The notes under the pieces: generated by a model
Told to the model about the DNA's origin: nothing
The model's input: the letters and a program-made list of their open reading frames with translations, nothing else
Database searches by the model: none
Shown here: piece by piece, positions 1 to 64,000 of the stretch
Layout: each line of letters opens with the position of its first letter
Position numbering within the stretch: the first letter of the stretch is position 1
Position numbers and translations under genes: made by a program
NCBI GenBank assembly: GCA_951406725.2
Contig: OX597815.1
Location: 96,534,001 to 96,598,000 of the forward strand
Direction: 5' to 3'
Source of the DNA: Octopus vulgaris
Lineage: Eukaryota
Length of the DNA stretch: 64,000 nt

Positions 1-3
1 TCT

Positions 4-826
4 TGATTCTGTCCGTTATTTACACTGCGTTTCTTTCTGTTTGTTTGTGCGCATGTGTGTGGGTTAGTGTTTGTGTGTGTGTGTGTGCCTTTGCATGCAT
101 GTATGTATGTGTGTGTATGTATATATGCATGTGTGTATGTATACATGTATGTGTATGCATATGTATATATGTGCGTGCATATGTATGTATGCAGTCTACA
201 TATTCATGTGCTTGCACGTCGTGTTTGTGTATTTTCAATGTTTGTGTGTTTGAGCATGTGTTTGTATATGTATGCACCTCTGTCTCCTTGTGTGTGCATG
301 CCTGTGTGTGTGTGTTTTACAACTATGTACCACGTGTGTCCTTGTGTGGAATAAACTATGTAGCATATGTGCCCTTGGGTGGGGTAAAGTGTATGTGTAT
401 ATATGGTCATGTGTTTCAGTCTCCATTTAAGTAGGTGTGCTTGTCTTTTCATATAACCTATGCACCTATCCGTCTGTATGTTGATCTGTTTCTATTCATA
501 TCCATATGCTTACATACATATGCATACACATCCACACACACATGCATACATCTATCTACATAGCAGCCCACTAACTATTCTACTATACCTGTGTATATTG
601 TGTAACAGACAAGCACACATACGCAAATGGAGACTGAAACACATGACCATATATACAGACACTTTACTCTACAAAAGGGCACATGTGGAGAGACGGGTTC
701 ACATATGTAGAAATGCACATCCATACATACAAACACGGTACATAGTTACAAAAGACACACACAGACATGCACAAACAAGGAAACAGAAGTGCATACATAT
801 ACAAACACACGCTCACACACACACAC

Positions 827-862
<36 letters not shown>

Positions 863-924
863 ATCCACATACATGCTCACAAACAAACAAATAAAAACAC
901 AGTGTAAATAACGGACAAAATCAA
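4..924. repeat. Long imperfect inverted repeat (arms about 4-446 and 607-924) containing CA/TG microsatellites
   Basis: atatggtcatgtgtttcagtctccattt...gtgtgcttgtct (401-446) is the reverse complement of agacaagcacac...aaatggagactgaaacacatgaccatat (607-652). ttctgtccgttatttacactg (7-27) pairs with cagtgtaaataacggacaaaa (900-920). Confidence 0.85.
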
Positions 925-1092
925 AGCTATTGAAACGATTGTGAGACGCAACGAAAATTTTAGGAAAATAAAAATAAGAAATAAGTGGAAATTTTACCGG
1001 TGAGTGTGTTAAATTATAAGGAACAATAAGAAAATGACTCTCCCCAAACACAACAGAATACATACATTCATATATATATATATATATATATA

Positions 1093-1930
1093 CTAGCTTA
1101 AGGTGACTCGCTCTACGCGTGGATGAGGGTGTGGTTGTTACTTTCTGTTGCTTCCTTTCTGTCTCTTATCACCACATTCTACCTCTTTGTATCTCTCTCC
1201 TTTCTCTCTCAATTTACCACCCTTATTCTTCCTTTCTATCGGATTCTCACTCGCTTTCTCTCACTCTCTATCTTTATCTATCTCTCTCCCATTTATAAAA
1301 CAACAAAAGATCTTGTGTAAGTTGAGAAAGAAAATATTTAGAAAGATTAATCATAAATATCAGGCAGTGACAACGGTAAGCACACTTTCCTTTTGTAGGT
1401 GCCACTATTTGAGCGATTGAAATAAGGAAAAAAGGATTTCTTTGTTGAATTTAGTAATTATTTTGGGAATTTTTTCGGCGATTCACCATGCAAATGAAAG
1501 GTCTAAACACGGGTTACATGCAGCTGTAAATTTCTTTCAGAAAAATGAAAACTGTAAACAATAAAAAATAAACGACAAAAATACGTAAAAAAAGTAATTT
1601 TTCAACTTCAAAAATATTGCCCTAATTTTCAAAATTTCGAAACCATTTTCTTCGCTTAAATTACAAATCCGCTTCCACTTTACCATGTTGAAAATTTGAT
1701 TGAAATCGGGCAAAAGGTGTCCAATCTAGACTCTCAAGTGTCCTCCCAAATCAAGAAAATCCCCGTTTTCACACCAAAGCAAACACTGTAGTACCCCAAA
1801 AGTGTTCCTATCAATTTCACGCCTCAAGTTACCTCCTCCTCTAAATTTTAATCCCCTTCCAGTCTCATTTAGACCTCTTTTTACATAAAAACCCAATTTG
1901 TATCAACTTCTTCCTTCTTTATTTTATAGA
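1093..1930 (-). mobile_element. Probable non-autonomous Helitron-like element
   Basis: On the minus strand it starts TCTATAAAAT and ends with a weak GC hairpin plus CTAG next to (TA)n. No ORF. Confidence 0.45.
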
Positions 1931-1944
1931 TTAGATTAAACATA

Positions 1945-2845
1945 ACCGCATTTAGCCCGTGCAGCAACAGGAAAAGCCACCATTATTCAAAAAGCGCAAC
2001 CTGACTATCCCATAAAGCTAAATTTTTTCCATATTCTTCACCATGGCAACCAAACGGTTGCCCCGAGCTACTTCCAACCTCCCTCACACCATTGTCTACC
2101 CCATTTCACCCCTAGTGTAAATTTTGGCGCCAATCCGACCCCATCTACCACTCCTTAAACCGTTCCCATCCCAAAATGAGACAAATAACCAAGAAATCAA
2201 ACTTTTTCGCATTTCAGCTTTATAGATATTGATTACATATATACATATATAGATATGTATACACATTATACATATATTCATACACACACACACACACACA
2301 TACACACACACACACATATATATATATATATGTATAAATAAAATAACACATATCTGATTAATAATATGTTATGATTGTGCGGTTGTGGCGGGTGATAATA
2401 ATTCACAGTTCTGAAAGACCTGTGGCGGGAATATTTAAACTTTTGCGGCTGTCAACGCTTTCTCTCTATAGATACAGACAGACGTACAGTGAGAGAGGTG
2501 GTGGGAGAAAGAGTGACAGAGAGCCGGTGAAGGCAGAGAGGGAATGAGAGTGGAAGGTGTCAAACGTCGTTATACAAAGATTGTGGAGGGAAGGAAGGAA
2601 AGAGAGAGATCGGGGAAGACAGGGGGATATCCGAAAGGGAGAAAAAACAAACACTTGTCAACGTCTGGGTTTTGTTGCCCTAGTAACCACAGCTTTTCTA
2701 ACCTAGTCCAGTCGCTTCCTCGCCTCTTTCTATATGTCCCTGTAAAATTTGGCGCCAATCTGACCCCATTTCCCGCCCCTTAAACTGTTCCCATCTCAAA
2801 ATGAGACAAATAACTTTTTCGCATTTTAGCTTTATAGATATTGAT
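1945..2845 (-). mobile_element. Two related non-autonomous repeat copies, possibly Helitron-like, sharing an approximately 110 bp terminus
   Basis: 2117-2232 matches 2742-2845 (gtaaa.tttggcgccaatc.gaccccat...gcatttyagctttatagatattgat). Confidence 0.5.
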
Positions 2846-2895
2846 ATGTATATACATATATGCATATATACATATATATATATATCTATGGATTT

Positions 2896-2959
<64 letters not shown>

Positions 2960-3249
2960 CATATTTATATGTATGTATGCATCTATCTATGTACCACTCT
3001 TTCTCTCTCTCTATATATATATATATATGTATACATATATATATATATACATAACCTAGATTCATACCTACATACATTCATACATATATATATGCTATGT
3101 ATGCGTATGGGTTGAGAGAGAGGGACAAACAGAATATTAAATGAATACAAATATGCATTTGAATACACATATCTATGATATTTTACAATACATACACTCA
3201 CACAAAGGTACATATATGTATGCTCATTTGTCCATATGTATAGTCCTCT

Positions 3250-3860
3250 GTGTGTCGTCTTGCCCTTATAACTGTTACAGCGCACAAATTCGTAATGTAC
3301 AAACTATAGAATAGAAAAAGGCAATGAAGATACGATGACTGTTGACAAGTTATTCTCTTGTTTCTGAGACAAGAATCCGAAAAGACATTTTCCACATGAA
3401 TGATCGGAAAACCTAAATAAGTTTGCTTGATATCTCAATGGTGTTTTACTGCACTTTAAAGTTCATAGGTGTGCTTTTGTATTTGACAAACATGAAATTG
3501 AAATGCAGTACATACAACGTTTAGAAAGAAAAAAAATTTACATGGTGTTCAAGCTTCAAAAAGAACGCAGCTTTCAAGCTTTGTTTTTTTCCCCAAAGCC
3601 CTCTATTTGACAATGTGCATTCCTCATTAAAATGAAGCTATTCATGAAATAGATCAAACGTTCCATAGTTGTCATGCCTTCTTTTTCCTCTATGAGATTT
3701 TCGCTTTCAACTTCAATATCTTTCCTGTCCTAAGCTGATGATTTTTGTAATTTTTTAATGCATAGAGGCATTAATCTAGTAAAAGGTTTTGAATGCACAT
3801 TTTTCATGTTGAGCACTACAATCCTTTAGCATTAAAATTGATCGTGATATCTATTCAATA
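3250..3860 (-). pseudogene. Possible degenerate hAT transposase C-terminal remnant
   Basis: Fragments (VENVFS, ITNLCAV) weakly resemble the hAT dimerisation region. Many frameshifts. Confidence 0.3.
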
Positions 3861-5580
3861 TGTGAGTAAATCATTGATGTTTAATACATATGAAAACTAA
3901 TTGCAGTTTCACTTGCTTCTCTGACCAAGTATTTTGCAACGTATTATGATTCTTATTTACTGCGAAAAATAATTATCTTATGGAAACTGCAGCGTAGTAG
4001 CCTATAAAGAAAAGTTAACAAAATATCTGCTATGTATAATCGCATTGGGATTTCTTATCCGTTAGCCTTACTGCAAAATTAAATAAGCAGCCCTATGATC
4101 AAAGGCGTTTCAGTCATAATCTTTTTTTTTTTCGTTAGATCGACTGTATCCTAGTAAAGTACCAGCTTAGGTATCCTTCTGTTTTACAAGACATTGCAAA
4201 ACTCATTTCGAGCTGGCTTCTATATTTATCAGGGGGAGCAATCGTCATTTTACTCATTCTATAACTTTATATGATGTAACATTCGCTTACCATATTAATA
4301 ACAAAATGTTTGCGTGAATTTATTTTAGGAACGTTTCATACACAATATACAATAACTAATAGGCTTATATGGTAACTTATTGTTTCAATATTTTCAGGAA
4401 AATCAACAATGATATTGAAATTCTCCATTTTTCAAAGCTATCACAAATTCTACATTGGATAATTATTTCCCAATTTACGAGCAACATAAATGGGTAAACA
4501 ACATTTATATAATTACTTAGAGAATAGTCAATTGAATATATTTTAAATTACTGAATATTCAATTACATGCATATACACAACTTCATAAGTATTCATGCAT
4601 TCGCAAACACACAGACACATGTATAGTCTAATATTGGAAAATATCCAGGGTGTCTTCTGAATAAATAATTCATATAGATTAACCAGACAATTTAAGTCTG
4701 TTGTAATCATAGTCATAATGTAAATATAATTCATTATCATTATGAAAGTCCTGCTTAACGCAGACAATGGAGGGGTCTAATATGCTACTGATAACCGAAT
4801 ATTGAATTTACAGCGATTTACGTTCTGCAATCTGCGTTCCGGCATTTTTGGGCAGATTTGCAACTCATACTGAGGACAGCTTTTGTCATTTTTGGTTTAA
4901 AACGTAACTAGCTCCAATACTACTATTGTCTAACATTCTCGTTTTCTTCATCGCTCCCTTTTCCGGTGTCCAACATTGTGCAGTAAAGCATTTAAATATA
5001 CTTAAAGGGATATTACATATATCTCCACATATGAAAATTAAAGTCTGAAGGAACTCTAGCGCTTGACAGACTGTTGTCTCATGTATACCGTACAAATCAC
5101 CAGTAGTAAAAAAAAAACAGACTGTCTAATTATAAACACTTATTGCTACCAGCACGGTATTTTCAAATTTTGCTGAATGTAACAACGAAGATCGTAAGTT
5201 TTAAGCAAATCTCTCAAGATATAGAATATTATATAGAATTGAGCTATAAATATGTCAGCTCAATATTCAGAATATTGGGAAAATCATAAATAAAATATGA
5301 ATATTAGCATAGGACTCTTGAATTTTTTCATCACAACGGCCCAATTACTCCTACAAACTCAAAATTTGGAAAAGAAATATATTTGAAACAAAGAATTCAT
5401 AACGTATAATGACATGATAAATAATGAATGACATGATAAATAAAACGAAATGCATCTAGCAAAACAACCGAAGTATTAAATAATAAATATATTATAAGAG
5501 ATAACTGCGTAAATAAGTTTATATTTGAAATTGTACATGCCAAGACACACACACATGTAATCACAAATACATATACACAT

Positions 5581-5620
<40 letters not shown>

Positions 5621-5799
5621 TCATGCTTATATATGTATGTATATATATTCGTATGTATATAATATGTAAAATATTTAAGATATGCAATGAATCTATGTGT
5701 TCATAATTCATGTATATAGCGTGGCTTATATATATATATAACATTAACAAATATATTCAATATTTAGACGGATAATATTTTCACGAATCAGTCGAAATG

Positions 5800-5882
<83 letters not shown>

Positions 5883-5886
5883 CTCC

Positions 5887-5940
<54 letters not shown>

Positions 5941-5974
5941 CAATCAAAATAAGCAACAAGGATATCCAGAGGTA

Positions 5975-6064
5975 ATGCAGTACGATCGTTTCATGCGACC
6001 TCATTTAATTGAACAATGTAAATATTACATCAATTTTAAAATGTAGAGCAATCTTCAGTTGCAT
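5975..6064 (-). ncRNA. Type I hammerhead ribozyme motif
   Basis: Minus strand: augcaa CUGAAGA u ugc[long loop]gca u GAAA c GAUC g UA cugcau. Core intact, palindromic loop 3, GUA cleavage triplet, one stem I mismatch. Confidence 0.75.
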
Positions 6065-6194
6065 TGTTTAATCAACAACATCGATGTTGTTGATGAAACA
6101 TGTTCTTTGTCTATCTATTTATCCTCTTTGTGATTTTGGTTAGTAGAAAAACTATACAAATGAATCCTTCGAATTTAACGAAATTCTATATTTT

Positions 6195-6284
6195 ATGCAG
6201 CTGAAGATTGTTCTACATTTTAAAATTGATGTAATATTTGCATTGTTCAATTAAATGGAGTCGCATGAAATGATCGCACTACAT
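6195..6284 (+). ncRNA. Type I hammerhead ribozyme motif (degenerate partner copy)
   Basis: atgcag CTGAAGA ttgt...gcat GAAA tgatcg ca ctacat. Mutated at U16.1 and in stem I. Confidence 0.6.
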
Positions 6285-6434
6285 TACCTCTTGATATCCT
6301 TGTTGCTTATTTTGATTGTAATCACCCCATTTTGATTTTTATGGATAATACCATACTAAATTCTGGTGCTATTAACTTAAGTACCATATTCAACTGTATC
6401 TAAATTTTACTAAACTTATCTATCTCTCTAGTCT

Positions 6435-6535
<101 letters not shown>

Positions 6536-6587
6536 ATGTCTGTCTGTGTGTGTGTGTGTGTGTGTCTGTCTGTCTATCTATCTATCC

Positions 6588-6657
<70 letters not shown>

Positions 6658-6672
6658 ATATATATATATATG

Positions 6673-6723
<51 letters not shown>

Positions 6724-6728
<5 letters not shown>

Positions 6729-6895
6729 GGGAGTTCACGTGAAAAATTAGGGACGAAGACAGGTTTACAAAACAAACTGATGTATTAGTATAACGCTCAG
6801 AAATTGAGAAGTCTTTTACGTTTCGAGTCTACGTTTTTCTACAGAAAGGGACACAGAAAAAACAAGGAGAGAAAAGAATGTGTGTAGTGGCTACA
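6724..6895 (-). mobile_element. Short TA-flanked repeat with a minimal hammerhead-like motif at 6813-6848
   Basis: Homologous to 48021-48215. Minus strand: cuuu CUGUAGA aaaacguagacuc GAAA CG UA aaag. Confidence 0.6.
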
Positions 6896-6950
6896 CACAT
6901 ACATACATATATATATATTTGTATATATATATATGTATCTATCTATATAT

Positions 6951-7318
6951 TCTCTTATTCTTTTACTTGTTTCAGTCATTTGGCTGTGGCTATGATGAAG
7001 ACACCGGAAGTTACTCTTTGTAAGCTTAGTACTTATTCTATTGGTCTCTTTTACCGAACCGCTAAGTTATGGGAGCGTAAGCACGCCAACATCGGTTGTA
7101 AGCAATGGTGGGGTAACAAACATAGGATCACAATCACACAGACTCACAAACACACATATGCGACGGTCTTTCAGTTTTACATCTAACAAACCCACTACAA
7201 GACTTTGGTAGGCCCGAGGTAATAGTAGAAATCACTTTCCAAATGTACCACGCAGTAGGACTTAACCTGCAACCATGTATTTCAGAAGCAAGTTTTTACC
7301 ACACAGCTACGCCACGCA
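6951..7318 (-). mobile_element. tRNA-derived SINE, family 1
   Basis: Similar to the 20719-21126 copy along its length. Confidence 0.85.
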
Positions 7319-8030
7319 TATATTTTATCCGTATATGATAACTGACGAAGAATTAGCAGCGTCCCATTTTGAGTGTGTACTTTCTATTAGTTCCTGTATT
7401 GTGTTTCCATTTAAATTTTGGAACTTATTTAATTTAACACTACGTACTCTCACTTTTTACCCATTTAGTTGAATATTTATTCTTGCGACATCTAATTCCG
7501 TCACTTTTCCATTCTTTTTTGCCTTCTTCTCTCTCTCTTCTTCCCTCTTTCACAACTTTCGTATCTTTGGGTCTCCTCAGTCAATTTGCTCTCTGTTGGT
7601 TCTTCTCAGTTACTTTCCTCTCTGTACGTTCTTCTCAGTTACTTTCTATCTCTCTGACCTTCACCAATGCTTTCTTCTCTTCATACCACGTGCCCATCTC
7701 ATATATCGCTTCTACTCCCTTTTAAGTCTGACCGTTACTCGTTTTCTCTACATGTATTATGCTTTTTCCCACTATTCGTTTTTTTTTTTTTCACATTTCA
7801 TTGTGGTTTTCCATCCGTTTCCTTTCTTGATTCTTGTCCTATAGGATATTTTCTTTTGCGTTGCTTATAATTTCGTCCCATATTAGAGAACAATAGTGTT
7901 ATTTTGGTTATATCCTGCATATTTTCATATTTGCATAGTGTTTGTTTTCGTCACTTTTCGTTCGCTATTCCCAACAGCTTTTCACGTGAACGCGTCAAAT
8001 TATAAGGATCTTTTGGATGATCACTGACGA

Positions 8031-8298
8031 ACCCAGGACTTATTCTTTATAAACCTAGGTGTCTTCTGCCGAACCACTAAGTTACGGAGACGTAAACACA
8101 CCACCATCGGTTGTTAAGCGATCATGGAGTTGGACAGACACCCCACACACACACCCACATATGTATATATACGACAGACAGGCTTTTTTTAAGTTTCCGT
8201 GTACTAAATCCACTCGCAAGTCTTTGGTCTGCCCGAGGCTATAGTAGAAGACATTCGCCGAAGGTGTTACGCAGTTGAACTGAAACCGAAACCATGTT
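8031..8298 (-). mobile_element. Partial tRNA-derived SINE, family 1
   Basis: ggacttattcttt...gccgaacc.ctaagttacgg...cccgaggctatagtagaagac...gaaaccatgt. Confidence 0.85.
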
Positions 8299-8387
8299 GT
8301 TTCGTGGCTATATTTAAGAAAGGATAATAGTAAAAATAACAGTAGTAGTTGTAAAATCACATCAATATAAATATAGCCACTCTTCTG
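8299..8387 (-). ncRNA. Degenerate hammerhead ribozyme
   Basis: Minus strand: CAGAAGA (U4A) guggcuauauuua[loop]uaaauauagccac GAAAC, with a perfect 13 bp stem II. Stems III and I are lost where the SINE begins. Confidence 0.55.
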
Positions 8388-9812
8388 GTTAAAGACAACA
8401 ACAATAATAAAATAATTAATTAGATAAATTAGTAAATATACATAAATAATCTTGTAAAATACGAAATATCTTAAATATATTCTTGTTTAAAAAAATAAGA
8501 TACCATTAATTAGAATATCTTAGAGAAACTAACTTTATTATTAGTATATGTGTAGTATCTATAGGTTTAACATTTTACTCAATAATATAGTTGACCAACA
8601 TATCAATTAATATAAGACTTATTTACTTAAATGTAATACTATGTAATAAACATACCACCTAATTATTAAATAATGAATTGTCTTACAAAACTAATTCTCA
8701 AATTAAATTATGTGTAATACGTTAAATCACATTATAGAAATAATAATAAAGCATAACAAATAAATAGATATACATATAACTAATTATTATGAAGAAATCA
8801 CATATAAAATTATTATTTTAACAACTATAATAATAACAATAATTATAATAATAATAATGATAATAATAATAATCAAACTTAATACAATTCAAAAGTTAAA
8901 TAATATTGTTAAATAAATAAAAAACCTTACTTAGCTTGTCGATGAAAATAATATAACTGAATTTTAAACGTAAAAATGTAGATCTTAGCGTTTATAAGAA
9001 ATTAAACTTATGAAAATGACGAAAGCTATTTATTAATGAAAAAGACGAAAAATATTTAAGCTTCATGAATTAAAGAAAAATAAGAAAAATAGAATAACAA
9101 ATGACATTTTACTATAAATTAAGTTGCAAATAATTATTACGTAAAATATACATATAATATTAAATTAATTGATATTACTATAACTAATAGGTCTTAATAA
9201 AATTATATATAATCATTTATGTATTAAGAAATATCTAAGTTTAAAATTGTTCAAATATATTAATATAACATATAATAATATAGAAAATTGTACTCTAATA
9301 CTATTAAATTATACCTACAAGAAATAAGTAACATAAAAAAAACAAGGTTTTATACATACTGAAAAATAAGTTTATATTATATAGGTAAATAAATTTATCT
9401 TAGCATTTAATTTTAAATGACTATTTACTATAAATTTAAATTCTAAATAATAAGTGAGTAAAATATATATATTTTATATTTAAATTAAATTATTACTATA
9501 ATTAATATATCTTAGTAGATTTATATAATCATGTTTTTTATTAGCTAAACCTATTATATAGGTAATTTAATTTATGTTTAGATTTAATTTTACGTTCCTC
9601 CAATGTGTTCACTAGCACATAATTGTTATTAAATAATTCTTTGAATTCGTTATTACACAGTGAACAATAATTACTCCCTATGCAATATGATTTAGCCCTA
9701 CAAATAATCTCCCAAGTTAATTTATATGTAATAGATATAGATTTAAGGTCCCAAATATATTTCTGAGACATATTCCTAAAAGAATACATATGTTGAGATA
9801 TTTTCGATTTAA
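8299..9812 (-). mobile_element. 3' part of a Penelope-like element (Naiad-like): endonuclease C-terminus, AT-rich 3' region and degenerate hammerhead
   Basis: ORF 9541-9882 contains KYIWDLK..ITYKLTWEIICRAKSY..GSNYCSLCNNE..LVN, resembling the C-terminal extension of PLE GIY-YIG domains. Hammerhead remnant at 8299-8387 on the same strand. Confidence 0.65.
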
Positions 9813-9842
9813 TTTTATATATGTATGTATATATATACATGC

Positions 9843-10098
9843 ATAACGTGAAGTATATTTGCCACCTATATGTGGTTAACACTTAAGGGTTGATGCTACT
9901 GTAGCCTGTAGCCCAGGAAGACATCTCCTCCAGCTGGCTATTGACACACTTTCTGTGCCCTATCAATATTTGCAAACGGAAGTCATCCTTCCCATCACCA
10001 GTCTTACGTGATACACACGGACCCGAGTTTCTGGGTAATGACTTGTCATGACCGTGTGACAACCACTAGCTGGCGATGTGAAGTGGTTCCGAAGGCCA
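9843..10098 (-). other. Unclassified structured element between TA-rich repeats (homologue of 31389-31550)
   Basis: Multiple hairpins, collinear with 31389-31550. Confidence 0.55.
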
Positions 10099-10289
10099 AT
10101 ATATACATACTTTTTCTAATGTTTTACTAAAACATTAATTGGTAAACTAAATCTATTTCCTCTATAGTCATGTAGCATTACTTGTATGCAAGCTGCAGTA
10201 GATTTGTGATCTCTGATATTTAATTCAAGATCTTTTTTTATAAAATGATCATACCCATGTCCGCCGCGACCGCACACACACACACACAC

Positions 10290-10930
10290 ACACACACATA
10301 CTAATTTCAAATGAGGTTCCTCTGAAAAATTTGACATGACAGCAACGATATTATCTGTCTTTATAGGTTAGTCTATACCATCTTGGTATAAGTTCAGTAG
10401 ATATTTTCTCTTTTAAAATGAGTTTAGATTAGAACCATACTAGACTCACTCCAAATATTTGTTCACTCTATGGAAATGAAGTTTCAAGTGTCCGGACTTG
10501 CCAGCGAGTCTTTGTTGAGTTTCTTTCGGAAATGTTTTTCTCTAGATTTAGATGTCAAATTTCGAGACTCTAAAAAGAACGCAACCAAGAAATGTGCAAG
10601 CTGCCCAAGAATCAGCAATTAAACTCAAATGAAAATGCACGTTCCACATGACATCCGTTTAACATCAAGGAAAGTGTCTAAATTGGTTAGTACATCCCTT
10701 ATTTGGTCGTTTCTCAGCCTAGTCTGATCCACGTTGTAGAATATATTAGGTACAATGCATTTACAATGTAGAATTATCACAAGTGAAATTGTGTTTTTCG
10801 AAAATCACATCCAATGAAAATGACAACAGCACCCAATAGAAGAAGATAATCGTTTCCAAAGCCAAAATACTATGCTATGTGATTTGTCGGACATGAAGGG
10901 TGTCGGCTATCGTGAGCTTACGACTGATAA
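10290..10930 (+). pseudogene. Degenerate mariner transposase remnant
   Basis: RIIT(S)E resembles RIITGDEKW, and TMLC...DMKGVGYREL resembles KxMLCVWWDxKGVxYxELL. Confidence 0.55.
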
Positions 10931-11191
10931 GCGAAACAAGTGTAGTCCAGTTATGTCTAGATTCATTCATGGTGTTCTTGACTCACCTGTCAGTGTACAT
11001 ATTTTATGCTCTTCCTTAAGATTTCTTAAGTAACATTTCTTGCAATATAGGCGCCACGAAACCCCCAGTCTCACTTAGCGACGATAATTTTTTCATTTAT
11101 GCTTTTTTACAGACACAAACACACACATATATATATATATTTGTATATATGTATATATATATAAATATATATATACATATATATATATGTG

Positions 11192-11246
<55 letters not shown>

Positions 11247-11253
11247 ATATATA

Positions 11254-12853
11254 CAGTTGCGGCTAAAATGTTCAGAACGGCATTGTTTTCGTCAGAAAAG
11301 TAAGTATACGTTTTTATCATAGTATTTTTGTATTCTATAATTTTCACAGACAATAAATACCATATTAGTTGTTATTGTCTGAGATTCTGGTGTAATTTGA
11401 GAGGATAATACAAAAGTTATGGATGATTTAGTGATTTACTGCAAAACCCATGGCGGCCAAAATGATAAGAACGGTTGAAAAATTAACAAAATATTCAAAA
11501 ATGACAGAGAATACTGGAATTATTTAATATTTAGTGTGAAACCCTTTAGCTTCAATCACACTCTGACATCTTCGACTGCATGAGGAAATTAAATTTTCAA
11601 TTTCTTGCTGGGTGATCTTATTCCATTTTTCCTGAAGGGCATTCCATAATTGCTCAGTTGTTTAGGATTTCTGGCTTTCGAACGCTCTCCTAGAATATTC
11701 CATACATTTTCAATAGGATTGAGATCTGGGCTTTGAGCAGGCCAATCCATAACAATAACCTTTTCAGCCTTGAGGAAGTTCATAACCACCTTAGCCTTGT
11801 GACATGGGGCATTGTCCTGCATGAATATGGGTGTTCGGTTAGTTGAATTTCTCAGCACAGGCAAGACATGATCTTTTACAAGTTGTTTATAAACTCCTGC
11901 ATTTACCTTTCCATGTAATCGCACCAAAGGGCCCACACCATCTCCAGATATCATCTCCCAAACCATGACACTTCCTCCACCGAATTTAACACTAGTCTTA
12001 AGGCATTTCGGCGACAATTTTTCACCTACTTTTCTACGAACGTACCTTTACCCATCTGAGCCAAATAACATAAACGTTGATTCATCACTTAAATGCACCG
12101 TTTGCCATTTTTCTTGAGACCACAACACATGTTCGGTTGCAAAGGTAAGACGACACTTTTCTTCTTGGAGCTGATCAGTGGCTTCACTGCAGGTGCTCTT
12201 GCTTGTAGGTCATGTTCAACTAAACGACGAGACACAGTTTTTCGAGATAAAATTTTCTTCAATACAATGCTCATTTTCCGATAAACAGCAGCAGCAGTTT
12301 TAAATCTGTCCTTTTTAACCAACTTTACCATAGCACGATCTTCTCTCTTCGTCATTTTTCTTGGCCTACCTGTAAACTTTCTTGTTTCACACGAATCACA
12401 ATCATCGTAGACCTTAAGAATACCGTGTACAACACTTTTTGACTTGTTAACAATCTCTGCAATAGATCCAATACTTAAATTATCCTTCCTTCGAAGCTTA
12501 ATAATCTGCTGACGAATTGGTAACGGAGTAAGTGGCATTATATTAACAAAGTACACTGCAAACCGTCACGTAAACAAATTCAAAACATTAGAGTTCGCCG
12601 GTTAAATATACTAAAACACGGAGTAAAAGCAACCGTTCTGATTATTTTGGCCGCCATGGGTTTTGCAGTAAATCACTAAATCATCCATAACTTTTGTATT
12701 AACCTCTCAAATTACACCAAAATCTCAGGCAATGACAAATAATATCGTATTTATTGTATGTGAAAATTATAGAATATAAAACAACTTTGATAAAAAATTA
12801 TATTTACTTTTCTGACGAAAACAATGCCGTTCTGAACATTTTGGCCGCCACTG
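11254..12853 (-). mobile_element. Full-length Tc1-family transposon, 1600 bp, with 224 bp IR/DR-type TIRs and TA flanks
   Basis: TIRs at 11254-11477 and 12630-12853 start CAGT and carry an internal direct repeat ggcggccaaaat...agaacgg. TA on both sides. Confidence 0.95.
11524..12538 (-). pseudogene. Tc1 transposase (DD34E), frameshifted
   Basis: HTH region with a GRPRK linker, then SDES, QDNAPCH, WPAQSPDLNPIE (34 aa between D and E), ending GFHTKY*. Split over several frames. Confidence 0.92.
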
Positions 12854-12927
12854 TATATATGTGTGTGTGTGTGTGTCTGTGTAGATACATATATATGTAT
12901 ATATATGCATACATATATATATTTACA

Positions 12928-12975
<48 letters not shown>

Positions 12976-12978
12976 TAC

Positions 12979-13009
<31 letters not shown>

Positions 13010-13129
13010 CATACATGTGTGCTCGCGTGTGTATATGTGTGCCTGTGTTTGTGCGTATATCTGATGGATGAGTGTGTGTGTGTGTTTCTGTATATATTTG
13101 TAGGTAGATGTATTAGATCACTCTGAAGC

Positions 13130-13400
13130 AAGCGAGAGATTCTTGGAGTGCCGCGATAAATATCTTCGGGATTTTCAGGAAACAACGATCCCCGAATATT
13201 CGCAAAGTTCGGGCGTAACTATAAATTAATTATATATATATCGAAAAATAAGATAAATATAACTTAATTACGTTTCACGACCAATAGCAATTTGGCAATT
13301 CTGCATTCAAACCCTAAATGTGTATGTGTTTTGTAAATAGCAGTGTCAGGCGTCATATTTCGAAATATATTTGGTATTATGTTTTTGTCAATATGAGTAA
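13130..13400 (+). mobile_element. Fragment of the hAT 5' subterminal region
   Basis: agattcytggrgtgccgcga...ggatttt...gaaacaa...ttcgcaaagtt is shared with 32380-32455. Confidence 0.55.
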
Positions 13401-14460
13401 TATTAGGAAACACATGTTAGACATATTTATTGAAATATAGCTGTTATCATATTTACTGTTCACTTTACCCTATCCCCTCCTTTCTTTTCCTTTTCCGTGC
13501 TAATCTCCGTTGCATTTTTACTTAGTTTCCTCCATTTTTGATATTTATAGAAGAAGTAATTGAAAAGAAATCTTTATACTTAATAACTGGGACTAAGCAT
13601 TGTAAATACGATGTGGTTGTTTAGTTGTGATTGTATTTAAGATGCTTAAATTATTTAAGAGTAATTCTTTTTGCTCTAAAAGGAAGCAAATTCTCAAAGA
13701 AGGATCAAAAGTTTACTCTGTTAGTTTTTCCTACTTTTCTTCTTCAATATTCACCAATACAAAGAAATTCATTTACCATAACAATATATCAGCTGTAATT
13801 AAAGTCACGTGCCTCTTACTCCCATTCTCACTTCCTGTGTCAGCTATTGAACTGTTGCAAAAGTATAACTACGAAATCTCGGAATGTACAAAGAAATTCC
13901 AAGGTATAGTGATTTATTCTTTGTAAAATATACTATAAAACAGTAATTAAGTCAGTTTAATTAATCTTTGTAATCACACATTTTATCAACATTACACGCG
14001 TGGAATATCAAAATGACTATAAAATATCTACCAGGAAAATAAAAGGCAGCAGATCGTCTATAAAGTTTTACAGTGTTACTTGTGACTATGTCTAAAATGT
14101 ATATATACCTTAATTTTTATAGGTATATATAAAAAGCCTGGTTGGTAATTCACTATCCCTGACTCTCTACGCTTCCCTTTGTTTTTGTGTGTCCAGTTCT
14201 TATTATATGTATGTCTCCTACATCATTTACCCAATGAGTAGGTATAAAAATATTTACCGTCGATCTCCTGCCGTTAATAAGATCTATTGTCTACTAAACT
14301 GATAAAATGTTCAATCATTCTTCTTGTCTTGAAAATTGAATAGCCCAATTTGTGAAACAAGCTTTCAAGATATAGCCCTAAGACTTTTATAATCTACTCT
14401 GTATAAAATGGATAATAGGAAGAGTTTCACTTCGAACACTATGATGTTACTATCAGTTGA

Positions 14461-14593
14461 TAATTACGTAATGCTAGTCTTACGCAATCCTGACGTTGTA
14501 ATGATTTAACAATTATATTATGCGGGTCTTACATAATTTTGACGTTATAATGATTTTTATAACTACGTAACTCTAGTCTTACGTATTTCGACT
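14461..14593. repeat. Degenerate approximately 49 bp tandem repeat, about 2.7 copies
   Basis: Unit taattacgtaatgctagtcttacgcaatcctgacgttgtaatgatttaa. Confidence 0.7.
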
Positions 14594-15177
14594 TTCACAT
14601 TCGTCGCTGAAAGAGATGAAACAATGCTATATTTAAATGATTCCTGAGCAAGGCCGTTTATCGTTTTCTTTCTCTTTTTTTTTCTTTCAATTCCGTAATC
14701 TTTTATAATGATGAAAACCGTGGAAAAGAGTTTTCAAGTAAATAACACGAATTCTCATCATGAATTTCTGTCTAGAATTAAAAAAGAAAAGTAGACAGGT
14801 AGTTCTCGACACATGTCATAAGCCTTGCACCTTAACTTGCAGCAACCATTTACATGTACGCACACATGCACCATATGTATAGAAGAGTGTCTCTCATTGT
14901 TGCCAGTGATTCATCATGGACTAAGTTTTGGGTGCCGGAAAATCTTTAACATTTTAAGTAAAATAACCTTATCAACTATACTTAGTTCCTTCGCGATGCA
15001 ATTGACTAAAGTTTCTAGTGCAACTGTTGCAAAATATTCTTCGAAGATTCAGGATATTCTATATCCATCTAACTTTCATCTCTATTTTTCTGTCATCTAA
15101 TATGACTCTATTGGTTCACCTACATTTATTCCTTCCTTTATAGCACTCTGCCAACATATTCTGCTTTCTGTTATGTA

Positions 15178-16376
15178 CGAGGGTGGGTTGCAAAGTTTAT
15201 TCCATCGCTTATTAACTCTGTTGTTTCTTTCCAGCTAAACTGACATTTGATTGTACAAAGAAGACTTCAAAGTAACTAACACGGAATTCTTTTGAAAATG
15301 GAAGAAATAATTGCATCATGGTGTTATCAAGTACCTGTAGAAAAACAGGTTTAGCCCCCAAAGACATTCATGTTGATAAGACTTTTACGTTACAGGATAA
15401 CGCTCCAGCTTTATCAACAGTGCAAAAGTGGGCGGCTGAATTTAGGTGACGGGAGAGTCTTGAAGATGAGCCACGTTGAAGACGTCCTGCAACTGCCACC
15501 AGTGAGGGAAAAATTAATCGTGCTCAACACACGTGATCAATTACTCGCGTTTTACCATAAATTAAATAACCAGTACTATCATCGTATCGCACGAGAGAAT
15601 TGTACATATTCTGCACAATGAACTTGGCATAATGAAAGTTTCTGATCGGTGGGTGTAACATCTTCTAACACCTGATCACAGTCGCACCACGCTAATTACA
15701 TTGCAGGAAAATCTATTATTCATCTGGTTTCATTGAAAGTTTCCAAACCAAGAACAGGTTAATAAGTTTAGGTTAATAACTTTGAGTCAGAGACAGAGAC
15801 AATCCAGGTAATGGAATCATCCCACCTCATCATTTCCAAAGAAGTCCAAGGTGGTTTATCTGCAGAGAAGGCGAGGGTTCATTTTTGAGGGATGCAAAAT
15901 GTATTGTGTTTAGTCATAGTAATGTATTTCTTCAAAGAGACCACACATGATTGGAGATTACAGTGACAATTTGCTGAGGCAGTTCCAAATGGTTAACAAG
16001 ACCAAACAACCACGAAAACTAGTGGAAAATGATTTGTTTTATGAGGATAACGCTCCAGCGTGAATGTCCTTGGTTTCCGTGGCTGCTGTGCGTAACTGTA
16101 TATTTGTAGAGATTGATCTGCTTCCCTATTTTTCCTAATTTGGCCCCATCTGACTCTGATCTTCTTTCCAACATGAACAAACATTGACCTGCGAACCAGT
16201 TGTTGACATTTTTGACCAAGAGGATAATTCTTCACCAATGAATTCCAAGTACTGAAACACCCATCGAAGAGGAATATGGACTGCAAGCGGAATTAAGGCA
16301 AAAAATAAGCCTCCTCTGGTCAGTCACATTCCATGAGAGTATGTTGATCAGCCTATCAACTTTTCATCCGACCTCG
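15178..16376 (+). mobile_element. Degenerate mariner element with TIRs and TA flanks
   Basis: ta-cgagggtgggttgcaaagtt ... aacttttcatccgacctcg-ta. Remnants of RWV, DNA and PNLAPSD motifs. Confidence 0.8.
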
Positions 16377-16479
16377 TATTTTAAATCAAGCCACATACTT
16401 CGCTATATTATTGATTGACACCTTCATAACACAACAGCGTTTCTAATACCTACGCTCCTTCCTGCGTCAGCATGAATCA

Positions 16480-17250
16480 CGTGACCTAAAAAATTGCAGC
16501 TGAGAAACGAGCATTTGGTTTTTATATGTGATCTCATCACAAGCATTGTTCTTTATGGAACATAGCTGATCACTGTGTCAGTGCAACAGCGGATTGCGTG
16601 ATCAACAATGTATTATGTTGGTTTCAGCAGAATACAATAGTCAAAAGTGTTCTTCCGCTAGGAGTAGGCTGTTTTATCATTAAAAAAAAATCTACAAACT
16701 TTGAGCCGCCCGAAATCACCGATTGATCAATTCCCCTCTAGGGTCCAATTATTACAAAATGTCATGACATACTGTGTGACTTTGTTCTTCACACTTAAAA
16801 CTGATTCTCGATTAGGGTGGTTAATAGGTTGTATAACTCTAGATTCAGTTTTAGTCATATTTACACTTAGGACAAACGGTGTTGTGGCACATACAAAACT
16901 ATATATAATTTTCTGTGTATTTTGTTGGGAATCAGCAACTAGAGTTCACTCATTAGCGCAGAAAAAATATCTGATCACGCCATTTCCTGCTCGATCTAAT
17001 TCTTGATAGGTTTCATTTGTTCATTAATCAACCAACTAAATTTGTGTGGAAATACTGTCCACTCGTGTACTCGCCCCATATCTTTGCTAAGACGGCTTCT
17101 AGAAATAATGAATTCAAAGCCCTAGTAAGCTCGGAAGAATCCAAGCGTTGCTCTAGTGGCAGTCATATCGTCGTGGAAATGCTGCTTTGTCTCCAAAACA
17201 TTTTCTGCACACTCATGTATGTGAGTAGACCCGGTAGATTTCTCTCTTCA
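16480..17250 (-). pseudogene. Degenerate RTE-clade LINE reverse transcriptase fragment
   Basis: FFCANE*TLVADSQQNTQKIIYSFVCATTPFVLSVNMTKTE resembles LLFADDCALVA..LQ...F....FGL.VN..KTE. FGRLK follows downstream. Confidence 0.6.
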
Positions 17251-18128
17251 TAGAATATAGAAAGCCTTGGTAAAGTCAATATATATAGAGAATGTAAATT
17301 TGTCCCAAGGTGAGAACCCTACCTTTGTTACTCCTTGATATACCAATTATATGCACATTAAAATTCAGTAAGTTAAAAGGTAAAATCAAAATTTAAGAAT
17401 ATCAAAATGATTCGGATAAAATTTGTCAACCTGTGTTAAAGTGGCAAATATAATACTAGTTAATTAAGGAAGATTATAGAATAGAAATGCTTTGAGTGCG
17501 AAATTCTATGGAAACAAGTCTTATTAGTGATTTATTAAAAGAGTTTGAAATAGTAGAAAGGAGGTTAAAGATTTCTAGAAATGCGAAATTGCAACAAAAT
17601 CTTTGCATAATAAGCGATCATGTTCATAGATAGAAAGAGTGGATGATGCTAAAGGATATTAATTAAGGGGAAGTAAAAGTTTAATAATCAAATCCATCAT
17701 GTACAAAGTATGGGAAACAGCAATAAAGTGTTTAAAATATATTTTAAGACGATATTAGATTTAGAGGAAAGTTTCAAAATGATGAAAGCATTAAATAATA
17801 AAAGGCCAATATGAACTGTGAAGTACGCAACTAAAATCTTCTAAAGTTGTGAAGAATTTATATTTACAAGTAATTAATCTTTTAGAACATCTCTTAATTA
17901 AGGATTTGGTAACAAAGAGAATTTAAAATGCTTCCGATGTACAAAGGCCTCGCTGTTTCCTACAAAGAATTAACTTCTTGAATGATTACCCAATAAAGGT
18001 TATAGAGTATATGAATGCGTTTTAGATTAATATATGTATATCTATCTATCTATCTATCTATATATGTGTGTGTGTGTGTGCGTCTGTGCATATATATGTA
18101 TATATCTATATATATATATCATCATATG

Positions 18129-18204
<76 letters not shown>

Positions 18205-18277
18205 GTGACATTAAAAGTAAGAACTGAGAATTATATATCTATAAAGATTCTTTATTACAGTATTATATACAATAGAT

Positions 18278-18690
18278 AAGCACAGACGTGGCTGTGTGAC
18301 AACAAGTCTTCTTCTCAACCACATGATTCCAGAATCAGTGCCACGGCGTGGCAACTTGGGCAAGTGTCTTCTACTATAGCCTCAGGCCATCCAAGATATG
18401 TGAGTGGATCTGTTAGACGGCAATGTGTATGTATGCATGTATGTATATATTTATGAATGTATGCATATATTAGTGTGAATGCGTCGTTGTGCTTGTCTCT
18501 TCACCATCGCTTGACAACCGATTGTGGAGTGTATATGTCCATGTAAATTAGCGGTTCATCAAAAGAGACCGACATAATAAGTACTAGGCTTACAAAGAAT
18601 ATGCCGTGAGGTCGATTTCTTCGACTAAAATACCTTTTAAGGCGATACTCCGACATGGCCGCAGTCAAGTGACTAAAAGAATAAAAAAAT
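18278..18690 (+). mobile_element. tRNA-derived SINE, family 1
   Basis: Head gcacagacgtggctgtgtg..., tail ggcgatactccgacatggccgcagtcaagtgact. Confidence 0.85.
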
Positions 18691-20219
18691 ACTCTGTTAT
18701 GATTTGAATTTAAATTTGTGGCATCCAGTTGCATCCTGTGTATTGAATTACATTATTTGTTCGTCCATGGAATACATATCCGATCAGCTTCATTTGAGTT
18801 GTTACCTCTACAAATTTTTGAAAGCTAACTGAAGAGTTCAATGTTAGACAGTGTTATCGTAGGTTTAATTTAGGTGGGGATGTGTGTATTTTATGTAGAA
18901 GATAGAGTTTGTGAAATACGATATGACATGGAAAGTCCATATCGTATTTCACAATACAATATCAGTTTTGAAAATGAATAGCGTGACAAACATAACAAAC
19001 AGAGAAGCGCTCAATATGTCAACATACGTTTCACCTGCGGACCACATAACATATAGAAAGAAATTTCTGAACAAATAGATTAATTAAGTGGTAAGTCAAA
19101 TGAAGATAATAAAAATTCTATAAAGGGTCTGTGTGGAATTTACATTTATATTGCTAAAATCTAACAGTGGGTAATTTGAAATTATATCTAGGTAATACTT
19201 CCGCATACAGTTATTCAAGTAATTTTTGTTTTGGAAATATTCAAACACAGAAAAGACTTAGTATTTGGAGAAGCCGCGAATAGGTCAAGATTTGCTTCAC
19301 CCACAGTTCATATAAAGTAAATATAGAAAGAGGTTTAAATATAAATAGATTGGTAGCCATTAATAGAGTTGTGAACAGACGATAAAAAAATAGCAAAATA
19401 AGTTTTTTGGTATATTATTAAAAGATAATATTTAGTAAATCAACAAAATTTGCCTAGGTAATTCATCAGGTTACACTCGCGTAAGTAATATTTTATTTAA
19501 AATTCCTATTTTGGAAATATATAAACACTTTCCTGGAAGAAAGCAAATATTTCGGGAGTAATTAATCAATAACACTTATCTAATCAATAACACTTATCTA
19601 CAGGTGAAAATATAGAAGATTTCTTCCAAGCATAAAGTACATTTCAATCACCCGATTTCTTATTAGTATCCAATTTTGTGCTTTTAACTTTTAATGACCA
19701 AATACGCCCACTAAGGTTTGCGCTACACATTTCATCTCCGTCCTTGATAAAAGAAATGTGGTTACTTAATCTCAGCTTAAATCTAGTAGATCAAGGTCTT
19801 GTGTTTTGGCTCAAGCATTGTCCATTAGGATGACATTTTGTTCTGATAGGTAGAAATATGATTTTTAAGGTCAAACCCGCATCTTCTACTGGCAGAAAGT
19901 GTAAGTACCTAAGTATATATTGTTAATTATTGTCTCACCAGTGTCAGTAGTTTAACTATACGCTAAGATATACGTATTATTCAAACTGATATTCACTACA
20001 GCTAAATATTCAAATTAATATTCAAATGGGCTTGGTATGTGATCGGTTATCTCCCTACCACCATCTATCGTAGGGACATTGTTGCTTTAGCTCGCATTCT
20101 TAGCAGCCCCGTTATTTATAATGCCCCTCTATTTCATTTTTGTTACATTCCAATATATATGTATGGTTACTATTATCACCTGTCGTATAATTACTTTTAA
20201 TATCCGTTTCAAACTTTTG

Positions 20220-20395
20220 CCTCAGTCTGCTAATTTCGAGAGAAGAGTAAATCTTGTAGATCGACCTCAGTGTTTAGTTGGTACGTCTTTATTGACCCGG
20301 AAATGACGAAAGGCAAAGTCGAACTTGGTGGGATTTGAACTCAATACGTAAACACTGGCGAAATGACACTAAGCTTTTAGCCCGGCGTGATGCCT
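20220..20395 (-). mobile_element. Partial SINE, family 2
   Basis: gaaaggcaaagtcgaac...ggatttgaactca...gcccggcgtg matches 29677-29907. Confidence 0.7.
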
Positions 20396-20718
20396 TACTA
20401 TTATTATTAATATTAGATCTATAATCTGGCCGCATGCGACTTAAAGTCACATAGGGTTCATGCAGAAGTATAGCTCGTTTCAACTCAGATTGCCAAATGG
20501 AGGAGCACAGGAACCCCAGAAGGCTACTATTGATCAAGGTGGTTCACACAGTATTGTCAGAGCAAGATCGATGTCCACATATCCACACACTTATTTTCTC
20601 TTCTAAAAATGCACAGGGGGAGTAAATTATATATATAGCACATTCAATGTTGGTCCCGATAAACAGTACAAGTTATTACCCTATCAAAGACTTCTTTTTC
20701 TGCTTGTATATATATATA

Positions 20719-21124
20719 TTTTTTTTTTTTCTTTTTTTTTTTTCTTTTTTACTTGTTTCAGTCATTTTGACTGCGGCCATGCTGGAGCACCGCCTTTAGT
20801 CGAGCAACTCGACCCCGGGACTTATTCTTTGTAAGCCCAGTACTTATTGTATCGGTCTCATTTGCTGAACCGCTAAGTGACGGGGACATAAACACACCAG
20901 CATCGGTTGTCAAGCAATGCTAGGGGGGACAAACATAGACACACACATATATATACATATATACGACGGGCTTCTTTCAGTTTCCGCCTACCAACTCCAA
21001 TCACAAGGCTTTGGTCGGTCCGAGGCTATAGCAGAAGACACTTGCCCAAGGTGCCACGCAGTGGGACTGAACCCGGAACCATGTGGTTGGTAGACAAGCT
21101 ACTTACCACACAGCCACTCCTGCG

Positions 21125-21126
<2 letters not shown>
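20719..21126 (-). mobile_element. tRNA-derived SINE, family 1 (best-preserved copy)
   Basis: Head ggcgcaggagTGGCTGTGTGGtaag...GGTTCAGTCCC (A and B boxes), internal microsatellite, LINE-like tail and A-rich end. Confidence 0.9.
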
Positions 21127-21197
<71 letters not shown>

Positions 21198-21198
21198 T

Positions 21199-21731
21199 AA
21201 GGGTGAAAAATTAAATATTAATAGGATTAATATCAATTTAAAACCAGTGGTCTAGCATATAGAAAGATCTGAAGATTCAGAAAAATTATATTACATACAT
21301 ATAAAATGGGATGCCCACTAAATGGCCGTCCATTATGCTTGAAGTCAACCCCCTATGGTCTTACCACTAAGGAAGGAAATGTTCACAAGAAAATTTAGCA
21401 AAGGCCAAAACGTAAGCGAGCAACACAAATGAAAAGATACAATATATACAGATTAATCACAAACTAATTTCGTTGTTGCCACTTACGGAATCACTTACGT
21501 CTATGTCCGCAATTCGTCAGTGTGATCGTCATGGCAAAATATTAGTGCAGAACTATACACAAGACGTCCGCATGAAATTGAACATGTATATAGTCTTGTA
21601 TCTTTTCATTTGTCTTACTTGCTTACGTTTTGGCGTTTGCTAAATTTTCTTCAGAATATTCCTTCCGTAGTGGTAAGACCTAAGGGGGTTGACTTCTAGC
21701 ATAATGGACGTCCACTTAGTGGTGATCCCCC

Positions 21732-21735
<4 letters not shown>
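21199..21735 (-). mobile_element. Fold-back PLE-like mini-element (arms about 21308-21450 and 21585-21731) with a hammerhead in the spacer, in (TA)n
   Basis: The arms are reverse complements over about 140 bp, with an unpaired tail at 21199-21300. Confidence 0.75.
21456..21526 (-). ncRNA. Type I hammerhead ribozyme motif
   Basis: Minus strand: aucaca CUGACGA auugc...gcaacaac GAAA uuag UU ugugau. 6 bp stem I and minimal stem III. Confidence 0.6.
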
Positions 21736-21791
<56 letters not shown>

Positions 21792-21845
21792 TAGATAGAT
21801 AAATAGATAGATATATGCACGTATGTATATGCATATATGTATGTA

Positions 21846-21900
<55 letters not shown>

Positions 21901-22856
21901 ATATATATATGTATGCACCCTGACGCGCGCATACATACAGACGCGTATATTTATACATGCATATATATGTACATATATCTATGTAAATATTTGTACATGT
22001 ATACATACGAAAACCCTCTCATGTCACTGTGACATAAGTTTTCTCACTTCACTGATCACACTTGTGTAAAAATATTGAATAGATATAGAGTTTTCATAAC
22101 ACATTTCATCATTATAAGTGTTAAGCTAATCGAATTATAATGTCTGACGAATCCTCTTAATTATTATGTTAATACCAGTACAGTAACGCTGCCAAATATT
22201 AGGAGATAAATAAATCTTAAGTACGTAGATGTATTAATTAAATCATCGTGAAATCATGTCTTTCCGTAGAAAAATATATTTTTACTAAAGCATATGTTTC
22301 CAGGAAAGAATAAAGAGCAATGCACAAAAAATATCGTATGCTAGTACACTTTATGTTACGTATTTATTTTTTCTAGTAGCACTTTCAGATATTCATCGTA
22401 CACATATCCGTGAAAATTTGAGTAAGTGAATACAAGACATTGAATACCTGCAGGAGTAGACAATTTTCACAGAAATATTTATACTATGATGTATATTCTC
22501 TTACCTACATAAGTATTCTATATTTTGAGAAGAAAAAATTAAGAAATCAAGATATTCTTATGATACTTATAACACAGACACCACCTAGACAGTATATTTT
22601 TTAAAGGCTAAATACGAAAGCTAAAACTTTTAAAACTGTTCAGAAGCTGACGATAGCTTTTTCCAGATACAGAATAAACCTGCTCTTATAATTGACTGTG
22701 TGAGTGATGTTCTGTGCGCACGTGTAAAACAGTTTATACAAGCGTGTATGATATGTATATACTAGTGCTTCTACATATGTATGTATCACTCTGTATCATC
22801 CTCTCTCTCTCTTTCTCTTTCTCTCTCTCTATATATATATCTATATATCTATATAA

Positions 22857-22889
<33 letters not shown>

Positions 22890-23175
22890 CACACACACAC
22901 CCACACACACACATATATACATACATGTGTGGGGGTGCGTGTTACTGCGGTCATGCTCAAGTAACACCGTGATTTTGAACATTTATCTATGATTTCTTCG
23001 TGGTGGGGCTTGATATCACCACGCCTTACGTGCGTTTATGCCCTCTGTTTACCCATTTAGTGTATGAGAGAGTTTGGCACCACTGCCCTTCGCTTGTGCC
23101 TCATGCCGTGTCATCGGTTCACTAGATATTGTGAATTTGAGAGTGTCTAGTTCCTTTTTGAAGACATCTACGTCA

Positions 23176-24385
23176 CGAGGGTTGGTCGAAAAGGAGTGAG
23201 GTCAGAGATGTGAAATTTTTATATTTTAATTTCAACTCTTCCCATTAACAACTCCATTGTTTCTTGCCAGGTAAATTGGCAGCTGACACTCCTAAGAAGA
23301 CTTCAAAAGTAACAATTAATGTCTATTCTTGAAAATGAGCAAATTTTGGCACGTGTTGTAATCAATATCCGGATGATAAAAATATCATACTGACATAATC
23401 AAGTAAAAAAATCATGCTGATATAATTACTTCATTTAGGGATGACGCTCCAGATTTATCAACAGTGGAACGGAAATTAGGTGGGGAAGGGAGAGTCTTAA
23501 AGATGAGAAAGGGTCTGTATATCCTGACGGAGAAAACATTTATCGTGTTCGACACATGGTGATGAATGAGAGGCGATTGACTATAAACTAACTAAGCAAT
23601 GTCATAAGCATATCCTGTGAGAAAGTTTAGAATATTATACACAATAAAATTGATATGACGAAGGTGGTTGCTACATTTGGCACCTGATCAAAAGCGCATC
23701 CAGATGATCATATCATAGGAAAATCTGACATTGAGGCAGGTCCAACTGGTTTCCTTGAACGCTTCCTAACCCGGGAAGAGTGTTGGTATATCACATTGTG
23801 CCAGAGACAAAGATCACTCTTGCAATGTAAACACCCCTTTCCAACTACTTCAAAGAAGGGCAAGGTCGTTTCATCACCAGAGAATGTGATGAGCTCACTT
23901 TTGGGAGATGCAATATGTAGTGTGTTTATTGACTTCGAAGTGGTCCCACCATCCATGAAGAGTACACTGCCAAATTTCTGACAGAGTTCTAAATAGTTAT
24001 CAAGACCAAGCGCCAAGGCAAAATGATGAAAGTGGTCTTGTTCCATTAGAACAATGCACCAGCACACAAGTCCGTGGTTCAATGGATGCTGTGTGTGACT
24101 ATGGTTTTGAACTGGTTGATAACCCTTTATGTTCTCTTGGTTTGATCCCATCTAACTATCGACTGTTTTCTACATAAAGGACCGCTTGGCTGGGAACCAG
24201 AGTGTCTGTGATAAGACGTTATATCTGTTGTCGATGAATTTTGATCAATAGGGTGAAAGCTTGATCAACAATAGGATTCAAGCACTGAAACGTAAGTAAA
24301 AGAAGTGTGTGGACTGCAAAGAAGACTATGTTGAAATCTAAATATCAATTCTTGACATGCTATGAGAGTTCATTGGACGGATGCC
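23176..24385 (+). mobile_element. Degenerate mariner element, related to 15178-16376
   Basis: cgagggttggtcgaaaag start. H*NNAPAHKS and PSNY remnants, collinear with the 15.2 kb copy. Confidence 0.75.
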
Positions 24386-25425
24386 TACACACGCATACAT
24401 ACACACATACACACAGGCATAAACACACACATCTTGGTATGTGTATCCATGTTTTTCCTCCAACAATGCTTGACTATAGGTCTATGCGCGTTTAACTCAC
24501 TATAAGTGGCTCGGCAAAAAAAGACAGACTGAACAAGTTCCCGGCTTTAAGATAATTTACTGGGTTCATTCATATTTGGATAACATTTTTCAAAGGCGGT
24601 GGTCCAGCCGAGTCGAAGTCTCATAACAAACTAGGTACACGATTAATGTTACACACATGTGAGTATGCGTCTGTGTGTGTTTGTGTTTGTGTGCGTGTGT
24701 AAGTGCGATATAAATTGTATCAGCGTCAACAGTGGGACTAAATGTTAATAAAAGTTAATATTTATTTCTAGTTGAAAGTGTATGTTGTGATAGGACACAG
24801 AATAATCTGATAGTTACCTCGAGATAAAATCTCATATCGGCTTTCGGTACGTAAAACGCTTTTATTATATTGCTAGTGTGGAAATAAATCTCACGCAATC
24901 GCCAAGACCACCTGATCGATTAGGCAAATTGGACTGGTCAGGGGTCCACAACAAACGTAGAACGGAGATATGATTTCCCCACTCACGACATCCAGCTGTT
25001 AACTTCCAAAGGGAAGGAAAAGTTTGATAGTAGACGAGGATTTAGTGGCACTGAAAGAGTTGGTAAAAGAGTACAAAACTAAATTGTTTCTTAGTGTATC
25101 ACAGGTACAAATGCACGCCTTATGATACCGGTTGTTAAGCAGTACTTAAGAGGTTATTGTAGCTACATTTCTAGTACTTCGGAGATATTGTAGCTACATG
25201 TACAAATTCAACAACACAATGTCATTCAGTAAATCACAATGTCTACTGTGGGTTTACTTTCAGAAAAACAGTTGCGTATGTGGATATGAATTACCGATCT
25301 ATATATTTGTGTATATATATATAATTGCGAATATCTATATATCTGTGAACAGGCATACGCGCACATACACGAAAACGGATGTATGTTTATAAATAAGTAT
25401 ATGACTTACCGTCCGTGTATCTAAG

Positions 25426-25477
<52 letters not shown>

Positions 25478-25606
25478 TTGTATATCTTGTAGTTTATCTT
25501 GATAAATGATTCTCTTGAAGGATATACCATTAATAGCAAAACAATATTAGGAGCAATACAAACATTTTAGAAGGAAGATTTCGTATTGCGAGTATATATA
25601 TATATG

Positions 25607-25662
<56 letters not shown>

Positions 25663-25671
25663 ATATAGAAG

Positions 25672-25722
25672 GAGTTTACAGGACTAGAACTGTTTCATTC
25701 AAGAGAAATCTTCAGGAAGCTC
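25672..25722 (-). ncRNA. Antisense copy of the same hammerhead, with a damaged stem I 3' arm
   Basis: Identical core and stems II and III. The 3' arm reads aacuc instead of gaagcuc. Confidence 0.65.
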
Positions 25723-25724
25723 CT

Positions 25725-25777
25725 GAGCTTCCTGAAGATTTCTCTTGAATGAAACAGTTCTAGTCCTGTAGAAGCTC
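25725..25777 (+). ncRNA. Type I hammerhead ribozyme, apparently intact
   Basis: gagcuuc CUGAAGA u uuc-ucuu-gaa u GAAA cag-uucuaguc-cug UA gaagcuc. 7 bp stem I, predicted cleavage after GUA at 25770. Confidence 0.8.
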
Positions 25778-25862
25778 CTTCTATATAATAAATTAATTTT
25801 ACTCTACTATGTATTGAGTACCTTATTTACTGTGGTTAACCCAGAATCAACCCGGGACCTAC

Positions 25863-25928
<66 letters not shown>

Positions 25929-26067
25929 ATACATAATAGCACATATATGCATAAGCTGTATCTATACACACACACACTTATATATAATATAAATACTCAT
26001 AGATACATATAATTATACACACATGCACGTTACTGCACCCCACGCATCCTTTCCCAAGTAAGTTTTA

Positions 26068-26128
<61 letters not shown>

Positions 26129-26539
26129 GTAGATAGGTATTATGTATGTTTGCAAATTTAAAGATCAAAAGATCATATATATTTTCTTTATATAAGGTGT
26201 TGAAACAGATCACAATCATGCCACGAAACTGGAAATTGAGCAGGTTTGAATTTTTAATTTCCCTCCTACTCAAACACCGCCTTTAATTCCATGATTACAA
26301 TCTGTTTGATCGAAATATAGAAAAATAATATATTTGATCTCTTGATCTCTAAAGTCACATTGTTACATTGTTACGGCTTCAAGTTCCTTTTGCGTAAATA
26401 TATGTGTGTGCGTGTGTGTGTATGTGCACGCGTGTATCTGTGAGTTTGTGTGTGTGAATGTGTGTGAGTGTGTGTATTTCTAGGAGCATGTGCATATATC
26501 TATATCCATACACACACATATACATATACATATATATAT

Positions 26540-26598
<59 letters not shown>

Positions 26599-26842
26599 CA
26601 CATACATATACACAGTGTATGAAAGATACAAACAATATATTCAGAAGTATATGATCTGGGAACATAAAATCCCTCATAATCACAGTCACGTGCACATACA
26701 CACACACACGCACAAACGCACACAGGCATATAGTTCAAATTTTTGCATAAACCCAGCAATTTTGGGGTGGCGATTATGTCAAAACCATGAAATATAAAGT
26801 CGATGTTGACGCTGTTTGAACTCAGAACGTGTGTGTATAAAA

Positions 26843-27430
26843 CAAGGACATTTGATTCAATCTAAATATTTTATCAACATAACGAATGATAAAAATAGTA
26901 CAAACTGGTAAAGATATTCTCTGACAGCTGTTTCTGGGATATCCCAGCTATTGGAGCATCGTATCGAGCGAAGATTCTATAAGATGGGTATTCGATCATG
27001 AGCAAAATATAGTTAAGCCTGGAAGATACCTTTTTGTCTTTGCTTTTACCAGAATGTATCATTATTCCATGCACAACGCTGGATCAGCTAACATTCACTT
27101 TCATTTCTCCTCAATATGGAGCACTGCATAACAATTGTTTCCCTCTTCTCACATTGCTGAATCACTTAATCTTCTGGTCATGGATTTCTCTAAAAAAACA
27201 TCTGATTCAACAGTATTTATTTGAACCCTCCTACCCGCCTGAACATAATGAACCGCAATAATATAATTGATGAGGAACATACTCTATCTACATTTCTCCC
27301 ATGACGGAATAGCCATCTTATAGAGACCTCTCTCCATACGATGCTGCAATAGCTGGGATATTCAAGAAACAGCTGTCGTTATATAGATAAATTTTCAGAT
27401 TAAATAAAATGAAACCAAATGTCCTCGTCC
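26843..27430 (+). mobile_element. Older fold-back element (arms about 26843-27017 and 27282-27428) with a degenerate hammerhead at 27261-27384
   Basis: gacagctgtttctgggatatcccagctatt...ctataagatgg pairs with ccatcttatag...aatagctgggatattcaagaaacagctgtc. Hammerhead: atataa TTGATGA gg...a GAAA cagctg TC gttatat. Confidence 0.65.
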
Positions 27431-27689
27431 TGCCTTGAGTAATAGTTTGTCTTTACTCACTACTTTAACCTATATCTACAGACTGAAAGGGAAGAAACCA
27501 TTTGCTTTTTTTTTTAAACAAACAATCATATAACCACAACTTCAATCCCTGGTGTGACTGGAATTTTGGTGACACACCTATTTGAGATCTCAGAACGTAT
27601 TCGCCTCATGCCCTCTCTCACTGTCTATATATATGCATGCATATATATGAGAAATATTGGTATTTAGAAGACCCAAATTTTCTCACACC

Positions 27690-27737
27690 GTCTCTGATTA
27701 AGGGTTATCCATAAGATACCAGAAACAGCTGTAAGAC
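27690..27737 (+). ncRNA. Minimal type I hammerhead motif (G8U, probably decayed)
   Basis: gucu CUGAUUA ag ggu-uauc-cauaa-gaua-cc a GAAA c AGCU g UA agac. Confidence 0.65.
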
Positions 27738-27812
27738 TATTACATTATAAATGTCCTAAAAACTCCTCACAGCCTTGGTTTTATTATCTTATTCTGTCTA
27801 ATATATATTCTA

Positions 27813-27853
<41 letters not shown>

Positions 27854-27854
<1 letters not shown>

Positions 27855-28248
27855 TAGCAGTATCGCCCGGCGTTGCTTGGATTTGTAAGGGAAATAACTA
27901 TATAAGCATTTTTAGAGATGTAAAGTATAATAGCCATGTCAATATGGCTAACCACAAAAGGGGGGGGCGGTTACTGTAGCTTTTTACGTTCTGAGATTTA
28001 ATAATAAATTTTTAGAGAGTTACTTCCCTTATGCCAAAAATGCATTAAAAATCTGAAAAATTGATGGTAATTTCTTTTTTAAATCGTAGACTTATCGTAG
28101 ACGCGCGCTAATACCCAGAAGGGATCGATATGAATCACGACTATAAGATACCCGGTTTTGGTTAAACTGCACCGCAAAATGTGGGAGTATTTATGAATCT
28201 AAATCGTAGGAGACAGACAGCCCACAACGTCTCTTTTATATATAAAGA
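27854..28248 (-). mobile_element. Non-autonomous Helitron
   Basis: On the minus strand it starts TCTTTATATATAAAAG and ends with an imperfect GC hairpin (ccaagcaacgccggg) plus CTAG, inserted between A and T. Confidence 0.75.
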
Positions 28249-28289
28249 TATATATATATATATATATGTGTGTGTACATATATATATGT

Positions 28290-28386
<97 letters not shown>

Positions 28387-29676
28387 TATATACATATATA
28401 TACATACATTTATATGTATGCACAGACACACACACAACAACACGCATATATATAAGATATTGCTACTCTTATTTTATAGGATATGAATGTAAGTATCTTA
28501 TTTTGACGAAGTAAAAGGGGCGCGTCTATCGGTTGTGTATGACCTTTCATGTTTAATTTTTTAAAATACCTGTTGTTTTTTCGATCGATGGATATTCGAC
28601 GGCAATTGATGTTTTGCAAAGTGTTAATTTTACAGTCTTAAAAATATTTCTTTGTATATAGTTTCAGGTTAAAACCTTTGCCTAAGTTTCATTCGTACTG
28701 GAAAAAAGAATAATGAATAGCAGAAGAATTTGTTGGAGAGGTTGACAGGCGATGACTTATTCAGAAGCGAAGATACATTTATAAGTGTGTTAAGAATAAT
28801 ATAAGGGTTAAACCATGCGAGTATTTCGAAGATGGAAGATGATTTAGCGTGTTTTCAATGCGATTTGAAATATGTCTGTTCAACTTGAGCGTTTTTCACC
28901 AGCTGGTACCATTTGGCTACCAATTCGATCAGGTTTTAACTATTTTCGAAATTTTAAGACATCTATATAAGTATATAAGTGTATTTTGCTCTAAGCTATG
29001 TTAACGGAAATTGTTGGGTTTGATGAGTACTGAAATAGCAGTCGCTAATTCATTTCAGAACTAGAATGCTTTTGTCTTTTTGCCAAGTTCATTTTGGGCA
29101 AAATGTTTTATAGGAAATGCTTTCTATCAGTCACTATTTCATATGTCTAGAGGCTATCCAGGGTTGCATTGCGTAATGCCACACTTGCAATTCTTACGTT
29201 ATGGGTGTGTATTTGAAGGAAGATGGGGCTGAGTAACTACTTATCATCAATTAAAATTTCTCCCAATCAACTTTAATTTTATATGTATTTATGTGTATGT
29301 AAACGCTCGTTTCTGTGAGTTTGTGTGTATGTAAATGCGTGTGTATTTGTACTTACATACTTTTTCATATATTTATAAAATTAATATACTGATTTTGTTT
29401 TTTCTTTTTACCCAGAGGAAATTGCCATTACTGAGAACATGTAACCGAGTGAATCCCGTGAAAGGCAACCAGTGATACTTGTTAGTCAGTCAAATGAGGA
29501 ACATTTAAATATCTCTCTTGCATTTTGTCTGTTTGTGAGTTTTATGCAATGTAAGAATGCGTAGATAGCTTTGCGTGGTACTAATATTCACATATCACAA
29601 TCTTAATTGCCCTCATATTTATTTGGAAATGAAGAATTCTAAAACGCTTATCAAAAGTGTATATTTACAGGAAATA

Positions 29677-29907
29677 TAGTTCTTTATTACCCACAAGGGG
29701 CTAAACATAGAAGGGACAAACACAGACAAAGGGATTAAATCGATTACATCGGCCCCAGTGCGTTACTGGTACTTAATTTATCGACCCCGAAAGGATGAAA
29801 GGCAAAGTCGACCTCGGCGGAACTTGAACTCACAACGTAACGGCAGACGAAATACCGCTAAACATTTCGCCCGACGTGCTAACGTTTCTGCCATCTCGCC
29901 GCCTTAT
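29677..29907 (-). mobile_element. tRNA-derived SINE, family 2 (Meta-domain-like core), with a 17 bp TSD
   Basis: TSD tatatttacaggaaata at 29660-29676 and 29908-29924. Core gtcgactttgcctttcatcctttcggggtcgataaattaagtacc. Confidence 0.9.
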
Positions 29908-30801
29908 TATATTTACAGGAAATAATAATTAAGGCCATGCTCAGATAGGTAAATATGCATTTCTCTCAGAAAAGGATATTTGGGAAACGTGTCCTGATTC
30001 CTTGAGAAACGAATGGCAAAAACACATTCAAATGAAAGTAAGCCTTTTATAAGTTAGGTTTAAACGTAAGAAATTACAGTCGAATACGGGGCTTGATACA
30101 TTTTGCAATGAAAAAAAAATGTCTTTGGTCATAAGACTGAAACATCAGGGCTTGTTTCGAGCTATATAGCAAGACCAAACACACTGGCATTCAGTTTGAA
30201 GTAGTTTAACCAGAGCAAGCCAATGCAGACGCAAATAACTCTATCATATAAGCTGCAGAAAATGCATACACACATGCATATGTCCATTGGCGTTGAACAA
30301 TATTGCAAAACGCTTTAACACTTTTACATTCGCATATAAACACAATAGACATTCTCATGCACACACGCAAACTCTCAGTTATACAAAGATGAACAAACAT
30401 GCATGTGCGCACCTGCAAATAAACACAAATGGATGTGCACGCACATACAAAACCATATATGAACACACCGCACGCACACAGAAACATGTCGATACAACCG
30501 TATGTATGGCATATTAACGTACAGGGAATTGTTACAACATATACTTTCCGCACTTTGCGCATAGCAAATTAGTAAAGACTCATCGGTGCGCATACGTACG
30601 CGAACATGCACAGAGACGCAGGCACGCAATCAACACACGCACTTGCACATATATGCAAAAATACGTACTGCAAAATATTGATGAATATTCGAAAAACTAA
30701 ATATAGATACCAGCACAATAACGCAAATATACTTTTACGTAAGGTTACGTACATATACATACACACACGCACACACGAATCCGCACGCACACATCCACAT
30801 A

Positions 30802-30839
<38 letters not shown>

Positions 30840-30841
30840 TG

Positions 30842-30890
<49 letters not shown>

Positions 30891-31241
30891 CAGGACAGAA
30901 TGAAATCTTCCATTTTCTTATGCACCACGTTTTACAGTCGCTAAATCTAATGCTTTATCCTCACAATTTTTTCTCTGATACAACACTGAAGAGTTACATC
31001 ATCACTTTTCAAAAATGCAATTCATGATGTCTGATTATACAGTGAGTTTTCTCTTGTAAATCAATTTTTGTGAACCCATTGATAGATCAAAAATTCATGT
31101 TGTTTATGAATATGAGTTGTAGCTACTGTATAAATGGAATCATGAGAAAATTACGTCAGTGTAAATTTCTCATAAATCCATTTAAATAGTAGCTACAAAA
31201 AAAAAACACTCACACCCCGAATATATATGTATGTATGTATG

Positions 31242-31275
<34 letters not shown>

Positions 31276-31335
31276 TGTATGTATGTATGTATGTATGTAT
31301 GTATGTATGTATGTATCTATCTATCTATATATATA

Positions 31336-31388
<53 letters not shown>

Positions 31389-31550
31389 CAGGCCTAGCTG
31401 TTGGGGGTGTTTGTCTTCCCTTCGTAAATATATAAGGACACAGGAAATGTGTCAAGACCGACAGGAAGCGTCGATGCTTCCTAGGGCTAAAAAGCGGTGG
31501 TGTAATTCCCTTACAGGACTGTCACGTTAAGTTGACAGTATACAACTACT
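31389..31550 (+). other. Unclassified structured element in (TA)n (homologue of 9843-10098)
   Basis: Hairpins gacaca/tgtgtc, aggaagc/gcttcct and actgtca/tgacagt. Confidence 0.55.
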
Positions 31551-32334
31551 TATATATATATATATATATATATATTAGCGAAGGAATTCATTATTTACAC
31601 AGAAAAGGAAATTTGAATAAAATCTGTGTTTATATACGCATATCTAGATGTTTGTATGCGTGAGCTTATGTGTGTATGTGTGCCTCATTTTGAAAACCGG
31701 TGCTCGGTTCGTAATGTGTCTTATCTTTGGGGTGAGGCAAAAATAGGACCCATGGCTAAAGTACGAGACTTAAAAATTTTTTTATCGCGGTCGATATTAT
31801 CGTGTATACCATTCACGTTTATAAACCAAGAAAGCCACAGTCAGTATGTGAATATCTATTAATACAAATCCACATATGTAACAACCAACACATTCTAAAT
31901 AAATACGCTTAAGTGCAGAAGCAATCCCTACATATACATATTTACTGAAAGCAAAACCTATACAATCATACATATCTCCCATCCTATTCGCAATATCTCT
32001 CTCACCCATCCTTTTTACTATTTATCTCCCAAAATAAGTATTATGTCAAATGTTGTAGAAAAAATGTCCTTCGGTACGTTTTCCTTCAATCTATTTTTGT
32101 CGCATTCATTCCATTCCTGGGCAAAATCCATGTTATTATATGGATGTTTTGTAGACTATGGAATAGGCATTTGCAAATCATTGTACTTGTATTTTATATA
32201 AATACGGAAGTATCTATGTGCATGTATGCTCATGTACTTAACATATATATGCGTATGCATATACATATACCTGTATAATTATATGCATCCCCCATATACA
32301 CACCTACACATATATAAGTGCGTATAACATAAAT

Positions 32335-33600
32335 CAGTATTTTCCAAATTCTGTGTCGCATCATATTGGTGTTTCGAGAAAGATTCCTGGGGTGCCGCGA
32401 AAAACTTTTCAGGATTTTCGGGAAACAAACAATCCAAGAACCTTCGCAAAGTTAAATATAAATCAATAAGGTTCCACGACCAATATCTGTTTTGCTACAA
32501 TATATTACATTTCTGCACTTAAACTGGAGTTCTCTATAAGTAAATTGTTTAGTTGTCCTAGTAGTTTTTAATTTTTGATTTAAACATGGACAAAGTTTTA
32601 TTGAGATCTCAGAAAAATAATAGAGTCACAGCAAACAAGACAAATACCAGAATAAAAAGACCACTTCATCAAAGCGAATATATAACGAAAAGTATATCCA
32701 ATACGGTGTTATATTATCAGAAAAAGACAACTCGGTTCCTTTTTGTTTAATTTGTTTAACAACACTCTCAAATGAAGCGATGGTTCCCACTAAATTTCAA
32801 CGTCATTTAATAACAAATCATCTGCAACATAAGGAAAAAAAACAAAAGAATATTTTGAGATGCTAAATTCAAAATTCAATCGAAGAGGCTGAAGAAATTT
32901 CACTCAATTCCCGAGAAAGCTCCAGTCGCTAGTTATAAAATTTCCCAGCTTTTGGAAAAGAACAAAAGAACCCATTCTGATGCCGAAAACATTATTTTAC
33001 CAGCCTTGGATAACATCATTGGCAAAATAATTAGTGATGAAGCTATCACACACTTTAAGACCATTCCCTTATCTGCCCAAACTATTTCTCGTAAAATTCA
33101 AGACGTTTCGCGGGACATTGACGATCAGCTCAGCGAATATTTCACTGAAGCAAAAGATGAACTCAAAAACTTGCGGGTCTTAGAAATCAATGAAAGTACA
33201 GACATCAGCAACATCAGTAAAATCATAAGTCAGTTTTTTTTTGTTGTGAATTGCAGGAAGATCGACAGATGTCGTTAACCTGGTAAAACAAAATGTTGTA
33301 TTGAGAGGGATGCAGAATCAAACATGAATTAGCGTTTGCACTGATGGCGGTCCGAGACCCACGCAGGGTCGAAAAAAAGGCATCGTGGTTGATGTATTGC
33401 AAAAAAAAAAAAATTACGAGTTAAAAGTGTACATAGCATGATTCACTGCGTACTAAGGTGTCAAAATCACTAAACGATGTTCCCCTGAAGACGATGGACA
33501 ACGTTAAAGTGATGAATTACATAAAATGGCATTCCCTATGGTGCATATGTTTTGCATCCCTACGTGAAACTATGAATTCTGAAAGTGTGTGAGTAGTTGT
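32335..33600 (+). mobile_element. Degenerate hAT (Buster/Charlie-type) transposon, 5' part
   Basis: CAGTATTTTCCAAA terminus. BED finger CLICLTTLSNEAMVPTKFQRHLITNH, then AENIILPA, IPLSAQTISRKI, NESTDISN and VCTDG. Confidence 0.85.
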
Positions 33601-34141
33601 ATATGTGTTTGCCACTGAAAGCCTCCGAAACGGTGCGCTCTTGAGAAATATGAATTTGATTTTCGAAATCTGCAGCCCAAGGCGAAAATCTTTGATTATT
33701 AGTTATGAAAAAATCTAATCTGCAACGAGAAAATAACTCAACTTCCAAAACGTCAACATTGAATGTCTTTAAAAGCCACCATCTTAAATCCATGCTTATT
33801 TTGTACAGTTGTGTGTATGTGTGCGTCGAATCTTATATTCGTCTATCCATCTACTTCTATCTGTCTGTCTGTCTGTCTGTCTCTGTTTTATGCTTTTCCG
33901 CTCTGTATCTATAATTACCGCACATACCCATACACATACTCACACACACCCTCTCTCTCGCTTTCTCTCTTAATACATCTGTAATGTATATCTCATTCCC
34001 ATGTTGCTCGCCTCCCATCTCTCTCTCTTTCTTACGCTCTCTTTTTTCCGCTCTTACTATCTCTCTCTCAACGACTGACTTCTCTACTTCTTTGTGCCTA
34101 TATGTCTAATCTTTCCTTAATTTAGCACTTTAATATCTGTG

Positions 34142-34196
<55 letters not shown>

Positions 34197-34540
34197 TGAG
34201 AGACACACACACATACTTGCATACATATACTCCGGCATACACAAATACATACACATGCATTCATACATATACATTTACATAGACAGACAGGCGCATATGA
34301 AAAAAGTTGATGTATAAGAAATCAAGAAATATACAGTAGAAGAACAACTGAACATAAATCGCTAGCGATCTGTATGTGTGTGCGCATGTGTGTGTGTGTG
34401 TGTTATGTACACATATATGTATATGAATACATAATTACTGCCTGACAGATAGATTGAGAGACAGATAGCTAGCTATGTATGCAGATAGATAGATAGATAG
34501 CTATTTATGTAGATAGATAGATAAATAGAGAGATAGATAT

Positions 34541-34604
<64 letters not shown>

Positions 34605-34613
34605 CTATTTATG

Positions 34614-34647
<34 letters not shown>

Positions 34648-35129
34648 TATATACAAGACGGAGTGAGTAGAGATGAACATGATCGAAGTTGATCATCTTA
34701 CAGAATTCTGACGCTGTGAGAATTCAATCAATCGTAGCTAAAGTTATAAAAATTACAGTGTTAAGAGCGCATATCTGTGAGTCAGAGTGTCGATAATATG
34801 TCTACATGACTTCATATCAAACACCGGAGCATATTATTTTCTGAATTGGTGAAATCGCGGATGTTTCTGTGCATGGTTGCTGCAATTTGCCAAACGTTGT
34901 CGCCTTCTGCAATAAGAAAGACGATCAATGCGACTAAGGATATTGTGTTATCTTCATGGAAGCCTAAATTCTAGCCTGTGTCTTTCTTAACAGGCACATC
35001 TTAACCGGAGCTAAATTCATTATTCTTTTCTGTATTTCAAACCGTCAGTCTCAACATTCTCTTTACTGAATTTTGTGAGATGAACAACTTCGATCATGTC
35101 CACCCCTTCTTGAACATTCTCTTTACTGT

Positions 35130-36300
35130 GAAGTACTTTGAGCAGAACATGAATCTACATTACATGTTCGTCGGGTTTACAGATGCTTTCAACGTGGCAA
35201 ACATAGCATTTTTTTAATCGTCTTTATCCAGGCTCAACACCAACACCAAACTTTACTATACTTGTAATACAGCAGCTACGATCTTAACTAGCTAATCCAG
35301 TGATAAGTTCCTATAAAATTTCCAGCTGTATAATACTGAATTTCATGCTTGCTATAACTGCTTTAAATCTTTCTTTCAGAAATACTCTGTGTTGGTAATG
35401 ACCAATGTAACTGTACCTATATCGAATACCATCTGGTTGTGTCGCATATTGATATTCGTCCCTTTGCAGTGAACATTAAAATCCTCATAGTGCTTATCAG
35501 AGGAGCAATATTTTTCGACGACTGCGTACTTATTGTTGTTGTTGTTTGTTCCTTCTCGAGCCATGCTTGGCTCATAAGGGCCGGTTTCCCGGTTTCTTGG
35601 CGTATAGGTTCCCCATCTGAACGGGACGCCGGTCCGTCGCAGGTGAGCTGCAAGATGCAGGAGGAAAGAGTGAGAGAAAGTTATAGCGAAAGAGTCAGGA
35701 GAAGTTTTGCCATTACCTTCTGCTGGAGCCGCGTGGAGCTTAGGTGTTTCGCTCATAAACACACACATCGCCCAGTCTGAGATTCGAACCCCCGATCCTT
35801 CAACAGCGAGTCCGCTGCTCTAACCACTAGGCCATGTGTCTCCACACTGCGTACTTATTGCATGGTTTGAAAATCAAATTCAAATAAAGAGCTCGAAACG
35901 AATGATTTGATACATAAACATGGGCTCACCTGCAGTCGGGCCCTAACAGCATTCTGTTACATCCTTACATTGCCATTGATATCGCATAGTAATGGGACAG
36001 CTTCTGTTTCAAGTATTTGAGAATTACTAACTCCGGTAATATAACGCTACAGAAACTTTTAGTCACATTGAGAAACCAAAAAGTCAGAATGGCTTTTGGA
36101 AAACTGCAGCATGTTATTGCAAATCAAGCATATTCGCTTCTTCAGTAGACTGAAAGATTACAATGCTTTTCTGCTATCTGCATTTTTATAAGACTTTGAA
36201 ACATAATGCCTATTCAATGACACATCAAACAATTCGAGCCATTTCAAAAGAATTACTAACAATCTATAATGCAAATTTGCAGAGAAAATGTAGTGAAGTG
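35130..36300 (+). pseudogene. Degenerate RTE-like LINE remnant, interrupted by a SINE
   Basis: MFVGFTDAFNV resembles FVDxTKAFD. KYL and MAFGKL motifs also present. Confidence 0.5.
35536..35845 (-). mobile_element. tRNA-derived SINE, family 3 (V-domain-like), with a 15 bp TSD and (AAC)n tail
   Basis: TSD actgcgtacttattg at 35521-35535 and 35846-35860. A box TGGCCTAGTGG, B box GGTTCGAATC, core cctgcgacggaccggcgtcccgttcag. Confidence 0.9.
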
Positions 36301-36433
36301 AACGTGAATTAGCTGCATTTATTATTTATTTTCAATGATAGTTAACATACACACACATACACACACACAAAAGCACAAACACACACACACACACGCCCGC
36401 ACACACACAAACACACGCACATGTATTCTTATA

Positions 36434-36668
36434 TTTCTTTTATTTGTTTCAGTCATTTGACAGCGGCCATGCTGGATTACCGCTTTCAATGGTTTTAGTC
36501 AAACATATTGACCCCACGACATTTTCTAAAATCTTACCGTTTCTTATGCCGAACCGCTAAGTAACGGGGACGTAAATAGAACAAAACCAGTTGTCAAGGG
36601 GTGATTGAGCGGCAAGCGCAGACGCAAAGACACACATACATATGTGTGTGTGTGTGTCTGTGTGTGTG

Positions 36669-36727
<59 letters not shown>

Positions 36728-37157
36728 GTGTGTGTGTGTGTGTACAGGGCGGCGAGCTGGCAGAACCGGTAGCAGCTGGGCGAAATGCCTAGCAGTATTT
36801 CGTCTGCCGTTACGTTGTGAGTTCAAATTCCGTCGAGGTCGACTTTGACTTTCATTATTTCGGGGTCGATAAATTAAGAACCAGTTACGTACTGGGGTCG
36901 ATGTTATCGACTTAATTTGTTTCTCTGTCCTTGTTTGTTCCCTCTATGTTTAGCCCCTTGTGGGTAATAAAGAAACATATATATACACATAATTACGACG
37001 GGCTTCTTTCAGTTTCTGTCTACCAAATACACTCACAATGCTTTGGACGGCCGAAAGCTATAGTGGAAGGTACCCACCCAAGGTGGCACGCAGTGGGATT
37101 AAACACGAGATCATGTGGCTGGGAAGCACGATTCTTACCACACAGCCACACCTGCGC
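36434..37157 (-). mobile_element. SINE family 1, interrupted by a family 2 SINE
   Basis: Tail half at 36434-36600 and head half at 36990-37157. Confidence 0.8.
36748..36975 (+). mobile_element. tRNA-derived SINE, family 2
   Basis: ggcggcgagctggcagaa...gttcaaattcc...gccccttgtgggtaataaagaaa, the reverse complement of 29677-29907. Confidence 0.9.
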
Positions 37158-37159
37158 GT

Positions 37160-37228
<69 letters not shown>

Positions 37229-37232
37229 CATA

Positions 37233-37325
37233 GGTGCAGAAATGGCAACGTGGTAAGAAGATTGCTCTCCAATCACATGGTAACATGTTCAGTCCCATTG
37301 CATAGCACACTATATATGTACATAA

Positions 37326-37373
<48 letters not shown>

Positions 37374-37585
37374 CTGCGTGTGTGTATGTTTGTCCCGCCT
37401 CTATCGCTTGACAACCAAGTTTAGTGTAGTTACGTCATCGTAATCGTAAACTACCCGTTCGGCAAAACAGACCGATAAAATAAGTACTGAGCTTATAAGT
37501 ACTGAGGAATAAGTACTGAGCTTATACGTCCTAGGCTCGATTTTTTCCACTGAAGGTGGTGCCCCAGCATTGCAGCAGTCTAATA
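37233..37585 (+). mobile_element. SINE family 1 (degenerate)
   Basis: ggtgcagaaatggcaacgtggtaag head and ggtggtgccccagcat tail. Confidence 0.75.
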
Positions 37586-37640
37586 AGTGCCAAGCAATGG
37601 GACTGAACCCAGAAACATGTGGTTGGTAAGCAAGCTACTT

Positions 37641-39477
37641 TATTTCAAAATTTTACCATACAGGCATAATACAAAACATTGATTAGAGGAATGATGGAAA
37701 AGGATGATATTAATGGGAGATGACAAAAAGCGCCCGCCGATTTTTTGCTTCTCCAAAACATTTTTTGTTTACAAAGGAAAATTAAACGAGGTATTAAACC
37801 CATTACATCAGTTCTTACAATTACAGTACTTCCTTATCCGTACAAGTTGAGGCGCTGAGCCTCTTACACACAATGATATACAATAAACATTTATGCACTA
37901 AAGCATCTTTATCCTCCCTCCCCGACCAGGCTCATGCCTCCCGTAGGCAATGCTCCAGCTCCAGGTTGGGGCCCCAGAAAATGAACCTCAACTGTTCCTT
38001 CGGGAAGGAGTCCAATACTCAGAAAATATCGACTTCCGATCTCACCTCCATAGTCACCTGTGGAGGCCAATCCAGGTCTTCAGTCCAGGCCATGTGCTCC
38101 TCCATCTGGCCCTCTAGATTCCTTAAGAAGCTCTGTATTTCTCCTCCCTTATGGAAGAAGATAAAAAAAACATCTCTCGTCGCACTGGGAGGGGCCACAG
38201 TTTCCTCTGTCGGTGGCACACTTCCCACCGACAAAGTTTCAGTGCATGCCGGCATGCCTCCACCTCCTCGACTGCCTCCACTTTCTCCTCCAATGAGGGA
38301 GCGGGGGAACTAATTTTATTAACTACTTCAGGACCTTACGTTCATCATGGAGGTAGTTTTTCTTACTGTGGCTTGGTTCCAGGCACAGGTGACACTTGGG
38401 GTTGGCATCCCTCAGAAGAAACGGATATCTAGAACGGGCCATCCTCAAAAAATCTGGAAAAACCAGATCAATGGCTGATTGGGTCCACAGGGTAAAAACT
38501 GCTTTCGACCCCACCCAATCAGCCGCAGGCAACACTTTATCATTGATACTATCCGCCGCCACCCAGACCCCGGCGGATAGTGTCTTCTATCTGCTCTGGT
38601 TTCTATTCCGGGTGGCAGCCCACAAACCCAAGCTCTTGTTAATTTCTTCCCTAGGAAGAAACATAATTTTTTGTCCTTCTAACTGCTGGCTCTCAAAATT
38701 GCGAGCCTCCTCTAGGGTGTCAAAAAGCAACCACACCGTTGCATATTTGACACCCCTTGCAATAAACTTAATAGTTTGCAGATATTCTGCCAACTCTTTC
38801 TCTATCGCAATTCGAGGGAATACCGTAATGGTGTTGAGAGACTTACAATATGTTCTCAGCACCACGGCTCTTTCATTGAGATTTTTCAACCACTGCCTTG
38901 GAGGCACAATTTCCCAATCGAAAGCAATCTTTTTTGCCATATATACGGAAAAAGAAATTAACAGTTCAAAACTGTCTAACGCAGTCAAATATAAACAAAA
39001 GAGCAGAAAGACAGCGAAGAGAAAAAGAAGGGAGGAAGACAGTTCAAATCACGGCAAATACACTTCCGGATTTTGGTTATCCTGGCCGATAGGTTTTCCA
39101 TAAATTGGTACTCGGATCAGGTACTCCAGGTTCAGAAACATGTACACAGAAAATCCTCCACGAATTTATAACATTTTCCCAAATCTTGGTGGCGAGAAAC
39201 ACCCATCAAACAACAATTCTCACAATGATAAAAAAGAATGTTCACTTAATGTGAACAGTCTTATCCCAACTGAAAGCAGCCTAGTGTCCAGAATCCAGTC
39301 AGGTCTCCTCGTTTGTAAAAAGTATTACCACAAGCAACAAACCCCCAATGGACCCAAAAGACACAAGCATTACCATAAAGTTGGGCTACTTTTTCACCGG
39401 CTAGCCGGCAGTCTCATTCAGTGGTACGCACAACACAACATCGCATGCGCACACTGACAACAAACGATTCATACTCA
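37641..39477 (-). mobile_element. ORF1-only non-LTR retroelement (L1/Tx1- or HAL1-like) inserted in a SINE head
   Basis: Broken ORF with an RRM-like segment (VWLLFDTLEEARNF) and a decayed zinc knuckle CHLCLEPSHSKKNY. The SINE halves flank it. Confidence 0.55.
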
Positions 39478-39524
39478 GTTGGAAGTAAGCATGATACTTA
39501 CCACACAGCCACTCCTGCGCCTAC

Positions 39525-39556
<32 letters not shown>

Positions 39557-39567
39557 AAATATGTGTA

Positions 39568-39606
<39 letters not shown>

Positions 39607-39713
39607 CAACGAAAAATTGTAAAAAGGCAGAATGCTAAATTGAAAGAAAATTTTTATGAAAATGTGTGTATGGAAAAAGTTTTTGAAAAATTGATAAAAT
39701 ATATATATATATT

Positions 39714-39755
39714 AATTCAAACCGGTTTTCGTCATAATGTGACTTTTCAAGAATT
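39714..39755 (-). ncRNA. Minimal type I hammerhead with the U3-A8 core variant
   Basis: Minus strand: aauuc UUGAAAA guca-cauua-ugac GAAA ACCGGU UU gaauu. Confidence 0.8.
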
Positions 39756-40419
39756 GTAAAGAAAAAAATTTGTTTAAATGTGAGGAGGGGGAAAAACGAA
39801 ATTTACATTCTTTTTTGCAAAAAAATAATAATAAATATATACAGAAATTTAAAAATAGGTACTCCGATACATTGTAAAATCTTTGTGTAACTTCAGTTTA
39901 ATGATTGTTCACGAAAAAATTATCTTGAAGTATTGAGATCCAATGGGATTAAATCCATGTGTTGTTTAATTTAATTTAGGGTGTCTCTTAAGTGGATGGC
40001 AAAACAGGAAGTAGTAGTAGTAGTCCAGTTCCTGTGTTGTGAATAAGGAGAGACAACTCTATGGGTTTTAAGCTCTTCAATTTGTGTTTATCAATTTTTT
40101 GTAATAAACCTTAAATTATAAAATTATCATTTTAGCTTCATTTGCATTATCTTTTTTATATAATTGTTTGCTAACTAACATTCAGATTTTAACACTTTAT
40201 TTATATTATTTTCTAATTATGTAAATTTGCATAAACCAATTTATAATTACATTTCAGATTGTTATGTCATATATAATAAAAATGATAGTAATAATAACAA
40301 CAATAATAATAATGATATTTAAAGAATATAAGTTTTAGCTTGAAGTGATGACTGCATGGTATCCTTATATATTTGTGTTAGTCCATCCATGAAGAATGAG
40401 GTAGAAAAAAGAAGTATGA

Positions 40420-42660
40420 TCAACGAGGAGTCTGCATATTAAGAAGCGTTTTGAATTTTTCAATAAAGAGATTCTCCTTGTTAATTCTCTCCTGTGTCGT
40501 GATCCCGTCTTTACATTGATAGAAGGGGAATATGTAGAATTTGGGATTTTTGTCCTTAGCGCATGAGTCTATGTGGTCACTCAGTGGGATTTGCCGGTAT
40601 TCCGGGAGATTTATTTGTTCTTTATGCACCGCTACTCGTTTACGTAATGGGAGGCTCGTTTGTCCAACATAATTATGTTGGCAACCAGCGCATGTGAGAA
40701 CGTAGATAAGGTTCTCGGAGGAACATGAGAAGTTAGTCTTGATTTTAAACTTCGTTCCTTGTTTGAAGATAAATTCAGAGCCTTCAAGTAGGAAGGGGCA
40801 AGTACCACAGTTTGGGCGTAAACATTTTTTAACTGCTGGGGGTGGATGTGGTGTGTGAAGTTTGGCATTTGTCAAGAGTTTTTTTAAAGATTTGTGTTGC
40901 CTTTTACATTTGAGGATTTTGTGTGTATTTATAATGTTTTTCATTTTTGGGTCTGTTGACAGTAAACTGAGGTTTTGTATGATTGTGGTGCATGCTTCGA
41001 TATTTTTGGGGTTGTAGGTGGAAATGTATGGAAGTATTTTGGGGTTGTGTGTGGTATTAGGTTGGGTGGTTTTAGTGTAATGTTGTCAAGTTCTTTGGCG
41101 CGTTTTATTCCATACTCTATAAGGGTGGAGGGATATTGGCCTTGTAATAGTGTTTTTTTAGGTCTTGAAGGCGTATTTCTCAAGTTTTTGGATCCGAGAC
41201 AATGGTGCATACACTTTTAGCTAAGTTGAAAGGGATATTTGTCTTGGTGTGTTTTGGGTGGCATGAACTAAAGAGGAAGTATTGTTGTGAGTCTGTAGGC
41301 TTTTGGTAGATGTCTGTTATGATTTGGTTCTTAGGTGTTTTTATAATTAGGAGATCAAGGAAAGGGAGATGATGTTTGCTTAATTCCGTAGTGAATTGGA
41401 TGTTGGGATGTATGTTTTGAATTCCAGTATGGTTTTGAATTCCAGAAGTTTTTCATAAGGTTCTTTCCATATGATGAAACAGTCATCCAAATACCTTTTC
41501 CAGTTTTCCATTAGGTAGGTGTGGAAAACATGTCCAAATTTCTGGCGTGATATCTCATAGAGTGATAGTTCGAAGAAACCCATTATGAGGTTCGCAAGGA
41601 CTGGTCCAGCCTTGGTACCCATCGCAATACCACATTTTTGACGGTAGTGTGTGTTGTCGAAGAGGAAATAATTGTTTGTCAGAATGAACTTGAGTGATTC
41701 CGTAATAAAGGTCTTGTGAATGCGGTCAGGGAATGTCTCTGGGTGTTTTTCTAGCCACAAATCAATTGCCTCAATACCATATTCATGTGGGATGTTGGTG
41801 TAGAGGTTGATGGCATCAAAGGATACCAGGAGCGCCTCCACGTTAACTGTTTTCGGGAGGTGTTTGAGCATGTCAAGATCATCCCTAACGAAATTTTGAT
41901 GTGGCTAAGGAAAGATTTCAAAAGGATGTCTAGGAAATTACTCAGGCGATGTGTTTCACAGGAGGTGCCAGACACGATGGGCCTTAAGTTTAGGTCCTGG
42001 ATGTCAGAGGAGAGTTTGCAGGCTTCGGTGATGTATTTGTTTTTATGGATTTTAGGAAGGCCATAAAAAGGCTGGGCTTGCATTTGAAAATGGTGATATA
42101 ATCCCTTTCTTTTCCTGTGAGTCCCTGACCGTGTTGGAGTATGAGTGTGGTGCGGTTTTTGATTGTTTTTTGTTGTTTATAGTTGTTAATAACCTCATAG
42201 AAAGTGCTCTTGTTTAGCATGGAAAGCACTAGGTGTTTATAAAACTCCGTGTCCATAAGGACCACAGCACTCCCTTTATCGGCTTCTTTGATGGTAAGGT
42301 TTTTGTCCAGTTGTAGTACACGTAGGTTTTTCCATTCTTCCCTACTGAAATTAGATTTTACCTTGGTTTTGCCTGGGGTAAAGGGGAGAATCTGGATGTG
42401 TTTGCAAAAATCGTCCAGTGCTTTATTTCTTCCTTTTGATGGTAGGAAGTTGCTTTTATTTCTTATCAATGAATCGTCCCCATTGTTGAGATCTGTCAGA
42501 GCTTCTGTTAAACGAAGTTTTCTGCAGAATTCAGAAACGTCATCCTTGACCTCCGGGGGGTTGGGTGTTCTTGGGGTGGGTGTGAATTTCAAACCTCTTG
42601 CTAGGATGTTGATTTGGGTTGGTGTCAGTGTTTTGCTGGAGAGGTTTATAATTTTCGTTT
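40420..42660 (-). pseudogene. PLE reverse transcriptase and GIY-YIG endonuclease
   Basis: IKEADKGSAVV, FYGLPKIHK, LRPIVS, SFDAINLYTNIP, GIAMGT, RYLDD, PFLDL, a Cys-rich linker CLRPNCGTC, and NLIYVLTC..C...YVGQT...RVAVH. Confidence 0.93.
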
Positions 42661-42726
42661 TCTTATTTTGGGACTGTGTTAGCGGTGGTGTTTGTATTTT
42701 TCTCCTCTGTCTCTCTCTATATATAT

Positions 42727-42728
<2 letters not shown>

Positions 42729-42760
<32 letters not shown>

Positions 42761-45700
42761 CTATTTTCAGCTCATGAGCTGTGGCCATGCTGGGGCACCG
42801 CCATTTGGTGTTGCTACTTGGTTTTACTTCACGAAAGCTTTTTAGCAACTGCCATTTGGTGCATGAGAGAGTTCGATGCAGCTGCCCTCATCTGCACTTC
42901 CTGCCGTGAAGTTGGTTCATCTGGCACACCTGACAGGAAGAGATCCAGTTTCATTTTAAAGACATCTGCATCCACCCCATGCAGGTCTCTCAGGTTCTTC
43001 GGGAGGATATTGAAGAGCTGTGGGCCTCGGAAGCCCAGGCTTTCACAGTATCTTGTCCTACATCTTGATGGCAAATTTGGAGTCCTAGGCACCACGCAGT
43101 GGCGCCCAGTTCTGGCATTTGTGTAACTCTCGATGCCAAAGTTTGGGACACGTCCCTCCAGGATCTTCCAGATGTATATTATGGCATTTCTTTCCCGCCT
43201 ACGCTCCAAGGAATATAGGTTTAATCTCTTGAGTCTTTCCCAGTAGCTTACATTCTGCATAGAGGCTATCTTCTTCGTGTAGCTACGCTGGATCGCCTCG
43301 AGCTCTGTGATCAACTTGACACTGGATGGTGACCATAACTGAGAGCAATAGTCAAAGTGACTTAGGACAAGTGTCCTCCAGAGGACCATCATGGTTTCTT
43401 GTTCTCTTGTTCTAAAGGTTCTGAGAATCCATCCGGCCAGTCGTCTACATTTCATTGCCAATTTAGCAACATGTACAAGAAAGGTCGCGTCCTCACTCAT
43501 GTAAATACCCAGGTCACGCACTGATTGTGCCTCTGGGATTGCTATTCCTCCGGGTCCAGTGTATTCATTGGGTATTGCATTTAGTTTTGCATGCTGATAG
43601 TATAAAGCTTAAAACTTTTCAGCATTGAACTGCATGCTATTCTTTTCAGCCCACTTGTATATTTTGTCCAGCTCACATTGCAGGCGTTTAGTGTCCTCAG
43701 GGTTCTGTATTGCCTGTGAAACTTTTTTATCATCTGCATAACTTGTGATCGTGGCTCTCTGCGTGGCTGAGGGCATGTCTGAGAGGGCCATTATGAACAG
43801 TAGTGGTCCCAGAACAGTGCACTGCGGAACACCGCTCACTATTTGTGTGTTAATGGAAGTGGCCCCATTGGCTACTACCACCTGGCTTCTATCTTTCAGA
43901 AAGTCATGAAGCCATTCTCCCAGTTTTCCAACTATGTTGAGATCACGCAGTTTGTGACATATCACTCCATGATCGACTTTATCAAAGGCCTTTGCAAAGT
44001 CGAGATATATCACTTCCACATTTGAGTGGTTGAGCAGCCGTTTAAGCACCCAGTCATAGTGCTGCAGGAGCTGAGTTAAACAGCTTCTCCCTGGTCGGAA
44101 ACCATGTTGGATGTCGGGCAACAAGTCATTTTCTTCAAGGAAGGTGATCAGTTTCCTTCTGACTATTCGTTCCATGACCTCCTTTATGAATGGGGCATAT
44201 TTTACCTTCCTTCAGTTTTCTTGGAAGTTTGCCAGCTGCAAGGAAGCTCTGAAAGAGGAACTGCAGTGGTCTTGCTAGGACTCTCTTACATGCTTTTAGA
44301 AGGATTGCCGGGAATCCATCGGGGCCAGTAGCTGAGTCTGTTTTCATTTCATCTATAGCCTTTATTACATCGTCTTCCTTTATATCGATGTAATCTATCG
44401 TCGCCGCCTCTGATTTTATATCTGCAGTGGTAAAGAATTCAGTTGGATTGGTGATTTGGAGATGCCCAAGGGGTGGAGTGAAAACACTCTTGAATTGCTC
44501 ATTCAGTATTTCACTTACCCTCATTGGTTTTCCTGTAAGTGTGCCATCCTTTTCAAGGAGTGGCCTTATTCTACAGTGCACCGTAGCTGTTTCTTTGGCA
44601 TACCTGTAGAAAGCTCTGGGGTTAGATTTTATGTTGTCTATAGCCCAGGCTTCTTTGTCTGCTCTTTCCTTTTCATGGGAGAGTTGCAGACATTTTTCAA
44701 TTTCCAACAGTTTTATTTTTAGGCGGGACTTTTCACTGCTTTCAATCTGTTTGTTTAGGCGATTTGAAATTTTTGCACGCCGTCTCATTAAAATTTTCCT
44801 CTCTCTGGGGATTTTGGTCTTGTGTACAGTGGCCTTTCTCTCTGGGACACATTTGTAGCATATGGCTTGCATTACAGACATGAATTGTTGAAGTTTCACG
44901 TCGATGTCTGGCGAGGAGAGACATTTAGGCCAGTTTTGTTTGAGGATCTCTTTCTCAATTTGTTTCCAGTTTGCCTTATGGTAGTTCAAGCTGGAAAGAT
45001 TCTGAGGGTTTCTTGTAGGCTGCATGTCCGTGCTCTCTTTTGGCCCGTACATGGTCAGCTCTACCATGTTGTGATCCGAGAGTAGTGTTGGTGTCACTTT
45101 CACATTATGGATGAGATCCATGTCATTTGTGAAGCAGAGATCCAGTGTGTTACCTGCCCTGGTTGGTTGGAGTATTACTTGCTCCATGTACAGGGTGTTG
45201 ATGAGGTTCAGGAGGGACCTCGCCTGTCCTCGTTCACATCTTGTCATTCCTGGAAGTGAAAGGCCCTCAGGCCATCTGACATTGGGTAGATTGAAGTCTC
45301 CCATGAGAAGTACACTTATGTGTTGTTCTAATGTGATTAGAAATTCTTCTATTTTTATAAGGCAGTCTTCAAACTTGCCTACATGGCTTGGGGCATCTGG
45401 AGGGCGATATGTAGCACACACAGCTACATCGAGGTGCCTTATGTGTACAATTAGTGTGTCACACACCGAGTTTGAGTATGACAAAAGGACCTGGGGTGTG
45501 AGGTCCTCACGGATGTACATAGCAACTCCTCCATGGCTCCTTTCTTTTCTGTCGGTCCGTAGTACAACATACTGTGGTATGTGTAATTCCGCATCTGCTA
45601 TGTCCGGTTTCAGGTGCGTTTCCGTAAGTGCTATGCATAAGGTTTGATTGCATGCGACAAAGTCTCTCAGGATCGGGGATTTTTGTCCTGTTACTGAGTG

Positions 45701-46634
45701 TTTGCAGTCCTCTGATGTTCAGTAGGAGCATCGAGGTGAGGTGTATGTTGTTGCCGGCGGTGTCCATCTTGGGTCTGTTTGCTGTGGTGGTCTTGTATAT
45801 TGTGGGTAGTCCCACCTGTGAGCTTGGGTTTGATGAAGCCAGGACAGCTGCTGTACAATCTTTTGTGACATGCACAAATAAGATTCTTGCTCAGCAGCTG
45901 CCCTTTCAACAACGTCATGTTGGCGGTTTGTGGCACGCACCACATCTGCGTACCTCCGTTTTGGGGCAGGTGGTGCGTGGTCCATCCCTTTTCCTTGTGT
46001 TGATGGTTTGTTTATCTGTTTTCGTTTCGTGTCTCTGTGGCAGGTCCCCGATGTGCAAAGCGGCAGCCTGCACCTTCCTCTCCATGCCAGCAGGTACCTC
46101 TCAGGTAGAACCTACACACCCGTGTGCGCTGTTTGTTTCCATCCCTTGCGGTTCCACTTCTATTCCTGGCTGTTTCACCCTTTAGTCCTGCTTGAGCTTT
46201 TCCTTTAGCTCTTTCAGTCCTTCTTTTAGTTCTTCTTCCCTCTACTTCTTCCCTGGGTTCTCCATCTCCATGGCCCTTGCTGCTGGTAGGAGCATTTGTA
46301 CCTGGGTTCACTTCCCGGGCAGGTTTCTCACTCAAAAGCCCTTCCCGGGTGTCCACCAGGTGGGGGTGACTTCTTTCATCGTCTCCATCCTTGCCATCTT
46401 TGCCCTGCTCGTTCTAAAAAATGGCATCAAGTGTGCCAATGTGCGACCGTACAAGCGCATAGGAGCGTTTGAATTCCTGTTTCTTTCGCTCTATCTGAGC
46501 TACCGTCCTTTTGTAGTTGCCGCTCTTCAGCGCAGCCATAATCACATTGTTTGGGTTTTCTCCGTCGGCGCATTTCCAGACTCGTACGAACAACGCCAGT
46601 TCGTCAGGTCTCCAGGCTCTGGACATGTTGGATA
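42729..46634 (-). mobile_element. Near full-length CR1/L2-group LINE with an (AATC)n tail
   Basis: ORF1 with a CCCH finger (CRFYLRGTCWHGEEGAGCRFAH), ORF2 APE plus RT, and a (GATT)n tail on the plus strand. Confidence 0.9.
42829..45770 (-). pseudogene. LINE ORF2 (APE endonuclease and reverse transcriptase), frameshifted
   Basis: LLNIRGL, ETHL, GDFN, LDL, SDH, then QHGFRPGRSCLTQL, YLDFAKAFDKV, SGVPQ, YADD and LYSLERRR. Confidence 0.92.
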
Positions 46635-46796
46635 ATCTATCTATTTATTTATCTATCTAATTATGTTCAAAATTCAATAGTGTGACAGCGGGCAGAGAAG
46701 AAGCAGAGAAAGAAAGCGACTGTGCACCTAGAGAGATTGAGAGCTGAGAGAAGATAAGAAGATATATATTTATGCGACTATATATTTAGAGAAATT

Positions 46797-47207
46797 GAGA
46801 AGGTGAGAGAGGAAAGATTGTGACAGAGAGAAGTGGAGAAGTGAAGAGACAAGGGAAGATTGAATGGCTGAAAGAAGAGAGATGGTGTGATAGAGAGAAG
46901 TAAAGAGACAGAGGGAGACAGAGAGGTGGGGTTATGAAGCTGCAATAGAAATGAGGGATTAAGAAAATGAAAGATTGTTAAAGAGAGGGAAGATTGAATG
47001 GCTGAAAGAAGAGAGATGAGAAGGTGAGAGAGGAAAGATTGTGACAGAGAGAAGTGGAGAAGTGAAGAGACAAGGGAAGATTGAATGGCTGAAAGAAGAG
47101 AGATGGTGTGATAGAGAGAAGCAAAGAGACAGAGGGAGAAAGAGGGGGGTTATGAAAGCTGCAATAGAAATGAGGGATTAAGAAAATGAAAGATTGTTAA
47201 AGAGAGG
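46797..47207. repeat. Purine-rich direct duplication of about 190 bp (46797-46988 and 47018-47207)
   Basis: gagaaggtgagagaggaaagattgtgacag...gattgttaaagagagg occurs twice. Confidence 0.85.
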
Positions 47208-47987
47208 AGAGAGAGGGGGTTACGACACTGAGATAGAAATGAAAGATTAAGAAAAGTGAGAGATTTGCACAAAAGGAGAGAGATTTTTAATTTTTAACAG
47301 GAAAGCTGAAATAAGAAGTAATTATTAAAGATTGTTGTTAAAGTTCGCGTCTATGCATGTATACGTATACATATACACGTGCACACACACACACACATAT
47401 GCACAAACGGAGAGAAAGTGAGGAAAATATATTAAAATAAACAAACGGAGAGAAAGTGAGGGAAATATATTAAAATATATTAAAGTGTGTTTTAATCCTA
47501 AAGCCAATTTGAGGAGGATAAGGTATAAAAACGAGAAACAGATATTGAGAGAATGTAAACGAAAACGGCCTTCGTAACTTTTAACGGAGTTGCAAGCTTA
47601 AGTTAAGGGAAATAAAATGAGATAATAGATAAAATATGAAATAGAAGATGAAAGTGATACTTATTCCAACGATGTAGTCTGGGTTTTTGTGCTTTACGGA
47701 ATTATTTTCCAGGAGAGATGTTTCTTTTTCCTTCTTACAGGAGATAAATTAATTCAATGAGTGTCCACCATGTGCGTTTTCGGCGAAAAGAAAATTACTG
47801 TATTTGGCTTCAGGCAAAATATATTACGTTTTTGATTAATATATTTTTAACCAATGTGTTGTAAGTGGACTTTATGATTTGAATTTTACGTTTTGTGACT
47901 TTCAGTAGGCTATTTCGTCGATTTATGCAAACTTTTCTGTTTTTTTTTAACAGAGCAAAGGCGAGACACGTCTTTCTCTGGGGGAAC

Positions 47988-48020
<33 letters not shown>

Positions 48021-48024
<4 letters not shown>

Positions 48025-48215
48025 GAAGAGTTCACGAAAAAAAACAAAAGACGAAGACAGGTGGAGTACAAAACAAACAGATGTATTAGTATAATGCTCA
48101 GGAATTGAAAAAGTCTTTTACGTTTCGAGCCTACGCCCTTCTACAGAAAGGTACACAGAAAAAAACAAGGAGAGAAACAAGGTAAAAAGAAGAATGTGTG
48201 TGCAGTCGCTACCGA
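48021..48215 (-). mobile_element. Short TA-flanked repeat with a minimal hammerhead-like motif at 48115-48150
   Basis: Minus strand: cuuu CUGUAGA a gggc-guag-gcuc GAAA CG UA aaag. Homologous to 6724-6895, with a further fragment at 49217-49270. Confidence 0.65.
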
Positions 48216-48870
48216 TGGATCCTAAGAACATTCAAAACCAGAGATAAGGAAACAATGATGATCTTCTTGCGGACATTCGTCCTCAGCCACCTGGATTACT
48301 GCTCACAGCTGTGAAATTAACAGCGGACCTTGAACCAATTCAGAGAAGATTCACAAAGAAGATCGTCTCTTTGCAACAGCTCAGCTACTGGGAAAGGTTG
48401 AAACAGTTAAAACTCTACTCACTGGAGAGAAGACTGGAGAGGATTGCAGTAACATATATCTGGAAGATCCTGGAAGGAATTGTGCCAAATGTTGGCATTG
48501 AAAGCTACACCAATGCCAGAACTGGACGACACTGCATAGTGCCAAAGATTCCAGCAATGCCATCACGCTTCAGAACCAGTTACTGCAACAACCTGGGTTT
48601 CAAGGGCCCACAGCATTTTAATATTCTCCCAAAGAGTCTGAGGACTTGCACAAATTAGATGTAAGTGTTTTTAACTCAAAGCTGTACCTCTTCCTGTCGA
48701 GAGTCCCAGATCAACCTACCTCACGGCAAGAGGTGCAAATGAGGGTCGCTATATCCAAACTTCATTCTTCACCAAATGCCACATATTAGAGGAGGCTCTT
48801 AGTGATAACAGTGTAACACAAAACGGCGGTGCATCAGCATGGCTGCAGCTCTGAAATGAAACTAGAAAAA
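48216..48870 (+). mobile_element. 5'-truncated 3' copy of the same LINE family
   Basis: WILRTF...LSYWERLKQLKLYSLERR...YTNARTGRHCIVP, ending ggcggtgcatcagcatggctgcagc. Confidence 0.9.
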
Positions 48871-49175
48871 AATATATATGTATACGTATGTATGCATATA
48901 AATATGTGTGGATCTACATGTCTATTGAGAACGTACGATCCTTTCGTTTCCTTGGCAGAGAGAACATGACTCTTGAGATAAGCGCGTGAAATGCTTTTGT
49001 GTGTTAACAAATGGAACGGAGCATTGAAAATACACAAAGATGAGAAGAAAATATTCAGATGTCAACATTTGTTGTAAACATTTACACACGGGAGGGAAGA
49101 AACAAATATTGATGTGTTACTATGAATACGCTTATGCAAATATCAGGGAGAATTTAAAAACAGGAAATATTTTCT

Positions 49176-49220
<45 letters not shown>

Positions 49221-49268
49221 AAGGAGAGAAAAAAAGGAGAGAAAAAGGTGTGTAGTGGCTAACGATCT

Positions 49269-49347
<79 letters not shown>

Positions 49348-49381
49348 GTATATATATAATCTATTTATATATATATATTTA

Positions 49382-49418
<37 letters not shown>

Positions 49419-49521
49419 GCATGTGTAAGTATGTGTGCATGTGTGTATGTGTGTATATATATATTAAAATATTCATATACACATATATACATACATACAC
49501 AATCACCCACATATATATGTA

Positions 49522-50900
49522 TTAGCAGAAGTACCCAGTGTTGCATGGTTAAAGACAATAACATAATTTCAAAACGCCTTCGAGATTACGTAATCTCAAC
49601 TGCTAGTAGCTGAGATACCAACTTTCTGCATTAATAACTCTCTAATCCATGCCAGCATGGAACACAGACTTTAAGTGAAATGTTATAAGAAAAATTTTAA
49701 GTCACATATGTATATTGAGCAAATACACGTAATTCCAAAACAAGTTTTGTGTAGCTTATTTTGTAGCCAAATATCAGTGACAGATTATAAACAATGAAAG
49801 GCTAATGTTGATGGTTCATTTGACACAGGTAGTAGACAGCCAATCCTATGCTAAATCTGACCTTGGATCTTGAAAGGTTGCATGAATCCTGACTCAGTTA
49901 AATCTCTTGTTCTCCAAATAATGTCATCCGTAGTGCAACCTTGTGTTGTCTAATTTTTTTGGGGAAACGCTTGGAATCTTGGTCAGTTGATGATAACAGT
50001 TACTTCAATAGCTCTGGAGATTGGGGGCCCGCATGGAGTTTAAACTTTTCCACCACTGCAGCACAGTACACGTGTCTCTCCAGAGCACTTCCTTGCTTTA
50101 CAATGTATGCCCCCAGTTGTCATTTCACCAATGGAAACTCTAGCGTCATCTGTATAATGAACCACTGGATCATAATTGAAAGCTGCTTCAAAGAAGTTGC
50201 TTCGCTGAGTTATTTCAACTGCTCTTCATTATGTAGTGGAGATCCTATTGCTTGTCAGCCGTGCCTACCTCTGTTCATCACTTTGATATACTCTGGTTTT
50301 GTAGTGTACTGTCTGTTCGTTTCTTGGTTTGCTTCCATTTCCGCAGCTGTCTCTCTTTCTCTAGACAGAGACATTATTTTGGCTGATCTTGATTTTGTAG
50401 ACAAATTCGGCACTTTCCTTCTAGGCATGTTTATATACGTATACAGAAATACACGGGTGCAGAAGATAGTAAGCAATGAAAATAACTGGGAAACGAAATT
50501 ATATTTCTTAATACGACGGGCAGTATGTAAGAAATTCTTACGGAAAATAAAGCATTGCATGAGTTGAAGCGAAATTTGTCACTTAGTGAACCAAAGAGCC
50601 AGTATCGAAAGAACCAGAAGAAAAAAGCCGCTAACAACAGAAAACAAAACTAAGTGTACGGCTTTAAGTGCAATTTTTGAAGTTACTTCTGTCAGTAAAT
50701 TACGAACTTACTTTTATCAGTAATTCCGTGAAAAAAAAAAAAGAAATACATAAAACGTTGCAAATGTAAATACGAAATTTGTAGACAAATTTACCGAAGT
50801 GTACGGATTGGAGTGAAATTGATGAAGTTTCTTCGGTCAGTAAATTATGTATGAAATTACTTTCATCAGTAATTGTGAACTTCTTCCTGTCAGTAATGTG
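49522..50900 (-). mobile_element. Helitron-derived element with a Rep/helicase N-terminal fragment
   Basis: IHCKARKCSGETRVLCCSGGKV and LL...DSKRF.KKIRQ (49940-50130) resemble Helitron RepHel N-termini. A possible 3' end lies near 49522-49550. Confidence 0.6.
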
Positions 50901-50924
50901 TCGTTGTTGTTTGTAAATAGAGAT

Positions 50925-51649
50925 TGTAAACTTAAAGATGGCTGTGGATGACTAACCGTTATTTAAAATCGGAAGCGGTCTTAAAGGGCAAGCACTAATA
51001 ACAAACTACATAAAATACAAAATAGACAACACAGCAGAAAGTGTTAGGTGCAGATTCTGTGGAAAAAACGATGAAACCGTATGGCATATTATCAGCCAAT
51101 GTACGCCACTAGCCCAGAGGGAATATGAGATGCCACGACAATATAGCCAGGCTTGTCCATTGATTTTATGATTCAGTGTGAGCATGAGATGGAGAATTAG
51201 AAGCCAGGCATAGTTTTAATTGAGAAAGAAAACAAACTATGCAGGATCATAGATATAGCACGTCCAGCTAACAACAAGGCATGCGATAAGGATATAAGAA
51301 AGAAAAGTTGAGAGATATGACAGAGGTTAGCTTGGGAAGTTAAGCAGTTAGGTTTGATGAAAAAGGTAGCAGTAATACCAATAATTGTCGAAGTCCTAGA
51401 AACAGTGATCAAAAATCTCGAGAAGTACGTGGAATAAATAGGGGCTGCATAAGGTTGGAGCACTTGCAGAAAAGAGCACTGCTTGGAACCGCTCGAATAC
51501 TCCGGAAGGTGCTCGAAAAATGAGAGGTGTTAACTTAGTTTACTGGTAGAGAACAGCTGTCACCGTAGCACATCTCCAGCGTTAGAAGATGTGCAAAGGA
51601 AATGATGATAATAATAATAATAACAACAGCAACAACAACAACAACAATG

Positions 51650-51720
<71 letters not shown>
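50925..51720 (+). mobile_element. R4/Dong-clade LINE 3' end (CCHC plus restriction-like endonuclease) ending in (TAA)n
   Basis: CRFCGKNDETVWHIISQC, HDNIA, KPGIVL...IIDIA, VIPIIV and LLGTARILRKVL. Confidence 0.85.
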
Positions 51721-51721
<1 letters not shown>

Positions 51722-52274
51722 CCCTGATGCAGTACCAGACAGTGGCTCTCATGGCTTCTGATCTTAACTGATTGGAAGTGTTATCATGTACATTGTTTTG
51801 TCTTGGTATAAAAGATGGGCTACAGCAAATATTCTGCTCAATACCACAGATTTGCCTGTCAGTTGTTTGACCTTAACCAGTTGAGCATGTCCCTTATTGG
51901 CTGACGATATGTGCATCTCTGATCACGAGCAGAAGTAGTGGGGGAGCATCATAGCCATGTGTTGAGAGGGATTCTTTGGGGTTTGAATAATTCACCTCTG
52001 GAAACATGGGTGGTTCTTTCAATATCCTTAAACAACCCTTATTCAGGGACCTTTTGAGCGGGATGGGCTACTCAACCTGAAGAAAATTCTAACTGGGCCC
52101 CACCTGCAAGGTCATGTGCTGTTTATCTTGATATGAGATCACCATGTCGCGCACATATGGTTGTGATGCATGTGCCTGGTGTACCTTTATCAGACGGGTA
52201 GTTATGATGGGTATATTGGGCTTCGTATATTTTACCCCAGTGTCACTTTGATGGCATGAACTGCTCTCTCACTC
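51721..52274. mobile_element. 554 bp non-coding insert within (TAA)n, possibly a non-autonomous Dong-type element
   Basis: Sharp boundaries within pure (AAT)n on both sides and higher GC than the flanks. Confidence 0.5.
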
Positions 52275-52365
<91 letters not shown>

Positions 52366-53479
52366 GTAACAACAACAACAACAGCAATAATAAAAATAAA
52401 AGAAAATGATATAGAAGGAACATTATCAAAGCAATGAAAATATGAAGCCAGCAAGTATTATGCTTCTTTTCTAAAATATAGAAAGATAGCTTCAAATCTT
52501 AAAATAGAATTCTTGAACGTCTCACAATCTCCAACGCTCACCATTGTAAAAAAGGTAATATCGACAGACTCTGTATACCAATAGAGGAAAGAGGTGCAAG
52601 TGTGCGAATGCATAAGACATCGTTAGTTGATGGGTGTGAATAACTATATAATACATAGTGAATAAACAATACTCTGAGTGATTAGAAATTACATGAATGA
52701 CCCATACCTTAAAATGCTACAGTGTCATTACACGTGAAATCACATATGAACCACATGTCAGTGCCATGTAAAAGGTATATGATTAAAGGGGTAAAGAAAA
52801 AAGATGAAGTGAGGTAAATGCACATTTGAATGATAAAATCTATGTTAAATATAAATTAATGGAGTACTTTTAAAAAATAGATAAGCACTCATAAAATAAA
52901 TGGATGCATAATAACACAACCCACTACACGCAAAGCTCAAAACGACTCCAAGAATGAAAGAAAGCTACAACAGTGATGGTCACAATGAAAATATTATCAG
53001 CGCATTTTGTTTAAAATACCTATATGATTAAGGGAAATGAATGTCAGGAAACACACACACAGACACAGACACACATACGTGCACACACTAAAATCCCGAT
53101 TAATGCTAAAACTGTACAAGTTCCCAGGAAATAAAAGTAAGGTAATTTCAACGTCGCAACAAAAAAAGAATACAGAGACAAATTAGAGTTTATGTTTAGG
53201 AATTCCTTAAGCACAACATGGGAAATGAGCACTCCATGAACATATTTCAAAGTAAATCACTGTTCAAGCTATACACGAAGAAGTAACTTCATGAAGTATT
53301 GTTTAAAAACAATATGGGTCAACGCAAAATTTTGTCCGGAGAAAAACCGCCTAAAATAGTATAAATTCGTCGCAAAATGTAATATTTTCAGTAAAAGTGG
53401 TGTTACTGCAGAAAATTGGATTTGATCATCTTTTGTCTTTCAGTCAAACACGGTGAGATTTGAGAACTATTTTTCTAAA

Positions 53480-55810
53480 GAGGAAGAAAGAAAAGCACAT
53501 GATAATGGCTGATGCACTAAGCATACGGAAAGAGATTAAGGACTAAAGTTTTGTAATGTAAAAAACAAAATGAAATTTATCTAAAAGTATTTCTACTTAT
53601 TAGAATCCTGCCAAGGTCTACAATTTTTAGCTAAAGCATGTCACTAGAAGTGATGGGTATTTGCTGACAGCATTTGATGACGTAGTAAATTGACTAGAAT
53701 GAATATTGAGATTATAGCAGCTAGTGTCCCACGAAATTTCAGCTGTGTAATTTGTTTACCAACAACACAAAAAGCCCTTACATCAATTTTTCACAATAAG
53801 TGAGTTACTCCACTGGAGAATCATATAAACAGAGGAGATGAAAGAATACCGGGAAACGATTGCATGGATGAAAGGGCTGCTATTGATGATAAGGGCTATT
53901 ATATCACACGGGAAATGAAGAAAACAAACAATAGTATGGCTTCAACTGATTCCCAAATAACATTTGATACCATATCACACACTCGGATGAAAGAGATGTG
54001 TTACATGACAAAGTAGCTCCAGTTTCCTACAAGTGAAAGAAGAGATAATTAAAACCAAACCTATATCAACAAGAAGAATAGATGTATTATTATCTCCGCT
54101 ACTCTTATGCCTAGCTTAGACTCCATTAAAACAATCTGTTGGATAAAAACATCAATGATTACAGATGTTACAAATATCTAATGAACTGTTTACTCAATAT
54201 CACTCGAAAATATTGACAGAAGTTGATACCAAGCAGGAAAGACTACGAAAATTTGCTCATAAATTCAGCCAAGAAATACATGGTGCATTTTAAACAAAAG
54301 TGCCGAAGGTACAATAAAAAAAATGCAACTTAGCTAATGTGAAGAATACACAAGTATATGAAAATCAAAATCAGTGAGTAAGGCCTTAAACTTCCTCACA
54401 AATACTTAGGAGTCGATGAAACTGCTATGCTAGAAAGTGAGATAAGAAAATTGGAAAAGATCAATACATGAAAAACCGAATAGCATTAAGAATAAAACCC
54501 TTCTCGTTTAGAAGGCAGATAATACGTGCTTATATGTACATATATATATCGACAAGCCATCCTGATTACAGAATGTAGCAGGCAACATAATTAAACGCCA
54601 TATCTTCATCTACCTAAGGAAGAGATTAGAGAGAGTAAGAATCATGAAACATTTAAGAGTTAGAAACCACCACTGAAGCTCAAATAGGGAAAATATACTT
54701 ATCGTGCACTAAGTTGAAAGTTCTGTTAGAAATAAAAATGTACTACATTCAGTTATAGTTATCTCTTTCTAAATCTATAGCGATTATTTCCTTAATATTT
54801 CTTAATCTCTTCCTATTACCCTATTTAAATTTAAATCAATCAGTTCAGTAATTAATTAATTAATTCAACCTCTTCTGTTCAACTCTTCAATGATGCAGAC
54901 ACACAGCATAGAGAAACAACTTGTTTACAGATATAGGACTACTCTATAATTTTAAATATTAAATATATAAACAATCTAACATCTTGTGTCACACAATCAT
55001 ATTGATATTTTCGAGACGAAAACAAAACAATGTAATTTTGATATGCTTTCTTCCATTATGGACGAATCAATTATTAAAGCGCTTATATAGAAAAATCTTT
55101 CTCTGTGTATAATGAAATAGTAAACAAAAACTAAAAACTAAAATGGAAACAATTCAGGTTAGAACAAAGCAAAAAATGTGTAAACCAAACACAATTTCAA
55201 CGGAATTGTAAAATACACTACATTAGGAAAAAGGAGCAAGAAACCAAAATACTTCAGGACAGTAACCCCATAATACTCAACAGAGAAAGCAAGAATAAGC
55301 CAGAGTGAAAGCTAACAATGGCTAAAAAGTTAAGACTACAAAGAAAAACAAGTTCTGATTTTTGTTACATAATTACAAGGCATCTGCAGAAACATCTGCA
55401 ATTAAACATGAAACAAAAAATGTAATATGAAGGGTAGACTATGCAACCAATGTTATAAAACAACATCATTTCTGCTGCTTAGTTCTTGCCACATATCAGA
55501 TTAGATTCAGAGGCACATTCGAGTATACAAGTGCGGCCACATCGACAGGAATTAGAAAAGTGGTGTAATTATGTATCTCATACGATATATGATAACGACT
55601 TGGGTATCAGAATGTGAGTCATGTCTCTTTAGACTGACGAGAAAATCAAAGTTAACTGTCCTAGTATACTTATCAAAATCCTAGACCAAAACTTTCTGTA
55701 CTCTCAGATACATGTTGTTCCCTTCAGGACAATAGATTTGCCAGAACGAGATGGAGCTTCTGTCAAATTATAAAGATTGTGAAATAAAATAAGCATTATA
55801 TTAGTAATAA
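53480..55810 (+). pseudogene. Highly degenerate R4/Dong-like LINE remnant
   Basis: FDTISH, LSPLLLCLA, KYLGV and a C-terminal LSNYKD.E motif. Confidence 0.55.
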
Positions 55811-56382
55811 AAGTGATTGCACTGAAAGTGAAAGTGGTAAGCGAAAACTATGTGGAAGCCTGACTCATATGTGTGTATGCTTTTGTGTTTGAGTCCACAT
55901 CACTTGATGGCTGTTGCTACTTTTTTTATGTCTCGAAGCTTCGTGATTCGGCAAAACGTTCCATAGAATAGTTACTACACTTCCAATAATTTAAGTACTG
56001 AGATTGCTTTGTTCGACAGAACCCTTCATCGCAATATCCAAGTATAGCCAAAGCCCAGTAACTGAAAAATAAAGTAAAATAATAAAAGAATGCAGTCTAC
56101 TGAAAATTTGTAATGATAGAAAATCAAAGAACTATCCATTATGAAATTTATTCATTTCGATCTAATTCTAGGTATGAAAAATTTATGCTCAACAAAGTAA
56201 AACAAAGTGATTAACCAAATATTGAAATTTATGAGGATGCTAACGTATGCAATGAGTAAAAGAGCGACTCCTCGTGGTTAAGGTGTTTAATTGTAGTGAG
56301 TTACTTCAGTCTGCTCAGCTGTATTGAGTATCAACAGGATACACATGCACTTAAAACTATGAACAAAAAATATTACATACTA

Positions 56383-56584
56383 CGAGGGCGTGCTGAAAAG
56401 TTCCTGGCTTTAAGGAGAGAACGAAAGGCTTTTACAGGGTTTATATATATATATATATATAAACATAGGTCCGCTGTAATAAGTATGTGAATCTGTGAGG
56501 AGAATATGCTGAATGAAATCATACTTAACTGATCCTCTTGTATTTCTTTTGCCCGAAACCCAGGAATTTTTCAGCACCAACTCG
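56383..56584. mobile_element. Mariner-derived MITE of about 200 bp with TA flanks
   Basis: ta-cgagggcgtgctgaaaagttcctgg ... ccaggaatttttcagcaccaactcg-ta. Confidence 0.8.
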
Positions 56585-56959
56585 TACAAAGTCGGTACCA
56601 CATGAGAGTGATGGGTGACTGCAACTCCTCTAAATGAGTATTTATCTAAAATTGACCACTAGTAACACTCTAGTTCACATACACACAGACATACTCTTTT
56701 TCAAGTATCTTGATGTTTCCAATTAGATCCACTTTCATGACGCATTAACAGCATTAGTCTACTTACATACAGCTATGCCTTAAATCGTATTGTAATCTTC
56801 CCTTGTAAAAATTCCCGGTCCTCTTTTAACATCTAAGATACTCATCTGCAGTGAATTGTCCATTAATCTCGCTCTTCTCATTCAAACTTACAATTACGCT
56901 TTCAACTATTCATATCACAGTTCACATAATCTGCGGCGTGGCGTCTCTGTATTATTTTA

Positions 56960-57319
56960 TTATATATAAATGTGTGTGTATGTGTAGGTATGCGTGCTTG
57001 TGTGCCCGTCTGCCTGTCTTTTACTATTACCACTCATACATACGTACAGATGTGTGAATGCATGTGTGTATGTATATATGTACGTATGCCTGAGCATGTA
57101 TGTATATGGATATATGTGCATGTGTGTGTGTGTGTTTGTTTGAATGTGTGTATACATACACATACACACATACATGCATACATACATACGGACATACATA
57201 CATACATACACACATACATACAAACATACATACATAAAGGTGCAGACCAAAAAGTACACCAATCTCTAGTTCAATGTAACCACAGGTCAAACATCAATGA
57301 ACAATTTGCTAAGAATTTG

Positions 57320-57362
<43 letters not shown>

Positions 57363-57423
57363 AGTGTGTGTGTGTGTGTGTGTATAAATATATAAATATA
57401 TTCATACATATATATACATACAC

Positions 57424-57516
<93 letters not shown>

Positions 57517-57551
57517 TATGTACGTATATATATACACAATATATATATGTG

Positions 57552-57595
<44 letters not shown>

Positions 57596-58370
57596 AAGAA
57601 TTGAAGTCGATGATTGATTATATATATATATAAAAAAATCAAAGAATAGATGATGGTAAGAACTATTGGATAAGGAAGGAACGAAAAGAAATGAAGGACG
57701 GATACATGGAAAGAAAGACGAAGGAAAGAAATATAAGAAAGCAGCGAGTGTATAGTTGTTAGTCATTATTGCTCTATCGTCTGTTGCTTTGCCTGAATTC
57801 AACTTAAGCACAACCCATTCTTACTATTGTAAACAAATTTCGACGATGCTACTTGTAAGCGTGTGTGTCTGCCTGTGTTAGCTCGTGTGCGTACGTGTGA
57901 ATGTGTACGCGTATGAATGTCATTTCTCCGCGTGTGTGAGTGTATGTGTTTGTGTGTGAAAGAGAGAGAGAGAGAGAGAGAGATAGAGAGATAGAGTGTG
58001 TATGTGTTTATATGTCCGTGTGTGAGTTTATGTGTGAGTATGTGTAAGCATGTATAGTTGTGTGTGTATGTGCATAACTGGGTGTTTCGTGATGAGAGTG
58101 TGCAAATTTCGAAAGACGAGCCAGTTTCGATTTGAATACAAAAAAATAAAATGAAAAAAAAAAAATTATAGTAGTCTACATGATGTTTATTTATCTATAT
58201 ATGAGACCTAGGCAAACAGATTTATTGATGACACACACACAAGCGTGCACACACAAGCGTGCACACACACACACACACGCACACACACAAACACACATGC
58301 ACACACATATACACACAAACACACGCACACATATATATATACATATTTACAAACACACACACACACATAT

Positions 58371-58428
<58 letters not shown>

Positions 58429-58540
58429 ATAAACACATACATTTATATGTATATATATATATACATACATACACATATATGTATCTCCGCCCGTCTCAGT
58501 CTTACTGTCTCTGTCTGTCTGTCTGTCTCTGTATCTATCA

Positions 58541-58572
<32 letters not shown>

Positions 58573-58581
58573 CTCTATCTA

Positions 58582-58650
<69 letters not shown>

Positions 58651-59162
58651 CTGTGTACATACTCACAAGCAGCTAGTTAAAGCAATACATATGCATATAT
58701 ATATATTCAATACCCAAATACATGTACACGCATGTAGACAAGCTGAGAGCTAAATACTCACACTCAAGATATACGTGCGCGTGCATGTGTGCATGTACGC
58801 GCACGTGTGTGTTGTGTGCATTTAAACATACTAACATACACATGGATAACTATACGTCTTTCAATATACACGTTTAAAATTCTAGTTTTAGTTAATAGTC
58901 TGTAGCGTTGATGGGGTACTGCCTTGGGTGCTTTACTCAATTTTTCTGAAGCTGGTATTTAGTCACTTTTTCATTTTCATCAACAACATACAAAGGCATA
59001 TACATAGACACACTAACAGTTACACTCACACAGGCACACAGACACGGAGATACAATTCTATTTACTACAGCATATCTATATATAAATGTAGTGGACTATA
59101 TACATACACTTACATAAGCGTATAACCACACACACACACGCGCACATATGCGTGCACATGTA

Positions 59163-59197
<35 letters not shown>

Positions 59198-59399
59198 ATA
59201 TATGTATATGTATATAGATACATATATGTATATGTATATATATATATATGTATATATATACATATATATATATACGTATATGAATATATGTATGTACATA
59301 TATATCTCTCTCTCTACTTCTCTCTCTCTCACTTTATATATATATACATACATATATATACTTATACATATATACATATATATATATACATATATATAT

Positions 59400-59452
<53 letters not shown>

Positions 59453-60199
59453 TACACACACACACGCACACATGTTCTGGTATGCTTGTATGTATGTACA
59501 CATACGGAAATACAATATGTGACACACACACAAAGATGCGTATACACACGCACATTCAAACACGCGCATATGTGTTTTGTCATATTTCTCTGTGTACATT
59601 CCTTTTCCATACATTAAATAATCGTTAACACTTTAGAACGTGTTTTTATTATTGTCATTGGAATCTGATTTTTTCCTTTAATCATACTCAACTTGCTGTC
59701 TTTCTGTCACGCCCGTTAATTTCTTCTCTCTCTCCTCTTTCTGTGACTGTCTGTCTATCTGTCTCTCTCTTTCGCTCTCTCTCTCTCTCATTCACATTCC
59801 TTTCTACACGCATTATGATGTCTTTATCTAAGCCATCTATTTGTGCATCAACCTCTCTACCTAGCTACATACAGCCACACTCTCATATATATGTATGTAT
59901 ATAATGAACATGTACTTCATGCGTGTGTGCGCGTATATGTATGTATGTATATAAATATATATTGCGTTTTTGTTCCATTATATATATATATATATATACA
60001 TAAACATATATTTATATATACCTAGACACACACACATGTATGTATATATACATGTATATTATATATAAATATGTGTGTGTGTGTCTGTGTTTGTTTATGT
60101 GTGTGTTTACACACATATATATATATACACAAATACATATAGAAATATATACATACGTGTGTGGAGAGGATGCGCGTGTATTTGTGTGTATGTATCTAA

Positions 60200-60235
<36 letters not shown>

Positions 60236-60300
60236 TTGTGCGTGTGTGTGTTTGCGTGTGTGTCTGTGCGAATCTGCGTGAGCATGAATGATAGTATGGA
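56960..60300. repeat. Compound microsatellite field of (TA)n, (CA)n, (GA)n, (TATC)n and (CATA)n
   Basis: Seen directly in the sequence. Confidence 0.95.
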
Positions 60301-61179
60301 ATTATATTTGTATTGCTACACACGTAAATGGAGAGAACCGTATACAAAATATAGACATTTTTTTTTCCATCAGACGAAAAAATGCCCCAAAATTTGTAAT
60401 CGGACAGGTTGTTACGGTTGAATCTAAACAAAAGAAAGGTACCCAACAGGTTCTTAACTATTCAACCAGTGTACAGTTGTGCATAGTTTTCGGAGTATCC
60501 TGTTTTGTGTATATAGTTCTTCCGTCCTTCGTTTGAATATATACTTGTTCACAATATCTAATGAAAGAAGCACGAGAGCAGATATATAATTCATACTGAT
60601 GAACAATGAAACCTCAGCCCCTAATATAAAGCATTAGACACCGGTGCTTACACTTGCACCTTTCGTGGTGGTGGTGGGGGTTATATTATAATTCCGTGTA
60701 ACAATAGTCGTTTTAAGCAATAATATCCTTAGTAGTCAACCTTAATTAAAGAACATTGAAAGGCTAGGGTATCAAAAGAGATAGGCCTGATTGAATGAAA
60801 TGAAAGTAAAAATCAGGGAAAAGTATAACGATAGAAAAAAGATATATGCATATTCATTCATATCTACGTACATACAAGCACACACACACATACACAGATA
60901 CATAGATAAATAGATAAATATTCAGAGAAATAGATAGATAGAACGATAGATAGATAGATACAGAGAAAGTGAGAAAGAGCCTGTAAGAAAGAATGTGTAA
61001 GAAACAGAGAGAGAGAATGAGGATAAGAGAGAAAGAGAGGGTGTAAGTGAGCGAGTAAAAAATTCCTTGAAATAAGATAGAAAGATATAGTTATTGATAA
61101 TAAACGAAAGTGATAGAGAATGAAGTCGTACAAATGTGTTATATGAAAAGATAAACGGAGTCAGATATAAAGATGGAGG

Positions 61180-61289
61180 CAGACAGACAGACAAGACAAG
61201 ACAAACTGGGAGGCAGCTAAGACAAACGAGTTTAGCCATCAAAGCAGCCACACAGCCACAGAGCCAATATATTCTGAGTCTCATCTGCA

Positions 61290-61326
<37 letters not shown>

Positions 61327-62090
61327 ACCAGCCAGCATTCCTGCAATCAGCAACAGCAAGTCAGGCAGACAGACAGACAGATACATAGATAGGAAGGCAG
61401 CAATACGAAGGCAAAGGAGAGGCAGTCAGTCAGACAAGCAGATGCGAGTAACATGTGGTGTTTAAATGTATGTGTAGGGGTTAAAATAGCAGGAGAAAGA
61501 CCATGGTACTTTCCGGAGATTTTCGGCAACACTTAAAACACCACGATCAAGAAGAACTACACCGCTACCACTATTAGCAGCAGCAGAAGTAGCAGTCGCA
61601 GTAACGGCAACAGTAACAGCAAGAACAACAATATAACTGAGGCTGTAGCGAATGATAATAAATATATGACAGTCGGTCGGTCAGAGAAGTTACGAGAGTG
61701 CGGATGAAGTTACCAGATATGTTGACTATAAAGGTCGCTAAACACTACCACAACCACATCTACCACCACCATCATCGTCATTACCAATACAACAACAATA
61801 CATACAACTATAACAACAACAACAACAATAACAGCAACCGCCGCTACCAAATAACCCAGCAATTAACAATAACATCAAAACCGTCTTCAGTATCTCCCTC
61901 ATCATCATCACCGTCGTCACCATTAGCATTAGCATCAGCAGTATCCTCATCAGTATCAAAAATATTACCGTTATCATCAGCATCATCTTTTTTATCATCT
62001 TCACTGTCATCATCATTAACATCAGCATTATCATTAACAAAATCATCACTATCGTCTTCATTTTTATCATCATCGTTGTTATTATGATAG
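61180..62090. repeat. Low-complexity tracts of (CCAG)n, (GACA)n, (CAG/AAC)n and (CAT)n
   Basis: Seen directly in the sequence. Confidence 0.9.
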
Positions 62091-63144
62091 AAATTAATTT
62101 CATGGAACCAGAAATAGCAGCTCGTTTATTAGAATGTTGTAACATTTGGAAAAACGGACGGACGGGCACACGGAGGAGATAGGAATATTTTCGTTATTCT
62201 TCTGATACCGGAGAACAGACAGAGCTGTATGTCACAATAACATCACCGCAAAGGAAGAAGTAGACGAAAAAGATATACATACACACACTACATAAATATA
62301 AACATATATACACACCTATATATACAAACATACATAAATATAAATACAGACACACACACAAAATAACATATACATACAAGCACTTAAACACAAACATATA
62401 TATGTATATACAATAACATAATAATAATATTAATAACAATAATAATTATACTAATTATATACTAATAATGCTAACAAGAATAAGTCAAACATGAAGCGAG
62501 TGACTTAAGGCGGAGATACTGGAATTACATACGTGTTATATAGACTTTGCTATCGACTTCGTGTGAGAAAAACAACACAATTTATCAGAATATTTAAATA
62601 AAATATATTTGAAAAAAAGAGATAAAAATAAAGAATAAACAAAATACATACACGACAAATATTAAATACAAATCCACACATATATGCACACAAACATATT
62701 CACAGACGCACACATATTTATATAAATACATACAGAAACGATTACACATGTATATCTGTTATATAAAAATATATGTATATTTAGAAAAAAATTACAGACG
62801 GAAACACAAAAATATATCAACGAATTCAAGCCACTACCCGCGAGGCATATTTAACTAAAGTACTCGAGTACAACTATTAAAAAAAAGTTATACCAATATT
62901 TTATTCACATTACAAACAGTTGAGAAATTAAGGTAAGATTTGACATGTTTGACTCCATGTGTATTATTACAATGTGTTTATATCACGAATTTATTGTAAT
63001 GATTTTAAATATACAAGCATACATGCACGCATATATCGATCAGTCCATCCATCCATCCATCCATCCATCCATCCACCTATCCATCCATTCTTCTACACAT
63101 ACACCCATATATATGTGTGTATACGTATATATGCATTTATATGC

Positions 63145-63177
<33 letters not shown>

Positions 63178-63247
63178 TAGATACATATATATATGCATGT
63201 ATATTTATGTATGTATATATGTAAGTATATATGCATATGCATATAAA

Positions 63248-63286
<39 letters not shown>

Positions 63287-63839
63287 GCTTATACATATAT
63301 GTAGATGCTTTTCATTATATATCCGAGATTATTTTTATTACTTGGGTTTTTCTTAGCAGAGCATAGACATCAGTGGCATAGCTCATACCTCTAATTAATT
63401 TTTTAATTATTTTTTAGCAATTTATGAAACATACTTCGATGCAAACACACAAATCACACACATACACACACACACACACACAACACAACACACACATACA
63501 CCCTTATAAATACGCGCATACGCACACAACACATGAAAACATACCTACATCTGTGCATGTGTGTTTGTACGTGATTCCATGTGTATATGCGTGCGCGAAC
63601 GTGCGTGGAAATAATGGTATTGATTCTATTGTCTCCCTGATAGTTAAGGTGTATGATGCTTACATGAGGAATGTATAATGGTAACGCTCAGAATAAATAA
63701 AAAAAAACAACAACTATAGTTATTCGCCTGTCTTCGTTTGAAACTGCTTTCAAACACACGCAATGTACATAGGGGTGAAGCTCCCCAACCGACATCCGTC
63801 ACATGTGTGACCTTGACCCGTAGTTTGGATTTGCTTTAA

Positions 63840-64000
<161 letters not shown>

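Follow-up and report, generated by a model that had tools for sequence, protein, structure and literature searches.

What are the two hairpin-rich stretches that resemble each other in a 64,000-nt window of the Octopus vulgaris genome (the window being the whole stretch of DNA analysed)? A sequence-only reading had taken them for diverged copies of one unclassified element, a candidate novel structured RNA or retroelement terminus. We consider it highly probable that they are dead copies of ORF-less, hammerhead-bearing non-LTR retrozymes of two families, A and B, likely mobilised by the RT-endonuclease of a Penelope-like element (PLE), probably of Neptune type. The class is already known; A and B, with two relatives C and D, are new families of it. 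The stretch first noticed is the structured 3′ part of a retroelement RNA, with helices that covary between families. It loses its status as an unclassified novel RNA because a canonical minimal type I hammerhead is present in the full unit, which has Penelope-like termini and falls within the non-LTR retrozymes already described.

Window copies and their families

Homology between the two stretches is confirmed by nhmmer (E=1.8e-5 in the window) and by a local alignment score of 127 vs 64.0 ± 6.0 (maximum 88) in 1000 base shuffles, in agreement with the collinearity earlier seen by eye. They are members of two high-copy families rather than copies of one element: A has at least 47 matches from 40 scored of 2848 candidates (92–100% identity among full-length matches), and B at least 48 from 40 scored of 3427 (85–89%). 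Their profiles match each other across the whole unit, from the 5′ arm to the 3′ end. Homologous families C (1363 candidates, first seen in locus L011) and D (2735 candidates, first seen in L109) turned up by chance in flanking DNA, and the four families are collinear when aligned. Pieces of more diverged 3′ domains in L038 (oriented ~1270–1500), L132:3081-3131 and L019:2717-2790 belong to further sub-families, so that there are more than four families.

The A copy in the window is the last 162 nt of a unit, up to a 3′ end that we term E1, and both window copies are decayed genomic fragments (Table 1). Taken alone they fold slightly better than shuffles (z −1.59 for A and −1.97 for B), and an Rfam scan, which the sequence-only reading had proposed as a check, returned no match at gathering score in the window. 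Full-length relatives revise several of its details. Its first hairpin (ggggg/cttcc) results from truncation: in full-length copies the same nucleotides pair with the upstream arm, which the truncated A copy no longer has. The shared 'GGCCT' start is a coincidence, falling in the 3′ rod arm at the truncation point in A and at the mutated start of the 5′ arm in B. The hammerhead-like 'CUGKUG..GYAAA' stretch belongs to the 3′ arm of the rod and is not a ribozyme; the real hammerhead sits ~50 nt upstream in A, missing from the window copy, and in B at the site listed in Table 1, where the mutated core box is one that most B relatives keep intact.

Table 1. Positions of retrozyme copies, their parts and neighbouring repeats in the window
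Feature	Position	Strand	Remarks
Family A retrozyme copy	31389..31550	+	5′-truncated, lacking hammerhead and 5′ arm; ends at E1, in TA repeat
3′ arm of ~140-nt rod	31389..31431	+	5′ arm partner and apical hammerhead missing in this copy
Hairpin H2, 6 bp	31437..31453	+	Sequence-conserved; changes across families mostly one-sided
Two-part stem H3	31456..31488	+	Compensatory changes across families
Helix P (long-range), 5′ strand	31494..31501	+	Partner lies in the E1–E2 tail, which this copy lacks
Hairpin H4	31519..31538	+	Immediately upstream of E1
Family B retrozyme copy	9847..10103	-	5′ arm to E1; older, more decayed, 85–89% to best relatives
Type I hammerhead of B copy	10014..10058	-	Stems I–III recognisable; catalytic core box mutated
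3′ domain of B copy	9861..9959	-	H2 9959-9943, H3 9940-9909, P strand 9902-9895, H4 9875-9861
B-like 3′ domain piece, ~70 nt	27918..27990	-	P strand and H4; within Helitron-like repeat
Repeat taken to be Helitron-like, ~400 nt	~27854-28248	-	Non-autonomous
Neptune/Nematis-type PLE	~39690-42760	-	5′-truncated, frameshifted; RVT_1, CxxxxCxxC linker, GIY-YIG
LINE	42829-45718	-	Endonuclease and RT frames; directly at the 5′ break of the PLE copy
Tc1/mariner-like transposase fragments	11589-12565	-	DDE_3, E=1.2e-13

Copy number was gauged from 312 kb fetched for other reasons, which hold two insertions and a piece inside a Helitron-like copy; two insertions per 312 kb would, as a rough inference, mean some 10^4 copies overall in this microsatellite-rich genome of 2.8 Gb. 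Family A contigs also occur in a sequencing run of a second organism (X16). Words of family A are found in 14 runs guessed to be RNA, all as contigs that show neither strand, ends nor circles, and none of the records carrying family A sequence is on record as RNA.

The B-like piece of Table 1 lies in the middle of a repeat that we take, by its termini (a TC start preceded by A; a hairpin and CTAG end followed by T), to be Helitron-like, an apparent capture of one element by another. All 40 scored matches of that repeat, out of 3291 candidates, are 94–100% identical.

Unit and hammerhead

In most A copies the sequence extends beyond the 5′ end of the window copy by 50–110 nt, and this extra part holds a minimal type I hammerhead. 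The full unit is 353–365 nt, within the 170–400 nt used to define non-coding retrozymes, and closes on itself head-to-tail, with repeat distances of 359–365 (A), 353–356 (B), 353 (C) and 362 and 362 nt (D). As the sequence-only reading had it, there is no ORF, the longest ATG frame in A and D units being 17–30 aa. The parts follow in this order: a rod with an apical hammerhead, H2, H3, the 5′ strand of helix P, H4, E1, a tail, a second end E2 and a spacer. The rod measures 137–143 nt and has the hammerhead at its tip in all four families; the tail spans 45–60 nt and the spacer ~55–65 nt, running back into the 5′ arm.

Hammerheads were called by a core-box pattern with checks on the three stems. 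Among copies covering the core, 23/30 (A), 27/34 (B), 15/25 (C) and 25/27 (D) retain it intact, counts in which two pairs of overlapping loci are entered twice. Stem III is self-complementary and of a different sequence in each family, a property linked to dimeric hammerhead cleavage (PMC4209133; this and the other papers below are cited from the parts of their text available). Family D has a U3-A8 core variant, also described for PLE hammerheads (PMC4209133). A–D share core boxes and a three-stem junction with the Rfam hammerhead families; these are read by pattern. The Rfam models matched neither in the window at gathering score nor in four loci at E≤1, where only sub-threshold miRNA-type matches on microsatellites and inverted junctions appeared. 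Other short hammerhead-like repeats ending in TA runs (L020:2215-2340, L055:2926-3070, L054:980-1050) are unrelated to A–D.

Tandem copies are mostly partial, and most loci hold less than two intact units. One locus, L130, is a trimer of D units in phase with intact hammerheads, the only such locus seen. Two C units share L150, both with changed cores; in family A, two same-strand hammerheads stand 337 nt apart with a TA tract between them (L007/L027). No perfect intact dimer was seen among 30 loci each of A and B.

Does the hammerhead act in the cycle? The core and stem III are kept in four diverged families, which points to selection on the ribozyme, and the 353–365-nt period is common to them all, as is a rod running unbroken through the cleavage site. 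Both observations tell against the copying of linear tandem transcripts with neither a circle nor ribozyme cleavage, the hammerhead being an inherited passenger or acting at a later stage. That account, which departs from our preferred one only in the cleavage and circularisation steps, is a possibility that we rank clearly lower yet take seriously: partial tandems can arise from either a circle or a tandem transcript, and hammerhead mutants did not affect PLE insertion in vitro (PMC11167929). Published activities also count against a ribozyme cycle: in vitro cleavage was seen for only one of the nine Xenopus retrozyme dimers examined (bioRxiv 10.64898/2026.07.22.740005), and cleavage by minimal PLE hammerheads is weak (PMC4209133).

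Insertion ends and 3′ fold

The 5′ ends of copies are scattered, and the 3′ ends are fixed at two points, E1 and E2, mostly at TA repeats. The 178 aligned segments comprise 70 with their end at E1, 57 at E2 and 4 elsewhere, besides 47 that continue past the tail into the spacer, in the direction of the next unit. A TA run adjoins 77 of the 127 ends at E1 or E2 (vs 7.6% of random 30-mers). Where two arms stand back to back (n=34), 30 loci pair E1 with E2, none E1 with E1, none E2 with E2, and four (all C) are unclassified; without overlapping or duplicated loci some 28–29 are independent, L007/L027 and L147/L150 being the same insertions and L132/L136 appearing duplicated. Our queries bias which end the main arm has, not the partner arm. 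Fixed 3′ ends, an optional tail at one end, 5′ truncation, an inverted arm and a microsatellite target together make up a PLE-type insertion signature. The E1+E2 pattern corresponds to the one-sided tail drawn for PLEs (PMC8557442), explained in PMC11167929 by two internal starts: in vitro, a PLE cuts AT-rich DNA, extends both strands and starts at two internal sites bounding the tail.

The RNA fold upstream of these ends is shared. Four full-length copies each of A and B gave fold z scores of −5.0 to −8.0 and −1.7 to −3.1, respectively (40 shuffles each), and the sense strand folded better than the antisense in 7/8. RNAalifold on 28 sequences (seven per family) returned H2, H3 and H4, which take up the helices GACACA/TGTGTC (H2), AGCC/GGCT-enclosed GGAAG/CTTCC (H3) and the terminal hairpin (H4) of the sequence-only reading; its first hairpin is absent from the cross-family consensus. 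Over these 20 pairs, 95.0% of cells pair, vs 88.5% when shuffled and 28–52% when slid; two-sided changes occur in 6 of the 20, not above shuffles (258/500). Once the tail is added, 24 sequences and 31 pairs give 91.3% pairing and two-sided changes in 12 pairs, with 163/500 shuffles as high.

The tail contributes helix P, a long-range helix that covaries across the four families and spans E1. Two-sided changes affect 5/8 of its pairs at 90% pairing in the 24 tail-included sequences, a count made on the same sequences in which the helix was first spotted by eye. The tail hairpin H5 is weak (76% paired). The covariation expected of a structured RNA is found for H3 and P, and two of five whole-structure measures are no better than shuffles. 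These counts rest on four lineages and are inflated by relatedness, so that the 3′ fold is well supported for H3 and P, not proven. For the 5′ rod, RNAalifold kept 13 pairs, 12 with two-sided changes; the MAFFT alignment is too shifted for a full consensus, and the rod rests mainly on per-family folds.

Multi-hairpin, AT-targeted repeats, one piece of which sits inside a Helitron-like repeat, might also suggest that the hairpins serve as a signal at the DNA level, for a rolling-circle or MITE-like transposon, or form a structured RNA with a host function. The hammerhead, the G-U-tolerant helices and the strand preference of the fold speak against both, as do ragged 5′ with fixed 3′ ends, the lack of terminal inverted repeats (TIRs) and Helitron termini, and the decay of the window copies. 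The hammerhead and the 5′ truncation pattern largely refute this explanation, which we hold to be scarcely credible. A tRNA-derived SINE, a MITE and a Helitron were each considered and rejected: the ends, read directly, have neither TIRs nor TC...CTRR, and no Rfam tRNA match occurs in the window, as the sequence-only reading had judged for TIRs and a tRNA head.

Penelope-like elements and a candidate cycle

Known animal retrozymes are the closest comparison. Metazoan non-LTR retrozymes (PMC7229834; bioRxiv 10.64898/2026.07.22.740005) likewise have an ORF-less ~350-nt unit, a type I hammerhead, head-to-tail repeats, a highly self-paired monomer, co-occurrence with PLEs and many solo copies; Cervera and de la Pena (2020; PMC7229834) describe their size, tandem form and circles, the mussel unit being 350–390 bp. 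A–D differ from them in occurring mostly as dispersed partial tandems and as inverted insertions with two arms and two fixed 3′ ends, and in having one covarying 3′ domain common to the four families. Li, Clavereau and Pollet (2026; bioRxiv 10.64898/2026.07.22.740005) matched 24 of 57 Xenopus families to known transposable elements (21 of the 22 being PLEs), whereas A–D have no pseudo-LTR (pLTR) homology among the loci searched; the word 'tail' does not occur in the available text of that preprint. An octopus repeat annotation (PMC13282606) lists Penelope, SINE and unknown families and, in its available text, mentions no ribozymes. A match to the end of an already described transposon, which the sequence-only reading had named as a refutation, exists at the level of the class; these particular families were not found in the papers searched. 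No description of A–D was found in literature on octopus retrozymes, hammerhead ribozymes or cephalopod Penelope elements, and subscription papers, supplements, Repbase or Dfam may hold one.

The other comparison is with the pLTR and tail of endonuclease-bearing PLEs (Neptune/Nematis type; Poseidon PAc, PMC11167929; PMC8557442). There too are a hammerhead with a palindromic helix III, a one-sided tail, an inverted 5′-truncated arm, partial tandems and microsatellite or AT-rich targets. A–D differ in having no RT-endonuclease ORF and a tail of 45–60 rather than 30–40 nt. Between hammerhead and E1 they carry a GC-richer structure of ~170 nt, where the autonomous families read in this genome have ~50–140 AT-rich nucleotides.

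In the family of the window's PLE fragment, many copies keep a 753-aa frame open, and the AT-rich 3′ region, ~770 nt long, contains a hammerhead-like motif of non-canonical type. A 781-aa Neptune-type family shares its U3-A8 core variant and stem III with family D. Four inverted insertions of autonomous Neptune-type elements were read by eye: three have the same one-sided ~45-nt tail, and in the fourth (L164) both arms have the same end. Several autonomous Neptune-type families (L097, L102, L106, L112, L111, L094, L118, L161–L167) have divergent hammerhead-like cores near the 3′ end (U3-A8, GCAA for GAAA and others), followed by tail, short spacer and ATG. A match of 16 nt that blast gave between A and 40374-40359, within the 3′ UTR of the window PLE, was unsupported by profiles and set aside; a faint resemblance, seen by eye, of retrozyme tail motifs to those of autonomous elements is likewise given no weight.

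The search for a partner applied profiles and covariance models to 60 loci, of which 30 belong to the Neptune-type family seen in the window and 30 are Pfam GIY-YIG loci, and to 12 longer regions, together a small sample of the PLE families of a genome with thousands of PLE candidates. Neither an autonomous element with the retrozyme 3′ domain nor pLTR homology to a partner PLE turned up in these 60 GIY-YIG loci and 12 longer regions, where the only matches were inserted retrozyme copies (L109, L167). Longer copies joined to an RT frame, a prospect raised by the sequence-only reading, were likewise absent: across 100 retrozyme loci no ORF with RT and GIY-YIG stands between pLTRs and no PLE protein match is joined to a unit, the two PLE fragments seen being flanking ones.

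Could A–D nonetheless be solo pLTRs, 5′-truncated stubs of an autonomous PLE whose ORF-bearing copies fell outside the sample? The hammerhead, the tail, the inversions and the TA targets each occur in pLTRs too (PMC8557442, PMC4209133), and few of the genome's thousands of PLE candidates were examined here. The unit boundaries make this improbable, however. Upstream of the hammerhead, copies enter the tail and spacer of their own unit, not a GIY-YIG ORF; downstream of the tail comes the next 5′ arm, not an ATG-led ORF, whereas autonomous families run tail, spacer, ATG.

For the retrozyme reading, unit, ribozyme motif, fold, ends and TA targets are read from the DNA, and from there we infer cleavage, a circle and a partner enzyme. 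A tandem transcript would be cut to unit length by hammerheads acting as dimers, and the monomer ligated to a circle. A borrowed Penelope-like RT-endonuclease would recognise the H2-H3-P-H4-tail fold, nick both strands of a TA tract and start internally, with one DNA end used at E1 and the other at E2. Copying would stop at random points, after 162 nt in the stub here and after more than a full unit elsewhere, and the resulting pair of cDNAs would be joined back to back; the stretch first noticed would be the part copied first.

The addition to the class is a 3′ fold common to, and covarying across, four families, with one helix spanning the first start site. Tentatively, this fold could be a dedicated and portable docking and start signal for Penelope-type RTs. 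With helix P enclosing the first start site and the tail hairpin lying just before the second, one folded circle might conceivably set both starts of a dimeric enzyme, a proposal we would not put more strongly. Since the fold was not found in the autonomous elements examined, these retrozymes may perhaps be an old lineage of circular RNA parasites with an enzyme-recruiting structure of their own, not fresh pLTR deletions; this, too, we offer with reserve. The return of animal retrozymes to DNA by PLE enzymes has been proposed, not shown, and little is known of the RNA features that these enzymes recognise. With four natural families that share a covarying 3′ fold and have both start sites mapped, substrates and compensatory mutants are at hand; the intact Neptune-type ORFs of this genome are candidate enzymes.
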